Assembly: GCA_965603855.1 (NCBI GenBank) | Contig: OZ272519.1 | Span: 3,957,833-4,021,832 of the forward strand | DNA from: Alphaproteobacteria bacterium | GTDB taxonomy: Bacteria > Pseudomonadota > Alphaproteobacteria > UBA8366 > G965603855 | Direction of reading: 5' to 3' | DNA: 64,000 nt | Shown here: one piece after another, positions 1 to 64,000 of the stretch | How the letters are laid out: each line of letters opens with the position of its first letter | How positions within the stretch are numbered: position 1 is the stretch's first letter | Notes under the pieces: model-generated | The model's input: the letters and a program-made list of their open reading frames with translations, nothing else | Database searches by the model: none | Told to the model about the DNA's origin: nothing | Program-made: the position numbers and the translations under genes

Positions 1-527
1 GCCAGTTCTTTGGCCAGCGACTTGGTCAGCGCGATCACGCCCGCCTTCGCGGCACTGTAGGCGGCGGCGTTGGGGTTGCCTTCCTTGCCGGCGATCGAGG
101 CGGTGTTGACGATGCGGCCGTATCCCGCCTCGATCATCAGCGGCACGACGGCGCGGCAGCACAGGAAGACCCCGTTCAGGTCGAGATCGATCACCTCGCA
201 CCAAGCCTCTGGCGAGTAGTCCCAAAGCTTCAGCGACGGTCCGGCGATGCCTGCGTTCGCGCACAAGATGTCGATCCTGCCGGCGCCGGACCGAGACGCG
301 GCAACCGCCGCGTCCACCGCCGCCGCATCCGTCACGTCGACGGCGACGGCCGTCACGGCGCCTTGGCCTTCCAGTGCAGCGGCCGTCTCCGACAGCAAGG
401 CGTCATCCTTGTCCCACAGCGCAACCGATGCGCCGGACGCCAGCAGCCGTTCGGCGATCGCGCGCCCGATTCCCTGTGCGGCACCGGTAACCACCGCATG
501 CCGGCCGTTGAGGTCGATCTGGTTCAT
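1..527 (-). CDS. SDR-family NAD(P)-dependent oxidoreductase (partial; C-terminal part lies outside the window)
   Basis: Own translation of the minus strand from the ATG at complement 525-527 gives MNQIDLNGRHAVVTGAAQGIGRAIAERLLASGASVA (TGxxxGxG dinucleotide motif). Further on it gives VNTASIAGKEGNPNAAAYSAAKAGVIALTKSLAKEL (YxxxK catalytic motif). The frame stays open to position 1. It is not in the ORF track because no stop lies in the window. Confidence 0.85.
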   Translation of the reverse strand, partial: MNQIDLNGRHAVVTGAAQGIGRAIAERLLASGASVALWDKDDALLSETAAALEGQGAVTAVAVDVTDAAAVDAAVAASRSGAGRIDILCANAGIAGPSLKLWDYSPEAWCEVIDLDLNGVFLCCRAVVPLMIEAGYGRIVNTASIAGKEGNPNAAAYSAAKAGVIALTKSLAKEL

Positions 528-563
528 GTCCCCCCGCCAATCGAACGAGACGTTGCGCCCCTA

Positions 564-1871
564 CTATAGGGACGCCCCGTCGCCCGCGCCATCGGGCCGC
601 GCGCCCCAGGCCAACGCAACCGCCGCCGTCCAGGTGAACGCGTCGCCGCCTGCACCGCTGCCGTCAAGCGGATCATAGTACTCGTAGAGCCCCGATCGTC
701 CCGCGAGGTCGAGCGTGTCGTCGCGCAGGCGCCTTTCCAGATCGGTGAAGCCGTACGCCGCAAGCCCACGCGCAATCAGCCAATTGACGATGGCCCAGAC
801 CGGCCCGCGCCAGTACCGCTTGGCCTCGAAGGTCTTTTCGTCCGGATGGGTGGAGGGCACCAGCCATTTGCAGCGGTCGCCCCACGCCCGCAGCCTGTCG
901 GCCATCAGGCCCGCCCGTTCCGCATCGGGAACGCGGCCGAACAGCGGCAGGAACGACGCGGAGGTCGCAACGTCGATCGGGCGATCGGATACCAGATCGT
1001 GGCTGAGATAGTAGGACCGATCGGGCGACCAGAGCCGGTCGAAGGCCGAATCGCTCAATGCGATACGCGCCGCGATCTCCGCCTGCTCCGCGGCGGTCCC
1101 GAAACGTTCAGCCAGCACGAGAAGGTCGCGGTTGCCGCCCTGCAGGATGGCATTGAGACCCACGTCCAGCACCTTGAAGGGGCTTTTCTCCGCCATCGCG
1201 TCCGCGTCGTACCGCAGCCCACGAAACAGCTCCACCAGGAACAGATAGCGGTCGTACTCGTAATTGTGCGGCCGGTGCTCCGCATCGATCAGCGCGGTGT
1301 CGCGTCGCTGGTATTGCGTCTTCGTCGGCTCCACGCGCGCCAACGCCTCGTCCCAGGCCGGGCTGTTGTCACGACCGGTCTCCCACGGGTGATAGATCGT
1401 GACCAGCCCCGTGCCGTTCCGGTCGCGCGCCCGCCACCACCAGCGGTGCCAGGCCAGGATGCGGGGATAAAGCGCAGCGGCCCGCGTTGCTGCCAGGTCC
1501 GCATCGCCGGCGGTGCGGAGCATATGTAGCGCCACGGTGGCCAGCACCGGCGGCTGGGTAATGCCCGTTGTCGGCGGCTCGTGATCGGTGCCCCAGACGT
1601 CGGGCCCGGGGAAATAGCTGTCCTGGCGCTGATGGAACACGATATGCGGGACCATGCCGTCGTCCCACTGTCCCTCGAACAGCCGGTCCAGCTCCTGCCA
1701 GGCGCGGGGCTCGTCGAACAGCGCAAAACCCAGCGCGGCAAAACCGGAATCCCAGTTCCATTGAAACGGGTAGAGACCCTTGGTCGGGATCGTGTAGCCG
1801 CCCTGGTCGTTTGTCTTGAGAACCGAGACCGCCTCGGCCCGCACATCCTCGGTGATGGAGCCCGCGCTCAT
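564..1871 (-). CDS. GH63-like (alpha/alpha)6-barrel glycoside hydrolase, glucosylglycerate/mannosylglycerate-hydrolase-like
   Basis: 435-aa ORF in the track. Blocks FQWNWDSGF, HPWETGRDNSPAWD, YWRGPVWAIVNWL and EYYDPLDG resemble the MGH1/GH63-trehalase clan as I remember it. Substrate is not determinable from sequence. Confidence 0.7.
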   Translation of the reverse strand: MSAGSITEDVRAEAVSVLKTNDQGGYTIPTKGLYPFQWNWDSGFAALGFALFDEPRAWQELDRLFEGQWDDGMVPHIVFHQRQDSYFPGPDVWGTDHEPPTTGITQPPVLATVALHMLRTAGDADLAATRAAALYPRILAWHRWWWRARDRNGTGLVTIYHPWETGRDNSPAWDEALARVEPTKTQYQRRDTALIDAEHRPHNYEYDRYLFLVELFRGLRYDADAMAEKSPFKVLDVGLNAILQGGNRDLLVLAERFGTAAEQAEIAARIALSDSAFDRLWSPDRSYYLSHDLVSDRPIDVATSASFLPLFGRVPDAERAGLMADRLRAWGDRCKWLVPSTHPDEKTFEAKRYWRGPVWAIVNWLIARGLAAYGFTDLERRLRDDTLDLAGRSGLYEYYDPLDGSGAGGDAFTWTAAVALAWGARPDGAGDGASL

Positions 1872-1986
1872 TGGACGAACGTCCCGAACTGCTTTCGGGC
1901 CAGAGTCATTTGCCGATTCCCCCTTCTTCGCTGTTCGCGGACGTTGTTGCCGCGAAACCTGTTCACGGTGTGTACGATCTCACAAT

Positions 1987-2002
1987 TCAAAATCGATTTG
2001 GA
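1987..2002. promoter_or_regulatory. Candidate LacI-family operator (imperfect copy), TCAAAATCGATTTGGA
   Basis: 10-bp perfect palindrome AAATCGATTT (1990-1999) centred on CG, with matching outer positions. It lies about 115 bp upstream of the GH63-like start in the divergent intergenic region. It shares 15 of 16 positions with the site at 2196-2211. Confidence 0.4.
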
Positions 2003-2194
2003 GAGAATTTCGTTTCAAGGGCTGCATAGCCTGCGCAAGATGGTACACCGGTACGGACAGCCGGCCGTCAGTGTGTCCCGCTCAACTTATTCAGACTTAA
2101 TGCCAATCTCGTGCGCACAGGCGCTTGGGTGCGTGAGCCGATTCAGCAACAAATTGATTGCGCAAAGCGTGCGGCCGCGATTTAATGAGGCGTG

Positions 2195-2212
2195 ATCCAA
2201 ATCGATTTGGAT
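2195..2212. promoter_or_regulatory. Candidate LacI-family operator, 18-bp perfect palindrome ATCCAAATCGATTTGGAT
   Basis: Read directly from the sequence; it is its own reverse complement and is centred on CG, as in many LacI/GalR operators. It lies about 60 bp upstream of the LacI-family regulator ATG at 2273. Confidence 0.45.
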
Positions 2213-2272
2213 TTCCGACCGGCTCCGTCACCACAACCAAAAGCGCCGGTTCGCAGGGGGACGCCAGGGGCG

Positions 2273-3298
2273 ATGAAGCTCAAAGACCTCGCCAGGCATC
2301 TGGATTTGTCGCAGACGACGGTCTCGCGTGCGCTTGCAGGTTATGACGACGTCAGCGAGAGCACACGCGAACGGGTGGTCGCCGCGGCGCGCGAGCTTGG
2401 CTATGTCCCCAGTCTCAACGCGCGGCGATTGAAATCAGGCCGGGCCGAAGCAATCGGTCTCGTCATGCCGATCGACAGCGACGGTCGCGCCTATCCGTTC
2501 TTTCTGGAGATGATCGCCGGAATCGGCGAGCGGCTGGCGGCCGAGCGCCTGGACCTGACGTTGGTCACCGCACGCGAAGGCGCCGAGGAACTGGAGGCGT
2601 ACAAGCGCCTTGCCGCGGGCCGGCGCGTCGACGGCGTCATCGTCGCCCGGACACGGCGCCAGGACGCGCGGATCGCTTATCTCCTGGACCGCAGCTTCCC
2701 ATTCGTCGCGCACGGCCGCACGCAAGAGAAGCGGCCCTATCCGTTCCTGGACATGGACGGCACCTATGGCATCAAGATCGCCTGCAAGCGCCTGATCGGT
2801 CTCGGCCACCGGCGCATCGGATATCTGGGGGTGGCCGACGACTATTCTTTCGCTGCCTATCGCGAGCGGGGCTATCGCGAGGCCCTGTCCGAGGCGAGCA
2901 TCGGTTTCGACGAACAGCTCATGCTGCGGACGTCGGTCGGGCCCGGCCTCGACGAGGCGGCGGTCCTCGATCTGCTTCGCACCGAAGATTCGCCGACGGC
3001 GGTGATCTGCGCCAGTGACGGAATCGCGCACAGTCTTGTCAGGATCCTGCACGAACACGGGCTGCGTCCCGGCGCCGACATCTCGATCATCGGCTACGAC
3101 GACACGCCTGCCGGCCGACCGTCCGACCCGGAACTGACAACGGTGACGCATCCGATCCACGACGCCGGCAAGGCGCTGGTCGATATTCTGCTGGCTCGCA
3201 TCGCGGGTGCGGATCCGGCCGGGCTGTGCAAGATCTGGAAACCCAAGCTGCTGCTTGGCCAGTCGGACGCGCCACCGCCGACCAGCATGGTGGCGTGA
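2273..3298 (+). CDS. LacI-family transcriptional regulator
   Basis: Track ORF 2192-3298. The internal ATG at 2273 gives MKLKDLARHLDLSQTTVSRALAGYDDVSESTRERVVAAARELGYVPS (HTH_LacI), followed by a periplasmic-binding-protein-like sugar-binding core (IIGYDD). Confidence 0.9.
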   Translation: MKLKDLARHLDLSQTTVSRALAGYDDVSESTRERVVAAARELGYVPSLNARRLKSGRAEAIGLVMPIDSDGRAYPFFLEMIAGIGERLAAERLDLTLVTAREGAEELEAYKRLAAGRRVDGVIVARTRRQDARIAYLLDRSFPFVAHGRTQEKRPYPFLDMDGTYGIKIACKRLIGLGHRRIGYLGVADDYSFAAYRERGYREALSEASIGFDEQLMLRTSVGPGLDEAAVLDLLRTEDSPTAVICASDGIAHSLVRILHEHGLRPGADISIIGYDDTPAGRPSDPELTTVTHPIHDAGKALVDILLARIAGADPAGLCKIWKPKLLLGQSDAPPPTSMVA

Positions 3299-3432
3299 AG
3301 AAGCCTAACGGGTGATAAGGAGTGGCGAGCAATTAAAGACCAGACTGACAAGGACGGGACGGGATCGCGGCACCCCAATTGCCGTACCGCAGAACGCAAC
3401 TCAAGACTGAACCAATACAGGGAGGACAGAGT

Positions 3433-4791
3433 ATGAAACGGGTTTACGGAAACTGGCTTCTGGCTTCGGCGGCAGGCGCCGCGATGGCGGCGGCCGTCGC
3501 ATTGCCGGCCTCGGCACAGGAGCTTCAATTCTGGACGACGGAGAACCAGCCTGCCCGTATGGCCAAGCAGGAGGAAATGGCGGCGGAGTTCGAGGCAAAG
3601 ACGGGGATCAAGGTCAACGTCATTCCGGTCGAAGAAAGCGATCTGAACACGCGCGTAACGGCTGCCTTTGCGGCGAACGACTTGCCGGACGTCATCTATT
3701 ATACCCAGCAGTATGTCGGCCCCTGGAGCGAGGCGGGAGTCCTTGACACCGAGGCGACGACCGAGCTGATCGACGACCTGGGCAAAGACACGTTTGCGCC
3801 CGGCGCGTTGGAAATGGCGCAATACGAGGGCGACTTCGCTGGCGTTCCGGTGGACGGATGGACCCAGTTGATCGTCTACCGCAAGGACCTCTTCGACGAG
3901 AAGGGTCTGGCCGCGCCCACGTCCTACGAGAACATCATCAAGGCGGTCGATGCGTTGCACAACCCGCCCGAGATGTACGGCTTCGTCGCCGCGACGAAAG
4001 TCGACGAGAACTTCATGAGCCAGGTGCTGGAGCATGTGTTCCTGGCGAACGGCGTTTCGCCCGTGGACTCCAACGGCTTCAAGCCGCTGGACGAGAAGGC
4101 GACGATCGAGGTTCTGGAATTCTACAAGGCGCTTGCGGATGCCAGCCCGGAAGGCGAGCTGTTCTGGCAGCAGTCGCGCGAACTGTACTTCGCCGGCAAG
4201 ACCGCAATGGTGATCTGGTCGCCGTTCATCCTGGACGAACTGGCCGGATTGCGCGATGCGGTGCCGGTCACGATCACCGACGACCCGACGGCACGCGACC
4301 TCGCGATGAAGACGGACGTCGTGACGACCTTTGCGGGACCCAGCAACCCCGACGGCGCGGCATGGGCGGACATCCGCTATTTCGGCATCACGAATGACGC
4401 CGACACCGACCCGGCCATCGAGTTCGTCAAATTCTCGGTGGACGAAGGCTATATGAAGACGCTGTCGATCGCACCGGAGGGCAAGTTCCCGGTCAGGCGC
4501 GGCACGTCGGACGAGCCGACCAAGTTCCTCGACGGCTGGGCCAAGCTGCCCGTCGGCGTGGACCGCAAGGCGCCACTGTCGGAGCTCTATCCCCAGGAGA
4601 CGGTCAACGAGATTGCCGCCGGCCTGGAAACCGCCAACCGCTGGGGTGTGAAGGAAGGACAGCTTTCGCTGGCTTCCAAGATCATCAACTCCCAGGTCCT
4701 GAACCGTCGGGTGCGTGAATATATCGACGGCGAGCGTTCGGCCGAAGACACGGTCAAGCTGTTGAACGAAGAACTGGCGAAGATCCAGTAG
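3433..4791 (+). CDS. ABC transporter extracellular solute-binding protein (family 1, sugar type)
   Basis: Track ORF 3379-4791. The ATG at 3433 is preceded by GGAGGA. Signal peptide MKRVYGNWLLASAAGAAMAAAVALPASAQE. Size and composition are typical of sugar-binding proteins. Confidence 0.88.
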   Translation: MKRVYGNWLLASAAGAAMAAAVALPASAQELQFWTTENQPARMAKQEEMAAEFEAKTGIKVNVIPVEESDLNTRVTAAFAANDLPDVIYYTQQYVGPWSEAGVLDTEATTELIDDLGKDTFAPGALEMAQYEGDFAGVPVDGWTQLIVYRKDLFDEKGLAAPTSYENIIKAVDALHNPPEMYGFVAATKVDENFMSQVLEHVFLANGVSPVDSNGFKPLDEKATIEVLEFYKALADASPEGELFWQQSRELYFAGKTAMVIWSPFILDELAGLRDAVPVTITDDPTARDLAMKTDVVTTFAGPSNPDGAAWADIRYFGITNDADTDPAIEFVKFSVDEGYMKTLSIAPEGKFPVRRGTSDEPTKFLDGWAKLPVGVDRKAPLSELYPQETVNEIAAGLETANRWGVKEGQLSLASKIINSQVLNRRVREYIDGERSAEDTVKLLNEELAKIQ

Positions 4792-4800
4792 CGCCGTTTA

Positions 4801-4841
4801 CCGGCGGGCGTCCCACCGGGGCCGCCCGCCGGAGACTTTTT
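4801..4841 (+). terminator. Intra-operon hairpin / partial terminator after the binding-protein gene
   Basis: CCGGCGGGCG (4801-4810) pairs perfectly with CGCCCGCCGG (4823-4832). The loop is 12 nt and a TTTTT run follows at 4837-4841. It sits between the binding-protein stop and the permease start. Confidence 0.5.
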
Positions 4842-4880
4842 GGTTCAGCGCGGTTGAATTGTCGTGGACGGGGGATTGTC

Positions 4881-6182
4881 ATGGCAACGATTGCACAAGA
4901 GGCAACCGGGGGCCGCTCGAAACGCAAAGTAGGCACCTTGGCCAAGGAGGAGGCCCGGCTTGCCTCCATCATGTTGGGGCCGACCTTTCTGATTGTCGCG
5001 GCCGTCGTTCTGTTTCCTGCACTCGCCAGCATCTGGATCAGCTTCAAGCCCGTCGAACTGGCGGACCTCAGAGCGCCGACACCGATCGCAAACGAACGTG
5101 TCCGGGGCGAGGCCGCCGCACCGGGCGATGCGATTACCATCCAGTACCGGCTGCGCAACAGTTCCGAAAAACGCCCCATCCGTGGCGTCGTACTGACCGA
5201 CACGCTGCCCCAGGGCCTTTCCCTGCTTGAAGGCGACGAGCGGTGCGCCATCGACGGGCAGACGCTGACATGTCGGCTGGGCGACTGGGAACCCCGCCAT
5301 CGCGACCGGCTGAGCCTGCAGTTCGAAGTCGACGACACGTTCCTTGCGAGCGGCGTCGCGCCGCGGGACAGCAAACCCGTGATGACAGGCACGTCGGAGA
5401 ACGTGCTGACCAGTCTGGAGTTCGACCTGGACAACTTCCGCCGGGTGTTCGAACAGCGCGAGTTCTGGACGATCATCAAGGTCACGATCTATTACACGAT
5501 CTTCGGGACCCTGGGCGCGCTGATCCTGGGCCTGTTCGCCGCGCAACTCCTGAACACCCCGTTTCGCGGTCGCGCGTTCCTGCGCGGGCTGTTTCTGTTT
5601 CCTTATGTCTCGCCGGTGATCGCCGTCGCATTCACCTGGGCGTTCCTGCTGGACCCGTTCAGCGGCACGATCAACGCGCTGCTGGTGCAATTCGGGGCGG
5701 CCGAGCAACCGATCAACTTCCTGGGAACGCGCACCGTCGATTTCGAACTGTTCGGCATGACGTTCGGGTTTCCCTTGGCCTTGGCCATGGTGATTGCGTT
5801 CGAAGCGTGGCGGTACTTCCCGTTATCTTTCCTGTTCATCCTGGCCCGCATGCAGTCGCTGCCCAGCGACCTCTACGAGGCGGCGCAGATCGACGGCGCG
5901 ACGCCGTTGCAGATGTTCCGCTACATTACCTTGCCGCAGCTGATCAGCATCCTGTCGATCCTGTTCCTGCTGCGCTTCATCTGGACCTTCAACAAGTTCG
6001 ACGACATCTTCCTGTTGACCGGCGGCGCGGCCGGCACCCGAACCCTGACGGTCGACGTCTACGAACAAGGCTTCGCGCTGGCCAACCTGGGCGCCGGCGC
6101 GGCCGTGTCGGTGGTGATCTTCGTGATGCTGGCCATCTTCATGGTCATCTATTTCAAATTCGGGCCGGAAGGAGAGATGTGA
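4881..6182 (+). CDS. ABC sugar transporter permease (MalF-like) with a large periplasmic loop insertion
   Basis: Track ORF 4854-6182 with ATG at 4881 (MATIAQE). One N-terminal TM helix is followed by a ~140-aa hydrophilic loop and then a typical binding-protein-dependent permease core. The core contains the EAA-type loop (LYEAAQIDGATPLQMFRYITLP). Confidence 0.85.
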   Translation: MATIAQEATGGRSKRKVGTLAKEEARLASIMLGPTFLIVAAVVLFPALASIWISFKPVELADLRAPTPIANERVRGEAAAPGDAITIQYRLRNSSEKRPIRGVVLTDTLPQGLSLLEGDERCAIDGQTLTCRLGDWEPRHRDRLSLQFEVDDTFLASGVAPRDSKPVMTGTSENVLTSLEFDLDNFRRVFEQREFWTIIKVTIYYTIFGTLGALILGLFAAQLLNTPFRGRAFLRGLFLFPYVSPVIAVAFTWAFLLDPFSGTINALLVQFGAAEQPINFLGTRTVDFELFGMTFGFPLALAMVIAFEAWRYFPLSFLFILARMQSLPSDLYEAAQIDGATPLQMFRYITLPQLISILSILFLLRFIWTFNKFDDIFLLTGGAAGTRTLTVDVYEQGFALANLGAGAAVSVVIFVMLAIFMVIYFKFGPEGEM

Positions 6183-7414
6183 TGGAGCGACATCTCGGAT
6201 TAATCCTGTCCGTTGCCCTCGGCGCGATTTGGGCCTCCTTGGGCGCCGCCATCTGGGGCGTCGCCGCGACGCTGTTTGGCGGGGTCGCCACAACAATACC
6301 GGTGGGCCCGGCCTTCATCGCCGGCGCGGCGGCCGGCCTTGTCTATGCCCTGTGGGCGCACCGGCGCACCCGTCCGTGGGAGTGGTTCTTCTCGCCCGCG
6401 CTGGTCGGATTCATCGCGTTTCTGGCCCTTACGATGGGTACGCCTTTCGGCGTCGACCCCGCGGCGCATCCGCTGCTGGGACCGGGCGGCGCGCTTGCGT
6501 TGTTCCTGATCGTCGCGTGGGCGATCCGCGCGTGCCTGTTCGATCAAACACTGGACGTGATGGGCCGCTATATGACCGAGGTCGTCTTCCTGCGGGCCTG
6601 TCGCGGCCTGGGGATGACCTTCTTCGTCGTGCTGGTGATATTGCCCTTCTATGCGATGGTCGTCAGCAGCCTGAAGCCGCAGGCATCGCTGATCGCAAAT
6701 CCCACGGATTTCAGCGTCGACCTGACGCAGGGGTTCGACCGCCTGTTCAGCGGCTACATAGAGGCGCTGGTCGAGTTCAAGTTCGGTCGCTACATCCTGG
6801 TGTCCACTTTCGTGTCGATCTCGACCGTCATCCTGACGCTGGCTTTCGCGATCCCGGGCGCCTATGCCGTCTCCCGGCTGCGCTTCCCCGGGCGCGCGAT
6901 CCTGTCGCGCTCGATCCTGCTGATCTACATGTTCCCGGCCATCGTGCTGGTGATCCCGCTTTACAGTGTGTTCAGCCAGCTTGCCCTTCGCGACACGTTG
7001 CTGGGTCTGTTGATCGTCTATCCGGCGACGACAATTCCCGTGGCGCTTTACATGCTGCAGGGATATTTCCGCGGCATCCCGCCTGAACTGGAGGAGGCGG
7101 GCATCATCGACGGCTGCACCAGGGCGGGCGTGATCTGGCGCATCACACTGCCGCTCAGCCTGCCGGCCCTGGCGTCGGTTGCGCTTTACGTCTTCATGAT
7201 CGCCTGGAACGAATTCCTGTTCGCCTTCATGTTCCTGGATGATCCCGACATCTTCACGCTGTCCCGCGGACTGGTGTCGATGAACAGCTCCGAAGTACCG
7301 CGCCAGTTCCTGATGGCGGGATCGGTCATCGTCACCGTGCCGATCCTGGTGATCTTCCTGTGGTGCGAACGCTATCTCGTCGGCGGTCTGACCGCCGGCA
7401 GCGTCAAAGGTTAG
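6182..7414 (+). CDS. ABC sugar transporter permease (MalG-like) with ~125-aa N-terminal membrane extension
   Basis: In-frame part of track ORF 5243-7414. The ATG at 6182 overlaps the upstream stop (ATGTGATGG). The C-terminal part has the permease core with LEEAGIIDGCTRAGVIWRITLP. The N-terminal 125 aa are hydrophobic helices. Confidence 0.8.
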   Translation: MERHLGLILSVALGAIWASLGAAIWGVAATLFGGVATTIPVGPAFIAGAAAGLVYALWAHRRTRPWEWFFSPALVGFIAFLALTMGTPFGVDPAAHPLLGPGGALALFLIVAWAIRACLFDQTLDVMGRYMTEVVFLRACRGLGMTFFVVLVILPFYAMVVSSLKPQASLIANPTDFSVDLTQGFDRLFSGYIEALVEFKFGRYILVSTFVSISTVILTLAFAIPGAYAVSRLRFPGRAILSRSILLIYMFPAIVLVIPLYSVFSQLALRDTLLGLLIVYPATTIPVALYMLQGYFRGIPPELEEAGIIDGCTRAGVIWRITLPLSLPALASVALYVFMIAWNEFLFAFMFLDDPDIFTLSRGLVSMNSSEVPRQFLMAGSVIVTVPILVIFLWCERYLVGGLTAGSVKG

Positions 7415-7429
7415 CCGGGCCGACCTCCC

Positions 7430-8329
7430 TCACCCGACGAACCGAACGTCGGGTGGTCCGGACACTCCCGCGTCGAGGGCGAATATGTCGCCCTCGCGCG
7501 GGTTATTTGCGATATCGGCGGCACTCAGCCCTTCGCGCGCGGAAGTGATGAACAGGGTGCGCCGCCCGGGCCCGCCGAAGGTACAGCTTGTCGGGTTGGT
7601 CGCCGGCACCTCGACGATCCTGTCCACCGTTCCGTCCGGCGTATAGCGGATCACGCAGCCGCCGCCAAAGCGGGCATTCCAAAGGCACCCCTCGTCGTCG
7701 ATGGCGGAGCCGTCCGGAAAGCCATAGCCGTCGGTCTGCGCGAAGACCCGCCGGTTGGCGATGGTGCCGGCCTCGAGATCGAAGTCGTAGGCGTAGATCG
7801 TGTGTTCCAGGGTATCGGCGAAATACATGATGCGGTTGTCGGCGCTCCAGGCAAGCGTGTTGGACAGCCGGATCGTCGCCCCCGTCATGTCCGTGGCGGT
7901 CCCGTCGGCATCGATCCGCCACAGCGCGCCGGACCGTTCGGTCATTGGCCGCGGGCTGCCGTCGGGATTGAGATTGGTCTCCATCGACCCAACCCAGAAA
8001 CGTCCCAGGCGGTCGCACTTGCCGTCGTTGAACCGGTTGTTCGGCCTGTCCGCTTCGGGACGGCAAAGCTCCGTGAGCGCGCCGCTGTCGAAATCGAGCA
8101 GGCAAATGCTGGTCGCCAATGCGACGATCGCGCCGCCGCCGTCGCGCAGCGCCATCGCGGTGGTGAAGTCGGGCATATCCCAGGTTCTGAAGGCGCCGGT
8201 TGCCGGTTCCAGCCGATGCACCTTCTTGTCGATGATCCCGACCCAGTACAGGGCCTGCTCGTCCTCGGCCCAGTTGGGCCCCTCGCCCAGCATGTTGCCC
8301 GCCTCGAAGACCAGCTCCGCCTTGACCAT
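7430..8329 (-). CDS. SMP-30/gluconolactonase/LRE-family protein
   Basis: 299-aa ORF. N-terminus LGEGPNWAEDEQALYWVGIIDKKVHRL and the blocks RFNDGKCD and PDGSAIDDEG are typical of the six-bladed propeller lactonases. Confidence 0.85.
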   Translation of the reverse strand: MVKAELVFEAGNMLGEGPNWAEDEQALYWVGIIDKKVHRLEPATGAFRTWDMPDFTTAMALRDGGGAIVALATSICLLDFDSGALTELCRPEADRPNNRFNDGKCDRLGRFWVGSMETNLNPDGSPRPMTERSGALWRIDADGTATDMTGATIRLSNTLAWSADNRIMYFADTLEHTIYAYDFDLEAGTIANRRVFAQTDGYGFPDGSAIDDEGCLWNARFGGGCVIRYTPDGTVDRIVEVPATNPTSCTFGGPGRRTLFITSAREGLSAADIANNPREGDIFALDAGVSGPPDVRFVG

Positions 8330-8431
8330 CGCCTTGCCCCCACAGTGTCGCAGCCGGCAAGCCTAGCCCGAAACCGGGGCACGCGCACCCGATAGCGCGC
8401 AGCGGGGCGCCCTTCCGCCGACGCGACGGGA

Positions 8432-8929
8432 ATGGATATGATGCGTGCGGGATCACGCAGGATCGAACGCATGGCGCAAAAAGACGATGACGACCGGGAC
8501 GATGTCTCCACCGTCGTACTGCGACGCAGGCTGCCTTGCACACCCGAGACGGCCTGGGAGGCGCTTACCGGCTCGGACTCGATCTCTAAATGGTGGGGCA
8601 CGTATGTCTCGCTCGACGCGCGGCCCGGCGGCGCCTTCAGGGAAGTCTGGCGCGACGGCGGACGCGACGTGGTGACGTCGGGAACGGTCGTCGGGTTCGC
8701 GCCGCCTCGCCGGCTGGAACTGACGTGGAAGGACGACGATTGGACGGTGGAGACCCGCGTCACCATTTCCCTTGCCGAAGAAGGCGGGTCGACGGCGCTC
8801 GAGCTGGTGCACGAAGGCTGGGACCGTTTTCCGGCCGAAGAAGGCGCAAGCCTGGGCCGGGCGCACGCGGCGGGCTGGGACCACCACTTGGACAGCCTTT
8901 CCGTCTATTTGGGCGACAGGTCGCCCTAG
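8432..8929 (+). CDS. SRPBCC/AHSA1-family protein
   Basis: 165-aa ORF. The pattern TPETAWEALTGSDSISKWWG ... LELTWKDDDW ... LELVHEGW is typical of the Aha1/START-like fold. The start could also be the ATG at 8471. Confidence 0.7.
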   Translation: MDMMRAGSRRIERMAQKDDDDRDDVSTVVLRRRLPCTPETAWEALTGSDSISKWWGTYVSLDARPGGAFREVWRDGGRDVVTSGTVVGFAPPRRLELTWKDDDWTVETRVTISLAEEGGSTALELVHEGWDRFPAEEGASLGRAHAAGWDHHLDSLSVYLGDRSP

Positions 8930-8949
8930 GTCGCCGACGGACCGCAGCC

Positions 8950-9549
8950 TTGACCGCCCGATCCTTCCTTCTTGCCGCAGGATTGATGGCGGCGTTCGTC
9001 GCCGGCGCAGAAGGCGCCTATGCCCAGCCGACGGCATTAGGCGCGGTCGATGCGGCGTCGGGAATCGCTTCGATGTTGAGGGGCGGCACGCCCCGCATGG
9101 CGACTTCGGGGGCTTCGCTGTTGCCGGGAGACCGGGTCGTCACCGGGCCGGGCGCGCGTCTCAGCCTTGCCATGGCGGACGGCTCGACGCTGTTCCTGGC
9201 CGCGGGCACCACCGTCCACCTTGCCGGGTCGGGCGTCTTCGACCTCCTGGCCGGAACCGTCAGGACCGTCCTGCCGTCCTCCGGCATCGCCGGCCGGGTC
9301 GATATCAGGTCGCCGGCGGCGTCGGCTTCCGCCACCGCCGCGGAATGGATCGTCGAGGCGACCGAGACGGATACAGCCGTCCATGCCCTGTCCGGCACGG
9401 TGGACGTCTCAGCGACCAAGGCAAAGCGCCGGGTCACGCTGGAGGCGGGGGTCGGGACCATGGTGTCGGCCGGCGCACCGCCACGCGCGCCCGAACGCTG
9501 GGATCCGCAGCGGCTTGCGCGCCTTCTGGACGCGACAGCACCGCCCTAG
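8950..9549 (+). CDS. Secreted FecR-domain protein
   Basis: In-frame part of track ORF 8590-9549. The upstream 360 nt overlap the SRPBCC gene in another frame. A TTG at 8950 gives LTARSFLLAAGLMAAFVAGAEGAYAQ (signal peptide). A FecR-like beta-rich block follows (GDRVVTGPGARLSLAMADGSTLFLAAGTTVHL). Start codon is uncertain. Confidence 0.6.
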   Translation: MTARSFLLAAGLMAAFVAGAEGAYAQPTALGAVDAASGIASMLRGGTPRMATSGASLLPGDRVVTGPGARLSLAMADGSTLFLAAGTTVHLAGSGVFDLLAGTVRTVLPSSGIAGRVDIRSPAASASATAAEWIVEATETDTAVHALSGTVDVSATKAKRRVTLEAGVGTMVSAGAPPRAPERWDPQRLARLLDATAPP

Positions 9550-9639
9550 GCCCTGCCGGAGGCCCGCATCAAATCTGGTTAACGCCGCAAGGGGATTAAC
9601 AGTCGGTTAAACCCAAACGGCGAGAATAGCCGGTAGAGG

Positions 9640-11985
9640 GTGCGTATCGGCCAGTTGGCGGTCTCCGGGGGAAAAACGATCAGAACAGAAGCGGATTATT
9701 CGGTCCTCGACGCCCTGCGGGCGAACGTCGCGGTTCTGGACGCAAGCGGCCAGATCGTCGCGGTCAACGAAGGATGGCGCCGCTATGCCCGCGACAATGG
9801 ATCCCGGGACGATACTTTTGGCGTCGGTCAGAACTACCTCGACGTCTGCGATGCCGCGCCCGGAACCGTGGATGAATCCTCTGCTGTCGCCGAGGGCATC
9901 CGCAAGGTCCTGGCACGCCAGTCCGCCTCGTTCTCCACGGTCTTCGACAGCTCCTCGCCGCACCAGCATCGATGGTTTCGATGCTGCGTGACGCCTTTCG
10001 CGCTGGGCGAAGAAGACGGCGCTCTGGTGGTTCACATGGAGGTCACCGAAGAGGTGCAGGACCTCCGCGAGGCGGCCGCGCGCAAGGATTCGCAGGCAAC
10101 TTGCCTTGAGAATATCGACCAGGGGATCTCGCACGTCGATCGCGACCTCAACGTCGTCACCTATAACAAACGGTTCCTGGAGATGCTGGGCTTCCCGGCC
10201 GATCGGTTCTCGCCCGGCGATCCGTTCGAGCGGTTCGTGCGCTTCAATGCCGAGCGCGGCGAGTATGGACCGGGCGACCCGGACAAGCAGGTGGCGGAAC
10301 GCATGGCGCTGGCGCGGAAGGCCGAGCCGCACCGCTTTGAAAGGGAACGCCCCGACGGCTCGACCATCGAAATCGTCGGCCGTCCGCTGGAGACCGGCGG
10401 CTTCGTGACGACCTACACGGACATCACGCACCTCAAGCAGCAGACCCTGCGGGTCGAGGAGAACGTCGCGCTGTTGCAACGGATCACCGCGAACCTGCCG
10501 GGCGTTGTGTTCAGGCTGGTGCGCGCCGGCGAGGAACGGATCGAGGTGGCCTATTGCAGCGAAGGCATCCGCAACCTGGTGGGCCTGACGACGACCGAAG
10601 CCATGCAGGATTCCGACGCCCTGTTCAACGTCATCCACACGGAAGACCGCGAGATCTGGCGCGATGCGATGCGCCAATCGGCGGCATCCCTCGATCGGTT
10701 CGACGTGGAATTCCGTGTCCGCGATACGGCTGGCGGCCTCAAATGGGTACGCACCATCGCGCGGGCCCGCAGGGCGGCCGACGGAAGCATCGTCTGGGAC
10801 GGGATCAGCCTGGACATCTCGGACCGCAAGGCCGCAGAGATGGCGATCCTCATCAGCGAACAGCGGTTCCGCGACATCGCAGACGTGGCCTCGGACTGGA
10901 TCTGGGAAACCGACGACAAACTGCGGTTCACCTATCTATCCGACCGTTGGGCCGAGGTGACCGGTCTGGACCCGACTTGCGTGCTTGGAAAAACGCGGCG
11001 TGAACTGGGCTGGGCGGATCCCGACGACGAGAAATGGCAGCAGCATTTCGCCGACCTGGCGGCGCGCCGCCCGTTCCGGGATTTCCAGTACACGTTCCTG
11101 ACGGCGGGCGGCCGGCCGATGCACTGGTCGATCAGCGGCATCCCGATCGTCGACGAGCACGGCATCTTCCAAGGCTACCGCGGCACCGGGACCGACATCA
11201 CCGCCGTGGTCGAATCCGCGCTGGCCGAACACCGCGCGCGTGAACAGGCGGAACTGGCCAACCGGTCGAAGTCGGAGTTCCTGGCGACGATGAGCCATGA
11301 ACTGCGCACCCCGTTGAACGCGATCCTGGGCTTTTCCGAAGTCATCATGAAAGGCATATACGGCCCGGTATCGCCGGCTTCCTATGGCGACTATGCCGAA
11401 GGCATTCACGAGAGCGGCCAGCACCTGTTGAGCCTGATCAACGAAATCCTCGACCTGTCGAAGATCGAGGCTGGCAAGTTCGAACTGCACGAAGAGGAAA
11501 TCCACCTCGACGAGGTAATCGACGCTTCGGTCCAGGTCGTCCGCGACCGGATCGAGGCCGGCAAGCTGCGGCTCGACCTGGCAATCGCCCAAGGCATCCC
11601 GCCCATTCACGCAGACGGACGCGCCCTGAAACAGGTCCTGATCAACCTGTTGTCGAACGCCGTCAAATTCACGCCCGAACTGGGCCGGATTACGATCGGC
11701 GCCGATATCGTCCCGTCGGGCGACCTCAAGCTTTCGATCGCCGACACCGGCATCGGGATCGCCGAGGGCGATCTGCCGGGGATCGTCGAACCGTTCCAGC
11801 AGGTGGAGAACACCATCGCCCGGCGCCACGAGGGCACCGGCCTCGGCCTGCCGATCGTCAAGTCGCTGGTCGAACTGCACGGCGGTCGCATCGAAATCGA
11901 AAGCGTCGTCGACCGGGGCACCGTCGTCACGATGCATCTGCCCGCCTACCGGCTGGTCACCAGCCCCCAGGCCGCCAGCGGCTGA
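9640..11985 (+). CDS. Cytoplasmic multi-PAS (about four PAS) sensor histidine kinase
   Basis: 781-aa ORF with a GTG start. About four PAS-like segments are followed by the H-box NRSKSEFLATMSHELRTPLNAILGF. ATPase N/G boxes are present (LINLLSNAVKF, DTGIGI, GTGLGLPIV). No TM helix and no receiver. Confidence 0.9.
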   Translation: MRIGQLAVSGGKTIRTEADYSVLDALRANVAVLDASGQIVAVNEGWRRYARDNGSRDDTFGVGQNYLDVCDAAPGTVDESSAVAEGIRKVLARQSASFSTVFDSSSPHQHRWFRCCVTPFALGEEDGALVVHMEVTEEVQDLREAAARKDSQATCLENIDQGISHVDRDLNVVTYNKRFLEMLGFPADRFSPGDPFERFVRFNAERGEYGPGDPDKQVAERMALARKAEPHRFERERPDGSTIEIVGRPLETGGFVTTYTDITHLKQQTLRVEENVALLQRITANLPGVVFRLVRAGEERIEVAYCSEGIRNLVGLTTTEAMQDSDALFNVIHTEDREIWRDAMRQSAASLDRFDVEFRVRDTAGGLKWVRTIARARRAADGSIVWDGISLDISDRKAAEMAILISEQRFRDIADVASDWIWETDDKLRFTYLSDRWAEVTGLDPTCVLGKTRRELGWADPDDEKWQQHFADLAARRPFRDFQYTFLTAGGRPMHWSISGIPIVDEHGIFQGYRGTGTDITAVVESALAEHRAREQAELANRSKSEFLATMSHELRTPLNAILGFSEVIMKGIYGPVSPASYGDYAEGIHESGQHLLSLINEILDLSKIEAGKFELHEEEIHLDEVIDASVQVVRDRIEAGKLRLDLAIAQGIPPIHADGRALKQVLINLLSNAVKFTPELGRITIGADIVPSGDLKLSIADTGIGIAEGDLPGIVEPFQQVENTIARRHEGTGLGLPIVKSLVELHGGRIEIESVVDRGTVVTMHLPAYRLVTSPQAASG

Positions 11986-12046
11986 TCCCGCCGCCCCACA
12001 GCATAGGGGCTCCACGTCGGCGCCAACTGCTCTAGACTGAGGCGCG

Positions 12047-14440
12047 ATGTCGATCCCCGAGGCGACAGCATTTCAGGGACGAACCGGGTGCCGGCTGGAT
12101 TTCGCCTTGGCCGCGGGTGGGCGCGTGTGCCTGTACCTCCTGCGACCGGACCTTGTCCGGGTCCTGTTCCTGCCGATCGACGCGCCCCGCCTTCCGCACA
12201 CTTGGTCGATCGCGCCCGACGGCGAAGACGTCCCCTGGGAAGGGCGGCCGCGGATGGACGATCTCGGCGCCCCCGGCCCGGACCTCGAAACCGAGGAAAC
12301 GGACGGCGGCCTGCGCATCCGGACGGAAACGCTGTGCCTGGACATCCATTACAGCCCCTTCCACATCGCCTGGTCGGGCAGGGACAAGGACACGGAGGCG
12401 CCGCTGGAATTCGCGCGCGACAGGGTCAGCGAGCCTTACCGGCTGGATGAAGACGGGTCGGTCTTCCACGCGTTGGTCCGGGCGCCCGGCGACAGGATCT
12501 ACGGGCTTGGCGAAAAAACCGGCGCGCTGAACCGGGCCGGGCGGCGTTTCCGCATGCTGGGCCTGGACGCGCTGAACTACGATGCGGCAACCACCGACCC
12601 GCTTTACAAGCACATCCCTTTCACCATCACCAAGGACGCGCGCACGGGGCTTGCATACGGGTTGTTCTACGACAACCCGGCAGCGGCGGTCTTCGACCTT
12701 GGGTGCGAAATCGACAACTACCGCGGGCCCTACCGCTATTACGAGGCCGAGGGCGGCGACCTCGACTATTACCTGGTGTTCGGGCCCGCCGTCCGCGACG
12801 TGGTCGCCAAGTTTGCCGGCCTGACCGGGCGCATGACCTTGGGACCGAAATGGAGCCTTGGTTTCTGCGGTTCGGCCATGAACATCGCCGAGGTGGACCG
12901 CGCGGACGACGCCATTCTGGATTTCGCCGAGGAATGCGACGCACGTGGCATCCCGTGCGAGGCTTTCCAGCTTTCCTCGGGCTACAGTGCCGCCGCGGAC
13001 CGGCGCCACGTCTTCAACTGGAACCACCGGCGGTTTCCCGACCCGCCGGCGTTCAGCGCCGCCCTGCGACAGCGCGGAATCAAGGTCTGCGCCAATATCA
13101 AGCCCTGTCTCTTGACCGACCATCCGCGTTATTCCGAGGCGGCGGAACGGGACCTCTTCATCCGGCGCGGCGACGGCAGCGGGCCCTGCCGGTCGGCATT
13201 CTGGGGCGGCGACGGGTCCTATCTGGACTTCACCAACGCGGCGACGGTTGCCTGGTGGAAACAGCAGGTCACCGCCCATCTCCTGGATCACGGCATCGCG
13301 GCGACCTGGAACGACAACAACGAGTACGAGGTGTGGGACCGGTCCGCCACCTGTCACGGCTTTGGCACGGCAATACCGGCCAGCCTTGTCCGTCCGATCC
13401 AGGGCCTTCTGATGACCCGCGCTTCCTGCGAGGCACAGGCCGAGCATGCACCCGAGGCAAGGCCGCACGTGGTTTCGCGGTCGGCGTGGCCGGGCCTGCA
13501 GCGATACGCCCAGACCTGGACCGGCGACAACGGCACCTCCTGGCGGACGCTCAAATACAACACCCGCATGGGTCTCGGCCTCAGCCTCAGCGGACAGTTC
13601 AATATCGGCCACGACGTCGGCGGTTTCGCCGGGCCGCCGCCCGATCCGGAACTGCTGGTCCGCTGGGTTCAGAACGGGATCTTTCATCCGCGCTTCGTGA
13701 TCCACTCCTGGAACGACGACGGCTCGGATACCCTGCCATGGATGCATGCGGAAGTTGCCGGCATCGTGCGCGACGCGATCCAGCTCCGATACCACCTGAT
13801 GCCGTATCTCTACACGCTGTATCACCGCGCCCATCGCGACCACCAGCCGATCGTCCGCCCGACCTTCTACGACTTCGAGGAGGATCCGCGGACGTTCGAG
13901 GAAAACGACGACTTCATGCTGGGCGACCAGCTTCTGATCGCCTCGGTGGTGGAACCTGGGGCGGTGGAGCGGACGGTCTATCTGCCGAAGGGCCCTGACG
14001 GCTGGGTCGATATCAACCGCGGCACCTGGTACGGCAGCGGCAAGACGGTGACGCTGCAGGCGCCCTTGGACGTGGTGCCGGTTCTGGCCCGGGACGGCGC
14101 AATCCTGCCGATGAACGCCAACCCGCACCCCGTCTCGCCGATGGAGGACACGGACCGCATGCTGTGGGTCTTTCCGCACCGCCGCGAGGGGCGCAGCACC
14201 TTCCGACTGTACGAGGACGACGGCGAGACCGTTGCCCACCGCCGCGGGCACTTCTGCGAGGTTGAGATTGCGATGGAATCGACGCCTGACCACGTGCAGT
14301 TGTTCGCCCATCGCGAAGGTGTCTTCGAACCCGGCTATTCCCAGTTCACAATCGTTCTACCGGCGTACGAAAGGCGACCGATCCGACTTAACGGATGGCC
14401 CGTAGACCCTATATCCGACGCGTTGGTGTTGACCTTCTGA
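12047..14440 (+). CDS. Glycoside hydrolase family 31 (alpha-glucosidase/alpha-xylosidase type)
   Basis: 797-aa ORF. GH31 signature region YAQTWTGDNGTSWRTLKYN ... GHDVGGF ... RWVQNGIFHPRFVIHSW. Confidence 0.9.
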   Translation: MSIPEATAFQGRTGCRLDFALAAGGRVCLYLLRPDLVRVLFLPIDAPRLPHTWSIAPDGEDVPWEGRPRMDDLGAPGPDLETEETDGGLRIRTETLCLDIHYSPFHIAWSGRDKDTEAPLEFARDRVSEPYRLDEDGSVFHALVRAPGDRIYGLGEKTGALNRAGRRFRMLGLDALNYDAATTDPLYKHIPFTITKDARTGLAYGLFYDNPAAAVFDLGCEIDNYRGPYRYYEAEGGDLDYYLVFGPAVRDVVAKFAGLTGRMTLGPKWSLGFCGSAMNIAEVDRADDAILDFAEECDARGIPCEAFQLSSGYSAAADRRHVFNWNHRRFPDPPAFSAALRQRGIKVCANIKPCLLTDHPRYSEAAERDLFIRRGDGSGPCRSAFWGGDGSYLDFTNAATVAWWKQQVTAHLLDHGIAATWNDNNEYEVWDRSATCHGFGTAIPASLVRPIQGLLMTRASCEAQAEHAPEARPHVVSRSAWPGLQRYAQTWTGDNGTSWRTLKYNTRMGLGLSLSGQFNIGHDVGGFAGPPPDPELLVRWVQNGIFHPRFVIHSWNDDGSDTLPWMHAEVAGIVRDAIQLRYHLMPYLYTLYHRAHRDHQPIVRPTFYDFEEDPRTFEENDDFMLGDQLLIASVVEPGAVERTVYLPKGPDGWVDINRGTWYGSGKTVTLQAPLDVVPVLARDGAILPMNANPHPVSPMEDTDRMLWVFPHRREGRSTFRLYEDDGETVAHRRGHFCEVEIAMESTPDHVQLFAHREGVFEPGYSQFTIVLPAYERRPIRLNGWPVDPISDALVLTF

Positions 14441-14459
14441 TTGGAACTGGGACACGGCC

Positions 14460-15806
14460 ATGTCGGAAGCCGGCGCAGATACCGAGAGGACGGACAGCGA
14501 TCTCGCCCTCACCCTCGATCGGGCCGAACAGGCGGGATTGCGCGTCCTGCTGTTGGGCAAGATGCTTGCCGTCGTCATCATTGCCGGGTGGTTCCTGGTC
14601 TCGCGCTCGTATCCGGTCACGCTTTACGCGGGCCTGCTCGCAGCCGCCGTCGCCGCGATCAGCTATTTCCAGTACCGCCTGATCGGGACCGCCGCCGACC
14701 GCTGGTGGACGCGATATGCGTTCATGACGATCGACGTGTTGCTGATCGTAGGTGCCGTCGTCTTCGGCCTGCCGGCCCGGGGCGCCGACCTCCCACCGAT
14801 CTTCGCGTTCCGGATCGACGCCTTCAATCTGGTCTATCTCGCGCCGGCCGTCGCGGCCTTGAGTTTCTCGCCGGGCCTGGTGATCTGGGCGGGCGTTGTG
14901 GGCGCGGCCGCGTGGTGGGCGGCCTTCTTCTGGGCGATCTCGGGCATGGACCCGGCGGCGATGCTGAACTGGGGCGACATTCCACAGCCGCCGACCCTGG
15001 CGGGCTACGTCGAGGTGTATCTCAGTCCGAACTTCGTCGGCTACGGCAGCCGCGCGCAGGAGACCGTCGCGTTGGTCACGGTCGCGCTGATCCTGGCATT
15101 TGCCGTCCATCGCGCGCGCGGCACGCTGCGGGCGCGGGCCGAGGCGGAACAAGCGCGCGACAGGGTCACCCAGACCTTCGGGCAGTACGTGCCCGAGGCG
15201 GTGGCAGAGGCCCTGATCGCCGACCGCGGGGTTCTGGCGCCGAGAAAACGGCAGGCCACGGTCCTGTTTCTGGACATCGAAGGCTTCACGCGGCTGTCGG
15301 AACCGCAGCCGCCGGAACGCGTGCTGGCGATGCTGAACAGCTTCTTCGAATCCGTGGCAGACGTGATCGCCCGAAACAACGGCGTGATCATCCAGTTCCT
15401 GGGAGACGCCTTGATGGCGACCTACAACGTGCCGCTGGAAGACCCGCGCCACGCCGCGAACGCGGTCCGCAGCGCGGCAGACATCGAAGCGCTGGTGGCA
15501 ACGACCTCCTTCGGGGGCGAACGCCTGCGCGTCCGCATCGGGCTGAACACGGGCGAGGTCGCCGCCGGCAGCGTGGGCGGCGGCCAGCGCCAGTCCTACA
15601 CAGTCTACGGCGATACGGTTAATCTTGCCGCACGGCTGGAAGGGATGAACAAGCAGCACGGAACGCGGGTGCTGTTGTCGCACAGCACGGCCGACGCGGC
15701 AGGCGATGCGGTGCCGCTGAAACCGGTCGGCACCGTTCCGGTCCGCGGCAAGGAGCAGCCGGTTGAGATCTTTACCCTGGACGGGCCGGTACCGCCGAGC
15801 GCCTGA
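14460..15806 (+). CDS. Class III adenylate/guanylate cyclase with N-terminal 6-TM domain
   Basis: 448-aa ORF with six hydrophobic helices in the first ~215 aa. The cyclase core follows: ATVLFLDIEGFT, FLGDALMATYN, GLNTGEVAAGSVG, YTVYGDTVNLAARLE. Confidence 0.9.
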   Translation: MSEAGADTERTDSDLALTLDRAEQAGLRVLLLGKMLAVVIIAGWFLVSRSYPVTLYAGLLAAAVAAISYFQYRLIGTAADRWWTRYAFMTIDVLLIVGAVVFGLPARGADLPPIFAFRIDAFNLVYLAPAVAALSFSPGLVIWAGVVGAAAWWAAFFWAISGMDPAAMLNWGDIPQPPTLAGYVEVYLSPNFVGYGSRAQETVALVTVALILAFAVHRARGTLRARAEAEQARDRVTQTFGQYVPEAVAEALIADRGVLAPRKRQATVLFLDIEGFTRLSEPQPPERVLAMLNSFFESVADVIARNNGVIIQFLGDALMATYNVPLEDPRHAANAVRSAADIEALVATTSFGGERLRVRIGLNTGEVAAGSVGGGQRQSYTVYGDTVNLAARLEGMNKQHGTRVLLSHSTADAAGDAVPLKPVGTVPVRGKEQPVEIFTLDGPVPPSA

Positions 15807-15859
15807 AACAAACGCAGGTCAATTACCCCGCAGCAACAGGCCTTACACTGGAAGGCGCT

Positions 15860-18742
15860 ATGGACGCCGCCGCTGACAAAGCCGAAACACTGTTGAAGGT
15901 GGTCGCCGCGCTGGCCGAGGAACTGCATCCGGGCCAGATGACAGACCGGCCGGTGACACTGGACAGCATGCTCGACCAGGACCTGGGCTTTGACAGTCTG
16001 GGACGGGTTGAACTGGTGCTGCGTGTGGAACGCACGTTCGACGTTACCGTGCCCGAACCGACCTTCGCCGCGATGGAAACGCCGCGGGACCTGCTGCAGG
16101 CGATCGTCGGCGCCCGTGGCGCGCGTGCCGCCATCGCCGCACCGGTGGTCGAAGCGGCGGGCCTGGGCGCTGCGGAGATCGCGCCGCACGAGGCCGACAC
16201 CCTGGTCGCGGTCCTGAACTGGCATGCCGCGCGCCATCCGGATCGGCCGCATCTCAGGATCTACAGCGACGAGGACGAGGGCGAAATCCTCACCTATGGC
16301 GCATTGCACAGCGAAGCGACGGCCGTCGCCAAGGGGCTCAGGCTCAGCGGCCTGCAGCCGGGCGAGGCCGTGGTCGTGATGCTGCCGACCGCGCGGGTCT
16401 ATTTTTCGACGTTTTTCGGCATCCTGCTGGCCGGCGGCGTTCCCGCGCCGATCTATCCGCCGCTCCGTCCCAGCCAGATCGAGGACCATCTCAAACGACA
16501 TGCGCGCATCGTCGAGAACTGCCGGGCCCGCCACATGGTCGTGGAGGACCAGGCCAAGCCGGTGGCGCGGCTGTTGCAGTCGCAGGTCGAGATCCTGCGT
16601 TTCGTCGCCACGCCGCAGGAACTGGCCGCCGCGGGGTCCGAGGCCGAGACCGATCTGCCGATGCGCGCGCCGCACGACACGGCGCTTCTGCAATACACAT
16701 CCGGCAGCACGGGAACGCCCAAGGGCGTCGTGCTGACCCACGCCAACCTTCTTGCCAACATCCGGTCCATGGCCCTGGCCATGAAGGTGACGTCCGAGGA
16801 CGTGTTCGTCAGCTGGCTGCCGCTGTACCACGACATGGGGCTGATCGGTGCCTGGTTGGGCAGCCTGGTCTATGCGGTCCATCTCGTGATCATGCCGCCG
16901 CTTGGTTTCCTGGCACGCCCGCAACGCTGGCTGACCGCGATCCACCGCTATCGCGGCACCCTGTCGGCGGCGCCGAACTTCGCCTACGAACTGTGCCTCA
17001 AACGAATCCCCGACGAGGCGCTTGGCGACCTGGATCTTGGGTCGTGGCGCGTCGCCTGCAACGGTGCGGAGGCGGTAAGCCCGCGAACCGTGGAACGGTT
17101 CTGCGAGCGTTTTGCGGCCTGTGGTTTCCGCCGCGAAGCGATGATGCCCGTCTACGGCCTTGCCGAATCGTCGGTGGGCGTCGCCTTTCCGCCGCTTGAC
17201 CGCGGCCCCCTGATCGACCGGATCACGCGCAAGGCGCTGATGACCGCCGGCAGGGCGGAACCGGCGGCCGAAGAAGACACCACCGCGCTGCGCTTCGTTG
17301 CCTGCGGTCGCCCGATCCCCGGCCACCAGGTCCGGGTCGTCGACGCCGCGGGCCGGGAACTGCCCGAACGCGAAGAAGGCCGGCTCCAGTTCACCGGCCC
17401 GTCGACGACGGCGGGCTATCTCAGGAATCCCGAAAAGACCCGCGAACTGTTCGACGGCGCATGGCTGGAATCCGGCGACCTGGCCTATATCGCCGGCGGC
17501 GACATCTTCATCACCGGCCGGACCAAGGACATCATCATCCACGCCGGCCGGAACATCTACCCGGAGGAACTGGAAGAGGCCGTCGGCGATCTGCCGGGCG
17601 TCCAGAAGGGCAATGTTGCCGTCTTCGGCAGCACCGATCCGGACACCGGCACGGAACGGCTGGTCGTGCTGGCCGAGACCCGCAAGCGCGCCGACAAGGA
17701 CCAGGCCGCGATCAGGAAACGCGTTAACGATCTCGCCGTCGATCTTGTCGGCACACCGCCCAACGACATTGTCCTGGCGCCGCCGCGCACGGTCCTGAAG
17801 ACTTCCAGCGGCAAGATCAGGCGTGCGGCGTGCCGCGATCTTTACGAAGGCGGTCTGATCGGCCGCAAGCGCCGTGCCCTGTGGTGGCAGGTCGTCCGGC
17901 TCGGCGCGGCCGGCCTGATGCCGCAGACCCGCCGATCGCTGCGGGCCCTGCATGGGCTGGCCTATGCGGTCTATGCCGGCATCGTCTTCGCCCTGGTCGC
18001 TTCGCCCCTATGGTTCGCCGTCGTCCTGTCGCCAGACGCCTGGCGGTGGGCAATCCTGGGGCGCGGGCTGAGAATATGGGCGTTCCTGTCGGGGATCCCC
18101 ATCGCGGTACGGGGCGTCGAGAACCTGCCGTCGCCCGCCACGCCCTGCGTGATGGTCTCCAACCACGCAAGCTATCTGGACGGGTTCGCCCTTGCCGCGA
18201 CGCTGCCCCGGCCCGCGCGTTTCGTCGCCAAGGCCGAACTGGTGGGACAGTGGCCGGCGAGGATCCCGCTCAACCGGATCGGCGCCGCCTTCATCGAACG
18301 GTTCGACAGCCGCAAGGGCGTGGAAGACGCAAAAGAGGTCGCCAAGACCGCCACCGGAGACCGCCCGCCGCTGTTCTTCGCGGAAGGGACCATCCGCCGC
18401 GAACCGGGTCTGTTGCCGTTTCACATGGGCGCGTTCGTCGCCGCAGCAGAGGCCGGTGTCCCGATCGTGCCGCTGACCATCCGCGGCACCCGCTCGATCC
18501 TGAGGCCCGACGGCTGGTTCCCGCGCAAGGGAACCGTCTCGGTCCTGATCGGCGCACCGATCGACCCGGCGACCTTCCAAGCCGAGACCGGCGGCGATCA
18601 CTGGGCCTTGGCGCTGAAATTGCGCGACGCGGCGCGCGCGGCGATCCTGCGACACTGCGGCGAGCCCGATCTCAGCCACGAGATGACGGCGGTCGCCGAC
18701 CTCGAACCGCCCGGCCCCGCTACTTCGTCTCCAGATCGGTGA
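15860..18742 (+). CDS. Fusion protein: acyl-carrier domain + fatty-acyl-AMP ligase + TM segment + PlsC-type (HX4D) acyltransferase
   Basis: 960-aa ORF. Carrier motif LGFDSLGRVEL (Ser46). Adenylation motifs LQYTSGSTGTPKGV, WLPLYHDMGLI, YGLAES, GDLAY and KTSSGKIRR. Hydrophobic helices at about aa 690-760. Acyltransferase blocks NHASYLD (His769/Asp774), FFAEGT and PIVPLTIRG. Confidence 0.9.
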   Translation: MDAAADKAETLLKVVAALAEELHPGQMTDRPVTLDSMLDQDLGFDSLGRVELVLRVERTFDVTVPEPTFAAMETPRDLLQAIVGARGARAAIAAPVVEAAGLGAAEIAPHEADTLVAVLNWHAARHPDRPHLRIYSDEDEGEILTYGALHSEATAVAKGLRLSGLQPGEAVVVMLPTARVYFSTFFGILLAGGVPAPIYPPLRPSQIEDHLKRHARIVENCRARHMVVEDQAKPVARLLQSQVEILRFVATPQELAAAGSEAETDLPMRAPHDTALLQYTSGSTGTPKGVVLTHANLLANIRSMALAMKVTSEDVFVSWLPLYHDMGLIGAWLGSLVYAVHLVIMPPLGFLARPQRWLTAIHRYRGTLSAAPNFAYELCLKRIPDEALGDLDLGSWRVACNGAEAVSPRTVERFCERFAACGFRREAMMPVYGLAESSVGVAFPPLDRGPLIDRITRKALMTAGRAEPAAEEDTTALRFVACGRPIPGHQVRVVDAAGRELPEREEGRLQFTGPSTTAGYLRNPEKTRELFDGAWLESGDLAYIAGGDIFITGRTKDIIIHAGRNIYPEELEEAVGDLPGVQKGNVAVFGSTDPDTGTERLVVLAETRKRADKDQAAIRKRVNDLAVDLVGTPPNDIVLAPPRTVLKTSSGKIRRAACRDLYEGGLIGRKRRALWWQVVRLGAAGLMPQTRRSLRALHGLAYAVYAGIVFALVASPLWFAVVLSPDAWRWAILGRGLRIWAFLSGIPIAVRGVENLPSPATPCVMVSNHASYLDGFALAATLPRPARFVAKAELVGQWPARIPLNRIGAAFIERFDSRKGVEDAKEVAKTATGDRPPLFFAEGTIRREPGLLPFHMGAFVAAAEAGVPIVPLTIRGTRSILRPDGWFPRKGTVSVLIGAPIDPATFQAETGGDHWALALKLRDAARAAILRHCGEPDLSHEMTAVADLEPPGPATSSPDR

Positions 18743-20795
18743 CGCCGTGCCAGGCAGTCCCGGGGGGATCCGCCGACAATGCCCGCGCCCGCCGGCCCAT
18801 CGCCGCGGCCGGGGGATCGGTGTCGGCAATCGCTTCGAAGCCCTGAGCCGCCTCGGCAAACCGTCCGTCCCGATAGGCCTCCAGCGCCCGCGCATAACGC
18901 GTCAGGCGTTCCATCGTCTCGGGCGCCACCCTGTCGGCCGGCCCGACAGGTTCGAACAACGTCACCGGCGCTGCGCGGCCGACGACACGCACCGTATCGA
19001 CCTCGCGCAGCAGCAGCGCACCATCGCAGGCGGCCGCCGTGGCGTCGCTGATCAGGATGTGGGTGCCATAGACCTTGTTCGCACTTTCCAGCCGCGCGGC
19101 GAGGTTCACGGCGTCGCCGATCACCGTGTAGTTCAGCCGGCGTGACGAGCCGATATTGCCCACCACCATGCGTCCGGAATTGATCCCGATACGGGTGCTG
19201 AGGTCGTTGTCGCCCAGTCGGGCCTGGCAGGCCAGCGCGGCCTCCACCGCGTGGCGCCGGTCGTCGTCATCCGCCACCGGCGCGCCGAACAGGGCCAGCA
19301 TGCCGTCGCCGTAATAGCGTTCCACATAGCCGTTGTAGGCCTCGATCACGTCGGTCATTTCGGTGAAATAGTCGTTCAACAGGGCGACCGTATCCTGCGG
19401 CGGCTTGTTCTCGGCGATCGAGGTGAACCCGGCCAGGTCCGAGAACAGCACGGTGATGTCCCGTTCCTCGCCGCCCAGCGCCGGCATCTCCCGGCTTTCG
19501 ACCAGCCGTTCCAACAGCTCGGGCGCCATGTAGTAGCCGAAGGCCTTGCGGATATGACGTTCGTCGCGGTCGATCACCGAGACCCGGAAGGCGCTGGCGG
19601 CGGCGAAGGTCAGGGCGCTGGCCAGCACCGGTTCGAACAGCGGCGGGTCGATGCCGCGGCCGAACAAGAAAACGGCGAGGCCCGACCAGACGAGACTGAC
19701 GACCAACCACGCCACCCCGGCGCCGACCGGGTGAAACCGCATCACGGCAAGGCCGCAGATCCCGGCCGCGGCCAGGACGACAAGAAACACCGCCCAGCCC
19801 GGCATCTCGCCCAGATAATCGCCGTTCAACAGGTTGCTGACCGCGGTCGCGTGCAGATAGACGCCGGGCACCGTGCCGCGCGCGACCAATTGATCGGCGC
19901 GCCGCGCCGGCAGGTTGTCGGTGCACGGCGCGGGCCAGCCTTCGCCGTCCGGCCGGGTCACCAGCCGCGCCGAGGACGGCACGCGATCCTCGGCATCCAG
20001 CACCGCTCCGAAGATCACGGTCTTTCCGGCGAAGGCGGATGTGAAGAATTCCGTGCGGTCCTGCTGTGCACAGTGCCACAGGTCGGCAAAGGAATAGGTC
20101 GGCACCGATCCCGGTGGCTGAAGATGGTTCAGAAGAAGGGCGTTGTCCTGCGCCTGGCGCAGCCCCGGCGAGATCTCGCCGGTCCTGCGGTGCCGGTTCG
20201 CCAGTTCCAGGGCGAAGGCCGGCTCGCTGACCAGTCCCCCCTCGGTTTCGCGCTGAACGAACAGCGGCACCGCGCGAACCACGCCGTCCGGATCGGTATG
20301 CAGGTTCAGCGAGCGGATGTTGATCGAATGCCCCACCGCCCAGCGCATCCGTTCGTGGGGCAGGATCGGCTCGTCGCCCAACTGCGTCGCGCCAAGCACG
20401 ATGCGCCCGTTCCTGCGTTCCTGGGACAGGATCCGCAACAGCGGCAGGTCGAAGCGCTGATCGCCCAGGAACCCCGCGGCAGAGGTGGGAAAGACGATAT
20501 CCCAGCCGATCACCGTCGGACCGGCCGCCAGAACCCGTTCCATCACGCCGGCGATCTGCGGCGCCCAGAGAACCCGCGGCACGCCCTTGAACGGCGGCGT
20601 GCGGTAGGTCAGCTCGTCGACCGCGATCACGGCGACGTCCTGCACCGCGCTTGGCCGGTCGATGCCCGCCGTGTCCCGCAGCCAGAACAGGATGTCCGTG
20701 CCCGACCGCATCACGTCGCGCGCCCAAGGCGTGCAGACACCCACGCTGAACGCGACCACGAACAAAGCAACGATCACCGCGTGGGTGCGCCGCAT
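18720..20795 (-). CDS. CHASE2-domain class III adenylate/guanylate cyclase
   Basis: 691-aa ORF. An N-terminal TM helix and a ~300-aa extracytoplasmic domain are followed by three TM helices. Cyclase core: ITVLFSDLAGFT, YYGDGMLALFG, YTVIGDAVNLAARLE. The C-terminal tail is TPR-like. The 3' end overlaps the convergent gene by 23 bp. Confidence 0.9.
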   Translation of the reverse strand: MRRTHAVIVALFVVAFSVGVCTPWARDVMRSGTDILFWLRDTAGIDRPSAVQDVAVIAVDELTYRTPPFKGVPRVLWAPQIAGVMERVLAAGPTVIGWDIVFPTSAAGFLGDQRFDLPLLRILSQERRNGRIVLGATQLGDEPILPHERMRWAVGHSINIRSLNLHTDPDGVVRAVPLFVQRETEGGLVSEPAFALELANRHRRTGEISPGLRQAQDNALLLNHLQPPGSVPTYSFADLWHCAQQDRTEFFTSAFAGKTVIFGAVLDAEDRVPSSARLVTRPDGEGWPAPCTDNLPARRADQLVARGTVPGVYLHATAVSNLLNGDYLGEMPGWAVFLVVLAAAGICGLAVMRFHPVGAGVAWLVVSLVWSGLAVFLFGRGIDPPLFEPVLASALTFAAASAFRVSVIDRDERHIRKAFGYYMAPELLERLVESREMPALGGEERDITVLFSDLAGFTSIAENKPPQDTVALLNDYFTEMTDVIEAYNGYVERYYGDGMLALFGAPVADDDDRRHAVEAALACQARLGDNDLSTRIGINSGRMVVGNIGSSRRLNYTVIGDAVNLAARLESANKVYGTHILISDATAAACDGALLLREVDTVRVVGRAAPVTLFEPVGPADRVAPETMERLTRYARALEAYRDGRFAEAAQGFEAIADTDPPAAAMGRRARALSADPPGTAWHGVTDLETK

Positions 20796-20934
20796 GGCTC
20801 AGGAAAGGGCGGACCGGCAGGAAACGGGCATGGCGCGATTATGGCGCGCGGCGCCTGACGCAACCACTGTTTTACCGTCAGCCGACGCCTCGCGCCGCTT
20901 GACGCACGGTTCCGGGCGCGGGTACTCACCGGCC

Positions 20935-21840
20935 ATGACGCGGCAAGCAGACACGGGCGGGCGCGGCCCGGCAATCGGCGAGATGCGGATCGACGGTGTC
21001 CTGTTCGAGCGGCGCCCCCTGGGCGACGCGGTCCCGGTGGTCTTCGACTCGCCGCACAGCGGCACGGACTACCCGGCCGACTTCGGCACCATCGTCCCGC
21101 CAGAGCGGCTGCGCCAGGCCGAAGACATGTATGTGGACGCTCTGTTTTCCTCCGCGCCCGAGAATGGCGCGGTCTTGCTGGGCGCGCTCTTCCCGCGCAG
21201 CTATATCGACCCGAACCGCGGGCTCGCCGACCTGGATCCCGACCTGATCCGCGGCGCCTGGCCCGACGCGGTGACGCCCGGCGCGAAGACGGCCCTGGGT
21301 GTTGGGCTGATCTGGCGGAACGAACCGACCGGCGGGCCGATGTACGACCGCAAGCTGAGCGTGGCAGAGGCGCGAAACCGCATCGACGGGTTCTACCGCC
21401 CCTATCACGACCGGCTGCGCGCGGCCTTGGACGAGGCCCGCACACGGCACGGGGCGGTCTGGCATCTCAACTGCCATTCCATGCCGTCGACCAGCGGCCC
21501 CCTGTCGCCGGAAGGCCCCGACGTTTCGCGGCCCCAGTTCAACCTGGGCGACCGGGACGGCACCACCTGCGATCCGGGTTTCACCGCCTTCGTCCGCCGC
21601 ACCATCGAGGGCCTGGGCTATCAATGCACCGTCAACGATCCCTACAAGGGGGTCGAGCTTGTGCGGGCCTATTCGGATCCGGCGGCAAACCGCCACAGCC
21701 TGCAGATCGAGATCAGCCGCGCGCTTTATATGGACGAGGCAACGTTCGCCAGAACCGCGGGTTTCAAAAGGCTGCAGGCCGACCTCGGCCGGCTGATCGA
21801 GGCGATCGTCGGATACGCCAAACGGAACCGCGCGGCCTGA
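20935..21840 (+). CDS. N-formylglutamate amidohydrolase-family protein
   Basis: In-frame part of track ORF 20662-21840 with ATG at 20935. Contains VVFDSPHSGTDYPADF and WHLNCHSM, typical of the FGase family. Confidence 0.75.
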   Translation: MTRQADTGGRGPAIGEMRIDGVLFERRPLGDAVPVVFDSPHSGTDYPADFGTIVPPERLRQAEDMYVDALFSSAPENGAVLLGALFPRSYIDPNRGLADLDPDLIRGAWPDAVTPGAKTALGVGLIWRNEPTGGPMYDRKLSVAEARNRIDGFYRPYHDRLRAALDEARTRHGAVWHLNCHSMPSTSGPLSPEGPDVSRPQFNLGDRDGTTCDPGFTAFVRRTIEGLGYQCTVNDPYKGVELVRAYSDPAANRHSLQIEISRALYMDEATFARTAGFKRLQADLGRLIEAIVGYAKRNRAA

Positions 21841-21853
21841 CCGGCCGCAACGA

Positions 21854-22738
21854 TCATTCCTCCAGCCCGTTCGTCTGGTACTGGGCGGTGATCATCGACG
21901 GCGTCAGCATTTCGCCGAAACCGCGCGCAACCGCATCCTCGAAATCCTCGCGGATGGCGCGCGCGACAGCCGCCTTGAGCGGGGCTTCGTCGGCAAAGGA
22001 CGTGAAGTAGGTCATGTCTTTCAACGCGTTCGCGATGGAGAACCGCATCCGTTCCAGATCGCCCTCCACGGCGCCGCCGGCGATCAATTGGAACAGTCCG
22101 CTGTTCACGCCGCCGGCCGAAATCAGGTCGTACAGGACCTGCGCATCGATGCCCGCCGCGCGGCACGCCGCGAATGCCTCGGCCGTGACCGTCACCTGGC
22201 TCATCGCCATGAAGTTGTTGATCAGCTTCAGCGTGTGCCCGGCGCCCACCGGCCCGACACGGAAGATGTTCTCGCAGAACGCCCGAAGCACCGGCTCGAC
22301 CTTGGCGTAGGTCTCCTCCGGCCCGCCGACGATCGCGTTCAGGGTTCCCTTCTCAGCCTCGATCGGGGTGCGGGTCAGCGGCGCGTCGAGGTATTCGCAG
22401 CCCGCCTCGGCAAGGGCGGCGGCGATCTTCTCGCTCGACGACGGCAAGCTGGTGGAGCAATCGATCACGATCAGACCCGGCCGGGCGCCGTCCAGGATCC
22501 CGTTCTCGCCGAAAATGCAGGCCTCGACCTGCGGGCTTCCGGAAACGCACAGAATGACCACGTCCGACGCCTCGGCCACCCCGCACGGATCGGCCGCCTC
22601 GGTCGCGCCAAGGCCCATCAGCCGTTCCAAAGGCGCCCGGTTGCGGTGCGCCATCCCGGTCACGGCGAAGCCCTTTTCCAAGAGGTTCTTCGCCATGCCG
22701 GCCCCCATCATGCCAAGGCCGATAAAGCCAACCTTCAT
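21854..22738 (-). CDS. NAD(P)-dependent 3-hydroxyisobutyrate/6-phosphogluconate-dehydrogenase-like oxidoreductase
   Basis: Track ORF 21854-22798. The ATG at complement 22738 gives MKVGFIGLGMMGAGMAKNL (Rossmann GxGxxG). Confidence 0.85.
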   Translation of the reverse strand: MKVGFIGLGMMGAGMAKNLLEKGFAVTGMAHRNRAPLERLMGLGATEAADPCGVAEASDVVILCVSGSPQVEACIFGENGILDGARPGLIVIDCSTSLPSSSEKIAAALAEAGCEYLDAPLTRTPIEAEKGTLNAIVGGPEETYAKVEPVLRAFCENIFRVGPVGAGHTLKLINNFMAMSQVTVTAEAFAACRAAGIDAQVLYDLISAGGVNSGLFQLIAGGAVEGDLERMRFSIANALKDMTYFTSFADEAPLKAAVARAIREDFEDAVARGFGEMLTPSMITAQYQTNGLEE

Positions 22739-22901
22739 AGTCCCCTCCCTGTTGCCTCTTCGTTCGCGGGCCAGGCGGTGGACTAGACCAAGCGCCACCC
22801 AATGTCAAAAAAGTGCATTGCGCGGCGACGGATCGGGGGCATCCCTCCCGTGTATGGGGGGAAAGCCGCCGCCGGGCGGCACCGAGACAAGGAGACCGGA
22901 A

Positions 22902-23378
22902 ATGCAGCACTTCCCACGGTTTGGCAGCCGTCTTGCCCTGGTGGGCGTCCTTACCGTCGCCCTGACGTCGGGCATGGCCTTGGCCCAGGGCGGGCGCGGC
23001 AACGGCGGCCCCGACGGCGACGATCGCGGCCGGCCGTCGATGGCCCAGCGGATGATCGAGTTCCTGGACACCAACGGCGACGGCGCAATCAGCCTCGATG
23101 AAATCGCCGCCGAGCAGGACCGGCTGTTCGTCGCCGCCGACGTCGACGGCGACGGCAAGCTTTCCGTCGAGGAGTTCCGCCGCCGGGGCCAGTGGTTCCA
23201 GCGTCTGCGGACAACCACGCTGTTCGATCTTACCGACGTCGACGGCGACATGGCTGTGGCGCCCGACGAGATAAAATCTCCGTCCGCGCGCTGGTTCGCC
23301 CGTTATGATGCCAACGGCGACGGCAAGATCGAGGCCAGCGAACTGCCCCAGCGTTCGTGGCGCCGCGGACGTCGCTGA
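22902..23378 (+). CDS. Secreted EF-hand calcium-binding protein (four EF loops)
   Basis: In-frame part of track ORF 22368-23378. The ATG at 22902 is preceded by AAGGAG. Signal peptide MQHFPRFGSRLALVGVLTVALTSGMALAQG. Four EF loops: DTNGDGAISLDE, DVDGDGKLSVEE, DVDGDMAVAPDE, DANGDGKIEASE. Confidence 0.8.
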   Translation: MQHFPRFGSRLALVGVLTVALTSGMALAQGGRGNGGPDGDDRGRPSMAQRMIEFLDTNGDGAISLDEIAAEQDRLFVAADVDGDGKLSVEEFRRRGQWFQRLRTTTLFDLTDVDGDMAVAPDEIKSPSARWFARYDANGDGKIEASELPQRSWRRGRR

Positions 23379-23412
23379 GCGTCGGGCAGAGAGGAGTCCT
23401 GTTGCGTTCCGG

Positions 23413-24000
23413 ATGGACCCGCGGGAGCTGAAGCGGCCGGACGACCGCACGGTGGATGACGAGCTCATCCGCCGTGTGGCCGATGGCGACACGACGGCGT
23501 GGCCGAAACTGGTCGAACGCCATGCCGCGCCCATCACGGCCTGTGCGTGGCGCATGCTGGGCGATCGCGCCGAGGCGGAGGATGTCACCCAGGAGGCGTT
23601 TCTGCGGCTGTTCCGCAAGGCGAACGACTGGCGCCCCGGCGGCCCGCAATTGCGAACCTGGCTGATCCGCGTCGCGACCAACCTGTGCATCGACCGGGCC
23701 CGCAGCCGACGCACCGTGCCGATGGATGTCGTGCAACTGGACGAGATCGCGCTGGGCGAGGACGCGCCGCAGCAGACGCGTTTGGATCAACAGCGGGCAT
23801 TGGGCGCGGCCCTGTCCAGCCTGCCGGTCCGCCAGCGCGGCGCCGTCGTCCTGGTCCACCACCAGGGCCTGAGCCAGCGCGAGGCCGCGGACGCCCTGGG
23901 CGTCAGCGTCGAAGCCTTGGAGTCCCTGTTGTCCCGCGCCCGCCGCAGTCTCAAGCGCCAGCTTTCGCCGTTGCTGGAGGATCTCCTGTCGGGGCCATAA
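23413..24000 (+). CDS. ECF-type RNA polymerase sigma-70 factor
   Basis: In-frame part of track ORF 23305-24000 with ATG at 23413. Region 2: AEDVTQEAFLRLF ... TWLIRVATNLCIDRAR. Region 4: LPVRQRGAVVLVHHQGLSQREAADALGVSVEALESLLSRARRSLK. Confidence 0.85.
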   Translation: MDPRELKRPDDRTVDDELIRRVADGDTTAWPKLVERHAAPITACAWRMLGDRAEAEDVTQEAFLRLFRKANDWRPGGPQLRTWLIRVATNLCIDRARSRRTVPMDVVQLDEIALGEDAPQQTRLDQQRALGAALSSLPVRQRGAVVLVHHQGLSQREAADALGVSVEALESLLSRARRSLKRQLSPLLEDLLSGP

Positions 24001-24045
24001 GGGCGCGCCGCATAAGAGGGCATGAGTTGTCGAAGGAATGAAGAG

Positions 24046-24606
24046 ATGAGCATGAACGAGACACGCCTGGAAGCCATCATCGACGCCTACGGCGCCGCGC
24101 CCGAACGCTGGCCGAACGCCGAGCGGGCGGCCGCGCTCGCGCTGTTGAAACGGTCGGACCGGGCGCGCATCGCATGGGTCGAAGCGGCCGCACTGGACTC
24201 GCTCATGGTCGGCGAGGAGCCCCCCCAGCCTTCGGGAGATCTGATGGGGCGCTTGCAGGCCATTGGGGAAACGACCGAAACGCCCCGCCGGCCGGCGAAA
24301 GCCCGGCCCTTGTTCGGCGGCTTTCTGGAGCCGGTGCGCGCGCCTGCGGTCGCCGCGTTCGCGGCCATCGCCCTGGCGTTCGTGGCCGGCCTGGCGGTGC
24401 CGACCTCCTTCGGCACTCTGCAAACCGATACCGGCGCACCGGCCGTCGTGGTCCAGGGCGGCGGCGCCGCGCTGCCGGCGGCCGATGACGACACGGTGGC
24501 GCTCGTCGACAGTTGGCTTGAGGACGCCGACGAAGAGGAGTTCGATGCAAGCGACGCGGACGATGCGGACCTTGAACTGGCGATCCTGGATCTGGAACTC
24601 GATTGA
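24046..24606 (+). CDS. Putative single-pass anti-sigma factor with acidic extracytoplasmic tail
   Basis: Track ORF 24022-24606; start taken at the ATG at 24046 (24052 is also possible). It lies 45 bp downstream of the sigma gene. One TM helix (PAVAAFAAIALAFVAGLAVP). The C-terminal ~40 aa are very acidic (DDDTVALVDSWLEDADEEEFDASDADDADLELAILDLELD). The role is inferred from position and topology only. Confidence 0.5.
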   Translation: MSMNETRLEAIIDAYGAAPERWPNAERAAALALLKRSDRARIAWVEAAALDSLMVGEEPPQPSGDLMGRLQAIGETTETPRRPAKARPLFGGFLEPVRAPAVAAFAAIALAFVAGLAVPTSFGTLQTDTGAPAVVVQGGGAALPAADDDTVALVDSWLEDADEEEFDASDADDADLELAILDLELD

Positions 24607-24624
24607 TCGCGCCTGGCGCGCCGC

Positions 24625-25758
24625 TCAGCCCATGCCCTCCAGGTCGACCTTCAGCGCAAAGAACTTCAACAGGTCCTTCAGGGAAATCAAACCGACCAGC
24701 TGATCGTCGCGCAGCACCATCAACCGGCTGTTGCCCGTCGACTGCATCTTCGACAGAGCCCGGATGGCATCGGCCTCCGGCGCGACCGTGTTGTCCCGGT
24801 CAAGCGGGATCATCACCTCTGCGGCGCGAACCCGCCCCCAGGAGTCGCGCGGCACCGCCGCCACCTGTCGGGTCGTCAGCCCGCCGATCGGCCGCGTGCC
24901 TTCCAACACCGGAAAGAAGTCGTGGTGGTGGACATAGACGTAATCCTCGACGAAACGGTCCAGGGTCAGATCGGGCGACACCGAGATCACCGGTGTCGAC
25001 ATGAACCGTTCCACGGTTTCGCCTTCCAGCGCGCGGCGTGTTGCCAACTGATAGACCGACGCGTTCGCCGCACCGCGCATGAACAGCCCGATCAGGCACC
25101 ACCACAAGCCACCGACCACGTTGCCGCCGACGAAGTTCATGATCCCGACAGCGATCAGCACCAAGCCGAACGTCGAGCCCATCTGCGCGGCCTGCCGCGT
25201 CGCACTGCGATAATCGCCGCGCCAATGCCACAGCGCGGCGCGCAGGGCGCGGCCGCCGTCCAGCGGGAAGGCCGGCACCAGATTGAAGCCGCCCAGGATG
25301 ACGTTGATCAGCGCCAGGTATTCCGCGACGCCGACGATCGTTACGGGAAGCGCGCGCGCCTCCGCCGCGCTGCCGATGGCGTAGAAGGCCGCGGCCAGGA
25401 TGAAACTGGCGATCGGGCCGGCGATCGCCATGAAAAACTCCGCCCGCGGGCCGGGCGGTTCCTCGTCCATCTCCGCAACGCCGCCGAAAATAAACAGCGT
25501 GATCCCCTTGATCGGGATCTGGAAGTGGCGCGCCACCAGCGAATGGGACAGTTCGTGAAAGACGATCGAGAAGGCGAGCCCCAAGAGCCCGACAAACCCC
25601 ATCCACCAATAGGCCGCCTGGGTCAGGCCCTCGTACCGTGACGGGAAATAGCCAACCGCCAGGGACCAGGTGACCAGCACCGCCAACAGCGCCCAGCTTA
25701 TGTCGACATGGACCTTGAAACCGAACAACTCGAACAAGGCCAGGCGTTTACCGAACAT
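24625..25758 (-). CDS. Site-2 protease (M50) family zinc metalloprotease with C-terminal CBS pair
   Basis: 377-aa ORF. HELSHSL (HExxH) lies in a TM helix, with the second motif NLVPAFPLDGGR. Multiple TM helices. The C-terminal region has CBS-like repeats. Confidence 0.85.
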   Translation of the reverse strand: MFGKRLALFELFGFKVHVDISWALLAVLVTWSLAVGYFPSRYEGLTQAAYWWMGFVGLLGLAFSIVFHELSHSLVARHFQIPIKGITLFIFGGVAEMDEEPPGPRAEFFMAIAGPIASFILAAAFYAIGSAAEARALPVTIVGVAEYLALINVILGGFNLVPAFPLDGGRALRAALWHWRGDYRSATRQAAQMGSTFGLVLIAVGIMNFVGGNVVGGLWWCLIGLFMRGAANASVYQLATRRALEGETVERFMSTPVISVSPDLTLDRFVEDYVYVHHHDFFPVLEGTRPIGGLTTRQVAAVPRDSWGRVRAAEVMIPLDRDNTVAPEADAIRALSKMQSTGNSRLMVLRDDQLVGLISLKDLLKFFALKVDLEGMG

Positions 25759-25848
25759 GGCGTCTCCCGGTCAGGCGACGGTCCGACGCGGCCGTCGGTC
25801 CGTATGGACCATCATGCGCGAATAGTTGTCGTCGCGCGAGACCTAGTC

Positions 25849-26337
25849 TCAGGCCCGGCGCCGCGAACGGCGCGATCGCCGCCGCGCGTAATAGACGCCG
25901 TAAAGCCCCCGCCCGCCGCGCATGCCAAAGGTAAAACGATAGACCACCATGCCCGCCAGCATGGCGCCGCAGAAGATCAGCGGGGCCGCGGTGCCGGTGC
26001 CGAGCGCGGCCAAGGCGGTTGCCGGGCTGAACCCGATCAGGCCCCAGCCGGCGCCGAAGATGGCGGCGCCGGCAATCACCCGCCAGTCGATGCGCCGGCG
26101 GCCGGGCAGACGGTACTCAGTGGCAAACAGGGGCACGGACCGCTTCCCGACCAGTGCAAAGGACGGCGTCGCCACCACAAGCGCACCGACCAGCACCAAC
26201 AGAAGCGACGGGTCCCAGCCCCGCGAGACATCCAGGAACGCGACGACCGCGGCCGGATCGATCACGCCGGATAGCGTCAGGCCCGCGCCGAACAAAAGTC
26301 CCGCAAGCGCCGCGACGACGGTTTCGCGCGCGCTCAC
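25849..26337 (-). CDS. YeeE/YedE-family (DUF6691-like) small membrane protein
   Basis: 162-aa ORF with four hydrophobic helices and the glycine-rich blocks GLLFGAGLTLSG and FGAGWGLIGFSP. It overlaps the upstream paralogue by 4 bp. Confidence 0.7.
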   Translation of the reverse strand: MSARETVVAALAGLLFGAGLTLSGVIDPAAVVAFLDVSRGWDPSLLLVLVGALVVATPSFALVGKRSVPLFATEYRLPGRRRIDWRVIAGAAIFGAGWGLIGFSPATALAALGTGTAAPLIFCGAMLAGMVVYRFTFGMRGGRGLYGVYYARRRSRRSRRRA

Positions 26338-26766
26338 GGCGACACCCCCGGAAACACGCGCTCAATGTAGACCGCGGCCACGGCCGACAGCACGAACAGC
26401 GCCGTCGCCACGATCGAACGGCGTGCGAACCGCGCCAGCCCGCAGACCGCGTGGCCGCTGCAACTGCCATCGCCCAGTCGCGCCCCGAAACCGACCGCAA
26501 GGCCCGCGGCGACCAGAGTGGCCGTCGGCGCGTCGACCGTGATTTCGGGGACCGACAGTCCGCCCAGGCGGCACAGAAACGGCGCCGCGATGATGCCGCC
26601 CAGAAACGCCATTCGCGGCCCGGAACCGCTGAGCGGGCCGCGCAGCATGGCGCCGATCACCGTGCTGGTGCTGGCCGCGCGGCCGTTGAAGAACAGCAAC
26701 AGCGCGACCGCGAGACCGATCAAAAGTCCGCCAACGAGAGCCTGCAGGGAGGGAAACAGATCCATG
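26334..26766 (-). CDS. YeeE/YedE-family small membrane protein
   Basis: In-frame part of track ORF 26334-27191 with the ATG at complement 26766 (MDLFPSLQALVGGLLIGL). Contains the GFGARLGDGCSGHAVCG-type block (here GFGARLGDGSCSGHAVCGLAR). Confidence 0.7.
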
Positions 26767-26881
26767 GGACCGACTGATGCGGCGCGCCGGCGCCGCTGGA
26801 ACCCGGCGCCGCGACACGCGGTTTGCTTGGCCCGCAAACCTAAGCGACAACGCCGCGGACTGTCCATGCCCGCGCAGCGGC

Positions 26882-27502
26882 TCAGGTCCAGGCGGCGATC
26901 ACTTCGTCGGCCAGAACCGTTTCGATCTGCATGTCGAAGCGCGCGACAACGGAATTCAGGCTGGCGGCATGGCCTTCCGGCGAGGAACTGGTCACGGCAT
27001 CGACGACCAGGATGACCCGCAGACCGCGGTCGACCGCCGACAAGGCGGTCGCCAGGACGCAGACGTCGGTTTCCACCCCCGTCAGGATCACAGTATCGCA
27101 TCGCCGCTCCTGGAGATGCCGGTTGAAGGCGGCACTTTCGAAGGCGGAATGGGTTGTCTTGTCGATCACCACGGCGGGCGGGCAGCACCACTCCAGCGGT
27201 TCCACGATGTCCAGCATCTCCGCGCCCATCGCCTCGGTCGTGTAGGCGCGCCAGCGTTCGTAATAGGCCTGCCAGCGGCCGGTCGCCGCCTCCGGCCGCG
27301 GCGGCGTCACGAAACGGGTGAAAACCGTGTGTTCCGGCTGCGCGTTGGCCAGCCTGCCGATTGCCGGGACGATCTCCATCAGGCCCGGCGTGAACCAGTC
27401 GCCGGGTGCTGCGAACAGCCTTTGCATGTCCACCGACACGTGCAGCGCCCGATTTCCAGGCGCCCCGAACATCAGTTTGGTTATCCGAATGTTAACCGAC
27501 AT
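26882..27502 (-). CDS. Isochorismatase-family cysteine hydrolase
   Basis: Track ORF 26882-27523 starts at a GTG; an ATG lies at 27502. ALHVSVDMQRLF (substrate-pocket Asp region) and TVILTGVETDVCVLATA (catalytic Cys block) are present. Confidence 0.75.
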   Translation of the reverse strand: MSVNIRITKLMFGAPGNRALHVSVDMQRLFAAPGDWFTPGLMEIVPAIGRLANAQPEHTVFTRFVTPPRPEAATGRWQAYYERWRAYTTEAMGAEMLDIVEPLEWCCPPAVVIDKTTHSAFESAAFNRHLQERRCDTVILTGVETDVCVLATALSAVDRGLRVILVVDAVTSSSPEGHAASLNSVVARFDMQIETVLADEVIAAWT

Positions 27503-27591
27503 GTTGGCAGGCTGCCCCGGCACGCGGCGCCAGGCAAGGCCTCTTCGCTTGCAACTGCCGCCGTCTCCGATAGGCTAGACGTTCGATCGAC

Positions 27592-28821
27592 ATGAAGCAG
27601 CGTCAAGATACCGATCCGGTCATGGGGCCCCTCGCCGGCATCACCGTGATCGATCTGACCCGGGTGGTGGGCGGTCCCTACTGCACCATGCTGTTGCACG
27701 ACCTTGGCGCCCGCGTCATCAAGGTCGAGGCGCCCGAAGGCGACGACGGCCGCGAAATCGGCCCGTTCGTCGGCGAACGGTCGGCCTCGTTCACCGCGCT
27801 GAACCGCGGCAAGCAATCGATCGCGCTCAACCTCAAGGACAAGGCCGACCGAAAGATCATGGACCGGCTTTTGGCTAACGCCGATGTCCTGGTCGAGAAC
27901 TTCCGGCCCGGCACCATGGAACGCCTGGGCTATGGCTGGGAGGAGATCCACGAACAGTATCCGCGCCTGGTTTACGCCGCGATGTCGGGTTTCGGGCAAA
28001 GCGGCCCCTATCGCGGAAAGCCCGCCTACGACATGGTCGTCCAGGGCATGGGCGGAATCATGAGCGTCACCGGCGAACCCGGTTCGCCGCCCAGCATGGT
28101 CGGTGCGTCGATCGGCGACATCACCGCCGGCCTGTTCACCGCGATCGGGATCAACGCGGCGCTGTTCCACCGCGAACTGACCGGCAAGGGCATGATGATC
28201 GACGTCGGCATGATGGACTGCCAGGTGGCGATCATGGAGAACGCCATCGCCCAGTTCCTGGCCACCGGCTCGGCGCCCGGACCGGCTGGCAACCGGCATC
28301 CGTCGATCACGCCCTTCGAGTCCTACCGCACGCAGGACGGCCATGTGATCGTCGCCGCCGGCAACGACAACCTGTTCGTCAAGCTGTGTGCCGCAATCGG
28401 TCGGGTCGATCTTGCCGAGGACGAACGTTTCGAGACCAACGCCGGGCGGACGCAGCATGCCGACCTTCTGAAGACCGAGATCGAGGCGGCGCTGGCCGGC
28501 AAAGACACCGCCCATTGGCTGGAGGTGTTCGAGGCGGTCGGCGTGCCGTGCGGACCGATCAACGACATCGCCCAGGCGCTGGCCGATCCGCAGGTCGCGG
28601 CACGCAGCATGCTGTTGCCGGTCAACGACCCCGAGACGCCGGACATGAAGGTCGCGGGCAACCCCGTCAAGATGTCGGCATTCCCGGACCTGCGGGCGCA
28701 TCGGCCCGCGCCGAAACTGGACGGCGACCGGGAGAAAATCCTGGAATCGCTGGAGGACGATGTCGACGGACCGATCGACATCTCTTCCGAGATCATCCTC
28801 CGCCAAGAAAAGCGGCCTTGA
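27592..28821 (+). CDS. Family III CoA-transferase (CaiB/BaiF type)
   Basis: 409-aa ORF. N-terminus GPLAGITVIDLTRVVGGPYCTMLLHDLGARVIKVE and the block FRPGTMERLG are typical. The 3' end overlaps convergent livF by 29 bp. Confidence 0.9.
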   Translation: MKQRQDTDPVMGPLAGITVIDLTRVVGGPYCTMLLHDLGARVIKVEAPEGDDGREIGPFVGERSASFTALNRGKQSIALNLKDKADRKIMDRLLANADVLVENFRPGTMERLGYGWEEIHEQYPRLVYAAMSGFGQSGPYRGKPAYDMVVQGMGGIMSVTGEPGSPPSMVGASIGDITAGLFTAIGINAALFHRELTGKGMMIDVGMMDCQVAIMENAIAQFLATGSAPGPAGNRHPSITPFESYRTQDGHVIVAAGNDNLFVKLCAAIGRVDLAEDERFETNAGRTQHADLLKTEIEAALAGKDTAHWLEVFEAVGVPCGPINDIAQALADPQVAARSMLLPVNDPETPDMKVAGNPVKMSAFPDLRAHRPAPKLDGDREKILESLEDDVDGPIDISSEIILRQEKRP

Positions 28822-29503
28822 CCGCTGCGCTGGTCGCCAGCTCGGCGCTGGGACCGGCCGCGACCACCCGACCGAGCTGAAGCACCAGGCTGTCGTCGCT
28901 GTGTTCCAGCGCCTGCGCCGCGTTCTGCTCGGCCAACAGGATCGCGGTGCCGCCATCGGCGATCCGCCGCACCGTCGAAAACAGCTGTCGGGTCAGTGCC
29001 GGGGCAAGCCCGAGGCTGGGTTCGTCCAACAGCAACAGCCGCGGACGCCCCATCAGGGCACGGCCGATCGCCAGCATCTGCTGTTGCCCGCCCGACAGTG
29101 TCCATGCCCGCATGTCGGCGCGCTCGCCCAACACAGGGAACAGCGCGGCCACCTCTTCCAGCCGCGCGCGGCGTTCCGCTGCGTCGCCCGTGGCGGCGAC
29201 CTCCAGGTTCTCGCGCACCGTCATGCCGGGAAAGACCCGGCGCCCTTCCGGGCAATACCCGATCCCCAGCCTGGCGCGGCGCTCGGCGCCCAGCCGCCCG
29301 ACATCGGCACCCGCCACCGAGATCGCGCCCGATTCGTGCCTTTCCAGTCCCATCACCGTCCGGATCAGCGTGGTCTTTCCGGCCCCGTTCGCGCCAAGCA
29401 CGGCCGTGATGCGGCCGGGGCCCAGCGCAAGAGAGACGCCGGACAGCGCCGCCTCGCCGGCGAAACGCACGGCCAGGTCCCGGATTTCCAGGATCGCGGT
29501 CAT
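28793..29503 (-). CDS. livF: Branched-chain amino-acid-type ABC transporter ATP-binding protein (LivF-like)
   Basis: 236-aa ORF. Walker A GANGAGKTT, signature LSGGQQQML, Walker B LLLLDEPSLGLAP. Confidence 0.9.
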   Translation of the reverse strand: MTAILEIRDLAVRFAGEAALSGVSLALGPGRITAVLGANGAGKTTLIRTVMGLERHESGAISVAGADVGRLGAERRARLGIGYCPEGRRVFPGMTVRENLEVAATGDAAERRARLEEVAALFPVLGERADMRAWTLSGGQQQMLAIGRALMGRPRLLLLDEPSLGLAPALTRQLFSTVRRIADGGTAILLAEQNAAQALEHSDDSLVLQLGRVVAAGPSAELATSAAVKAAFLGGG

Positions 29504-31269
29504 GCGCCTGCCTCCGCAGGCGCGCCGAGATAGGCCTCGACCACGCGCGCGTCCTGACGGACCGCATCCGGCGTCCCCGCTGCAATCAGTCTGCCGGCAT
29601 CCAGGCAGACAAGCCTGTCGGCCAAAGGCAGAAGGAAGGGCATGTTGTGTTCGACGATCAGGACCGCGGCTCCCGCCTGTGCCAGCGCCCGGATCCGGTC
29701 CGCCAGCGCGGCCTGTTCGGCAGCCGACAGCCCGGCTGCCGGCTCGTCCAGCAACAACAGGATCGGCTGTACGGCCAGCGCGCGGGCCAGGTCGATCTGT
29801 CGTCGGGCGCCGTGCGGCAGACCGGCGGCGGGCGCGGCGGCAAGATCCGCGAGTCCCATATCCTGAAGCACCGACGCTGCCTCGGCCTCGGCCCGGCGCA
29901 AAGCCCGCGTACCGCCGATCAGGGCGGAGCCGAAGCCGTCACCGGCACAGCGCGCCGTCGCGACGCAGTCCAGCACCGACAGCGAGGGCAGCATCGGCGC
30001 GGCCTGGTAGGTGCGCGCAACGCCGACGCGCGCCACCGACACCTGCCGGGCACCGGTGATGTCCTGGCCCGCGCAGGCAACGCGGCCGCGGTCCGGCCGT
30101 TCGACCCCCGTGACCAGGTTGACCAGCGTGGTCTTGCCCGACCCGTTGGGCCCGATCAGCCCGACGATCTCGCCGGCCGCCACCGACAGCGACACGCCGT
30201 CCACCGCGACCAGGCCGCCGAAGGACTTGGCCAGATCTTCGACCTGCAGGACGGGGGTTCCGGGCGCCGGGAACCGCCGCGGTTCCAGCGGCCGCGGGGC
30301 CGGCACCCCGGACGGGGGCTCGGGCCACACCCGCCAGCGCAGCCACTCCAGACGGCCGAGGATGCCGTCCGGCGCGACCACGATCATCGCCAGCAGGACG
30401 GCGCCGTAGGCCAACAGGTAGGTCCCCTCCAAGAAGCGCAGCCATTCGGGCAGGTGGATCAACAGAACCGCGCCGATGATCGCCCCGGCGACGCGGGTCC
30501 GGCCGCCCACCACGGCAATCGTCAAGCAGACGACCATGACGGGGAATTCCAGAGCCTCGGGCGAAATCACGCCGATCGTGTGCACATAAAGCGCGCCCGC
30601 AACGCCGCCATAGGCGGCGCTCAGCAGAAACGCCGCCAGGCGCAGGCGCGCCGTGTCGACGCCCAGCGAGCGCGCACCGATCTCGTCGGTGCGCATCTGC
30701 GCAAACACAAGGCGCAGGTGTCCGCGCGTGACCTGCCATGCCAACACCGCCGCAAGCGCGGTCACCGCCCAGACGAAAGCCATGACCGGCAGGCCGCGCC
30801 CCAGGGCGCTTCCGAACAGGACGATGCCGGGGACACCCGGGATGCCATTGGCGCCGCCGGTCACCGTCTCCCAGTTGACCGCGACCAACAGCACCACCTG
30901 TGCGATTCCCAGCGTGGCCAGCGCCAGGTAGTGCGAGGCCAACCGCAACACCGGCGCCGCGATCACCGCGGCAACCGCCACCGGTACGCACAACGAAAGT
31001 GGGAAGGTGGCGGCGAACGGCAGTCCCAAGCGGGCGCCCAGGATGCCGGTGGTATAGGCGCCGAGACCGAAGAACGCGCCCTGCGCCAGCGACAGCGCAC
31101 CGGCAAGACCGAAGATGAAGTGGTAGCCGATCGCCAACAGCGCATAGATGCCGGCCACGGTCAGGACGCGCTGTTCGTAGGCGTTCGCGAGAAAAACGCC
31201 GTACAGCGCCAGTCCCGTCGCCGCCGCGGCGAAAGGCAGGTTGAGACCCCGTGCCGAGAACGCCCGCAT
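29500..31269 (-). CDS. Fused LivM-like permease / LivG-like ATP-binding protein
   Basis: In-frame part of track ORF 29500-32280 with the ATG at complement 31269 (MRAFSARGL). About 330 aa of permease helices are followed by GPNGSGKTTL, LPHGARRQIDLARAL and LLLLDEPAAGL in one frame with no stop. The upstream part of the track ORF overlaps livH in another frame and was rejected. Confidence 0.85.
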   Translation of the reverse strand: MRAFSARGLNLPFAAAATGLALYGVFLANAYEQRVLTVAGIYALLAIGYHFIFGLAGALSLAQGAFFGLGAYTTGILGARLGLPFAATFPLSLCVPVAVAAVIAAPVLRLASHYLALATLGIAQVVLLVAVNWETVTGGANGIPGVPGIVLFGSALGRGLPVMAFVWAVTALAAVLAWQVTRGHLRLVFAQMRTDEIGARSLGVDTARLRLAAFLLSAAYGGVAGALYVHTIGVISPEALEFPVMVVCLTIAVVGGRTRVAGAIIGAVLLIHLPEWLRFLEGTYLLAYGAVLLAMIVVAPDGILGRLEWLRWRVWPEPPSGVPAPRPLEPRRFPAPGTPVLQVEDLAKSFGGLVAVDGVSLSVAAGEIVGLIGPNGSGKTTLVNLVTGVERPDRGRVACAGQDITGARQVSVARVGVARTYQAAPMLPSLSVLDCVATARCAGDGFGSALIGGTRALRRAEAEAASVLQDMGLADLAAAPAAGLPHGARRQIDLARALAVQPILLLLDEPAAGLSAAEQAALADRIRALAQAGAAVLIVEHNMPFLLPLADRLVCLDAGRLIAAGTPDAVRQDARVVEAYLGAPAEAGA

Positions 31270-31280
31270 CGCCCTTCCCG

Positions 31281-32177
31281 CTAGACCCGCCGGCGGGCGG
31301 CCTCGCCGAACAGACCCTGGGGCCTGAAGAACAGGATCAGCAACAGCGCGCCGTACAGGCAGGCGATCGCCACCGTGTGGCTGAGATAGGCGGAGACCAG
31401 AACCTCGAACAGGGCGATAAGAAAGGCGCCCGCGACCGCGCCGGGCACCGAGCCCCAGCCGCCGATCACGACGGCGATGTAGGCCGCGATGATATAGGCG
31501 GTGCCGTCGGTGGGCGTAATGAAGAACCTGTTGGCCAACAACAGGCCCGCCGCACCGGCCAGCGCCGCGCCGAGCGCGAAGGTTGCGGCGATCATGCGAT
31601 TGACCGAGATGCCCAGGGCGCGCGCCATCTCCGGGTCCTGGGCGGTGGCGCGCAGCCGGCGGCCGAACTGGGTCCTCTGAAACAAGGCCTGCTGGCCGAG
31701 GATCAGAACCGCCGCCGCCGCAACGATGGCAAGCTGCTGCTTCTCCACGACCAGGCCGCCGATCTCCCAGAAACCGCCCGAGATCAGCGGCGGCGTTGCC
31801 TCGGGCTCGGGCCCGAAGCCCGCGTTGACGCCGTTCTGCAACATGATGCCGACCGCGATCGTCGAGATGAACACGGCGACCGGCGGTCGATCTTTCAACG
31901 GAAAGTAGGCCAACAGCGACAGGACCAGACCGAGCCCGACCATGCAGACAAGGACCAAAGGCAACAGGACGATGCCCGGCACCGGCGCCACGGTCGCAAG
32001 CGCGACGCCGGCATAGCCGCCGGCCATCACCATGTCGCCCTGGGCGAAGTTCACGGCGCCGGTGGCGTTCAAAATGAGAACGAAACCCAGCGCGACCAGC
32101 GCATAGGCCGCGCCCAGCGCGACGCCGTTGATCAAGAGCTGTAGAACCGTCACCGGCCTTTCCGTCCGTGCTTGCAT
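31281..32177 (-). CDS. livH: Branched-chain amino-acid-type ABC transporter permease (LivH-like)
   Basis: 298-aa ORF. N-terminus LQLLINGVALGAAYALVALGFVLILNATGAVNFAQGD is typical of LivH. Confidence 0.9.
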   Translation of the reverse strand: MQARTERPVTVLQLLINGVALGAAYALVALGFVLILNATGAVNFAQGDMVMAGGYAGVALATVAPVPGIVLLPLVLVCMVGLGLVLSLLAYFPLKDRPPVAVFISTIAVGIMLQNGVNAGFGPEPEATPPLISGGFWEIGGLVVEKQQLAIVAAAAVLILGQQALFQRTQFGRRLRATAQDPEMARALGISVNRMIAATFALGAALAGAAGLLLANRFFITPTDGTAYIIAAYIAVVIGGWGSVPGAVAGAFLIALFEVLVSAYLSHTVAIACLYGALLLILFFRPQGLFGEAARRRV

Positions 32178-32210
32178 CCCGCCGCACCGACCGCGAACGG
32201 GACGGGCAGC

Positions 32211-33344
32211 TTACAAAACGCCGGTCACGTTGTCGTAGCGTTTGACGATGCGCGGGACCCGCGACGTGCCGTCGTAGCACATGATCACGGCGGAATGGGC
32301 CATGTTGCCGGTGCCGTCGGACTTGTATGTCATCGCGAGGCCTTCATAGGCGTTGGCCGAAAGCCAGTCGGCCACGGCCTTGGGGCTGCGGGCGCCCTGC
32401 CGCACCGCCTGCAGCGTCATCATCACGCCGTCATACTGGCCCAGCGCGAAGGCGTCGGGCGCGGTTCCGTGCGTCGCGCGATAGGTTTCGCTCCAGGCCT
32501 CCAGCGCGGCGCTGCCGCCTGAGACGGGCGACGATGCGCTTTCGGCGCAGACGTCTTTCAGCTCGCCGGGTTCCAGGCGCGCCGCCGTCGCCGGCTGGTG
32601 CATGGCCGAGCCCGCGACAATCGGCAGTTCCAGCTTCATCGCCGCCGCGGCCCTGACGATCAGCGCCGTCGACGGCGCATGCAGATGCAGCAACAGGGCA
32701 TCCGCGCCGGACGCGCGGATCTTGGCCAGCACGGGCGTCATGTCCTTGATCCGCGTGTCCAGTCCCTCGTCCAGCACCGGCGCAACGCCCAGACGCTCCA
32801 GGTTGGCCAGTATGTGCTGGCGGCCGGACTGACCGTAGGCCGAGGTCTGGTAGACGATGGCGGGCTTTTTCGCCCCCAGCACCGAGACCGCATAGTCCAC
32901 GTGGGCCACCTTCGTGACCGCATCGCCCGGGAAGAAGCGGAACACCCACGGACTGCCCAGCTCGGTGATCTTGGCGGTTCCAGAAACGGTGATCAGCGGC
33001 ACACCGTAGTCGTTCGCGACCGGGATCATCGCCAGCATCTGCGTGCCCAGCATGCTGGCGGCCACCGCGGTCGCATTGCCGTCGGCCAGCGCGCGTTCCA
33101 GCGCGTTGACCGCGATTTCGGGAGACGTTGCCGTATCGGCGACGTCATAGGAAACCGACAGGCCGGCCGGTGCGTTTTCCAACGCCAAGACCGCGCCGTT
33201 CCGCTGGCTGGTTCCTTCCAGCGACAGAAAGCCGGTGATCGGGACCAGGACGGGGATCTTGGCGTCTTCCGCCTGTGCGCCGGCCACCGCCGACAGGATC
33301 GAAAGCGCCGGCAACAGCCGGACCAGTCCTTTCAGCGTCTGCAT
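32211..33344 (-). CDS. ABC transporter substrate-binding protein (Leu/Ile/Val-binding-protein family)
   Basis: Track ORF 32211-33533. The ATG at complement 33344 gives the signal peptide MQTLKGLVRLLPALSILSAVAGAQAEDAKIPVLVPITG. Type I periplasmic binding fold. Confidence 0.85.
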   Translation of the reverse strand: MQTLKGLVRLLPALSILSAVAGAQAEDAKIPVLVPITGFLSLEGTSQRNGAVLALENAPAGLSVSYDVADTATSPEIAVNALERALADGNATAVAASMLGTQMLAMIPVANDYGVPLITVSGTAKITELGSPWVFRFFPGDAVTKVAHVDYAVSVLGAKKPAIVYQTSAYGQSGRQHILANLERLGVAPVLDEGLDTRIKDMTPVLAKIRASGADALLLHLHAPSTALIVRAAAAMKLELPIVAGSAMHQPATAARLEPGELKDVCAESASSPVSGGSAALEAWSETYRATHGTAPDAFALGQYDGVMMTLQAVRQGARSPKAVADWLSANAYEGLAMTYKSDGTGNMAHSAVIMCYDGTSRVPRIVKRYDNVTGVL

Positions 33345-33457
33345 CGGACCGCGGGTCGCCTCCTGTTCTTCGTGTTTGCCCACGCGGATCGGGTGGCCGA
33401 TGTAACACGGGCCAACGCACGGGGTGAAGGCAATTCCAGACCGCGGAAACGCGGGCT

Positions 33458-33823
33458 CTACAGGGACAGGGCCTGGCGCACGCTGACGAAACGGTACTGG
33501 TTGTCCACCGTGAAATAAACGTCGACCAGCCACACGCGATAAAAGAAACCGTGGCGGACGCGGTAACGACAGCGGAAGAACTTGAACTCGACGTCGGGCA
33601 CGTCGCAGGGCGCGCCGCGCACCGCCATCCAGTCGCGGATTTCGTTGACGTCGGACCCCTTCTTGAGCACCGCCATCAGATCGTCCTCAAGCAAGTCGGG
33701 TCGGTCGTTGCGCAGGAACGGGTTGTCCAGGGGGTCGGTGATGACGGCCTCGGGCTGAATGCCGCAGCCACCCAGCAACACGAGCGCGGTGATCAGCGCA
33801 AACAGGGGCCTGAGACGGGTCAT
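33458..33823 (-). CDS. Hypothetical lipoprotein
   Basis: In-frame part of track ORF 33458-33913. The ATG at 33823 gives MTRLRPLFALITALVLLGGC (lipobox LLGGC). I recognise no family. Confidence 0.55.
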   Translation of the reverse strand: MTRLRPLFALITALVLLGGCGIQPEAVITDPLDNPFLRNDRPDLLEDDLMAVLKKGSDVNEIRDWMAVRGAPCDVPDVEFKFFRCRYRVRHGFFYRVWLVDVYFTVDNQYRFVSVRQALSL

Positions 33824-33933
33824 GCGGCGTTTATATCCCGCCCCACGGCGCCGGCCAAACGCCATCCGGCTTGACCCCGCGCCCGCGCCGGAACCAGGAT
33901 CGCGTCGGGACACGACATCGGGAGGACAGCGTC

Positions 33934-35238
33934 ATGGCGTTGTCGCCGTACTTCACCCCGGTCGAGGGGGGCGATAATGCGTTCACCGTCGAGGCGCCGC
34001 GCATCAAGTTCGGCCGCGGTGCCCTCGACGAGATCGGCGCCGATGCCGCCGCCCTGGGACTGCGCCGCGTCGCACTGTTCACCGACCCCCTCGTCGCCGG
34101 TCTGCCGCCGATGGCCCGCGCCAAGAAAGCCCTGGCGGCGGCTGGCGTCGATGTGGCGGTCTTCGCCGAGGTGGAGATCGAACCCACCGACCGTTCCTTC
34201 AAGGCGGCCGCCGCCTTTGCCGCCGAGGGGCGCTTTGACGGCTTTGTCTCGGTCGGCGGCGGATCGGTCATGGATACGGCCAAGGCCGCCAATCTCTATG
34301 CCACCCATCCGGACGATTTCCTGGCCTACGTGAATGCGCCGATCGGCGCCGCCAAACCCATTCCGGGCCCGTTGAAGCCGCACATCGCCTGTCCGACAAC
34401 CTTCGGCACAGCCTCGGAATGCACCGGGATCGCGGTCTTCGACCTGTTGGAAATGGAGGCGAAAACCGGCATCGCCGGCACCGCGTTGCGGCCGGTTCTG
34501 GGCGTCCTGGACCCGGGTAATCTCGAAACGCTGCCCGCGCCGGTGGTTGCCGCCAATGGATTTGACGTTTTCAGTCATGCCTTCGAATCGCTGACCGCCC
34601 GGCCCTTCACCCGACGCGACGCGCCCGCGACCCCGCAGGCCCGGCCGCTGAGCCAGGGCGCCAACCCCTACAGCGATATGGCCTGTCTAGAGGCGATATC
34701 GCTGGTCGGACGCCACCTTGTCGGCGCGGTCAACGACCCGGCGCCGGACGATTTCGAAGCCTTGATGTTTGCCGGCATGCTGGCCGGGATCGGGTTCGGC
34801 AACGCCGGGTGCCACATCCCGCACGGCATGTCCTATGCGGTCGCAGGTCTGGTGCGCGACTACCGCGCCGACGGTTGGCCGTCGAACCACCCGATGGTGC
34901 CGCACGGAATCTCGGTCATCGTCAACGCACCGGCGGTGTTCCGCTTCACCGGTCCGGCCTGTCCGGAACGCCACCTCAAGGGGGCCGCAGCCATGGGCGC
35001 CGACATCGTCGGCGCCGACCCGGCGGATGCCGGTCACCTGCTGGCCGGGCGCATCGTCGAGATGATGCAGGCCACCGGCATCCCGAACGGATTGTCGGGC
35101 GTCGGTTACGGCCCCGAGGACGTCGATGCCCTGGTGGAACGCGCTGACCTGCAACAAAGGCTGTTGGCCAATGCACCGTGCCCCGTCAGCCGTGACGACC
35201 TGACGGCGCTGTTTCGGGATGCCATGCGCTATTGGTGA
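33934..35238 (+). CDS. Iron-containing alcohol dehydrogenase family (hydroxyacid-oxoacid transhydrogenase-like)
   Basis: Track ORF 33871-35238. The ATG at 33934 is preceded by GGAGGA. Blocks GGGSVMDTAKAA and the metal-binding His region GFGNAGCHIPHGMSY. Confidence 0.88.
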   Translation: MALSPYFTPVEGGDNAFTVEAPRIKFGRGALDEIGADAAALGLRRVALFTDPLVAGLPPMARAKKALAAAGVDVAVFAEVEIEPTDRSFKAAAAFAAEGRFDGFVSVGGGSVMDTAKAANLYATHPDDFLAYVNAPIGAAKPIPGPLKPHIACPTTFGTASECTGIAVFDLLEMEAKTGIAGTALRPVLGVLDPGNLETLPAPVVAANGFDVFSHAFESLTARPFTRRDAPATPQARPLSQGANPYSDMACLEAISLVGRHLVGAVNDPAPDDFEALMFAGMLAGIGFGNAGCHIPHGMSYAVAGLVRDYRADGWPSNHPMVPHGISVIVNAPAVFRFTGPACPERHLKGAAAMGADIVGADPADAGHLLAGRIVEMMQATGIPNGLSGVGYGPEDVDALVERADLQQRLLANAPCPVSRDDLTALFRDAMRYW

Positions 35239-35251
35239 GGCGACGGCGACC

Positions 35252-36082
35252 TCAGAACTGGTTCCGGTCGCGAATGAAGTTGTCCCATTGCTTTTCGCCG
35301 ATGTCGCAGGGCGGCCTCCGTGGTGCGGCAACCCGAACCAACCGTTCCGGCGTCGGATTGCCGGCGTCGGGGCGCCAGGCAATCTCACGGACCAGCTTGG
35401 TGCGGATGGCGCCGGCAAAGCTGCGAAAGGACTCGGCGACCACGATGAAGGCGCCCGGCCCGCCGATCACGCAGTCGGCGTAATAGAGGTCGAGGTCTTT
35501 GGTCGTGGGAAAGCCCCACGGGTTGGGGCGGTCATTCATGATCGGCAGACCGTTGATGGTGATGCCACGGGCGACCGCCTGATCGCGGGCCGCGGTGACC
35601 AGCGGACCGTAGTTGTTGGGTCCGTCTCCGGAGATGTCGATGACCCGCCGGGTTCCGTCGAACCCGTTGTCGTCGAACATCGGGATCGAATAGACGATGG
35701 CATTGCTGATCGACGTGCGTTGGGCGGTGAACAGGGGCGACAGCGCGATCTGCCGCGCAAACGCCGCGGCACCGTCCAGGTCCGCGATCTCGCGCCACCC
35801 CACGACAACCCGAAAATAGTCCAGGCCGGCCCATTCCACGTAGGTCAGCGCGATGCGACCGTGCGGGCCGGACGTCACGGCCTGGATCACCGCAGGGTCG
35901 GTCAGGGCATCGATATACCCGCGCCGCTGCAGTTCCGCTTCTTCCTTGTCGATGCTGCCTGAGACATCGACCGCGAGCACGAGTTCGAGATCGACCGCCG
36001 TCGCAGCGGTCCCGACGGACACGCCGCACCAAGCCAGCGCGCCGAAAAATGCCATGATCGCGATTGCCCGCATGGGCGCCAT
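35252..36082 (-). CDS. DUF1194-family (vWA-like) secreted protein
   Basis: Track ORF 35252-36172. The internal start gives MAPMRAIAIMAFFGALAWCGVSVGTAATA (signal peptide). vWA/MIDAS-like block LVLAVDVSGSID and later IDISGDGPNN. Confidence 0.75.
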   Translation of the reverse strand: MAPMRAIAIMAFFGALAWCGVSVGTAATAVDLELVLAVDVSGSIDKEEAELQRRGYIDALTDPAVIQAVTSGPHGRIALTYVEWAGLDYFRVVVGWREIADLDGAAAFARQIALSPLFTAQRTSISNAIVYSIPMFDDNGFDGTRRVIDISGDGPNNYGPLVTAARDQAVARGITINGLPIMNDRPNPWGFPTTKDLDLYYADCVIGGPGAFIVVAESFRSFAGAIRTKLVREIAWRPDAGNPTPERLVRVAAPRRPPCDIGEKQWDNFIRDRNQF

Positions 36083-36638
36083 TACAACTGACAGGGTTGG
36101 CGCCCGCAAGTCGTTGCATCGCGATATCGCCAACGAACCCTCGCTATGCGCACGCCATGCGCATTGCGGCATTCGCGCGTCACGGGCGGTTCCGGCCGTA
36201 CGCCGCGGCAGTGCCGCCGCACGATTGTCGCAACGCTGTCATATATGGCCACCTGACAGGGCCGGTTTGTCTTTTTTCATGACACGGACTTCGCAAAAGC
36301 CGGCCCGATTGGGCGTCTCGGATCGCACCAGCGCGCATCCGCACCAATGCCACTGCGCATGCGCCATAACCGGCTGTCTTAAATGAAATAATCACGTAAC
36401 TCAGCACGCCGCGACAGACCAGACTGTTCATTATTCGATCGAGCCGGGCAACGGAAGGGCCCTCGTTCCAACCTCGTTCACCGTCAGCGCGACACCGATA
36501 CGTCGGAGTTGTCACCCTTTCGGACGAATTCGGAAAACCGGATCAAAATGCCTTGCAAGACCGTCCGTTCCTGCTTCATTCTGCCGCAATCCGGGGGGAA
36601 GCCATAAGGCAAATAGATAAGCAGGGAAGGAATTCATC

Positions 36639-37211
36639 ATGGCCGCCGTGTCCCGTCGTGACCATCTTGTCGATACCGCGCTCAATCTCTTCTACCGCGA
36701 AGGATTTCACGCCACCGGTATCGACAGAATTCTCAACGAGGCCGGCGTGGCCAAGATGACGCTGTACAACCACTTCCGTTCGAAGGAAGACCTGATTGTT
36801 GCGACCTTGCAGTTGCGCGACGAGCAGTTCCGCACCTGGCTGATGGAAACCGTCGAGAAGAAGGCAAAGAAGCCGCACAAGCGCCTGCTTGCCCTGTTCG
36901 ACGCGGTCGAGGAACACGCCGCCAAGCGCGATTTCAGCGGGTGCATGTTTGTCAACGCTGCGGCGGAATACGCCCCGCGCAAGGATCCGGTGCACAAAGT
37001 CGCGGCGAACCACAAGAAGCTGATGCTGGAATACATCACCAGCCTGGCCAAGGACGCCGGCGCGAAGAAGTCCGCCGACCTGGCGCGGCAGCTCCAGATC
37101 CTGTTCGACGGCGCCATGGTCAGCGCCCAGGTCTCGGGGCCGGGCGAACCGGTCAAGGCGGCCCGTCAGGTGGCGCGCGGCCTGATCGACAAGGCCGTCG
37201 GCCGGTCCTAG
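36639..37211 (+). CDS. TetR/AcrR-family transcriptional regulator
   Basis: 190-aa ORF. N-terminal HTH RRDHLVDTALNLFYREGFHATGIDRILNEAGVAKMTLYNHFRSKEDL. Confidence 0.9.
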   Translation: MAAVSRRDHLVDTALNLFYREGFHATGIDRILNEAGVAKMTLYNHFRSKEDLIVATLQLRDEQFRTWLMETVEKKAKKPHKRLLALFDAVEEHAAKRDFSGCMFVNAAAEYAPRKDPVHKVAANHKKLMLEYITSLAKDAGAKKSADLARQLQILFDGAMVSAQVSGPGEPVKAARQVARGLIDKAVGRS

Positions 37212-37275
37212 CCGGCCCAGCGGACGCCGTCGGCGGCGCGCCGCATACCGACCCTTGAACCCAACATGTGGTGTC

Positions 37276-37311
37276 AACGGGCCGCCGTGTCTCCATATAC
37301 GGCGGCCCGTT
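37276..37311 (+). terminator. Strong hairpin downstream of tetR (no U-tract)
   Basis: AACGGGCCGCCGT (37276-37288) is the perfect reverse complement of ACGGCGGCCCGTT (37299-37311), with a 10-nt loop. It lies 65 nt after the TetR stop. No T-run follows, so a terminator function is uncertain. Confidence 0.4.
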
Positions 37312-37450
37312 CCGTACCACCGCGTGCCCCCGGCGAATAATTGAGCCTGATCAATGAGGTGTTAGGGGTATTGTGACACTCAAGCAGCGTCCGGTGCGTT
37401 TGTCTGCGCGCCGGGCGGGTTTTGTTCGACTCCACGGAGTGGGGTGCATC

Positions 37451-37666
37451 ATGGAATCGCAAGACGACTATTACGAGGAGTACTACGGCAAGTCCGGGCG
37501 GCGCCGCAAACGGTCGCCGTGGCGCATCCACATCGCTGCCATCGCGATCCTGGTCGCAGTGGGCGCGATTGCTGTCGCATCGGGCGTGACCGACCGCTGG
37601 CTTTCGGCGGACAACGATCAAGAGGCACACACGATCGACGTCCACAACCTGGACGCCCTGCGTTAG
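37451..37666 (+). CDS. Hypothetical small single-TM protein
   Basis: In-frame part of track ORF 37373-37666. The ATG at 37451 gives MESQDDYYEEYYGKSGRRRKRSPWRIHIAAIAILVAVGAIAVASGV. The pattern is acidic, then basic, then TM. No family recognised. Confidence 0.35.
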   Translation: MESQDDYYEEYYGKSGRRRKRSPWRIHIAAIAILVAVGAIAVASGVTDRWLSADNDQEAHTIDVHNLDALR

Positions 37667-37797
37667 GGCAAGGGTTGGGCCGTCGCCGGGTCGGCGTCGC
37701 GCGCCCCGCGGCGCCGGGCGCGCTTCTTGTTGTCAATCGGCAGCGCGGCGGGCAGGCTGTGTTCCGACATTCGATCGACACCGGAGCGCCGCATCGC

Positions 37798-38724
37798 ATG
37801 ACCGTCGAACCCACCGAACCCTGGATCGCACCGACGACACCGCGTCCGGATGCCCCGGGCGAGCGTTTCGCGCGCCTGCTCGAGCAACCCGGCATCGTCG
37901 CCGCGCCCGGCGCCCACGACGCCTTGTCGGCCCTGCTGGCAAAGCGAGCCGGCTTCAAATGCCTCTACATTTCCGGCGCGGCATTGACCGCGTCGATGGG
38001 ACTGCCCGATCTCGGTGTGATCTCGCTCGATGAACTGGTGTCGTCGACCCGGCGCATTGCCCGCGCCACCGGCCTGCCGCTGATCGTCGACGGCGACACC
38101 GGCTATGGCGAGACCTTGAACGTGATGCGTCTGGTGCGCGAGCTTGAGGACGCGGGGGCGGCCGCCGTGCAGATCGAAGACCAGGTGATGCCGAAAAAGT
38201 GCGGCCACCTGAACGACAAGCAGCTTGTTCCCGCCGACGAAATGGCGCGCAAGATCGAAGCGGCCCGCAGGGCCCGGACGCACCTGCGCATCGTCGCGCG
38301 GACCGACGCCGCGGCCGACAGCGTCGAGGAGGCCGTCGAACGGGCGCGGATCTATCTGGCGGCAGGGGCCGATGTCATCTTTCCCGAGGCACTGACCAGC
38401 GAGGAGACCTTTCGACGCGTTCGCGCCGAGGTCGACGGACCGCTTTTGGCCAATATGACCGAATTCGGACGCACGCCCTATCTGACGGCGCAGGCGTTCG
38501 CCGAGATCGGGTTCGATGTCGTGATCTGGCCGGTATCGTCGCTGCGGGTCGCCGCGAAGGCGGCAGAGTCTCTTTACCGGCATCTTGCCCAGGCCGGAGA
38601 AACCAAAAGCCAGTTGGACCGGATGCAGACCCGGGCCGAGCTTTACGAGACGATCGGCTATACCGCCTACGAAACCTTGGACGAGGCCATCGCGACCAGC
38701 GTGGTTCCGGATACGCCTGGCTGA
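37798..38724 (+). CDS. Isocitrate lyase/PEP mutase superfamily enzyme (methylisocitrate-lyase-like)
   Basis: In-frame part of track ORF 37444-38724 with ATG at 37798. Blocks PLIVDGDTGYG, QIEDQVMPKKCGHL and ARTDA are typical of PrpB and relatives. No prpC/prpD genes are nearby, so the exact reaction is uncertain. Confidence 0.8.
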   Translation: MTVEPTEPWIAPTTPRPDAPGERFARLLEQPGIVAAPGAHDALSALLAKRAGFKCLYISGAALTASMGLPDLGVISLDELVSSTRRIARATGLPLIVDGDTGYGETLNVMRLVRELEDAGAAAVQIEDQVMPKKCGHLNDKQLVPADEMARKIEAARRARTHLRIVARTDAAADSVEEAVERARIYLAAGADVIFPEALTSEETFRRVRAEVDGPLLANMTEFGRTPYLTAQAFAEIGFDVVIWPVSSLRVAAKAAESLYRHLAQAGETKSQLDRMQTRAELYETIGYTAYETLDEAIATSVVPDTPG

Positions 38725-40193
38725 AGGCTCGCCGGCGCCAGGTTCTGGGTTGCGCTCTCGCCGAAAACCGCGGTGCAGTTCCGGCCCGCGGCCTTGGCCT
38801 CGTAGAGCGCCTCGTCCGCACGCTGCATCAGGCCGGTGAAATCGATGTCGCCTTTCTCCAGCGACGCAATGCCCATGCTGACCGTGAAACGCAGGCTGCC
38901 CGTGTCCAGGGGTATCTCCACGTCTGCCAGCGCCTCGTGGATCCGCTCGGCAACCCGTCGCGCCGCGGACGCGGACGTCTCCGGCAGTGTGATCGCGAAT
39001 TCCTCGCCGCCGATCCGGCCGATGACGTCGTTGTCCCGCAGACGGCGCTGGCATTCGCGCGCAAGTTCACTCAGGACCAGATCGCCGACCTGGTGCCCAT
39101 AGCTGTCGTTGATGATCTTGAAGTGATCCGCATCCAGCATGATGACCGACAGCGGACGTTCGTGCCGGCGCGCGCGCTTGAACTCCGGTTCCGAAACCTC
39201 GAGGTAGTGTCGCCGGTTGCTGACGCTGGTCAATTCGTCGGTCCGCGCCAGTTGCTGCAGTCGGCTTTCTGCGCGCTTTCTTGCATCGATCTCCGCCTTC
39301 AATGCCGCGGTATGCCGTTCCATCTGGATCTCAAGGCCGATCCACTTCGCGAACAGCCGTGTCAGCTCCAGCTCGCCATCGGTAACCGGCCGCGACCGCG
39401 GCGCGGGGCTTGAGAAACTCAAGGTACCGAACCGCTGGCCGTCGGCGATCAGCGGCGCGCCGATATAGGTTTCCAGGCCGAACTTGGCATAACAGGCATG
39501 ATCGGCGATTTCGCTCTGTCCCACGTGGTGGAAACCGACGGGCGCCGCGGCATCCAGAACATGCACGCAGTAGGTTTCCTGGAGATCGTACTCTTGTCCG
39601 GGCGAGACTTCGCCGCCGGGCGATACCGCGTTGACGACGGTGTAGACGCCGTCGCGGATCTGACTGACGATTGCGATCGGCGTCCCGAACCGCTCCGTCC
39701 CGAGGGTCAGGATGCGTTCGATCTTCTTTTCCACGGTGAGGTCGTGGTCGGACGTGATCTCGTGCAGGCGTTTCAGACAGCGGTCGTTTTCGTTCTGGTC
39801 GGTCGTATCGCTCAGCACCACCGTAAGCCGCCCGGCGTTGCGCGACGCCGACACTTTCATCCAGCAAAGCCCGTCCTGGTACTCGAAGCGATGCTGAAAG
39901 ACGATCTGCGTTTCATTTCGCGCCTCGTCGAACAACCGCAGGAACAGGCCGTCCAGCAACGGCTCGAAATCCGACCGGCACAGCTGCCGGCCCACGACGC
40001 GCGTGCCAAGCCAGCCGGTCAGAACCTCGGCCGGCGCGTTCAGGTAGCTGATCTCGTAGGTGTTCCGGGCAGCCGCGTCCGGCCCCCACTCGAACACCAG
40101 AACGGCATCGTCGAGGAACTCGAAACACGCAACGGCAAATGCCGAAAACTCGGCGCCCGTATCGGTGCCGCTGGCATCGTCCTGCATCGGCAA
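38667..40193 (-). CDS. PAS-GAF-GGDEF diguanylate cyclase
   Basis: 508-aa ORF. An N-terminal PAS-like segment and a GAF-like middle are followed by a GGDEF domain with the active-site motif RIGGEEF. An RxxD I-site (RDND) lies five residues upstream. Confidence 0.9.
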   Translation of the reverse strand: MPMQDDASGTDTGAEFSAFAVACFEFLDDAVLVFEWGPDAAARNTYEISYLNAPAEVLTGWLGTRVVGRQLCRSDFEPLLDGLFLRLFDEARNETQIVFQHRFEYQDGLCWMKVSASRNAGRLTVVLSDTTDQNENDRCLKRLHEITSDHDLTVEKKIERILTLGTERFGTPIAIVSQIRDGVYTVVNAVSPGGEVSPGQEYDLQETYCVHVLDAAAPVGFHHVGQSEIADHACYAKFGLETYIGAPLIADGQRFGTLSFSSPAPRSRPVTDGELELTRLFAKWIGLEIQMERHTAALKAEIDARKRAESRLQQLARTDELTSVSNRRHYLEVSEPEFKRARRHERPLSVIMLDADHFKIINDSYGHQVGDLVLSELARECQRRLRDNDVIGRIGGEEFAITLPETSASAARRVAERIHEALADVEIPLDTGSLRFTVSMGIASLEKGDIDFTGLMQRADEALYEAKAAGRNCTAVFGESATQNLAPASLQPGVSGTTLVAMASSKVS

Positions 40194-40374
40194 CGCTCCG
40201 CCTACCAGTGTTTCGGCAAGTCTGCCGCGCTTTCCTCAACAATTGTTTAACCTCTTGAAAACGCATGGGATTTTAAGAGCTTTTCGGGCGATTTCTCAGC
40301 CGCTTAACGGGTCGGAAACCGGTCCATTGGTAAATCAGCAGGCCGACATAAGATGCGAAAGTGGATCCGTTCCA

Positions 40375-40776
40375 ATGAGCTATAAGACGATCATGCTGGC
40401 GGAGGATGACCCGATTGCCCGCGGGGTTTACGAGGGCATCCTGGATCGCAGCGGCTATGTGCCGCTGACGGCGACTTCCGGATCCGAATGCCTGGAACTG
40501 TTGGCCAACAAGAAGCCGACCGCCGTCATCCTGGACGTCAACATGCCAGATCTGAACGGGATCGAGGCCTGCAAGCAACTGCGCCTGAAATCCAAATACA
40601 AGGGTCCGGTCATCTTCCTGACCGGTGCCGACGACTTGGAAACCGTGCGGTCCTGCCTCGCCGCGGGCGGCGACGATTACATCCTCAAGACCGCCGAACC
40701 GAAAGAGTTCCTGCGCAGGGTCAAGCGGTGGGTCGACGGCGACGTCGAATCCCTCCGCAAGCGCGGCAACGGTTAG
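40375..40776 (+). CDS. Single-domain response regulator (CheY-like receiver)
   Basis: In-frame part of track ORF 40060-40776 with ATG at 40375. Receiver residues: IMLAEDD, AVILDVNMPDLNG, IFLTGAD, YILKTA. Confidence 0.85.
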   Translation: MSYKTIMLAEDDPIARGVYEGILDRSGYVPLTATSGSECLELLANKKPTAVILDVNMPDLNGIEACKQLRLKSKYKGPVIFLTGADDLETVRSCLAAGGDDYILKTAEPKEFLRRVKRWVDGDVESLRKRGNG

Positions 40777-40960
40777 GCGGCACAGGCACCAGCCACCCGG
40801 TATTCCAGTCCCGAAACGGACCGCCGCGTTGCATGGCACCGCGGCAGCGCCGGCCATTTAAGGTTTCCTTAGCGGCGCACTGCTACAATCAACGGTGATA
40901 TCTCACTGATATTGAAAGCTTTCTCCGTCCGGCCCGCAACCGGGCCGATAGGAGCGCGAA

Positions 40961-41902
40961 ATGACGCAGCGCCTCTCGAAAGTCCTCCTTACGCTTGCCG
41001 TTCTTTCGATCGGCCTTCTGCAGTCCATGGCCTGGGCCGCCGATTCCGGGACGCAGATCGCCAAACGGAACCAGGCGCTGACGATCGGCAGGGTCTCGGG
41101 CGATTCGGTCAAGACGGTCCGCAAGCTTGAGCCAATGGTCGAATACCTCGTCAAGCGCCTGAGCCATCTCGGGATTACGGAATCGGCAACGGTGGTCGCA
41201 CGCTCGAACCCGGAGATGGCGGGCATGCTGCGGAGCGGCCGCGTCGACATCGTATCGGAAACGGCCTTCTCTGCGCTGCAGTTCGCCGAGGTGGCCGATG
41301 CACAGCCGCTGATGCGCGAATGGAAGAAGGGCGTCGCGTCCTATCGCAGTGTTCTGATCACCCGCGCGGACGGCGGCGTGACGCGTCTTGAGGATCTGCG
41401 CGGCCGTATCATCGCCTTCGAGGACGCAGGCTCCACGTCGGGTTTCCTGTATCCGCTGGCCGCGCTGCGCCGCGCCGGCCTCGAACTGGTTGAGATCGAG
41501 CCTGGACAAGAACCGCCGGCTGGAAAGGTGGGCTACGTCTTCACCAACGGCGAGGTGAATGTGGCCGCGTGGGTGGCCCGCGGCCTGGCCGATGCCGGCG
41601 CGATCAGCAACCTGGACTGGGACGACATCGCGCGCACGCCCAACGCCTTGAAGTCGAGCCTACGAGTGTTCTTCGAAGGCGACCCGATCTTGCGGTCCGT
41701 GCTGTTGGTGCGCGGCGACCTCGATCCGAAGATCAAGGCCGAGATCAAGAGCATTTTGGAATCCATGCACGAAGACGAGGAAGGCCGAAAGGTCCTCAAG
41801 GCCTACTACAAGGTGAAGCGCTATGACGCCATCGCTGGGCCAGTGGCGCAGGACATGGACCGCCTTCGTGCCATCTACCAGGCCGTCAAAGACGCGATGT
41901 AG
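40961..41902 (+). CDS. PhnD-like (phosphate/phosphonate-type) periplasmic substrate-binding protein
   Basis: 313-aa ORF. Signal peptide MTQRLSKVLLTLAVLSIGLLQSMAWA. Blocks YRSVLITRADGG, EDAGSTSGFLYP and PILRSVLLVRGDLDP resemble the PhnD family. Its stop abuts the kinase ATG (TAGATG). Confidence 0.75.
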   Translation: MTQRLSKVLLTLAVLSIGLLQSMAWAADSGTQIAKRNQALTIGRVSGDSVKTVRKLEPMVEYLVKRLSHLGITESATVVARSNPEMAGMLRSGRVDIVSETAFSALQFAEVADAQPLMREWKKGVASYRSVLITRADGGVTRLEDLRGRIIAFEDAGSTSGFLYPLAALRRAGLELVEIEPGQEPPAGKVGYVFTNGEVNVAAWVARGLADAGAISNLDWDDIARTPNALKSSLRVFFEGDPILRSVLLVRGDLDPKIKAEIKSILESMHEDEEGRKVLKAYYKVKRYDAIAGPVAQDMDRLRAIYQAVKDAM

Positions 41903-44737
41903 ATGCCGCTTACGACCCGGTATGCCCTGACCATTCTGCTGGTCATCGTCATTTCAGTGACGGCCGTCGCTTCGGCGACGCTCCTGCGGGTACGCCAGAT
42001 CCTCGACGAGGCGCAGGAACAAAGCAAATCCGAGATGACTGCCGCGCTGGAGGCGCAGCTTCAGGAGTTCGGCATTGGTATGGCGGAACAGCTTGCCTCA
42101 GTGCTGGCGGAACCGGTCTACCATTTCGAACTGGACGAGGTGCTCGATCTGCTGAGCCCCGTGATCGCCCAGGACAGCGTTATCGAGGCGCACGTGTTCG
42201 ACCCTGAGGGCATCGTCATCCATGACGGGACCGACACGATGTCGGACTACGGACGCAACATCAACGACCACCTCGCCGTCAGGGTCGCGCTGGCAGACCG
42301 GGTCGCCTCGGCGCAGTTGGATGGCGACTATCTGGACGTCGCCGCGCCGATCCAGGTGGGCAAGCAGATCATGGGCGGGGTACACCTGCACCTGTCCGCC
42401 GTGGCCGTCAGGGCCCGTATCACGGACATGGGCCAGACGCTCCAAATCATTCGCGACGACGGCATCGCGGGGTTCATCAAGGTCACCGTCCTCCTGCTGA
42501 TCTCGCTTTCGGCATTGGGCCTTATCGTCGCCTACCTACTGGCGCGCGGTATGGCACAGCCGATCAGGGCGCTGTCCGCGATGGCGCGGCGCATCGGTCA
42601 AGGCGACTATTCAGCCGCCGTCACGATCGACCGCACCGACGAGATCGGCGATCTGGGACGTTCCTTTCAGCAAATGGCAAGTGATCTTCGAACGGCGCAC
42701 GACCAGCTTGCCCGGGCAAAGGACGAAGCGGACCGCGCCAACGCGCAGAAGTCCCAGTTCCTCGCAAACATGAGCCACGAGATCCGCACGCCGATGAACG
42801 GTGTCTTGGGCATGACTGACCTCCTGATGCGCACCGAACTGTCCGGCCGCCAGACCCGCTTCGTGAAGGCCGTCAGAAAGTCCGCGCAGGGTCTGCTCAA
42901 TATCATCAACGACATCCTCGATTTCTCCCGGATCGAAGCGGGCAAGGTGGCTCTGGATCTGGCGCCCAGTTTCGACCTGCACGAGCTCGTCGCCGACGTC
43001 GTCGACCTGACAGCGGAAACATCCGAGGCGAACAAGCTGCACATTGCGGGCATGTTGGACGAGGGCGTGCCGCGGTTCGTCTCCGGCGATCCGAACCGCC
43101 TGCGCCAGGTGCTGCTGAACCTTATCGGCAACGCAATCAAGTTCACCGCGGAAGGCGAGGTCGTTGTCCGGGTTCGCCCTGACAAGGCCGGACGGGCGGA
43201 TCGGCTTCATTTCGAAGTGTCGGACACGGGAATCGGTATCGAACCCGCAACCACGGCCAAACTGTTTGCCGCGTTCGAGCAGGCCGACGGGTCGATCACC
43301 CGCCGCTTCGGGGGCACCGGCCTGGGCCTGACGATTTCGGCGCAGCTGATCGACCTGATGGGCGGCGAGATCGGCGTCGACAGCACCCCGGGCGAAGGCT
43401 CGACGTTCTGGTTCACCGCGCGGCTTCCCGAGGCGGACGCACCGCGCGCGAATGACGGGGCCTCGCGCAACCTGGCGGGTCTGAGAATACTCGTCGCCGA
43501 CAGCAACGCGACGTCGACAAACATCATCGCGTCGGCGATCCGCGGCTGGAACGGTCATCCTGAGACCGTCGGGAACGGTGCGGAGGCGATTGAACGCCTG
43601 AAAGTCGCCCAAAGCAAAGGCGGGCCTTTCGATCTCGCCATCGTCGACATAAACCTGGCCGACATCAACGCCGTGCAGCTCGCGGAACGCATCCATTCGG
43701 TGCCCGCGCTGTCGTCGCTCCCGATCGTCGTCATGACATCCTTTGGCTGGGAAGGCGACGGGACCCAGGCCAAAGCGGCCGGAATCCACGGCATGGTGAC
43801 CAAGCCCGTTCGCCAGACCGAACTCTTTGCGGAGATTGCCGCCGTCCTGGGCCCGAAGCTGCTTATTGCGCCGCCATTGGACGCGCCGTTGACCGCAAAT
43901 GACGAGAACGCCGGCACGACCAGCTTCAAACGCCGCATTCTTCTTGCCGAAGATAATCCCGTGAACCAAGAGGTCGCGAAGGAATTCCTGGCTGCGCTTG
44001 GCTGCGAATGCCAACTGGCCGTCGATGGCAGGGAGGCAGTGGCGAAATTCGATCAGGGCGGCTTTGACGCCATCCTGATGGACTGTCAGATGCCGGAAAT
44101 GGACGGGTTTGCAGCCGCGCGCCAGATCCGGCAACGGGAACGGGAAGACGGAACCGCGCAACCCGTCCCGATCATCGCGGTCACCGCAAATGCGTTCGAG
44201 TCCGACCGGCAGCTCTGCTTCGACGCGGGCATGACGGACTACTTGTCGAAACCATTCAACCAGAACGAACTGGAAGAGGCCCTGTGGCGCGCCTTCGGCG
44301 GTCGCCAGGACGAAGCCAAGACGGAAAAGGAGACATCCATGCGGGATGCAAATGACAACGCGGCGGCCGAAGGCCCGCTGGATCCGGCCGCCCTCGACGC
44401 GCTTGCGGCGGCGACGCCGAACGACCCCGGAAGCCTGGTGAAGAAGGTCATCGGCCTGTACCTGGAACATGCGCCGGGACTGGTCACCGGCATCCGCAGG
44501 GCCCTGGAGGACGGCGACTGCGACGCCGCCCGCGAGGCCGCCCACAGCCTGAAATCCAGCAGCGCAAACGTCGGCGCCATGACGCTTTCGTCGCAATGCA
44601 AGGCACTGGAAATGGCCGCCCGCGAAGGCGCGGTCGGCGAGCCGGATGCCGTTGCCGATGAGATCGACGAGGAGTTCGCGGCCGTCTGCGGGGCACTGCA
44701 GACCGAGCTGCTGGAACGAACCAAAGGAGCGGCCTGA
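41903..44737 (+). CDS. Hybrid sensor histidine kinase (periplasmic domain-HAMP-HisKA-HATPase-REC-REC-Hpt)
   Basis: 944-aa ORF with two TM helices flanking a ~165-aa periplasmic segment. H-box FLANMSHEIRTPMNGVLG; ATPase boxes NLIGNAIKF, DTGIGI, GTGLGL. Two receiver domains; the second is canonical (LLAEDN, ILMDCQMPEMDG, KPF). The C-terminal Hpt domain carries HSLKSSSANVGA. Confidence 0.9.
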   Translation: MPLTTRYALTILLVIVISVTAVASATLLRVRQILDEAQEQSKSEMTAALEAQLQEFGIGMAEQLASVLAEPVYHFELDEVLDLLSPVIAQDSVIEAHVFDPEGIVIHDGTDTMSDYGRNINDHLAVRVALADRVASAQLDGDYLDVAAPIQVGKQIMGGVHLHLSAVAVRARITDMGQTLQIIRDDGIAGFIKVTVLLLISLSALGLIVAYLLARGMAQPIRALSAMARRIGQGDYSAAVTIDRTDEIGDLGRSFQQMASDLRTAHDQLARAKDEADRANAQKSQFLANMSHEIRTPMNGVLGMTDLLMRTELSGRQTRFVKAVRKSAQGLLNIINDILDFSRIEAGKVALDLAPSFDLHELVADVVDLTAETSEANKLHIAGMLDEGVPRFVSGDPNRLRQVLLNLIGNAIKFTAEGEVVVRVRPDKAGRADRLHFEVSDTGIGIEPATTAKLFAAFEQADGSITRRFGGTGLGLTISAQLIDLMGGEIGVDSTPGEGSTFWFTARLPEADAPRANDGASRNLAGLRILVADSNATSTNIIASAIRGWNGHPETVGNGAEAIERLKVAQSKGGPFDLAIVDINLADINAVQLAERIHSVPALSSLPIVVMTSFGWEGDGTQAKAAGIHGMVTKPVRQTELFAEIAAVLGPKLLIAPPLDAPLTANDENAGTTSFKRRILLAEDNPVNQEVAKEFLAALGCECQLAVDGREAVAKFDQGGFDAILMDCQMPEMDGFAAARQIRQREREDGTAQPVPIIAVTANAFESDRQLCFDAGMTDYLSKPFNQNELEEALWRAFGGRQDEAKTEKETSMRDANDNAAAEGPLDPAALDALAAATPNDPGSLVKKVIGLYLEHAPGLVTGIRRALEDGDCDAAREAAHSLKSSSANVGAMTLSSQCKALEMAAREGAVGEPDAVADEIDEEFAAVCGALQTELLERTKGAA

Positions 44738-44739
44738 CG

Positions 44740-45885
44740 ATGCAGGACATGCTTGGCGGCCAGGACTCGGCGCTGATCCTGGTGGTCGAAGACGACGCCA
44801 CGCAACGGATGATCTTTGGCCAGACCCTGACGGATGCCGGTTTTCGGGTCGAGGAGGCCGGCGACGGCCGCGAAGCGCTGGAAAAAGCCCGTCGACTGAT
44901 GCCGGACCTGATTGCGCTGGACGTCATGATGCCGGGCATGGACGGTTTCGAAACCTGTGCCGCGATTCGTCAGGACGAGGCGCTGCGCCACATCCCCGTG
45001 ATGATGGTGACCGGCCTGGAGGACGTGGACTCGATCGAGCGCGGATTCGTCGCCGGCGCCACGGACTTCGTGACCAAACCCGTGAACTGGCCGCTGTTGA
45101 AGTACAACGTGATGTATCTTCTGCGCACCAGCCGCATGGAGGGACAGCTCAGGATCGCAAAGGAGTCAGCCGAGGCGGCCAACCGCGCCAAGACCGCCTT
45201 CATCGCCAGTATCAGCCACGAACTGAGAACGCCGCTGCACGCAATCATCGGCTTTTCGGAGGTGATGCACGCCCAGACCGTGGGCGGCATGGGCGACGAC
45301 TTCTACCGCGACTATCTGGAAGAGGTCCTGAACGGCGGTCGCAACCTGCTGACCATGATCGACAGCATCATTGATCTGGCCAAGGCGGAGAGCGGCACGC
45401 TGGCGCTGGAGAGCGACACCGTGGACCTCTCAGCACTGGTGGGCAACGCCATCTCGGGGCTCTGCGACCGCGCCAGGGATGCGGGTATCGCCATGACCGT
45501 CGATACGCCGAAAAAGGTGGTCCCGATCCGCGGCGACGAGGTCAGGCTTCGGCAGATGCTTTCCCAGGTGGTCGCCAACGCCGTCAAATTCACGCCGGCG
45601 GATGGCGCGATCACCGTCAGCCTGACCGACCAGGAAGCCGGCCCGGCAACAATCGCCGTGACCGACACCGGCACCGGCATCGCTCCGGAGGACATCGCTG
45701 CGGCGCTCTCGCCGTTCAGCCAGGTCAACGGCTCGCTGGCCCGCCCGCATCAGGGCGCAGGGGTCGGCCTGCCGCTCGCCGCGACGATCGCGCGCCTGCA
45801 TCGTGCGACGCTGGCCCTGGACAGCACACCCGGTGTCGGAACGCGCGTGACGATCACTTTTCCAGAATCCTGCCGGGCCGCCTAG
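44740..45885 (+). CDS. Response-regulator/histidine-kinase fusion (REC-HisKA-HATPase)
   Basis: 381-aa ORF starting 2 nt after the upstream stop. Receiver: LVVEDD, IALDVMMPGMDG, TKPV. H-box FIASISHELRTPLHAIIGF. ATPase boxes VVANAVKF, DTGTGI, GAGVGLPL. Confidence 0.9.
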   Translation: MQDMLGGQDSALILVVEDDATQRMIFGQTLTDAGFRVEEAGDGREALEKARRLMPDLIALDVMMPGMDGFETCAAIRQDEALRHIPVMMVTGLEDVDSIERGFVAGATDFVTKPVNWPLLKYNVMYLLRTSRMEGQLRIAKESAEAANRAKTAFIASISHELRTPLHAIIGFSEVMHAQTVGGMGDDFYRDYLEEVLNGGRNLLTMIDSIIDLAKAESGTLALESDTVDLSALVGNAISGLCDRARDAGIAMTVDTPKKVVPIRGDEVRLRQMLSQVVANAVKFTPADGAITVSLTDQEAGPATIAVTDTGTGIAPEDIAAALSPFSQVNGSLARPHQGAGVGLPLAATIARLHRATLALDSTPGVGTRVTITFPESCRAA

Positions 45886-45961
45886 CGCACGGCGTCGCAG
45901 CAGACGCCCCGCGACCGGCTCAGCGCAGGGACCGAACCGTCGGCTCGGTACTGTCGGAAAA

Positions 45962-46048
45962 TGGTGCCCCCGGGGAGACTCGAACTCCCACTCCGTTGCC
46001 GGAAACAGATTTTGAGTCTGCCGCGTCTACCAATTCCGCCACAGGGGC
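45962..46048 (-). tRNA. tRNA-Leu (anticodon CAA)
   Basis: Folded by hand from the reverse complement GCCCCTGTGGCGGAATTGGTAGACGCGGCAGACTCAAAATCTGTTTCCGGCAACGGAGTGGGAGTTCGAGTCTCCCCGGGGGCACCA. The acceptor stem is 7 bp with one G-U pair. The D arm is GCG/CGC with a GG-containing loop. The anticodon stem GCAGA/TCTGT carries the loop CT-CAA-AA. The variable arm is long (15 nt, class II). The T arm is GGGAG-TTCGAGT-CTCCC, and the CCA end is encoded. Confidence 0.9.
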
Positions 46049-46092
46049 GCCGTCAAGACGGCGGCCCTTTATGGGTAGGAAGACCCAGCCGG

Positions 46093-47676
46093 TCAAGGGC
46101 GTTGGGTCGCCTTGTCGGCGGTGTACCGGTCGGCGAAACGGTCCCGGATTTCCAGGATGTCCTTGAGACGGTCCATCAGCACATCGATCAGCTTGGGGTC
46201 GAAATGCTTGCCGCGTTCCGCGCGCATATGCGCGATCACGTCGTCCAGAGGCCAGGCTTTCTTGTAAGGGCGGTCGCAGCCCAGCGCATCGAAAACGTCC
46301 GCCACCGCCGTGATCCGGCCGAAAATGTGAATCGCTTCGCCCGCCTTGCCTTCGGGATAGCCAGACCCGTCCCACCTTTCGTGATGCTGTTGGGCGATCG
46401 TCGCGCCCGCCTGGATCAGGTCGTGCTCGGAATCCATCAGCATCGTGTAGCCGAACGTGGTGTGCGTCTTGACGGTTTCGAACTCCTCCGGTTCCAGCTT
46501 GCCCGGCTTGTTCAGGATCGTGTCCGGGACGCCGATCATGCCCACGTCGTGCAACGGCGACGCCGCGCGCAGAACCCGCGCCTCGTCGACGTCCAGTCCG
46601 TAGCCCAGGGCAAGGACCTTGGATATTTCGGCGACCCGCCTGACATGGTTGCCGGTTTCCCGCGACCGCGTCTCGACCGCCTCGCCCAGGCGATAGATCA
46701 TTTCCCGCTGGGCGCGTTCATGTTCCTCGTTCATCTGGATGTTCTCGAACGCGACGCCGACATTGCGGGCGAAGACCTCGATCAGATGACGATAGGGGGC
46801 CTCGTCGGTGGCGACCTGGTTCAGATAAACGATGTAGTTCAGGCCTGACCGGGTGCGGAAGTTCCGGACCACGCGGTTGCCGATCCGGATCGTTCCTTCG
46901 TCCTTGATCGCGGTTTCGAAATCTTCCAGCACCTGCCGCGGCAACAGGGGACGGCGGTCCATTCCGACCTGATCGGCGAACTGTCCCGTCCCGGCGACCA
47001 CGTCGATCGCGGGGCCCTTGCAGACGGCGGCAATGCCGCTGGTCTTGGCCGCTTCGCCGCCCTGGTCGAGATAGATCAGCGTGGTCAGCTGCTCCAGCAC
47101 GCCCTGGGCGAACAGCCCCATCGACCGGCGTTCGAAAATCGTGGAGGTGGCGTCGATCACCTGCTCCAGCGCGCGCTTGTTCGACTGCAGCGCCATCGTG
47201 GTGCGGTAGGCCTTCAGCGCAGCGTGGATCATCAGGAACAGCCGGTCCCCGGAAAGCGATGCGCGGTCGACATACTCGGTGACGTCACACTCGGTGACCA
47301 GCCGGCGGTCCAGCGTCGCGCTGCTGCGGTTTTCCCGGACGATCAGCCGAACGTCGTGGTCGTCGGCAACCTCGCGGACGAAACGCACCAGCTCCAGTCC
47401 CGCCGTTTCGGTTTCGACCTCCGCGTCGATCAGCATGATCGCGGTATCGGGATGCTCCTGGATGAGCTGTTCCGCGTCGGTGGCCGATGTGGCGAACAGG
47501 GCTTCCAGGCTGTGTCCTGCAAATCCGTCCGATTCCAGCTCGGCGCGCAAGGCCTCGCAGTCCGCCCGCTCGCGACTGACGATGATCACCTTCCACGTCG
47601 GCCCGTCTTCCTGGCCCGGCGCCGGCGCAATCTCGTCAGCCTGGAAGCTGTGATCCGGCTGGTAGGCGGAGTTCAT
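46093..47676 (-). CDS. HD-GYP domain protein with N-terminal degenerate receiver-like domain
   Basis: 527-aa ORF. The C-terminal part has HDVGMIGVPD (HD) and HHERWDGSGYPEG (GYP). The N-terminal ~130 aa have a receiver-like beta/alpha pattern (VIIVSRE ... IMLIDAE) but lack the acidic pair and the conserved Lys. Confidence 0.88.
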   Translation of the reverse strand: MNSAYQPDHSFQADEIAPAPGQEDGPTWKVIIVSRERADCEALRAELESDGFAGHSLEALFATSATDAEQLIQEHPDTAIMLIDAEVETETAGLELVRFVREVADDHDVRLIVRENRSSATLDRRLVTECDVTEYVDRASLSGDRLFLMIHAALKAYRTTMALQSNKRALEQVIDATSTIFERRSMGLFAQGVLEQLTTLIYLDQGGEAAKTSGIAAVCKGPAIDVVAGTGQFADQVGMDRRPLLPRQVLEDFETAIKDEGTIRIGNRVVRNFRTRSGLNYIVYLNQVATDEAPYRHLIEVFARNVGVAFENIQMNEEHERAQREMIYRLGEAVETRSRETGNHVRRVAEISKVLALGYGLDVDEARVLRAASPLHDVGMIGVPDTILNKPGKLEPEEFETVKTHTTFGYTMLMDSEHDLIQAGATIAQQHHERWDGSGYPEGKAGEAIHIFGRITAVADVFDALGCDRPYKKAWPLDDVIAHMRAERGKHFDPKLIDVLMDRLKDILEIRDRFADRYTADKATQRP

Positions 47677-47913
47677 CGATCGTATCCGTCCCCTGGAAGC
47701 AGCCCTCGCCGTCGGGCCGGTCGGCGCAGTCGGTGAGTGTTCTCCAGCCCGGAATTGCTAAAGGAAACAGGTTTACATCTGGTTGATACCTGCCTGCCGC
47801 CGCCCCGCGCCCCCGCCAACAAGGGGGCATAAGCCGTTCTTGGAATCCAAGCGATTGCGCCCCATATCCGAGTGGTAAACGAACTCCAAACGGAACCGAA
47901 AAAGGAACGGATC

Positions 47914-48132
47914 ATGTCCTGCCCCGCGCAACGACAGTCGGCCTCCAAGGCCCTGACCGCCCTCGTGGCGGGTTTGTCGGTATGGGCGTTGGTACTGATC
48001 GCCCTGACCACGGTGCCCCTGGATTGGGGCGACTATTCGGGCGTTTATTCGCCCACTGGACTGCTGACCGCATCGGCCGAGCCGCACGAAGCGGGCGTCA
48101 CCTTCCAGCGCCAGCTTTTGCGGGTCGACTAG
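47914..48132 (+). CDS. Hypothetical small membrane-anchored protein
   Basis: In-frame part of track ORF 47872-48132. The ATG at 47914 is preceded by AAGGAA. One TM helix (ALTALVAGLSVWALVLIALTTV). A hairpin plus T-run follows at 48150-48182. No family recognised. Confidence 0.35.
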   Translation: MSCPAQRQSASKALTALVAGLSVWALVLIALTTVPLDWGDYSGVYSPTGLLTASAEPHEAGVTFQRQLLRVD

Positions 48133-48149
48133 AGCCACAGCCCGGGTAT

Positions 48150-48182
48150 CCGGCCGGACAGCTAGGATCGGCCGGCGCTTTT
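48150..48182 (+). terminator. Candidate rho-independent terminator
   Basis: CCGGCCG (48150-48156) pairs with CGGCCGG (48169-48175). After CGC comes TTTT at 48179-48182. Confidence 0.4.
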
Positions 48183-48223
48183 CGCTATAACCCCGCGAGT
48201 TTCCCTCACCCAGGCCGCGGGCA

Positions 48224-48831
48224 ATGGCGCTGACCGAGACGATAAACGGGCCCCTGAGGCGCCTTTACGACTGGACGATGGGCCTGGCGGCCCACCGCCA
48301 CGCGGTCGGGTGGCTGGCGCTGATCGCGTTCCTGGAAAGTTCGTTTTTTCCGATCCCTCCGGATGTGATGATCATCCCGATGGTGCTGGCGGCCCGCAAC
48401 AAGGCCTGGTTCATCGCCGGGGCCGCCACCGTTGCATCGGCGGTCGGCGGGTTGTTGGGTTATTTCATCGGCTACGAGCTCTACGAGTTCATCGGCCGCC
48501 CGATCATCGAATTCTACGGTTACGGCGAGAAATTCACGACGTTCCAATCCTGGTACACCGCCTGGGGCGCCTGGATCGTCGCGGCCGGCGGCTTCACGCC
48601 CATCCCCTACAAGGTCATCACCATCGCCAGCGGCGTCGCCGACATGGATCTGGCCACCTTCACCGCGGTTTCGGTGATCAGCCGGGGCGCGCGTTTCTTC
48701 CTGGTCGCGGCGCTGTGTACGCCTTCGGGCCGCCGATCCGGTCGTTCATCGAACGCCGCCTGGGTTTGCTGGCCTTGCTGCTGTTTGCCGGCATCTTCGC
48801 CGGTTTCCTTGTGCTGGGCCTGCTGCTGTGA
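48224..48831 (+). pseudogene. YqaA/DedA-family membrane protein gene with an apparent 1-nt frameshift near 48716
   Basis: Frame A (track ORF 48224-49417) reads a YqaA-like protein up to ...SVISRGARFFLVAAL. It then turns into a Cys/Ser/Arg-rich low-complexity string. The neighbouring frame (track ORF 48310-48831) continues from 48718 as YAFGPPIRSFIERRLGLLALLLFAGIFAGFLVLGLLL-stop, a plausible terminal helix. Confidence 0.6.
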
Positions 48832-48892
48832 GGCTGCGCGATTCAGTCGCGATGCGCTCGCGCGCGGGCCTCGGTCGGTTTATATCTCCGTC

Positions 48893-49417
48893 ATGACCGC
48901 GATCACGCTCGACCGCCTTATCGACCGCGCGTTACCCGCGGCCCCGCTGTTGCTTCTGGCCGCCAGCGCCGGCGTCCTTGGCACCGCCTACCTGTTCCAG
49001 TACGGGTTCGATATCCAACCGTGCGAACTGTGCCTTTATCAGAGGATCCCTTGGTGGAGCCTTGGCGGCCTTGCCTGCGCTGTGATGCTGTTGCGCGGCC
49101 GTCCGGCCTTGATGCGTGTCGGCTTCGGGCTTGCCGCCATCCTGATGATCGCCAATACCGTCCTTGCGGGCTATCACGTGGGCGTCGAACAGGGGTGGTG
49201 GACGGGTCCAACATCCTGTTCCGTACCGGCCGGCGGCAATCTGTCTTTTGAGGAACTGAAGGCGCAGATCCTGTCCGGACCTGTGGTGCGCTGCGACCAG
49301 GTCGCCTGGCAACTGTTCGGGATTTCGATGGCCGGCTACAACGTGCTTCTGTCCCTTGCGGCCGCCATCTTCGCGGTGGCCGCCGCGCGGCGGCCGCTGG
49401 CGGGCCGGTCGCGGTGA
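48893..49417 (+). CDS. DsbB-family disulfide bond formation protein
   Basis: In-frame ATG at 48893 within track ORF 48224-49417. Four TM helices. The first periplasmic loop has CELCLYQRIPW (CxxC). The second loop has the Cys pair in TSCSVPAGG ... VVRCDQVAW. Confidence 0.8.
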   Translation: MTAITLDRLIDRALPAAPLLLLAASAGVLGTAYLFQYGFDIQPCELCLYQRIPWWSLGGLACAVMLLRGRPALMRVGFGLAAILMIANTVLAGYHVGVEQGWWTGPTSCSVPAGGNLSFEELKAQILSGPVVRCDQVAWQLFGISMAGYNVLLSLAAAIFAVAAARRPLAGRSR

Positions 49418-49968
49418 GCAAGGGACCGCGATACCTCCCCGGCGACCCGCCGCCCGAGGCGGCGCTGGCGCGCATGATGCGCGTCGATCACGCCGGCGAA
49501 ATGGGCGCGGAACGGATTTACGAGGGACAGATCGCGGTTCTGGGAAAGGGGCCCAAGGGCAACGTTCTGGCGCACATGGCCGAACAGGAAAAGGCACACA
49601 AGCGCGCCTTCGACGAAATGCTGCCCGCGCGGCGTGTGCGGCCGACCGTGCTGGGCCCGGTCTGGCACTTCGCCGGCTTCGCGCTTGGCCAGACGACCGC
49701 CCGCATGGGCGAAGAGGCCGCCATGGCCTGCACCGTCGCGGTCGAAGAGGTGATCGACGAGCACTATGCCGATCAGGCCGAAGCGCTGAGCGCATTGGGC
49801 GGCGAGGAGCCGCTGGTCGAAACGGTGGAGCGGTTCCGGGCCGAGGAACTGGAACATCGCGACATCGCCCTCGATCACGGCGCAACGAACGCGCCCGGCT
49901 ATCCGGTGCTTTCCGCAGCGATCAAGACGGGCTCGAAGATCGCAATCTGGCTCAGCGAGCGGTTCTGA
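49414..49968 (+). CDS. coq7: Demethoxyubiquinone hydroxylase (COQ7 family)
   Basis: 184-aa ORF whose GTG start overlaps the dsbB-like stop (GTGA). Di-iron carboxylate motifs are present: RVDHAGEMGA, EQEKAH, EEVIDEH, ELEHRD. Confidence 0.9.
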   Translation: MSKGPRYLPGDPPPEAALARMMRVDHAGEMGAERIYEGQIAVLGKGPKGNVLAHMAEQEKAHKRAFDEMLPARRVRPTVLGPVWHFAGFALGQTTARMGEEAAMACTVAVEEVIDEHYADQAEALSALGGEEPLVETVERFRAEELEHRDIALDHGATNAPGYPVLSAAIKTGSKIAIWLSERF

Positions 49969-49984
49969 GGCGCAAGGACGGCGC

Positions 49985-50545
49985 TTAGTCGTCCAGTTCC
50001 GAATCCCAGTAGAGATAGTCGCGCCAGCTTTCGTGCAGGAAGTTCGGCGGGAAGGCGCGGCCGTTCTCCTGCAGCTCCCATGTGGTCGGCTGGGCCGGCC
50101 GGCGGCGCGGTGCCATGTGGGCTTCCTGAGGGGTGCGCCCCCCCTTTTTCAGGTTGCACGGCGCACAGGCCGACACGACGTTCTCCCAGGTCGTGTGGCC
50201 GCCGCGGCTGCGCGGGATGACATGGTCGAACGTCAGGTCCTGCGCCGGGAAAGCGGTCGCGCAATAGACACAGCTGAACCGGTCGCGCAGGAACACGTTG
50301 AAACGCGTGAAGGCGGGCCTTGTCGTAGGCTGGACGTATTCCTTCAGGGATATGACGCTGGGCAGCCGCATCGCCATCGATGGGCTGTGCACCGTTGCCT
50401 CATATTCCGAAATGACGTTGACGCGATCCAGGACCACGGCCTTGATTGCGTCTTGCCAGGCCCACAGAGACAGAGGGAAGTAGCTGAGCGGCCGGAAGTC
50501 GGCGTTCAGCACCAGGGCCGGACAGTCTGACAAGCCTGCCGTCAC
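49985..50545 (-). CDS. HNH endonuclease-domain protein
   Basis: 186-aa ORF. CVYC ... FDHVIPRSRGGHTTWENVVSACAPCNLKKG contains the HNH core with flanking Cys pairs. Confidence 0.85.
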   Translation of the reverse strand: MTAGLSDCPALVLNADFRPLSYFPLSLWAWQDAIKAVVLDRVNVISEYEATVHSPSMAMRLPSVISLKEYVQPTTRPAFTRFNVFLRDRFSCVYCATAFPAQDLTFDHVIPRSRGGHTTWENVVSACAPCNLKKGGRTPQEAHMAPRRRPAQPTTWELQENGRAFPPNFLHESWRDYLYWDSELDD

Positions 50546-50715
50546 TAGGGTCCCTCCAGACCCCGTCCCATGGCCGGCAACCGAATCCGGCCCGGATCGG
50601 GGCTCTCCGTTCAGGTCGCCGTATTGTTAGCGGATGTCCGCTGACGCCACAAGATATGGTGCGACCAATGGTTCCGTGCTGCAACGAACGTAATAAACCA
50701 TTGTTTCGATTTTAT

Positions 50716-51375
50716 TTAATCCAGGACGCGCTGCAGAAATGTGCTGCCCGCCTCGATGCCGGCCGGGTCGATGCCGTGCGGCAGCCCCGGCCGGATCATC
50801 GTTTCGACCTCAAAGCCGTTATCCGCCAAGACCTTGGCGGCCATCGGCGTGCACTGGGCCGGCACCACCTCGTCGGCATCGCCATGCACCAGCAGAACCG
50901 GCGGCCGGCTGCGCACCTCGGCGCCGAACCGCTCCTCGCCCACCAGCATCCCGGAATAGCCGAGGATGCCGGCCACCGCCTGATCGCGCCGCGGCGCGAC
51001 GAAAAGGCTCATCATGGTTCCCTGGCTGAAGCCCAGCAGAGCCAGCCTGTCCGGCGTCAGACCGGTTTCCGCGAGCATCTCGTCGATATAGGCATTCAGG
51101 ATCGGTGCCGAGGCCTGGGCGCCGGCCAGGATTGCGCTGGCCGAACGGTCGATCAGCGAGAACCACTGGTAACCGAACGGGGCCATGTCACATGGGTAAG
51201 GCGCGTTCGGCGCCACGAACAGCGTCGTGGGCAAGGCCCGGGCAAGATGCGGCGCAAGCCCGATCAGGTCGTTGCCGTCGGCGCCCAGCCCGTGCAGAAG
51301 GATCACCAGCCGCTCCGCGGGCGCGCCCGAAGCCGGACCGAAGCGGGGCCCGTCCAGTTTGAAGAAATCATGCAT
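50716..51375 (-). CDS. Alpha/beta hydrolase, phospholipase/carboxylesterase family
   Basis: 219-aa ORF. LLHGLGADGNDL, nucleophile elbow GFSQGTMM, VHGDADEVVP and a His in GLPHGID. Confidence 0.85.
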   Translation of the reverse strand: MHDFFKLDGPRFGPASGAPAERLVILLHGLGADGNDLIGLAPHLARALPTTLFVAPNAPYPCDMAPFGYQWFSLIDRSASAILAGAQASAPILNAYIDEMLAETGLTPDRLALLGFSQGTMMSLFVAPRRDQAVAGILGYSGMLVGEERFGAEVRSRPPVLLVHGDADEVVPAQCTPMAAKVLADNGFEVETMIRPGLPHGIDPAGIEAGSTFLQRVLD

Positions 51376-51411
51376 GCGTTCGACCCCCGTCCAACCTGTC
51401 GGCCGCGCCGG

Positions 51412-52023
51412 TCACGAAGGCGCGCCCTTGTAGAAGTGCCAAAGGAACAGCGCACCGGCGCCGCGCCACGGCGACCAGTGTTCCACCAGCGTCCGCGCCG
51501 TGCCGCCGTCGGGGCGCGCCTCAAGCCCATTCAGCCGCCGCAAGCCCTCCTGCAGCGCAAGATCGTCGCCCGGAAAGACGTCGCCACGACCCAGTGCAAA
51601 CAGCATATAGACCTCCGCGGTCCATCGGCCCACGCCCTTCAGCGCGACCAGGGTCTCGATGGCCGCTTCGTCCTCCAGCTCGGCGACTCGGGCAAGATCC
51701 AGCCGCCCGTCCAGCGCCGCCTCGGCAATGCCGCGGGCATAGGCGATCTTCGGGCGGCTGAGGCCGGTCGCCCGCAAGGTCTCGTCGTCGAGCGCCACGA
51801 AACGGTGCGGCGACATCGGGTCTTCGATCGCCGCCAGCCGCGCCCGGATCGCCTGGGCCACCGCGGCGGAGATCTGCTGCGCCGCGATGATCGACAGAAG
51901 ACCCGGAAAACCGGGCGCGGCAAGCCGCGGTGCCGGATAACCGACGCGCGCGAGCCCGGACGCAACCGCCGCGTCGCGCGCCGCCAGCTCGTCGAGCCCC
52001 CGGTTGATCGTCGCCTGATCCAT
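51412..52023 (-). CDS. DNA-3-methyladenine glycosylase II-like (HhH-GPD superfamily)
   Basis: 203-aa ORF. HhH-GPD block LKGVGRWTAEVYMLFALGRGDVFPGDDLAL with the catalytic Asp. Confidence 0.85.
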   Translation of the reverse strand: MDQATINRGLDELAARDAAVASGLARVGYPAPRLAAPGFPGLLSIIAAQQISAAVAQAIRARLAAIEDPMSPHRFVALDDETLRATGLSRPKIAYARGIAEAALDGRLDLARVAELEDEAAIETLVALKGVGRWTAEVYMLFALGRGDVFPGDDLALQEGLRRLNGLEARPDGGTARTLVEHWSPWRGAGALFLWHFYKGAPS

Positions 52024-52132
52024 CGCCGTTGACTTACACCGCCGCGCTCGGCCTTATCCAGGAGAATGAAGAAACAGCCGGACAGATGTCCCGTCTTGCT
52101 TGGAAGGAAAGATTGCCCTGGACCGTGAAGGC

Positions 52133-52975
52133 ATGACGGCCGTCTTCCGTTTTGCGCCCAGCCCGACCGGGCATTTGCACCTTGGCCACGCCTATTCCGC
52201 CATCTTCACCTGGGCCGAGGCCGCCGCAGCCGGCGGGCGCTGTTTGCTGCGGATCGAGGACATCGACCGCGGCCGCTGCCGTCCCGAGTTCGAGGCGGCC
52301 ATCTTCGAAGACCTGGCCTGGCTGGGTCTGACCTGGGAGACGCCCGTCCGGCGCCAGTCGGAACACATGGCCGACTATCGGGCGGCGCTGGACCGGCTGG
52401 CGGCGATGGACCTGCTTTATCCCTGCTTTTGCACACGCAAGGAGATCCAAAGGGAAATCGCGGCCGCGCCCAGCGCGCCGCACGGGCCGGACGGCCCGCT
52501 TTATCCCGGCACCTGCAAACGGCTGACCGCGGACGAACGGCAGGCGCGCCTCGACGCCGGCGACGCTTTCGCGCTGAGACTGCACATGGACCGCGCGGCG
52601 GCCCTGACCGGGCCGTTGACCTTCACCGACAGGGGCGCCGGAACCGTCGCGGTCGACCCCGCCGGCTGCGGCGACGTGGTCCTGGCGCGCAAGGACGTGC
52701 CGACCAGCTATCACCTGGCGGTCGTGGTGGACGACGGCCTGCAGGCGGTCACCCATGTCACCCGCGGCGAGGACCTGCTGTTTGCCACGCATGTCCACCG
52801 CGTCCTGCAGGCGGTCCTGGACCTGCCCGAACCGGTCTACCACCACCACCGGCTTTTGCTGGACGAACAGGGGAAACGGTTCGCGAAACGCAACCTGTCG
52901 GTCACCTTGCAGGCACTGCGGGCCAACGGCACTGCACCCGACAAGGTCCGCGAGATGGTGGGCCTCGCCGCCTAG
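52133..52975 (+). CDS. gluQ: tRNA glutamyl-Q(34) synthetase (GluQRS)
   Basis: Track ORF 52100-52975 starts at a TTG; an ATG lies at 52133. FRFAPSPTGHLHLGHAYSA (HIGH motif), YPCFCTRKE and YPGTCK (zinc knuckle). The ~280-aa size lacks an anticodon-binding domain. Confidence 0.85.
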   Translation: MTAVFRFAPSPTGHLHLGHAYSAIFTWAEAAAAGGRCLLRIEDIDRGRCRPEFEAAIFEDLAWLGLTWETPVRRQSEHMADYRAALDRLAAMDLLYPCFCTRKEIQREIAAAPSAPHGPDGPLYPGTCKRLTADERQARLDAGDAFALRLHMDRAAALTGPLTFTDRGAGTVAVDPAGCGDVVLARKDVPTSYHLAVVVDDGLQAVTHVTRGEDLLFATHVHRVLQAVLDLPEPVYHHHRLLLDEQGKRFAKRNLSVTLQALRANGTAPDKVREMVGLAA

Positions 52976-53829
52976 CGGCCCGCCGCCAGCGCCTCGACGA
53001 TCGCCGCATGGTCAGGCGTCCCGGCGGGCGTCAACAAGCCATGACGCAGGAAGAAATCGATCAACACCACCGCGCAGTTGGGCTTGAACGCATCCGTCTC
53101 GCGCACCAGCGTCATGACCTCGTCGACCGGCATCAGGTGAAAGGACGCGATCTCGCCGTCCGTATTGCGCGGCACCAGATCGGCAGGCATCTCCAGGTCG
53201 AAGCAATAGAGACGGTCGGGCTTGACCCGGAACGCATCGGGCTGTTCGTCGTAGCTGATGTATCCTGCGGCCACGGAGGTGCGGGCAAGCGCCTCGGGCA
53301 GGCCGGCCTCTTCCGCGCATTCCTTGACCACGTTTTCCATCAGGCCAAGACCATGCGGCTGGCCGCCCGCGACGGTGTTGTCCAGCAAGCCTGGAAAGTT
53401 CGGCCGGTCGTCGGAACGCCGCGCGATCCACAGCCGCAAACCGTCGGGCGCGCGCACGAAGCCGTTCACATGCACACCGTACGACCGGAACCCGAAATAG
53501 GGCATCAGGGCGCGTTCCGCCAACAGCGCCGGCGGGTCTTCCCACCGGTTCTTCACCGCATAGAGTTCGCCGCGCCAGCCGTGGATCAATCCCTGCCGGT
53601 CGAGCGCCGTCCCCGCCTCGGCCAGCGCCGCCGAACGGTCCTCCGGCGTCTTCAACGCGGGGTCCAGCGTGACGTCATTGTCGGTGACCCGGAACAGGTC
53701 GGGCCAGGGTGCGAGCTTTTCGAGGAAGGCATGCGCGACCCATCCGAACCGCGCAGTGTCGATCATGAACGGGCGGAACGCCGCATAGTCGGCATTGCGG
53801 CAGGCGCGGATGCGGTCGAGATACCCCAC
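52972..53829 (-). CDS. Nudix-family hydrolase with N-terminal DUF4743-like domain
   Basis: 285-aa ORF. Nudix-box-like segment GGQPHGLGLMENVVKECAEEAGL (GX5EX7REUXEEXGU pattern with deviations). Confidence 0.75.
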   Translation of the reverse strand: MGYLDRIRACRNADYAAFRPFMIDTARFGWVAHAFLEKLAPWPDLFRVTDNDVTLDPALKTPEDRSAALAEAGTALDRQGLIHGWRGELYAVKNRWEDPPALLAERALMPYFGFRSYGVHVNGFVRAPDGLRLWIARRSDDRPNFPGLLDNTVAGGQPHGLGLMENVVKECAEEAGLPEALARTSVAAGYISYDEQPDAFRVKPDRLYCFDLEMPADLVPRNTDGEIASFHLMPVDEVMTLVRETDAFKPNCAVVLIDFFLRHGLLTPAGTPDHAAIVEALAAGR

Positions 53830-53839
53830 CCGTCGCGCC

Positions 53840-54703
53840 CTAGAACCAGAACAGCGGTTCGCGGATCATGCGGTGCACGCCCGCCGCCGCAAGCACCGGC
53901 ACCAACGCGATCGCGAAGGTCAGGATCGGCCGAAGCGCCCCTTCGACGCCCGCGCGCGCGGGCACCAGCGCCCCGGAGAGGCGCCCGGCGAGAAACACCG
54001 GCAACAGCATCGGCAGGGCGGCACGTTCGATGTCGCCGCTTTGCATCAGACCCGCCACCAGTGCCACAAGCGGCAAACCGCCGCCAAGTTGTCCGCAGGC
54101 GGCAAAGGACAGGCCGGCAGGCGGCCAGGCAAGCACGAAGAAACCGAGGCTGGCCGCCGCGACCGCGGCGGCAAGCTGCGCCGCGCCGGTCGAGCCGGAC
54201 AGGATCACCAGCACCGCCACGCCCAGGGCGGCCGCGCACAGCATGACCGCCGGTCCCGCCGCCTGTCCCACGGGGCGGTCAAGCGAGATCAGAACGCCTG
54301 ACGACAGCGCCCACAGCATCGCCATGTGACCGATCGCCCTGCCGTCGCCCGCCGCCAAGGACGGCCAGCCGATCCAGGCAACCGCCGCAAAGGCCGCCGC
54401 GAGGACCGCGACAGTCCTGGTTTTGCGGCCGGCGCGGCCGATGTCCAAGACGGCGCCGATCGCGATCCCGCCCGCCGCGACGAACGGCAGCTTGTGGATC
54501 GCCGCCAGCGCCGGCCAGTGCGGCGTCCCCATGACCGCAACGTCGCCGGCCAGGAAGCCCAGCCCGATGCCGGCGCCGGCCAGCGCCGAACCGATCCCAC
54601 GGCCGGCCGCGACGCGCAGCACGGCCGCGGCGACCAGCGCCGTCGCCATCGGCAGCGCCAGGGTCAGAAACGCGGGATTGGCAAGCCATTCGTTCAAGGA
54701 CAT
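53840..54703 (-). CDS. Hypothetical polytopic membrane protein (about 8 TM helices)
   Basis: 287-aa ORF, Ala/Gly/Leu-rich with repeated ~20-aa hydrophobic stretches. It sits 9-10 bp from both same-strand neighbours. No family recognised. Confidence 0.6.
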   Translation of the reverse strand: MSLNEWLANPAFLTLALPMATALVAAAVLRVAAGRGIGSALAGAGIGLGFLAGDVAVMGTPHWPALAAIHKLPFVAAGGIAIGAVLDIGRAGRKTRTVAVLAAAFAAVAWIGWPSLAAGDGRAIGHMAMLWALSSGVLISLDRPVGQAAGPAVMLCAAALGVAVLVILSGSTGAAQLAAAVAAASLGFFVLAWPPAGLSFAACGQLGGGLPLVALVAGLMQSGDIERAALPMLLPVFLAGRLSGALVPARAGVEGALRPILTFAIALVPVLAAAGVHRMIREPLFWF

Positions 54704-54712
54704 CGCACGCCC

Positions 54713-55651
54713 TCAGTCGACCGTCAGCCACTGCAGGATAAGCGACAACGTGATCACCGAGAACGCCGTGGAGATCAGCACCGTCGACGACGCCCTTCCT
54801 TCGCCGACGCCATAGCGGTTGGCGAACAGGAACGCGTTGACGCCGGCGGGCTGTGCCGCCAGCACGACGGCGACGCTGCCCCACAAGGCGTCGACCTCAA
54901 AGACCAGGAATGCCAGAACCCAGACGACGGCCGGGAACACCAACGTCTTCAGAACCGTCAGGACCACGCAATGGGCAATATTGCCGAAGATCCGATAGCG
55001 GAACAGCGACGCGCCCACTGCGAACAGGGCGCAGGGCGCGACCGAGGCCGACAGCAGCTCCGCCATGCGGTCGACCGGCGACCAGATCGGCAGGTCCAAG
55101 ACGTTGAACGCCAGTCCGACCAGAAGCCCAACGAAGATCGGGTTCGTCATCAGGCCCTTCAGCACCAGCCAAGGAAGCTGCCACAGGTTGGCCTCGCGCC
55201 GTTTGGCGATTTCCAGCAGCACCGTGATGATCGGAAACATCAGCGGACTGTGAATCGCGATCACCAGAAACAGCGGCACGGCGCCCGCATCGCCGTATGC
55301 CGCCAGAACAATCGGTATACCCAACAGAACGGTGTTGCCGTAGCCGGCGGCGGTTCCCGAAATCGTCTGGCCGCCCAACTCCTGCGTGAAGGCCAGGCGG
55401 GCAACCAGCATGCCGGCGACGAACACCGCCATCAGCCCCAGATAATAAGACCCCAAAAAGCCCAGCGGCAGGTCCGCCGGCAGGGTCGTGGTCGCCAGGG
55501 TCCGGAACAGCAGCACCGGAATGGCGAAGGTAAAAACGTATCTGGTTAATCCGTCATTGGCCTGTTCGGAAAACCAACCGATCCAAGACGCGCCATACCC
55601 CAGTGCCACCAATCCGAAGACGGGAAGCACGATCCCGACCACCGCGTCCAT
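54713..55651 (-). CDS. AEC-family (auxin efflux carrier) transporter
   Basis: In-frame part of track ORF 54713-55876. The ATG at complement 55651 gives MDAVVGIVLPVFGLVALGYGASWIGWF ... TRYVFTFAIPVLLF. Ten-TM layout. Confidence 0.85.
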   Translation of the reverse strand: MDAVVGIVLPVFGLVALGYGASWIGWFSEQANDGLTRYVFTFAIPVLLFRTLATTTLPADLPLGFLGSYYLGLMAVFVAGMLVARLAFTQELGGQTISGTAAGYGNTVLLGIPIVLAAYGDAGAVPLFLVIAIHSPLMFPIITVLLEIAKRREANLWQLPWLVLKGLMTNPIFVGLLVGLAFNVLDLPIWSPVDRMAELLSASVAPCALFAVGASLFRYRIFGNIAHCVVLTVLKTLVFPAVVWVLAFLVFEVDALWGSVAVVLAAQPAGVNAFLFANRYGVGEGRASSTVLISTAFSVITLSLILQWLTVD

Positions 55652-55819
55652 TGGAAACGAACACCGAATCTGGTTAATGCCGACGGCCAAAATGGCCTTG
55701 ATTCCCGGCGGTTGCAACCGCCCGGAAAGCCAACTATACCCTTGCGCCGATATTGCCCCGGCCCCATGTTCTGTGGGATGATAGAAGCGCGTCGGAAGCG
55801 CGCCGTTTGGAGATTTTGG

Positions 55820-56122
55820 ATGTCTGACCTTTGGGCCTTTGGTCGCCGACCTTCCTGCATGGTGCGCTATCGCCATGGCGGCTACAGTGCGATCTATCCG
55901 CGCGGTAACCCGCTACTTACCGACGAGGCGGAATCCTACGCCGCGTTAACCGCTGAGGGTGAGTTCGGCGCCGAGCAGGTGCTGGAGGCCCGCATCGAAG
56001 GCGGCAAGCCGGACAATATCCTGTCGTTCCCGGGCGGCCATGGCCGAAAGGCCCGCCAGGGCTCGGGCCGCGGAAAATCCCGCCCCGGCCCGGCGAACGC
56101 CACCGTTCATCCCAAGGACTAG
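55820..56122 (+). CDS. Hypothetical protein
   Basis: In-frame part of track ORF 55712-56122. The ATG at 55820 is preceded by GGAG. GC-rich third codon positions are consistent with coding. No family recognised. Confidence 0.35.
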   Translation: MSDLWAFGRRPSCMVRYRHGGYSAIYPRGNPLLTDEAESYAALTAEGEFGAEQVLEARIEGGKPDNILSFPGGHGRKARQGSGRGKSRPGPANATVHPKD

Positions 56123-56149
56123 GCTGCAAACCGGGCATGCTTGGTTAAC

Positions 56150-57805
56150 ATGGTTGCGCCGGCATCGACCCTGAACCGGCGGGCCTGGAAAGACCGCACC
56201 CCCACCATCGAAGCACTGGACCGGCTGGTAGACCGGGCAGTATCGAGCCTGGGCAGCCGGGTTGCGCCCGCGGGCCGTCCGGACCCCGACGCCCTGCACC
56301 AGCACCAGGGCGCGGCCCACGCCCTGGCCTGGGTCGCAACCTATCGGGCAGCGCTTGGACAATTGAACAGATGGGCCTGCGATCGGGCGGCGGCGGGAAC
56401 GCTGAGCCCGGCCGAGACCCTGGTCGCGGAGATCGGGTTCGGGGAATACGTCGCCCAGTTGCTCTCCGGCATCCCCCTGAGCCAGAGCGAGATCGCCCGG
56501 CCCGGCGACTGGATGGCCGATCCGGCCGGGCTCGAGGCGGTGCGGCAGGCCCACGGCACGGACGGCGACAACCTTGCCGCCGCCAGGCGGTCGCTGGCCG
56601 ACCTGATGGCCGCAGAGGGGGCGCCGGAGCCGTCGGCGGACGAGGCAGACGAGGCGCTGATACGGGACCAGTTCCGCCGTTTCGCCGAAACCGAAATCCT
56701 GCCTCATGCGGCCGGCTGGCACCTGGAGGACCGGCTGATCCCGGAAGCGGTGATCGAAACGCTGGCCGGCCTGGGCGTGTTCGGACTGACGCTGCCCGAA
56801 GCGTACGGCGGCGCGGGCATGGGCAAGACCGCCATGTGCATCGTCAGCGAGGAGCTGAGCCGCGCAAGCCTCGCGGTCGGCTCGCTGGCGACCCGGTCCG
56901 AGATCGCAGGCGAGCTGATCCTTGCCAACGGCACCGCCGAACAGAAAGACCGGTTCCTGCCCGGCATCGCCAGCGCCGCGATCATCCCCACCGCCGTCTT
57001 CACCGAGCCGGAAGCCGGTTCGGACCTGGCGGCGGTGCGGACCACGGCGCGGCGGGAGGGCGACGGCTATCGGATTGACGGCGCGAAAACCTGGGCCACC
57101 CACGCCGGACGGGCCGATCTGATGACGGTGCTGGTGCGGACCGGTCCGTCAGAGGCCGGCCACAGCGGTTTGTCGATCCTGCTGGCGGAAAAGCCGCGCG
57201 GAGACGACGGCGACCCGTTTCCCGTTGACGGCCTCAGCGGCGGCGAGATCCCGACGCTGGGCTATCGCGGCATGAAGGAGTACAGCCTCGCCTTCGACGG
57301 CTTTCGGGTCCCGACCGCCAACCTTCTGGGCGGCGCCGAGGGCGAAGGCTTCCGGCAACTGATGGCGACCTTCGAGACCGCGCGCATCCAGACCGCGGCG
57401 CGTGCCGTCGGTGTCGCCCAGGCGGCCGTCGACGAGGGGCTGGCCTATGCCCGCGACCGGCGCCAGTTCGCGCGGCCGCTGATCGCGTTCGCAAGGATCG
57501 CCGACAAACTGGCCATGATGGCAGTCGAGACGGTTCTGTCCCGGCTTTTGACCCTGTCCGCAGCCCAGGCCAAGCAGGAAGGACGGCGCGCCGACATCGA
57601 GGCTGGCATGGCCAAGCTTCTGGCCGCGCGCACGGCGTGGGCCAATGCCGACAGCGCGGTCCAGATCCATGGCGGCACAGGCTATGCGGAGGAAACCCGC
57701 GCCGCGCGGCTGCTGGTGGACGCACGCATCCTGTCGGTCTTCGAAGGCACGGCGGAGATCCAGGCCGGCATCATCGCCCGCGGCCTTCTGGCAACGCGCA
57801 ACTGA
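56150..57805 (+). CDS. Acyl-CoA dehydrogenase family protein with ~170-aa N-terminal extension
   Basis: Track ORF 56141-57805 starts at a TTG; the first ATG is at 56150. The ACAD core contains TEPEAGSDLAA, IDGAKTWATHAG and QIHGGTGYAEE, with the catalytic-Glu region SVFEGTAEIQ. Confidence 0.88.
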   Translation: MVAPASTLNRRAWKDRTPTIEALDRLVDRAVSSLGSRVAPAGRPDPDALHQHQGAAHALAWVATYRAALGQLNRWACDRAAAGTLSPAETLVAEIGFGEYVAQLLSGIPLSQSEIARPGDWMADPAGLEAVRQAHGTDGDNLAAARRSLADLMAAEGAPEPSADEADEALIRDQFRRFAETEILPHAAGWHLEDRLIPEAVIETLAGLGVFGLTLPEAYGGAGMGKTAMCIVSEELSRASLAVGSLATRSEIAGELILANGTAEQKDRFLPGIASAAIIPTAVFTEPEAGSDLAAVRTTARREGDGYRIDGAKTWATHAGRADLMTVLVRTGPSEAGHSGLSILLAEKPRGDDGDPFPVDGLSGGEIPTLGYRGMKEYSLAFDGFRVPTANLLGGAEGEGFRQLMATFETARIQTAARAVGVAQAAVDEGLAYARDRRQFARPLIAFARIADKLAMMAVETVLSRLLTLSAAQAKQEGRRADIEAGMAKLLAARTAWANADSAVQIHGGTGYAEETRAARLLVDARILSVFEGTAEIQAGIIARGLLATRN

Positions 57806-58305
57806 TGCGACGCATCGCCGCCGTCCTGGTCCTGTTCGGCCTGCTCGCGACGGGCGTCGAGGCCGTCCGGGCCGATGCCGCACGGGTCTGCGGTCTCGGC
57901 CAGCCGGTGGCCCAGGGGCATGGCGAGCGGCTGCGCCGTTTTGCGGAACGCGTCGGGCTGGAGCGGATCGAGGCCTTCGTCCGCATCTCCAGCACCGTCT
58001 ACCGTACCGGCGATCTGCCGGACTGCTATCTGACGAAGGACGAGGCCCGCGGCGAGGGCTGGCGACGCGGCCGGGACCTCTGGCGCCATGCGCCCGGCAC
58101 CGCGATCGGCGGCGACCGCTTTCACAACCGGGAAAGACGTCTGCCGGCCAACCACAACGGAACCTACCGCGAGGCCGACCTGGACTACCAGGGCGGCCGG
58201 CGCGGCGCCCGGCGCATGGTCTATGTTCAGGGATCCGACGGGCGCTGGCTGCAATGGATCACGGTGGATCACTACCACAGTTTCGCGCGGGTTCCGGCCC
58301 CGTGA
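57805..58305 (+). CDS. Secreted barnase-family (microbial guanyl-specific) ribonuclease
   Basis: In-frame part of track ORF 57637-58305. The ATG at 57805 overlaps the upstream stop (TGATG). Signal peptide MRRIAAVLVLFGLLATGVEAVRA. The core LPDCYLTKDEARGEGW ... APGTAIGGDRFHNRERRLP ... YREADLDY ... RRMVY ... TVDHYHSFARV aligns by eye with barnase. The barnase blocks are LPDNYITKSEAQALGW ... APGKSIGGDIFSNREGKLP ... WREADINY ... DRILY ... TTDHYQTFTKI. Confidence 0.85.
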   Translation: MRRIAAVLVLFGLLATGVEAVRADAARVCGLGQPVAQGHGERLRRFAERVGLERIEAFVRISSTVYRTGDLPDCYLTKDEARGEGWRRGRDLWRHAPGTAIGGDRFHNRERRLPANHNGTYREADLDYQGGRRGARRMVYVQGSDGRWLQWITVDHYHSFARVPAP

Positions 58306-58360
58306 TCCGCCGCTGCATTCGCCCCTGGCCGCGGGGCCGGGTTCGGCATATATCAATGGC

Positions 58361-58561
58361 ATGACAAATGTCGGCTTCATCGTCCTGATCGTTGCGATGA
58401 TGGGCGCCCTGGGCGTCTGCTTGGTGGGCATTTTTGCGCTTGCCCGCGGTGGCGATTTCAACAAACGCTACTCCAACAAGCTGATGCGTGCGCGGATTCT
58501 GCTGCAACTGCTGGCCCTGGTCGTGTTTGCGATCCTGATGGTCGCGGCCGGCAAGGCCTGA
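58361..58561 (+). CDS. Twin-TM small protein (HIG1-domain family)
   Basis: In-frame part of track ORF 58088-58561 with ATG at 58361. 66 aa: two TM helices joined by ARGGDFNKRYSNKLMRARI. Confidence 0.7.
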   Translation: MTNVGFIVLIVAMMGALGVCLVGIFALARGGDFNKRYSNKLMRARILLQLLALVVFAILMVAAGKA

Positions 58562-58588
58562 CGCGCCGCAGACGCCGGAAGAGACCCC

Positions 58589-59152
58589 ATGGTACAGCTT
58601 ACCCGCATCTACACCCGTGGCGGCGACGGCGGCGACACCTCGCTGGGCGACGGCACGCGTGTGCGCAAGGACGCCCTGCGGGTCGAGGCATACGGCACCG
58701 TCGACGAGGCCAACGCCGCAATCGGCCTGGCCCGGCTGCACACCGACGGCGCGGCCGACGAGATGCTGGCCCGGATCCAGAACGACCTATTCGACCTGGG
58801 CGCGGACCTGTGCCGGCCGGAGGACGGCGCGGCCGCCAAAAGCGCGCTGCGGATGGCGCCGGGACAGGTAGAGCGCCTGGAGCAGGAGATCGATACCGTC
58901 AACGCGGACCTGGATCCCCTGTCCAGCTTCGTGCTGCCGGGCGGGACCCCGGCGGCCGCCTTCCTGCATCTGGCGCGCACGGTCACACGCCGAGCCGAAC
59001 GGCTCGCCGTTGCGCTGTCCGAGGAGGAGGCCGTAAACCCCGAGGCGGTCAAATACCTGAACCGGCTGTCCGACCTCCTGTTCGTGCTGTCGCGGCACTG
59101 CAACCAGCGCGGCGCCTCGGACATCCTATGGGAACCCGGCAAAACCCGCTGA
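58589..59152 (+). CDS. PduO-type ATP:cob(I)alamin adenosyltransferase
   Basis: 187-aa ORF. N-terminus LTRIYTRGGDGGDTSLGDG ... YGTVDEANAAIG and the later block LPGG are typical of the PduO/MMAB family. Confidence 0.9.
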   Translation: MVQLTRIYTRGGDGGDTSLGDGTRVRKDALRVEAYGTVDEANAAIGLARLHTDGAADEMLARIQNDLFDLGADLCRPEDGAAAKSALRMAPGQVERLEQEIDTVNADLDPLSSFVLPGGTPAAAFLHLARTVTRRAERLAVALSEEEAVNPEAVKYLNRLSDLLFVLSRHCNQRGASDILWEPGKTR

Positions 59153-59313
59153 TCCCGCCTTCCGGCCCCCCCCCAAATCCCCGCTCTAACCAAGGCCTGG
59201 CGCCGGAAACCCAGGCCAGGGGCGGGGCGCCATGGTTTACCGGACCTTGACGATTCTTCAACGGTTTGCGGGCTAGTCTCCAGCGCTACGCGTATACGTA
59301 AAGATCGGACCCC

Positions 59314-60099
59314 ATGCTGCTAGAGGCTGTCAGCTACCTTACGACACCCTGCGCGACCTATGCGCGCCGGATGGGGTATCTGCGCGAGTCCATCGCCATC
59401 GAGGCCCGCTACAACCGCTGCCGCGCCAGCTGGGATCCGCATCTCGAGGCCTCCAAGGCGGTCATCCGCGAGGCGATCAGCCGCTGCGAGAGCCATCGCA
59501 AGGCGGTGGTGCTGGGATCAGGCCTGTTGCTGGATGTGCCGCTGCAAGATCTGTCGGACCGGTTCAAGTCGGTTCTGTTGGTCGACGTCGTGCATCTGCG
59601 CAACGCCAAGCGCAAGGCCGCGGCCCACTACAATGTCAGCCTGATGGAGGCCGACATCGCCGGCGTCGCGGAGGCCCTTCACCACGACGCCCACACCCTG
59701 TTCACGCCCAACACCAAGCTGCTGGTCGACGATCCCGAGGTCGATCTCGTGATCTCGGCAAACCTGGCCTCGCAGCTGCCGACGGTTCCCTTGGCCTTCG
59801 TGGAAAAGCGCATCCATATCGACACCGACACCGCCTGGGATTTCGGGCGCGACATCGTTGCCGGCCACCTGAATCACCTGCGTGCTTTCGACGCGGTGCA
59901 GTGCCTGATCACCGACCGGCGCCGGACCGTCGTCGACGGAAACGGCGATGTGGTCGAGGACATGGACGCCCTGTTCGGGATCGAACTGCCGGTCACCGAC
60001 GCCATGTGGGACTGGGAAATCGCGCCGTTGGGCGAAATCGCGTCGAACCGGTCGATCCGCAACGAAGTGCACGGCTTCGCGGACCTTCGCACCGCATGA
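59314..60099 (+). CDS. Conserved-looking hypothetical protein, possibly Rossmann/methyltransferase-like fold
   Basis: 261-aa ORF. The spacing AVVLGSGLLLDVPL ... VLLVDVV ... MEADIAG ... DLVISANLASQLP loosely follows class I methyltransferase motifs I, post-I, II and III. The Gly-rich loop is degenerate. Confidence 0.55.
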   Translation: MLLEAVSYLTTPCATYARRMGYLRESIAIEARYNRCRASWDPHLEASKAVIREAISRCESHRKAVVLGSGLLLDVPLQDLSDRFKSVLLVDVVHLRNAKRKAAAHYNVSLMEADIAGVAEALHHDAHTLFTPNTKLLVDDPEVDLVISANLASQLPTVPLAFVEKRIHIDTDTAWDFGRDIVAGHLNHLRAFDAVQCLITDRRRTVVDGNGDVVEDMDALFGIELPVTDAMWDWEIAPLGEIASNRSIRNEVHGFADLRTA

Positions 60100-60219
60100 A
60101 ACGGCGGCGCGATGCTGCGCCGAAGCCCTCCTCCGTCTCCTTGACTCCGGCTGCAAGCCGCGCCACAACGCGGCCTGCAGGACTGTGAGCATTTTGTCCG
60201 GACGCGCGAAGGATACGCA

Positions 60220-60969
60220 ATGAAAGTACTGGTCCCGGTCAAGCGGGTCGTCGACTACAACGTCAAGATCCGAGTCAAGGCAGACGAATCCGGCGTCGAA
60301 ACCGCCAACGTCAAGATGTCGATGAACCCGTTCGACGAGATCGCCGTCGAACAGGCGGTGCGCATGCACGAAGCCGGAACCGCGACGGAGATCGTCGTGG
60401 TGTCCCTGGGCGTTTCCCAGTGTCAGGAAACCATCCGCACCGCGCTTGCCATGGGGGCCGATCGGGGCGTCCTGGTGGAGAGCGACGCCGAACTGCAGCC
60501 GTTGGCCGTCGCCAAGCTGTTGGCGGCGATCGTGGCCAAAGAGGATCCCGGCCTGGTGATCCTGGGCAAACAGGCCATCGACGACGACTCCAACCAGACC
60601 GGCCAGATGCTGGCGGCGCTGTTGGGTTGGCCGCAGGCGACCTTCGCATCGAAGATCGCGCTGGCCGACGGCAGCGCCGACGTCACCCGCGAGATCGATG
60701 GCGGGCTGGAGACGATCAAGGTGAAGCTACCGGCCGTTGTGTCCGTCGATCTGCGGCTGAACGAGCCGCGTTATGCGTCGCTGCCGAACATCATGAAGGC
60801 GAAGAAGAAGCCCATCGACACCATGACGCCCGACGAGCTTGGCGTCGACGTGGCGCCGCGCCTGGCGACGGTCAAGGTGACCGAACCGCCGCGGCGTCAG
60901 GGTGGCGTCAAGGTCGAAAGCGTTGCCGAGCTGGTCGACAAGCTGCGCAACGAAGCAAAAGTCATCTGA
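60220..60969 (+). CDS. etfB: Electron transfer flavoprotein beta subunit
   Basis: 249-aa [23 protein letters not shown] ... [16 protein letters not shown] ... [19 protein letters not shown] is canonical EtfB. Confidence 0.95.
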
Positions 60970-60986
60970 GGCAGGAACGACACATC

Positions 60987-61922
60987 ATGAGCATCCTGGT
61001 TATCGCCGAGCATGACGGGACCGAGTTGAAGGCGGGGACGCTGAACACGGTCACGGCCGCCGGGGCCATCGGCGGCGAGATCCACCTTCTGGTCGCCGGC
61101 AGCGGCTGCACCGCCGTCGGCGAGGCCGCCGCGAAGGTCGCCGGCGTCGCCAAGGTCCTGTCGGCCGATGCACCCGAGTTCGACAACCAGCTTGCCGAGA
61201 ACCTGGCGCCGCTGGTCGTGAACCTGGCCGCCGGCTACGACCACGTGCTGGCGCCGGCCGGGACCTTCGGCAAGAACCTGATGCCGCGCGTGGCGGCGCT
61301 TCTGGACGTGCAGCAGATTTCCGAGATCATTGCCGTGCACGGCCCGGACACGTTCGACCGGCCGATCTATGCCGGCAACGCGATCGCCACGGTGACGTCT
61401 TCGGACAAGATCAAGGTCGTGACCGTGCGTACCACCGCCTTCGAGGCCGCCGCGGCCGAAGGCGGTTCGGCAGCGACGGAGACCGTCGCCGGCACAGGCG
61501 ATGCCGGCCTTTCCAGCTTCGTCGGCGCGGAAATGTCCAAGAGCGAGCGGCCGGAACTGACCTCGGCCCGGGTCATCATTTCCGGCGGCCGCGGCATGCA
61601 AAGCGGCGAGAACTTCGCCATTCTCGAAACGGTGGCCGACAAGCTGGGGGCCGCGGTCGGCGCCAGCCGCGCCGCGGTGGATGCGGGCTTCGTTCCCAAC
61701 GACTACCAGGTCGGCCAGACCGGCAAGGTCGTGGCGCCGGATCTCTATATCGCCGTCGGCATCTCCGGCGCAATCCAGCACCTGGCGGGCATGAAGGATT
61801 CAAAAGTTATCGTGGCCATAAACAAAGACGAGGAAGCGCCAATCTTTCAGGTCGCGGACTATGGCCTGGTCGCGGACCTGTTCGAGGCAGTGCCGGAGCT
61901 TGATGCGGCACTGAAGGACTGA
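60987..61922 (+). CDS. etfA: Electron transfer flavoprotein alpha subunit
   Basis: In-frame part of track ORF 60420-61922 with ATG at 60987. [11 protein letters not shown] is followed by the FAD-binding C-terminal part SGGRGM ... [11 protein letters not shown] ... QVGQTGK ... [19 protein letters not shown]. Confidence 0.95.
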
Positions 61923-61966
61923 CAAACGAAACCAAGCGCCCCGCCGTTCGGGGCGGAAGGATTGGC

Positions 61967-62845
61967 ATGAGCAACATCGACAAGATCGGCGTCATCGGCG
62001 CCGGACAGATGGGCAACGGCATCGCCCATGTGGCGGCGCTGACCGGTATCGAGGTGGTGCTGCTGGACGTCTCCCAGAAGGCGTTGGAGGCAGCGATCAA
62101 GACGATCGACCGCAATCTGGAGCGGATGGTCCGGCGCGAGAAGATCGCCGCAGCGGACAAGGACCAGGCACTGGCCCGGATCGCGACAAGCACGGAGTAC
62201 AAATCGTTCGCCGACTGCGACGTGGTGATCGAAGCCGCGGCCGAGAACGAAGCGGTCAAGAAGGAGATCCTGAAGGCAGTTATCGCGGTGATCAAGCCGG
62301 ACGCCTATCTGGCGACCAACACCTCGTCGATCTCCATCACGCGGCTTGCCGCGGCAAGCGACCGGCCGGACCGGTTCATCGGCATGCATTTCATGAACCC
62401 GGTGCCGGTGATGAAGCTGGTCGAACTGATCCGGGGCCTCGCCACTTCCGAGGAAACCTTCGAAACGTTCGTCGCGTTCGCCAACCGGCTCGGCAAAACC
62501 GTGGCGACAGCGGAGGATTTCCCTGCTTTCATCGTCAACCGGATCCTGCTGCCGATGGTCAACGAGGCGATCTACGCGCTGTACGAAGGCGTCGGCAACG
62601 TCGAGGCGATCGACACCGCCATGAAGCTGGGCGCGAACCACCCGATGGGTCCCCTGGAACTGGCCGACTTCATCGGCTTGGACACCTCGCTGGCGATCAT
62701 GCAGGTGCTGTATGACGGGCTCGCCGATTCCAAGTACCGGCCCTGCCCGCTGTTGGTGAAGTATGTGGAGGCCGGCTGGCTCGGCAAGAAATCGGGCCGC
62801 GGCTTTTACGACTATTCGGGGGACACGCCGGTCCCGACGCGCTAA
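61967..62845 (+). CDS. hbd: 3-hydroxyacyl/3-hydroxybutyryl-CoA dehydrogenase
   Basis: 292-aa ORF. IGVIGAGQMGNGIA (Rossmann), NTSSISIT, GMHFMNPVP, GFIVNR-type block (here AFIVNRIL) and HPMGPLELADFIGLD. Confidence 0.9.
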   Translation: MSNIDKIGVIGAGQMGNGIAHVAALTGIEVVLLDVSQKALEAAIKTIDRNLERMVRREKIAAADKDQALARIATSTEYKSFADCDVVIEAAAENEAVKKEILKAVIAVIKPDAYLATNTSSISITRLAAASDRPDRFIGMHFMNPVPVMKLVELIRGLATSEETFETFVAFANRLGKTVATAEDFPAFIVNRILLPMVNEAIYALYEGVGNVEAIDTAMKLGANHPMGPLELADFIGLDTSLAIMQVLYDGLADSKYRPCPLLVKYVEAGWLGKKSGRGFYDYSGDTPVPTR

Positions 62846-63417
62846 CCGGTTCGTTTCGAGACGTACCAGTCGATCAGCGCGCGCGCGTCCGCGCCGTCCC
62901 ATGCGGCGATCCCTTCCAGCTTGCCGACGATCATGCCGTCGGCATCGATCAGGAATGTGGTCGGCAGGCCGCGCAGTTCCATCGCCTTGCCGAAGCTCCA
63001 AGACGCGTCCAGGTGAAGCGCCAGGTTGGCGAGACCGAGCCGTTCGCGCAGGAACGGGCCCGCCACCTTGGCCCCGCCGCGGTCCTGGCTGATCGCCAGC
63101 ACCTGGAAACCGTCGCCGCCCAGTGCCGCCTGCAGCGCGTCGAGTTCCGGCATCTCGCGCACGCAAGGCGCGCACCAGGTCGCCCAGAAGTTCACCAAAA
63201 CCACCTTGCCGCGCCAGTCGGCAAGCCTCAGCGCCTTGCCGTCGGCATCGGTAAAGGTCGCATCTGGCGCTGGTTTTGGCGTTTCGTAGAGACTAAAGTG
63301 CGCCACGTCGCCCTGCACCGGGGGGATCTCGTCAGCCGCCGCGCGCGCAAGCGCAGCAACGACGATCCCGACCGCAAGCAGCAAGACAAACGTGTTCCGT
63401 GAACGCACCGGTACCAT
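62842..63417 (-). CDS. tlpA: TlpA-family periplasmic thiol:disulfide oxidoreductase
   Basis: In-frame part of track ORF 62842-63930. The ATG at complement 63417 gives a membrane anchor [23 protein letters not shown]. The thioredoxin motif is [16 protein letters not shown]. Confidence 0.85.
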
Positions 63418-63420
63418 CCC

Positions 63421-64000
<580 letters not shown>

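Follow-up and report, generated by a model that had tools for sequence, protein, structure and literature searches.

The gene at positions 15,860 to 18,742 of the window (by which we mean the whole stretch of DNA that was analysed, 64,000 nucleotides from Alphaproteobacteria bacterium, GCA_965603855.1, OZ272519.1:3957833-4021832) is, to judge from its sequence, real and intact. Its 960-aa product is, on the same basis, a membrane-associated fusion of an acyl carrier, a fatty acyl-AMP ligase (FAAL), and a PlsC-type lipid acyltransferase. This fusion belongs to a widespread bacterial family and is not a one-off. As to what it does, we consider it slightly better than an even bet that the gene encodes a self-contained, membrane-anchored enzyme that inserts free fatty acids into a membrane lipid.

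The proposed cycle would begin with a phosphopantetheinyl transferase turning Ser46 of the N-terminal carrier into the holo form, and with the FAAL domain adenylating a long-chain free fatty acid. With the CoA pocket blocked, the acyl group would go not to CoA but to the phosphopantetheine thiol on the carrier of the same protein. The carrier would then swing the acyl thioester to the C-terminal acyltransferase, which a two-helix hydrophobic element (aa 674-743) would hold at the cytoplasmic face of the inner membrane. There, the H769/D774 dyad would use it to acylate a lyso-glycerolipid hydroxyl (O-acylation), the lipid most likely being a lysophospholipid or lysophosphatidic acid.

The initial annotation had already proposed that the protein activates a fatty acid, holds it on its own carrier, and passes it to a membrane acceptor. 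The domain logic speaks for this proposal: the ligase has FAAL hallmarks; Ser46, the histidine, and the aspartate are invariant; and there is no recurrent PKS, NRPS, or ACP neighbour. Loading and transfer in cis, the lipid acceptor, the membrane topology, independence from soluble partners, and the physiological role of the window protein are, however, elements that we infer.

One reading frame with three domains

The frame runs uninterrupted from its ATG to its stop codon (ORF listing), just as had been claimed. A Shine-Dalgarno-like motif, GGAAGG, lies 4 nt 5' of the ATG, with an in-frame stop further upstream. The G+C content of the window is 62-71%, and spurious long ORFs occur in it, such as a 782-aa antisense ORF over this very gene. 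We consider the 960-aa frame to be more than chance because its homologues show 57-87% identity over 97-100% of the length, with all three domains alike. Translation also places the Ser46 codon and the H769 to D774 block exactly where they had first been put (Table 1), and the translated product contains LQYTSGSTGTPKGV, WLPLYHDMGLI, YGLAES, KTSSGKIRR, FFAEGT, and PIVPLTIRG.

Profile-HMM annotation, which had been suggested as a way to fix the domain boundaries, finds three Pfam domains, each above its gathering score: PP-binding (15-82), AMP-binding (120-521, E 1.3e-71), and Acyltransferase (748-874). An AlphaFold model of the protein is of moderate confidence (pLDDT 74, pTM 0.55). A search for the same architecture in other genomes, likewise suggested at the outset, shows that the fusion is common and spread across many phyla: the best 120 database homologues all combine PF00550, PF00501, and PF01553. 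At least 80 species genomes contain a full-length copy, the match runs essentially end to end at all 80 of the 80 genome loci, and 312 clusters (50% identity) carry such an acyltransferase domain at E <= 1e-30. The hosts are for the most part ordinary Alpha-, Beta-, and Gammaproteobacteria (Pseudomonas, Cupriavidus, Halomonas, Marinobacter, Methylocystis), and the remainder include Desulfobacterota, Acidobacteriota, Myxococcota, and Entotheonella.

Conservation was read from a set of 22 homologues with 57-87% identity, from Alpha-, Gamma-, and Deltaproteobacteria-type lineages. The carrier serine, the core motifs of the ligase, and the H-x4-D and E-G blocks of the acyltransferase are invariant in this set, to which all statements of residue conservation below refer.

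Table 1. Coordinates of the gene and its features in the window
Feature	Position (nt)	Strand	Basis
Whole gene: carrier, fatty acyl-AMP ligase, predicted membrane anchor, PlsC-type acyltransferase	15860..18742	+	ORF; three Pfam domains; 120 best homologues alike
Acyl carrier (PP-binding) domain, aa 15-82	15902..16105	+	Pfam PF00550, E 1.4e-8
Ser46 of LGFDSLGRVEL, predicted phosphopantetheine attachment site (D45-S46-L47)	15995..15997	+	Invariant in 22 homologues
FAAL domain, aa 113-665	16196..17854	+	Best NCBIfam, PDB-sequence, and fold matches are FAALs
FAAL-specific helix equivalent PLGFLAR, aa 347-353	16898..16918	+	Aligns with EcFAAL T252-R258
FAAL-specific insertion, about aa 444-482	17189..17305	+	Gapped in E. 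coli Aas and FadD
Lys652 of SSGKIRR, adenylation lysine, motif A10	17813..17815	+	Invariant in 22 homologues
Two predicted long helices, aa 674-743, predicted membrane anchor before the acyltransferase	17879..18088	+	Hydropathy; structure model
PlsC/LPLAT-type acyltransferase domain, aa 748-874	18101..18481	+	Pfam PF01553, E 6.5e-23
Acyltransferase block I, H769-x4-D774 of NHASYLD, catalytic dyad	18164..18181	+	N768, H769, S771, D774 invariant in 22 homologues
Acyltransferase block III, FFAEGT, aa 839-844	18374..18391	+	Conservation in 22 homologues
Conserved C-terminal tail, aa 918-938 (A..L....R..IL...GEPDL)	18611..18673	+	Conservation in 22 homologues

Carrier, ligase, and gene neighbourhood

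We took a four-helix fold in which a D-S-L serine opens helix 2 as the mark of a carrier, and this is what aa 15-82 present. The structure model gives a predicted helical bundle (H2-22, H46-60, H66-71, H75-84) whose 46-60 helix begins at Ser46, and D45, S46, and L47 are all invariant. The PF00550 score is 35.3 bits against a cut-off of 20.8, and the top NCBIfam matches of this segment are acyl carrier protein models.

For the ligase, the top NCBIfam model is PRK09192 "fatty acyl-AMP ligase" (aa 132-664), at 434.7 bits against a curated cut-off of 600, so the domain is FAAL-like and falls in no curated FAAL subfamily. In the PDB, both by sequence and by fold, it matches solved FAALs best (7r7e/f/g, 3pbk, 3kxw, and FadD32/23/28). 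The core motifs of the ANL superfamily (TSGSTGxPKG, YGxxE, GRxKD, and the catalytic lysine) are present, and the corresponding residues are invariant: Y279-K288, Y432/G433/E436, R554/K556/D557, and K652, the last together with T648, S650, G651, R654, and R655.

Three features point to a FAAL rather than an acyl-CoA ligase. The first is an insertion of ~20 residues in the N-terminal domain that acyl-CoA ligases are missing. Over aa 444-482, alignments show 23 gap positions in E. coli Aas and 27 in E. coli FadD, whereas EcFAAL (3pbk) aligns gapless and the olefin-synthase FAAL (7r7e) with single-residue gaps only. The second is the stretch PLGFLAR, over which the structure model places a helix (347-352) and opposite which FadD has a 4-residue gap. 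The third is a set of bulky residues, W319, M326, and F374, each invariant or at least 90% conserved, which align with the CoA-pocket-blocking W224, M231, and F279 of EcFAAL. The FAAL-specific helix and these EcFAAL residues have been shown experimentally to exclude CoA (PMC8460268). Given the insertion, the helix, and the pocket block, a carrier and not CoA is the expected acyl acceptor; on this alignment evidence, the ligase should refuse CoA and require a carrier.

The same insertion, helix, and pocket-blocking residues are common to known FAALs and FAAL-ACP modules (EcFAAL 3pbk, Legionella pneumophila FAAL 3kxw, olefin synthase FAAL 7r7e, FadD32, and HapA/NocH), and FAAL-ACP modules share with our proposal the principle of loading a fused carrier. 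There are two differences. In the FAAL-ACP didomains described in the FAAL review the carrier follows the ligase, whereas here it precedes it, which makes loading in cis an assumption on our part. In addition, FAAL-ACP modules supply a PKS, an NRPS, or a ketosynthase, whereas the downstream partner in the window protein would be the fused lipid acyltransferase.

All FAALs characterised so far load a holo-ACP, which then supplies a biosynthetic enzyme further along the pathway (PMC12820801, PMC11837247). One could therefore read the carrier and FAAL as a loading module for a PKS, NRPS, or ketosynthase encoded elsewhere in the genome, with the acyltransferase working independently on ordinary acyl-ACP or acyl-CoA. 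We regard this as highly improbable. The three domains stay together in the best 120 homologues and in 80 of 80 loci, which is hard to explain if they act separately. Moreover, PKS and NRPS genes are absent beside the gene in the window, and no PKS, NRPS, free ACP, or reductase recurs beside it across 81 loci (immediate neighbours plus all-against-all clustering). In the window the gene is flanked by two nucleotide cyclases, a GH31 hydrolase, a PAS kinase, an FGase, and a 3-hydroxyisobutyrate-dehydrogenase-like protein. The 81 loci have no universal gene neighbour, and such varied neighbours are what would be expected of a self-sufficient unit.

Membrane anchor, acyltransferase, and lipid acceptor

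The initial annotation placed hydrophobic helices around aa 690-760. A hydrophobic element is indeed there, but hydropathy resolves it to one stretch at ~aa 694-728, the sole strongly hydrophobic stretch of the protein (Kyte-Doolittle peak 2.16), whose position is kept in the 22 homologues. The structure model distributes this stretch over two helices, H674-723 and H726-743, and sequence inspection shows Arg/Lys flanking both ends. Judging by hydropathy, aa 694-728 may cross the membrane or merely dip into it. The distinction matters, as a true transmembrane pass would separate the ligase from the acyltransferase by the membrane, which would break the proposed model.

Thermotoga maritima PlsC (5kym) is the only PDB sequence match of the acyltransferase (E 2.4e-13) and aligns across the blocks I-IV, which read NHxSYLD, FIERF, FFAEGT, and PIVPLTIRG in the family. 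The hydrophobic stretch of the window protein corresponds to the 57 N-terminal residues of this PlsC that precede its aligned core, so the predicted helices sit where PlsC has its N-terminal membrane-anchoring segment. PlsC is, however, a single domain that draws acyl-ACP or acyl-CoA from the cellular pool, unlike the fusion described here.

Within the acyltransferase, conservation is complete at F840, E842, G843, and R814 and at least 90% at F839, T844, and R847; I874, R875, and G876 are invariant or nearly so. Downstream, the C-terminal tail falls in a predicted helix (914-933) and the residues after it. Its A918, L921, R926, I929, L930, G934, and E935 are invariant, with conservation of 90% or more at R922, C933, P936, D937, and L938.

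The sequence does not reveal the acceptor, because the acyltransferase fits only generic PlsC/AGPAT models, with Aas and OlsA weak and far below their cut-offs. The best of the generic models, NCBIfam AGP_acyltrn, gives E 9.1e-23 and 80.4 bits, under its cut-off of 102.95, and the equivalog model of E. coli PlsC reaches 33 where 501 is required. When searched by itself, the acyltransferase region additionally hits two lyso-ornithine lipid O-acyltransferase models (E 1.3e-12 and 7.4e-11, at 47.5 and 41.5 bits, with a cut-off of 300) and, faintly, the GlsA (lyso-glycine lipid) model (15.8 against 260). The former family includes OlsA, a PlsC-family O-acyltransferase that acts on a lyso-lipid and has neither a ligase nor a carrier fused to it.

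These sub-cut-off matches raise the prospect of the same activate, carry, and O-acylate mechanism with an acceptor that is not a glycerophospholipid. Candidates would be a lyso-aminolipid, the kind of acceptor that OlsA uses, a hydroxy-fatty-acyl group, or some other specialised membrane lipid, and the fatty acid itself may be unusual. According to PMC8460268, FAALs are typically recruited to divert fatty acids to specialised lipids, which fits, as does the recurrent partner of the gene, an Atg22-like MFS transporter from a family without a known lipid substrate. We nonetheless think such an acceptor unlikely. The OlsA and GlsA scores are not only far under their cut-offs but weaker than that of the generic AGPAT model, and neither olsB-like nor other aminolipid genes recur nearby in the 81 loci, with no ols genes near the window gene. 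The broad spread and high conservation across phyla fit a common acceptor better than a specialised one.

Related systems and wider meaning

If a lyso-glycerolipid is the acceptor, as we prefer, the closest functional analogy is E. coli Aas (2-acylglycerophosphoethanolamine acyltransferase / acyl-ACP synthetase), in which a PlsC-type acyltransferase is fused to a fatty-acid-adenylating enzyme and which passes acyl groups through a carrier thioester to lysophospholipid at the inner membrane. The initial annotation was right that its order is the reverse of that found here: its acyltransferase lies on the N-terminal side (aa 30-139 aligned) and its adenylating portion on the C-terminal side (aa 362-670). 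Aas also uses free ACP, whereas the carrier of the window protein is fused. The ligases of the two proteins are only 26% identical and the acyltransferases 25%, and the Aas models of NCBIfam fall far under their cut-offs on the window protein (PRK08633, 170 against 1221; PRK06814, 140 against 1349; PRK08043, 27 against 886). In our proposal the window protein would thus be Aas-like in function (reacylation and fatty-acid salvage), with a different ligase lineage, the reverse order, and a built-in carrier.

The Atg22-like MFS gene directly adjoins the gene in 10 of the 81 loci and lies within 2.3 kb in 12; the arrangements are of four kinds, and the hosts belong to several bacterial classes. 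This adjacency parallels the LplT-Aas pairing, in which lplT lies beside aas and a lysolipid flippase is paired with a reacylating enzyme (PMC11416262). The transporter is unlike LplT, however, with no BLAST similarity (E = 1.0); it is missing from ~85% of loci, and no MFS gene stands beside the gene in the window.

Among enzymes that have been studied, the nearest is ElbD of Myxococcus xanthus (MXAN_1528, UniProt Q1DC43), which we compare by its published description. A single chain holds its AMP-forming, acyl-CoA-synthetase-like fatty acid ligase, its ACP, and its AGPAT-like acyltransferase, and the enzyme is required for alkyl ether lipids; its ligase and carrier activities were confirmed in vitro, while acyltransferase activity was undetectable in vitro (PMC9131029). 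ElbD has, in addition, an N-terminal FAR-like reductase and an elbA-E operon, and the window protein has neither. Its carrier begins at residue 15, the chain shows no Pfam match to a FAR-like reductase at E <= 0.1, and no elbB-, elbC-, or elbE-like genes lie near it in the window, nor does any such family recur in the 81 loci. ElbD was purified as a soluble protein (PMC9131029), whereas the window family has a conserved hydrophobic predicted anchor.

Could the window protein be an ElbD-type alkyl ether lipid enzyme without its own reductase, in which the carrier-loaded fatty acid is reduced by a separately encoded enzyme and the acyltransferase serves the ether-lipid pathway? ElbD-like homologues lacking the reductase have been reported from other phyla (PMC9131029), as have variants whose reductase is encoded by an ORF of its own (bioRxiv 10.64898/2026.06.23.733905), and acidobacterial and myxobacterial members, from two of the host groups listed above, are discussed in ether-lipid papers (bioRxiv 10.64898/2026.06.23.733905, PMC11868695). 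We judge this reading distinctly unlikely, given the missing reductase domain, the 81 loci in which no reductase family recurs, and the mostly ordinary proteobacterial hosts. ElbD homologues also occur in organisms without detected ether lipids (PMC11868695).

Whether the architecture had been characterised was left open at the outset, as was the idea that this exact enzyme might already have a defined function. We found no function for the tri-domain form in the published literature. A FAAL-acyltransferase fusion is, however, already mentioned in two FAAL surveys, with no function given (PMC8460268, PMC12820801), so the novelty is smaller than was assumed.

A broader claim, which we offer tentatively and think more doubtful than the mechanism itself, is that the family forms a widespread, previously unrecognised route of free fatty acids into membrane lipids, free of CoA and of soluble fatty-acid-synthase ACP, in Gram-negative and other bacteria. 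Under this claim, the Atg22-like MFS would act as a lysolipid flippase in a subset of genomes, the pair would be a convergent, independently assembled counterpart of LplT-Aas, and many "ElbD homologues" in environmental surveys would be something else. In metagenomic surveys, a BLAST hit with E < 1e-30 and an identity of 30% or more is scored as such a homologue, from which the capacity for ether lipids and brGDGT precursors is deduced (PMC11868695). An abundant reductase-less family could pass these thresholds and inflate ether-lipid inferences.

The window protein is a compact test case for how a carrier placed ahead of an adenylation domain would serve two active sites. If the mechanism is true, many environmental Proteobacteria, Desulfobacterota, Acidobacteriota, and Nitrospirota would possess one-protein fatty-acid salvage or lysolipid repair. 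Such a system would rely on neither acyl-CoA nor the fatty-acid-synthase ACP pool, and would bear on the uptake of exogenous fatty acids and on membrane remodelling in bacteria.

The fusion gene and its distribution

The enzyme that joins a carrier, a fatty acyl-AMP ligase (FAAL), and a PlsC-type acyltransferase in one polypeptide is real, and its architecture is common, has already been noticed in print, and is close to that of a studied enzyme, ElbD of Myxococcus xanthus.

It is important to remember that, in high-G+C DNA, neither ORF length nor cross-locus clustering alone is evidence of a gene. The length of an ORF by itself proves no gene here because the window (G+C 62-71%) abounds in long spurious ORFs, including one of 782 aa that runs antisense over most of the target gene (15605-17953, minus strand). 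Antisense ORFs over the target also form cross-locus clusters (1-4 and 7 in the ORF clustering), because the sense gene is conserved.

The target ATG has GGAAGG 4 nt 5' of it and an in-frame stop farther upstream. Profile-HMM annotation of the 960-aa frame gives significant PP-binding, AMP-binding, and acyltransferase domains, each above its gathering score. This bears out the claim of the initial annotation that a single ORF encodes carrier, ligase, and acyltransferase, and every motif that it quoted was recovered at its assigned position. Scanning for promoters and terminators turned up nothing of use near the target. Far from the target, a tRNA gene (45965-46048, minus strand) is the only Rfam match at the gathering threshold in the whole window.

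Coordinates of the target gene, its domains and motif residues, its neighbors in the window, and the genome loci with homologues (L-numbers) that pair with an Atg22-like MFS transporter
Feature	Location	Strand	Evidence or remark
Target gene	ATG 15860 to stop 18742	+	960 aa
PP-binding	aa 15-82	+	Pfam, E 1.4e-8, above gathering score
AMP-binding	aa 120-521	+	Pfam, E 1.3e-71, above gathering score
Acyltransferase PF01553	aa 748-874	+	Pfam, E 6.5e-23, above gathering score
Ser46 (carrier)	nt 15995-15997	+	Translation
H769..D774 (acyltransferase)	nt 18164-18181	+	Translation
Membrane-bound class III nucleotide cyclase, hydrophobic N-terminal half	14460-15806	+	Upstream flank of target
CHASE2-sensor class III cyclase	18720-20795	-	Convergent; overlaps target 3' end by 23 nt
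PAS histidine kinase	9640-11985		Upstream of target in window
Adjacent MFS	L008, L010, L013, L021, L034, L042, L046, L049, L053, L055		PF11700
MFS about 2.2 kb away	L022, L033		PF11700

A homologue search of 5.8 billion proteins yielded at least 8,000 candidates at E ≤ 1e-10. All of the 120 best listed matches carry PF00550, PF00501, and PF01553 in the same architecture, with 57-87% identity and 97-100% query coverage; the closest named relatives among the matches listed are Kiloniellales and Rhodospirillales MAGs. Those of the listed homologues that bear a name at all go no further than “AMP-binding protein,” “acyl-CoA synthetase,” “acyl carrier protein,” or “1-acyl-sn-glycerol-3-phosphate acyltransferase.” Used as the query in an exhaustive HMMER search, the region of the anchor and acyltransferase yielded 312 clusters at 50% identity (E ≤ 1e-30), whose members are about 920-1070 aa long or are C-terminal fragments.

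A genome scan with one genome per species found at least 599 candidate loci, the best 80 of which match over essentially the full length (80/80). Their hosts are Alpha-, Beta-, and Gammaproteobacteria (including Pseudomonas, Cupriavidus, Halomonas, Marinobacter, Photobacterium, Methylocystis, and Mesorhizobium), together with Desulfobacterota, Acidobacteriota, Nitrospirota, Campylobacterota, Myxococcota, Bdellovibrionota, Methylomirabilota, Actinomycetota MAGs, and Entotheonella.

Two individual loci deserve comment. A full-length homologue of 46% identity (L070, contig DATIWG010000050.1) sits in a MAG labelled Nitrosotalea, an archaeon; it probably reflects wrong binning of a bacterial contig, not a gene of that archaeon. 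In a Desulfobulbus MAG (L067:1436-5607), the match is spread over 4.2 kb in overlapping ORFs of different frames; we rejected this as an enlarged variant, as the pattern looks more like a duplication in the assembly or a frameshift.

In an alignment of 22 homologues, D45-S46-L47, the TSGSTGxPKG motif, and K652 are invariant, as are N768-H769, D774, R814, and E842-G843. The same homologues keep, invariant or nearly so, a C-terminal tail that is encoded 3' of the acyltransferase domain (A..L....R..IL...GEPDL, aa 918-938, window 18611-18673), matches no Pfam family, and is previously unremarked.

Ligase, carrier, and acyltransferase with its predicted membrane anchor

Judged by its sequence features, the ligase domain is predicted to be a genuine FAAL-type enzyme. 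Its top NCBIfam match is PRK09192 (“fatty acyl-AMP ligase”), at 434.7 bits versus a cut-off of 600, and it therefore belongs to no curated FAAL subfamily. The top sequence matches in the PDB are the FAAL domain of an olefin synthase (7r7e, E about 1e-88), 3pbk (E. coli FAAL, EcFAAL), 3kxw (L. pneumophila FAAL), and FadD23/32/28. A Foldseek search of the predicted model against the PDB returned the same FAAL set, with the FAAL domain dominating the matches, which bear on the ligase alone and on neither the acyltransferase nor the placing of the domains relative to one another.

The FAAL hallmarks that we tested are those defined in PMC8460268. Across the FAAL-specific insertion (aa 444-482), E. 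coli FadD, an acyl-CoA ligase, shows 27 gap positions and E. coli Aas, an acyltransferase/acyl-ACP synthetase, shows 23; solved FAALs show single-residue gaps at most. The pocket-blocking residues W319, M326, and F374 align with W224, M231, and F279 of EcFAAL (numbering checked on the 3pbk chain; the offset is one). The segment PLGFLAR 347-353 aligns with the FAAL-specific helix T252-R258 of EcFAAL and is helical in the AlphaFold2 model, and E. coli FadD is four residues shorter here. By mutagenesis, these pocket residues and the helix exclude CoA in FAALs (PMC8460268). Because the CoA-excluding elements are present, the window ligase would be expected to need a phosphopantetheinyl carrier.

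The best matches of the isolated N-terminal 110 residues are acyl carrier protein models (NCBIfam). At the other end, the match of the isolated C-terminal 291 residues is to AGP_acyltrn, at E 9.1e-23 but short of the cut-off, with weak matches to models of the Aas type, of OlsA, and of E. coli PlsC. The only solved structure matched by the acyltransferase sequence is T. maritima PlsC (5kym, E 2.4e-13). Since this alignment begins at PlsC residue 58, two predicted helices of the window protein occupy the place of the PlsC N-terminal segment, which we take to be a two-helix membrane anchor.

Hydrophobic helices had initially been placed around aa 690-760. The hydrophobic region exists, but as a single strong stretch at about aa 694-728, which has a conserved position in the 22 homologues and falls within two helices of the AlphaFold2 prediction, 674-723 and 726-743 (from the 22-sequence alignment; mean pLDDT 74.3, pTM 0.55). 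Both ends of the stretch have Arg-rich flanks, a pattern that would be compatible with an anchor that is monotopic or a hairpin and leaves all domains in the cytoplasm.

Gene neighborhood

In the window, two class III cyclase genes flank the target, with a GH31 hydrolase and the PAS histidine kinase farther upstream. A 65%-identical relative (L082/L083) keeps the kinase and cyclase upstream and has a PHA synthase downstream; the Desulforhabdus homologue has unrelated neighbors.

Context was analyzed by all-against-all ORF clustering of 81 loci and by Pfam annotation of 68 upstream and 68 downstream genes. Neither the clustering nor the Pfam annotation of the nearest genes revealed a universal neighbor among the 81 loci, nor did PKS, NRPS, free ACP, or reductase genes recur there; members of one generic ABC ATPase cluster turn up here and there, at no fixed distance from the homologue. 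The lone recurrent partner is an Atg22-like (UMF1) MFS transporter (PF11700, E down to 1e-53), found within 2.3 kb in 12/81 loci and directly adjacent in 10/81. This pairing, which is far above chance adjacency, occurs in four gene arrangements (upstream or downstream, same or opposite strand) and in Alpha-, Beta-, Gammaproteobacterial, and Desulfobulbales genomes, with transporters that are mutually as little as 28-31% identical. By analogy, it recalls lplT-aas. The transporter was rejected as an LplT homologue at the BLAST level (E = 1.0 versus E. coli LplT). The 64-kb window contains no Atg22-like MFS gene, and a full-text literature search on bacterial UMF1/Atg22-like transporters returned nothing relevant.

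Some sporadic neighbors may be recorded. Lipid genes occasionally adjoin a homologue: the gene just downstream encodes a diacylglycerol kinase in two of the 81 loci, and LpxR and GpsA each occur once. In other loci, namely L012, L017, L040, and L041, the E2 component of a 2-oxoacid dehydrogenase complex is encoded near the homologue, and the last three of these also have E1-alpha and E1-beta.

Known relatives and a proposed route

E. coli Aas has a similar way of working but is of another family. Its domain order is opposite, its identity to the window protein is 25-26%, and it lacks the FAAL insertion and uses free ACP, whereas the window protein has both the insertion and a fused carrier. 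The window protein also misses the curated Aas models by a wide margin. Given these scores, the reversed order, and the low identity, we reject membership in Aas.

One FAAL survey includes a lysophospholipid acyltransferase fusion among unusual FAAL architectures (PMC8460268), and a second mentions a FAAL-acyltransferase fusion in passing (PMC12820801); neither gives it a function. In the literature searchable, these are the only two mentions, with no study that demonstrates a function for the carrier-FAAL-acyltransferase architecture.

The closest studied enzyme, likened by domain description, is ElbD, which combines a FAR-like reductase, a ligase, an ACP, and an AGPAT-like acyltransferase and is needed for alkyl ether lipids (PMC9131029). 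Assays in vitro confirmed that ElbD acts as ligase and carrier but detected no acyltransferase activity; ElbD-like homologues in other phyla are mostly without the reductase and unstudied (PMC9131029). The window protein, in which Pfam finds no reductase domain, fits, by its domains, the description “ElbD-like, lacking the reductase.” No elb-type genes lie beside the target in the window. Environmental studies count as ElbD homologues the sequences that BLAST finds at E < 1e-30 and 30% identity (PMC11868695), a filter that members of the carrier-FAAL-acyltransferase family may pass.

The best-supported reading of the sequence is a four-step cis route from free fatty acid to lyso-glycerolipid. 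The FAAL domain would adenylate a free fatty acid, and the phosphopantetheine arm on the protein's own Ser46 would capture the acyl group. This would then be handed to the membrane-anchored PlsC-type domain, whose H769/D774 dyad would move it onto a lyso-glycerolipid hydroxyl. The backing in hand comprises the domains, their intact motifs, the FAAL hallmarks, the conserved fusion, and the lack of obligatory partner genes. The mechanism put forward in the initial annotation, in which a fatty acid is activated, held on the fused carrier, and transferred to a membrane acceptor, is reasonable and strengthened by the FAAL tests, although we infer its cis loading, acceptor lipid, topology, and role. 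Loading would occur in cis even though the carrier lies, unusually, at the N-terminus, and the enzyme may serve either salvage or repair or the synthesis of a particular lipid.

Follow-up and report, generated by a model that had tools for sequence, protein, structure and literature searches.

Does a gene for a secreted EF-hand protein, lying ahead of an ECF sigma factor gene and a gene for a small membrane protein, mark a system by which a bacterium reads extracellular calcium? The question is posed by positions 22902–24606 of the window, the 64,000-nucleotide stretch of alphaproteobacterial DNA analysed here, where three (+)-strand genes encode, in order, an EF-hand protein, an ECF sigma factor and an anti-sigma-like protein. 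To our knowledge, the route from bacterial sensing of external Ca2+ to transcription is poorly understood; we know of only one described EF-hand/ECF circuit, that of Caulobacter (2026), and its membrane component is absent from the description. With moderate confidence, we read the region as an autoregulated three-gene ECF sigma/anti-sigma operon of a PRK05602-like group, in which the periplasmic EF-hand protein would serve as the extracytoplasmic sensor partner.

The three genes and their products

A preliminary description of this DNA had recorded three same-strand genes with gaps of 34 and 45 bp, and the same coordinates and gaps were obtained when we re-derived them (Table 1). All three proteins are present as called proteins with identical starts in a public protein collection, and a scan of the intergenic gaps revealed no sigma-70-like promoter or terminator-like site between the genes.

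Table 1. Features of the locus and its convergent neighbour (positions in the window)
Feature	Position	Strand	Description
-35-like element GCGACGGAT of conserved ECF-type promoter	22825..22833	+	strict motif and PWM
-10-like element CCGTGTAT	22848..22855	+	14 nt after -35-like element
Ribosome-binding site AGGAG of EF-hand gene	22890..22894	+	read from sequence; 7 nt 5′ of start
EF-hand gene	22902..23378	+	158 aa; secreted, four EF-hands; mature form ~130 aa, pI 4.8
Predicted Sec signal peptide, aa 1–28	22902..22985	+	hydrophobic core aa 11–29; AxA; cleavage between ALA and QG, after residue 28
EF loop 1, DTNGDGAISLDE	23067..23102	+	aa 56–67; loop regex
EF loop 2, DVDGDGKLSVEE	23139..23174	+	aa 80–91; loop regex
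EF loop 3, DVDGDMAVAPDE	23235..23270	+	aa 112–123; loop regex
EF loop 4, DANGDGKIEASE	23307..23342	+	aa 136–147; loop regex
ECF sigma gene	23413..24000	+	195 aa; regions 2 and 4 only
Single-pass anti-sigma-like gene	24046..24606	+	186 aa; no family model; sigma directly upstream
Cytoplasmic N-terminal domain, aa 1–76	24046..24273	+	four predicted helices; motif YGAAPERWP...EAAALD; presumed sigma-binding
Transmembrane helix, aa 99–118	24340..24399	+	hydropathy KD19 2.34; AF2 helix 101–116
Periplasmic polyacidic tail, aa 119–186	24400..24603	+	68 aa; 20 D/E, 0 K/R/H
M50 site-2 protease with CBS pair	24625..25758	-	Pfam; convergent; membership in module uncertain

The first gene had been taken to encode a signal-peptide protein with four canonical EF loops, and the same four 12-residue loop sequences were recovered here. 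EF-hands are helix-loop-helix units with a 12-residue loop of the form DxDxDGxxxxxE and usually occur in pairs; four loops of the window protein match this pattern, and its AF2 model contains two EF-hand pairs. The match to Pfam EF-hand_5 lies far above chance (E = 1e-19, 69.4 bits against a cut-off of 25.9), and EF-hand_1 (E = 4.7e-19) and the pair model EF-hand_7 (E = 6e-13, 49.4 bits against a cut-off of 30) also match. Position 6 of loop 3 is Met in place of the usual Gly, and orthologues have Arg, Gln or Gly there. The signal peptide suggests export by Sec, and all orthologues share this N-terminal architecture. Across eight loci the orthologue group shares 33 invariant columns, and at least 865 relatives of the protein are found in the database. 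Two segments are basic, FRRRG (aa 92–96) and a C-terminal SWRRGRR. AF2 models the EF-hand core with block-mean pLDDT values of ~79–91 (residues 51–100) and 72–89 (residues 111–150), with a dip to 62 between them. The top PDB matches of the model are the lanmodulins 8dq2, 8fnr and 8fns (E = 7.5e-5 to 3.3e-4, TM 0.60–0.69), and sequence and model together point to a compact lanmodulin-like four-EF-hand domain.

The product of the second gene was previously described as an ECF sigma factor with regions 2 and 4, an assignment with which Pfam (Sigma70_r2, E = 3.6e-19, 68.8 bits; Sigma70_r4_2, E = 5.3e-12, 45.6 bits) and NCBIfam TIGR02937 (sigma70-ECF, 97.4 bits against a cut-off of 42.9) agree. ECF (group 4) sigma factors are defined by having regions 2 and 4 only and a length of ~170–220 aa, and both hold for the window protein. 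Its top NCBIfam model is PRK05602 (NF004113) at 198.7 bits, just under the curated cut-off of 208. Because this is the best model yet the score falls just short, the protein is, on sequence grounds, a peripheral member or close sister of the PRK05602 family. PRK05602 is likewise the top model for the sigma factors of all 10 related loci compared (181–281 bits), seven of which pass the cut-off (208.6–281 bits), the other three scoring 181–186.

The third protein fits its earlier portrayal as a single-pass membrane protein with an acidic end of ~40 aa, since 19 of its last 40 residues are Asp or Glu. Basic residues precede the transmembrane helix and none follow it; the topology is N-in, with the tail in the periplasm. 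The tail is predicted to be disordered apart from a short terminal helix, LELAILDL (AF2). The N-terminal domain is modelled as helices at 5–15, 24–36, 38–55 and 64–76, with block-mean pLDDT values of 95–98 (residues 1–50), 82 (51–60), 90 (61–70) and 76 (71–80). Searches of Pfam, NCBIfam and PDB sequences with the protein gave no match, Foldseek on the N-domain gave no significant match (RslA 3hug_B ranked third, E = 5.3, TM 0.58), and hhalign against RseA returned a probability of 0.5%. A zinc-binding anti-sigma factor (ZAS, HxxxCxxC) was ruled out, as the 186-aa protein contains neither Cys nor His and has no zf-HC2 Pfam match. The protein belongs to a large family, with ~6,100 cluster representatives at E ≤ 1e-3 and 3,511 at E ≤ 1e-10, in which the cytoplasmic domain is conserved (invariant columns Y15, G16, A17, W22, P23, A47 and D51) and the tail evolves fast. 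The acidic tail is a trait of this family and not peculiar to the window gene, a point absent from the preliminary description.

Class I anti-sigma factors possess a helical N-terminal domain of ~70–90 aa, in which three helices form a bundle and a fourth is added; this domain binds regions 2 and 4 of the sigma factor. Their genes are adjacent to and co-transcribed with their cognate ECF gene. In 71 of 71 loci the sigma gene lies directly 5′ of the anti-sigma-like gene; the stop and start codons of the two overlap in L101–L103, compared with the gap of 45 nt in the window. Because of this invariable adjacency, together with the four-helix N-domain, the single transmembrane helix and the short tail, the third protein appears to behave as the cognate anti-sigma factor, and its modelled N-domain would bind the sigma factor.

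Gene neighbourhoods and the conserved promoter

A comparison set of 106 related loci, in which counts per cluster use the evaluable subsets, places the window locus in a large sigma/anti-sigma family. In 24 of 42 evaluable clusters, from Alphaproteobacteria, Gammaproteobacteria and a Binatia MAG, the gene immediately 5′ of the sigma gene encodes an EF-hand protein; the preliminary description had asked whether EF-hand genes are conserved neighbours of this sigma group, and these counts answer that they are. At the other end of the module, the anti-sigma gene is followed by a CnrX-like PF13801 gene in 46 of 52 clusters. Both accessory genes are present in 16 clusters, the EF-hand gene without PF13801 in five, and PF13801 without the EF-hand gene in 16; no cluster without both was found. 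The CnrX-like third partner, common across the family and missing in the window's lineage, does not appear in the preliminary description. The name of PF13801 derives from CnrX and does not imply a ligand in these relatives.

The window represents the variant without a CnrX-like gene: no PF13801-like ORF is present anywhere in its 64 kb, and a convergent M50 protease follows the anti-sigma gene instead. In this variant the EF-hand gene is invariably present, and the polyacidic tail is lengthened two- to three-fold. All PF13801-less clusters have Cys-free tails of 64–70 aa with 11–21 acidic residues, which occur nowhere else, the Cys-free acidic tails of PF13801-bearing clusters being 24–42 aa long. 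When orthologues were chosen by EF-hand similarity alone, five of five preceded a sigma gene and a long-tailed anti-sigma gene, with no PF13801 gene. The rule that clusters without PF13801 have the EF-hand gene rests on five unbiased clusters, for which the one-sided hypergeometric p is ~0.05, and on five lineages ascertained through the EF-hand protein itself. Tail type also tracks the type of EF-hand protein: wherever the anti-sigma tail has a Cys pair, the EF-hand protein has two EF-hands and a Cys-containing tail at its own end. Acidic tails are seen both beside an EF-hand gene and where it is missing, and the 16 clusters that lack it indicate that the family can do without the EF-hand protein, which could belong to the output side instead of the input side.

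An ECF-type promoter, GCGACGGAT-N14-CCGTGTAT (22825–22855), lies 5′ of the EF-hand gene and not of the sigma gene, with transcription predicted to start near 22861–22863, ~40 nt before the EF-hand ATG. The strict motif CG[AC][AC]GG..-N13-14-CCGT, searched upstream of the first operon gene, is present in 20 of 39 clusters, compared with four for its reverse complement and a mean of 2.5 for shuffles. With a PWM trained without the window, the site at 22825 is still the top match on both strands of the 64 kb (23.5, next 17.1), and in the independent loci L102, L103, L105 and L106 the top match of the whole locus lies 70–90 nt 5′ of the EF-hand gene. Between the EF-hand and sigma genes the family motif occurs at chance level (2 of 26 clusters) and is absent in the window, a negative that covers the family motif and leaves room for a promoter of another type. 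Because the conserved promoter precedes the EF-hand gene rather than the sigma gene, the EF-hand gene probably heads an autoregulated operon. This promoter, too, is an addition to the preliminary description.

Comparison with known systems

The CaBP-SigV circuit of Caulobacter vibrioides reacts to limiting Ca2+ and to acid (dos Santos & Simao 2026, PMC13171946). A periplasmic EF-hand gene lies there directly 5′ of the ECF gene sigV, EGTA and acid induce both, and a mutual regulatory loop was proposed, with the membrane link left unnamed (PMC13171946). The cabp promoter was mapped as GGAAA-N13-CGTTCA, with transcription starting 40 nt before the ATG, and a separate sigV promoter was placed within the 3′ end of cabp (PMC13171946). 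The window locus shares with this circuit a Sec-exported multi-EF-hand gene directly 5′ of a same-strand ECF gene (gap of 34 nt here, 29 nt deduced there), one loop atypical at position 6 (Arg in CaBP, Met here, Arg in several orthologues) and, as a suggestive similarity only, the promoter form GGAA-N13-CGT with a start ~40 nt before the ATG. It differs in that CaBP is shorter (133 aa, compared with 158 aa here) and shows three recognised EF-hands where the window protein has four, and in that no sigma promoter is conserved inside the EF-hand gene; a conserved anti-sigma candidate is present here, whereas none is named there. On this likeness in gene order and promoter, the anti-sigma family of the window is a candidate for the membrane link of the Caulobacter circuit.

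In Pseudomonas aeruginosa, EfhP (PA4107) is an EF-hand protein that senses Ca2+ outside the cytoplasm and influences ECF sigma regulons, and its authors hypothesise signalling via anti-sigma factors (PMC11559002). The comparison with the window protein covers the EF-hand motif; unlike the window gene, efhP has no sigma/anti-sigma pair encoded beside it, and the two-component system CarSR controls it (PMC11559002).

The arrangement of anti-sigma gene at +1 and PF13801 gene at +2, seen in 46 of 52 related clusters, is that of the proteobacterial groups ECF281 and ECF290, in which the +2 product is described as a ‘heavy-metal resistance protein’ (Casas-Pastor et al. 2021, PMC7826278). The window differs from both in lacking PF13801 at +2. 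The anti-sigma factors of ECF281 are zinc-finger proteins and those of ECF290 are RskA-like (PMC7826278), whereas the window protein has neither a Cys/His motif nor a Pfam match, and is set apart from them by these descriptions. An EF-hand gene at -1 is unmentioned in the main text of ECF classification 2.0 (PMC7826278).

The logic proposed for the window locus is shared with the CnrYXH system of Cupriavidus metallidurans (ECF291) and, more broadly, with ECF systems whose periplasmic sensor is a protein of its own: a small single-pass anti-sigma factor that has a very short periplasmic tail works with a distinct periplasmic metal-binding relay. Relatives of the window locus carry a gene of the CnrX family (PF13801). 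CnrY has a short class II anti-sigma domain, whereas the domain here comprises four predicted helices over ~76 aa, and the window has the EF-hand protein instead of a PF13801 gene. A CnrYXH-type system was rejected on gene order (cnrY-cnrX-cnrH, compared with EF-hand, sigma, anti-sigma and then PF13801 in this family), on flanks without efflux genes and on the distant similarity of the sigma factor to CnrH (57 bits to 4cxf_A).

Proposed mechanism and competing readings

In the mechanism that we propose, transcription would run from the 22825–22855 promoter through all three genes, presumably under the control of the sigma factor itself. The EF-hand protein, exported by Sec, would adopt its predicted lanmodulin-like four-EF-hand fold, and the four-helix cytoplasmic domain of the anti-sigma factor would hold the sigma factor, with the 68-aa tail reaching into the periplasm. 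The partner of that tail appears to have been swapped: most relatives would pair a tail of 24–42 aa with a membrane-anchored CnrX-like protein, and the window would pair its long tail with the EF-hand protein. We infer that the EF-hand protein is likely the partner of the acidic tail because it has basic patches (FRRRG and the C-terminal RRGRR), the PF13801 gene is absent, the EF-hand gene is always kept in such loci and the tail is longer. Ca2+ occupancy of the EF-hands would change the interaction with the tail and so affect how stable the anti-sigma factor is or which conformation it takes, and the sigma factor would be released; the sigma factor would re-induce the operon, and the signal would in turn be subject to feedback from the added EF-hand protein.

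If Caulobacter CaBP/SigV is a guide, induction would more probably follow from a shortage of Ca2+ and/or from acid than from an excess of Ca2+. The locus is probably a compact switch through which gene expression responds to extracellular calcium or a similar metal. The preliminary description had suggested a Ca2+- or cation-responsive envelope-signalling module; the conserved EF-hand/sigma/anti-sigma neighbourhood and the Caulobacter precedent strengthen the module as such, and its response to Ca2+ stays conjectural. More tentatively, the anti-sigma family (YGAxxxRWP domain, transmembrane helix, acidic tail) might supply the membrane link so far missing from a widespread extracytoplasmic Ca2+-sensing pathway of bacteria, in which a lanmodulin-like EF-hand protein replaced a CnrX-like sensor and docks via its basic segments onto the expanded tail; we think this possible, on the unlikely side.

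As an object of study, the locus offers a compact three-gene system with >100 relatives and easy genetic manipulation, a candidate membrane component from a large anti-sigma family that has no Pfam or NCBIfam model, and a defined promoter usable as a reporter. A natural experiment is available in lineages that have just the EF-hand protein, just the CnrX-like protein, or the two together, and basic tails of EF-hand proteins facing acidic tails of anti-sigma factors amount to a structural prediction. If the proposed mechanism holds, Ca2+ would join the signals read by ECF systems, periplasmic sensor modules would be exchanged on one sigma/anti-sigma chassis, and the molecular steps that lead from periplasmic Ca2+ to an ECF sigma factor would be defined for the first time.

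The EF-hand protein could instead be an output, the first member of the regulon (for example a periplasmic Ca2+ buffer or envelope stabiliser), with the tail or an unlinked factor as the sensor. ECF operons often include their main effector, the EF-hand gene is co-transcribed behind a probably sigma-dependent promoter, and 16 clusters without it keep acidic tails; the locus would then be an autoregulated ECF operon of the usual kind, uncommon in its first gene. We consider this unlikely, though the strongest of the alternatives. An output would not lead one to expect that no cluster lacks both periplasmic accessory genes, that every cluster devoid of the CnrX-like partner, without exception, has the EF-hand gene, or that tail type co-varies with the type of EF-hand protein. 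Autoregulation itself is open to a sensor too, CnrX and CnrY being co-transcribed with CnrH, and CaBP level affects sigV expression in Caulobacter (PMC13171946).

Another reading makes the CBS-domain site-2 protease a dedicated intramembrane protease that degrades the window anti-sigma factor. Its Pfam matches (Peptidase_M50, E = 4e-25, 88.9 bits; CBS, E = 8e-13, 48.9 bits) and intact catalytic motifs (HELSH; NxxPxxxLDGG as NLVPAFPLDGG) qualify the product as a site-2 protease with CBS domains, as a neighbour of the module only. The block of EF-hand, sigma, anti-sigma and M50-CBS genes is kept in the sister clade L103/L104 despite different flanks on both sides, and in Bacillus a sigma factor is activated by SpoIVFB, an M50 protease that also has CBS sequence. 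Earlier caution about a role for this gene was nevertheless apt: the protease adjoins the module only in the window's clade (L001–L004, L021–L024) and in that sister clade, and is absent beside it in all other lineages, including the long-tailed L010, L101, L102, L105 and L106 and the 16 loci L005–L020. The gene is convergent and not co-transcribed, and across these clades the protease is 73–86% identical, compared with ~50% for the anti-sigma factor, the pattern of a housekeeping neighbour. Anti-sigma cleavage is, moreover, normally the task of the PDZ-type RseP. Dedicated proteolysis of this kind therefore seems improbable.

No more credible is a module that senses another metal (a lanthanide or heavy metal) through a lanmodulin-like EF-hand binder and whose polyacidic tail binds cations with low affinity. 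The window protein resembles lanmodulin (LanM) as a small periplasmic alphaproteobacterial four-EF-hand protein (TM 0.60–0.69, 26–29% identity to the model), lanmodulins are the top structural matches, and NCBIfam LanM (NF053806) matches weakly. That match reaches 37.6 bits against a cut-off of 135, and the protein was rejected as a lanmodulin, the fold alone being similar. In Methylorubrum LanM, Pro at position 2 and an acidic residue at position 9 are typical of the loops. The window loops are of the canonical Ca2+ type, with T, V, V and A at position 2 and an acidic position 9 in only one loop, and the gene neighbours are sigma and anti-sigma genes, not lanthanide uptake or methanol dehydrogenase genes. 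A heavy metal is suggested by the CnrX-like PF13801 ‘heavy-metal resistance’ gene of the relatives and by the link of ECF20-derived groups to heavy-metal stress (Casas-Pastor et al., PMC7826278), but the name PF13801 says nothing on the ligand in those relatives.

That the third gene is not an anti-sigma gene at all, its place beside the sigma gene being due to chance or purely syntenic, is very improbable: known anti-sigma domains gave no sequence or fold match, but the two genes are neighbours in 71 of 71 loci from different phyla, their stop and start codons frequently overlapping, the AF2 model has a single-pass anti-sigma architecture, and a conserved cytoplasmic domain stands against a fast-evolving tail.

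Architecture of the module

As the preliminary description had it, the module comprises three same-strand genes encoding a signal-peptide protein with four canonical EF loops, an ECF sigma factor with regions 2 and 4, and a single-pass membrane protein with an Asp/Glu-rich tail, met downstream by a convergent site-2 protease with CBS domains. This observation is confirmed in full, since genes, domains, gaps, tail, and convergent protease were all recovered. The ORF list and sequence give intergenic gaps of 34 and 45 nt, and a simple scan between the module genes revealed no sigma-70-type promoter or terminator-like site. The three proteins occur, with identical starts, as called proteins in a public protein collection.

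The EF-hand protein has a signal-peptide-like N-terminus (hydrophobic core at residues 11–29, ALA|QG) and four canonical EF loops (residues 56–67, 80–91, 112–123, and 136–147), and matches EF-hand families in Pfam at E 1e-19. The sigma protein contains Sigma70_r2 and Sigma70_r4_2 (Pfam) and scores above the cut-off of the ECF superfamily model. The third protein has a single hydrophobic helix (aa 99–118), preceded by basic residues and followed by none; of the 68 tail residues, 20 are Asp or Glu, and Lys, Arg, and His are absent. Neither Rfam nor tRNA scanning of the window gave a match near the module.

Features of the module, its surroundings, and example relatives (window positions, or positions within the related locus named by its L handle)
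Feature	Position	Strand	Remarks
CHASE2 sensor + adenylate/guanylate cyclase catalytic domain	18720-20795	-	691-aa membrane protein; two genes upstream of module
N-formylglutamate amidohydrolase family gene	20662-21840	+	syntenic with module only in L001-L004 (closest relatives)
3-hydroxyisobutyrate/6-phosphogluconate dehydrogenase-like gene	21854-22798	-	syntenic with module only in L001-L004
Promoter element GCGACGGAT	22825-22833	+	conserved motif
Promoter element CCGTGTAT	22848-22855	+	conserved motif
EF-hand gene	22902-23378	+	158 aa; AGGAG site 7 nt upstream; ORF list and sequence
Sigma gene	23413-24000	+	195 aa; ORF list and sequence
Third gene (anti-sigma-like)	24046-24606	+	186 aa; ORF list and sequence
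M50 protease + CBS pair	24625-25758	-	Pfam; convergent to anti-sigma gene, 18 nt between stop codons
Two small Gly/Ala-rich multi-pass membrane protein genes	25849-27191	-	downstream of protease
tRNA-Leu(CAA)	45962-46048	-	sole RNA family match in 64 kb
PF13801 genes at +2, examples from L005-L100	L009:5392-5892; L017:5480-6025		
Type B tail, example loci	L008:3971-5525; L026:1341-3133; L053:2539-4007		

An anti-sigma-like family behind ECF sigma factors

The third protein had no match in Pfam or NCBIfam at E ≤ 0.1, and a first search for relatives returned only 11. When 1.84 billion cluster representatives were searched with a profile, 6,100 matched at E ≤ 1e-3, of which 3,511 also passed E ≤ 1e-10. 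The protein defines a large family without annotation, always located behind an ECF sigma factor. The family motif was used to retrieve 16 loci from genomes and 80 from metagenomes, whose neighbourhoods were sampled; the metagenome search pattern was taken from one alignment of the family (A2), a second (A3) being too divergent for one. An ECF sigma gene ends right at the start of the anti-sigma gene in all 71 loci with enough upstream sequence (71/71), and this genomic context is the strongest argument for an anti-sigma role. The sigma factors of 10 diverse loci match PRK05602/NF004113 best in NCBIfam, at 181–281 bits against a cut-off of 208, with the window's own at 198.7 bits.

Conservation is confined to the N-terminal 60–75 residues (RL..L..AYGAAPERWP..ER..A...L..S..AR....EAAALD.LL), beyond which lie the transmembrane helix and a short, fast-evolving tail. 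AlphaFold2 predicts four helices for the window protein (5–15, 24–36, 38–55, and 64–76; block-mean pLDDT 95–98 over residues 1–50 and 76–90 over 51–80), followed by a transmembrane helix and a disordered tail that closes with a short helix. Single-pass class I anti-sigma factors have this layout. A Foldseek search of the PDB yielded no significant match (RslA ranked third, E 5.3), a PDB sequence profile brought up nothing relevant, and hhalign with E. coli RseA returned a probability of 0.5%. The C-termini of the window protein (24574–24603) and of many relatives in alignment A3 are often acidic-plus-hydrophobic (EEDLL, DEDLL, LDLELD, DIPLT, and AIPLD), and may serve as a docking or protease-recognition motif.

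Exchangeable periplasmic partners and anti-sigma tails

Anti-sigma sequence served to sort the related loci into 62 clusters, whose flanks were then scored. EF-hand genes proved to be conserved neighbours of this sigma group, a point the preliminary description had put up for checking: in 24 of 42 evaluable clusters, the gene immediately before sigma, in the same orientation, encodes two or more EF-hand loops. Most of these clusters have four to six loops, and one subfamily has two. Behind the anti-sigma gene, 46 of 52 evaluable clusters carry a membrane-anchored PF13801 "Metal_resist" gene (CnrX family, LTXXQ-like), identified by Pfam for 11 examples and by a custom HMM for the remainder. Where both flanks are visible, 16 clusters have both genes, 5 only the EF-hand gene, 16 only PF13801, and none has neither. 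The accessory genes show a complementary distribution, and the anti-sigma tail is enlarged where PF13801 is missing.

Three tail types were distinguished. Type A tails (24–42 aa, acidic) are accompanied by PF13801. Type B tails (~67–76 aa) share a conserved YxTPTDxLL...GCxDxxLGCP with two Cys, and occur with PF13801 at +2 and always with a two-EF-hand protein. Type C tails (64–70 aa, Cys-free, 11–21 acidic and 0–1 basic residues) occur without PF13801 and always with a four-EF-hand protein. The window anti-sigma is of type C, and the custom HMM found no PF13801-like ORF anywhere in the 64-kb window; the window's lineage and about five others have lost the PF13801 gene.

Across the orthologue group of the window's EF-hand protein, 33 columns are invariant (..EFRRRG..F..FD..D..GD...E...P..RWF.RYD...DG) and the C-terminus is basic; a profile search returned at least 865 relatives. 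Five of them, chosen for long contigs with neighbours unknown beforehand (L101, L102, L103/L104, L105, and L106), all immediately precede sigma and an anti-sigma gene of this family (5/5), and all these loci are of type C. The same orthologue group also occurs in three PF13801-bearing type A loci (L011, L033, and L064). The EF-hand protein is a conserved orthologue and no chance neighbour. It may be only an output of the module. Of the evidence available, the co-variation of its type with tail type gives the best hint that the link is direct in function and possibly also physical. In type B, the C-terminal tail of the two-EF-hand proteins is Gly/Arg/Pro-rich and has one Cys, and the cognate anti-sigma tails contain a Cys pair, a co-variation that suggests direct contact via a disulfide or shared metal site.

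The AlphaFold2 model of the EF-hand core (block-mean pLDDT ~79–91 over residues 51–100 and 72–89 over 111–150, with a dip to 62 between) is most like lanmodulins (E 7.5e-5 to 3.3e-4, TM 0.60–0.69). However, the protein reaches only 37.6 bits on the LanM family model (cut-off 135), and its EF loops lack Pro at position 2. The ligand may be a metal other than Ca2+.

The module belongs to a widespread sigma/anti-sigma family whose periplasmic partners are exchangeable. The window represents a variant of it that relies on the EF-hand protein alone and in which the polyacidic anti-sigma tail is enlarged. ECF systems that use a separate periplasmic sensor are already known, as is EF-hand/ECF coupling, recently reported in Caulobacter. 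In the ECF20-derived groups ECF281 and ECF290, the +1 gene encodes the anti-sigma (zinc-finger or RskA-like) and the +2 gene a heavy-metal resistance protein (PMC7826278). The main text of that ECF classification 2.0 makes no mention of EF-hand or calcium, and in the literature searched, ECF281, ECF290, and PF13801 were mentioned by Casas-Pastor 2021 alone (PMC7826278).

Promoter, candidate mechanism, and neighbouring genes

Enumeration of spaced word pairs identified a promoter motif consisting of GCGACGGAT (or GCGCAGGAT), 13–14 nt, and CCGT(G/T)nAA. Strict matches lie upstream of the EF-hand gene in 11 of 21 clusters where it is present and upstream of sigma in 9 of 18 clusters without it, compared with 4/39 for the reverse complement and a mean of 2.5 for shuffles; with relaxed matching, the motif is found at an equal relative position in most remaining clusters. 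A PWM trained without the window scores the site at 22817–22861 above any other on either strand of the 64 kb (23.5 vs. 17.1). In four loci outside the training set (L102, L103, L105, and L106), the locus-wide top match is 70–90 nt upstream of the EF-hand start codon. From the positions of the two elements, transcription is predicted to start at about 22861–22863, ~40 nt before the EF-hand ATG, and the conserved promoter would place this gene at the operon head. The promoter is probably sigma-dependent, since it is conserved along with the sigma group. The search for further regulon members in the window yielded next-best matches scoring ≤17, the best of which (31229, minus strand) lies within a 926-aa ORF and is attributed to chance.

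A close published parallel is from Caulobacter vibrioides, where cabp (CCNA_02838), described in May 2026, immediately precedes the ECF gene sigV (PMC13171946). Its product is a periplasmic protein of 133 aa with three EF-hands, exported in a Sec-dependent manner. EGTA and acid induce both genes, and each affects expression of the other; the cabp transcript starts 40 nt before the ATG, and the promoter reads GGAAA-N13-CGTTCA (PMC13171946). The promoter geometry here fits this motif, several relatives having exactly ..GGAA.-N13-CGTTCA/CGTTGA, and the atypical Arg at loop position 6 of CaBP is reminiscent of EF loop 3 in the orthologue group described above. In contrast, the sigV promoter reported inside cabp (PMC13171946) has no conserved counterpart, the motif occurring between EF-hand gene and sigma in 2 of 26 clusters. 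These likenesses are drawn from the published description, orthology being putative, and no recognisable Caulobacter protein was among the best 120 of the at least 865 EF-hand relatives. A literature search by the Caulobacter locus tags returned the 2026 paper alone. SigV is termed "previously undescribed" there, yet its deletion and overexpression strains are credited to the sigmaE-ChrR paper of Lourenco & Gomes 2009 (PMC13171946), so that which sigma factor CCNA_02837 is stays somewhat ambiguous, which matters for the comparison with the window. The authors left the membrane link between CaBP and SigV, "possibly an anti-sigma factor", unidentified (PMC13171946); the anti-sigma family described here is a candidate for it.

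In the mechanism we propose, the anti-sigma N-domain would bind sigma, and the EF-hand protein would reside in the periplasm and bind Ca2+. It would act on the acidic tail, plausibly via its basic FRRRG and C-terminal RRGRR segments, and thereby control anti-sigma stability or conformation. CnrX acts likewise on CnrY. By analogy with Caulobacter, the inducing signal is likely Ca2+ limitation or acid. Work on P. aeruginosa EfhP put forward, without demonstrating it, that this protein signals through anti-sigma factors (PMC11559002). The main value of the module is as a tractable system for candidate extracytoplasmic Ca2+ sensing.

In this clade, the site-2 protease of CBS type is possibly a dedicated partner: the M50-CBS gene adjoins the module in the window's clade and in L103/L104, whose flanks both differ, but is absent beside the module in every other lineage, which rules it out as a general family partner. 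In L103/L104, the four-gene block is retained despite different flanks, with the M50-CBS counterpart at L103:5253-6455. The membrane protein genes beyond the protease have counterparts in L004, one annotated DUF6691 and its partner without annotation; the pair may be of the YeeE/YedE transporter type. The unrelated loci L007 (Caballeronia) and L015 (an alphaproteobacterial MAG) carry the same gene pair, presumably DUF1800/DUF1501-like, behind the sigma/anti-sigma/PF13801 module (L007:5979-8562 and L015:6758-8961), and this pair could be a regulon target.
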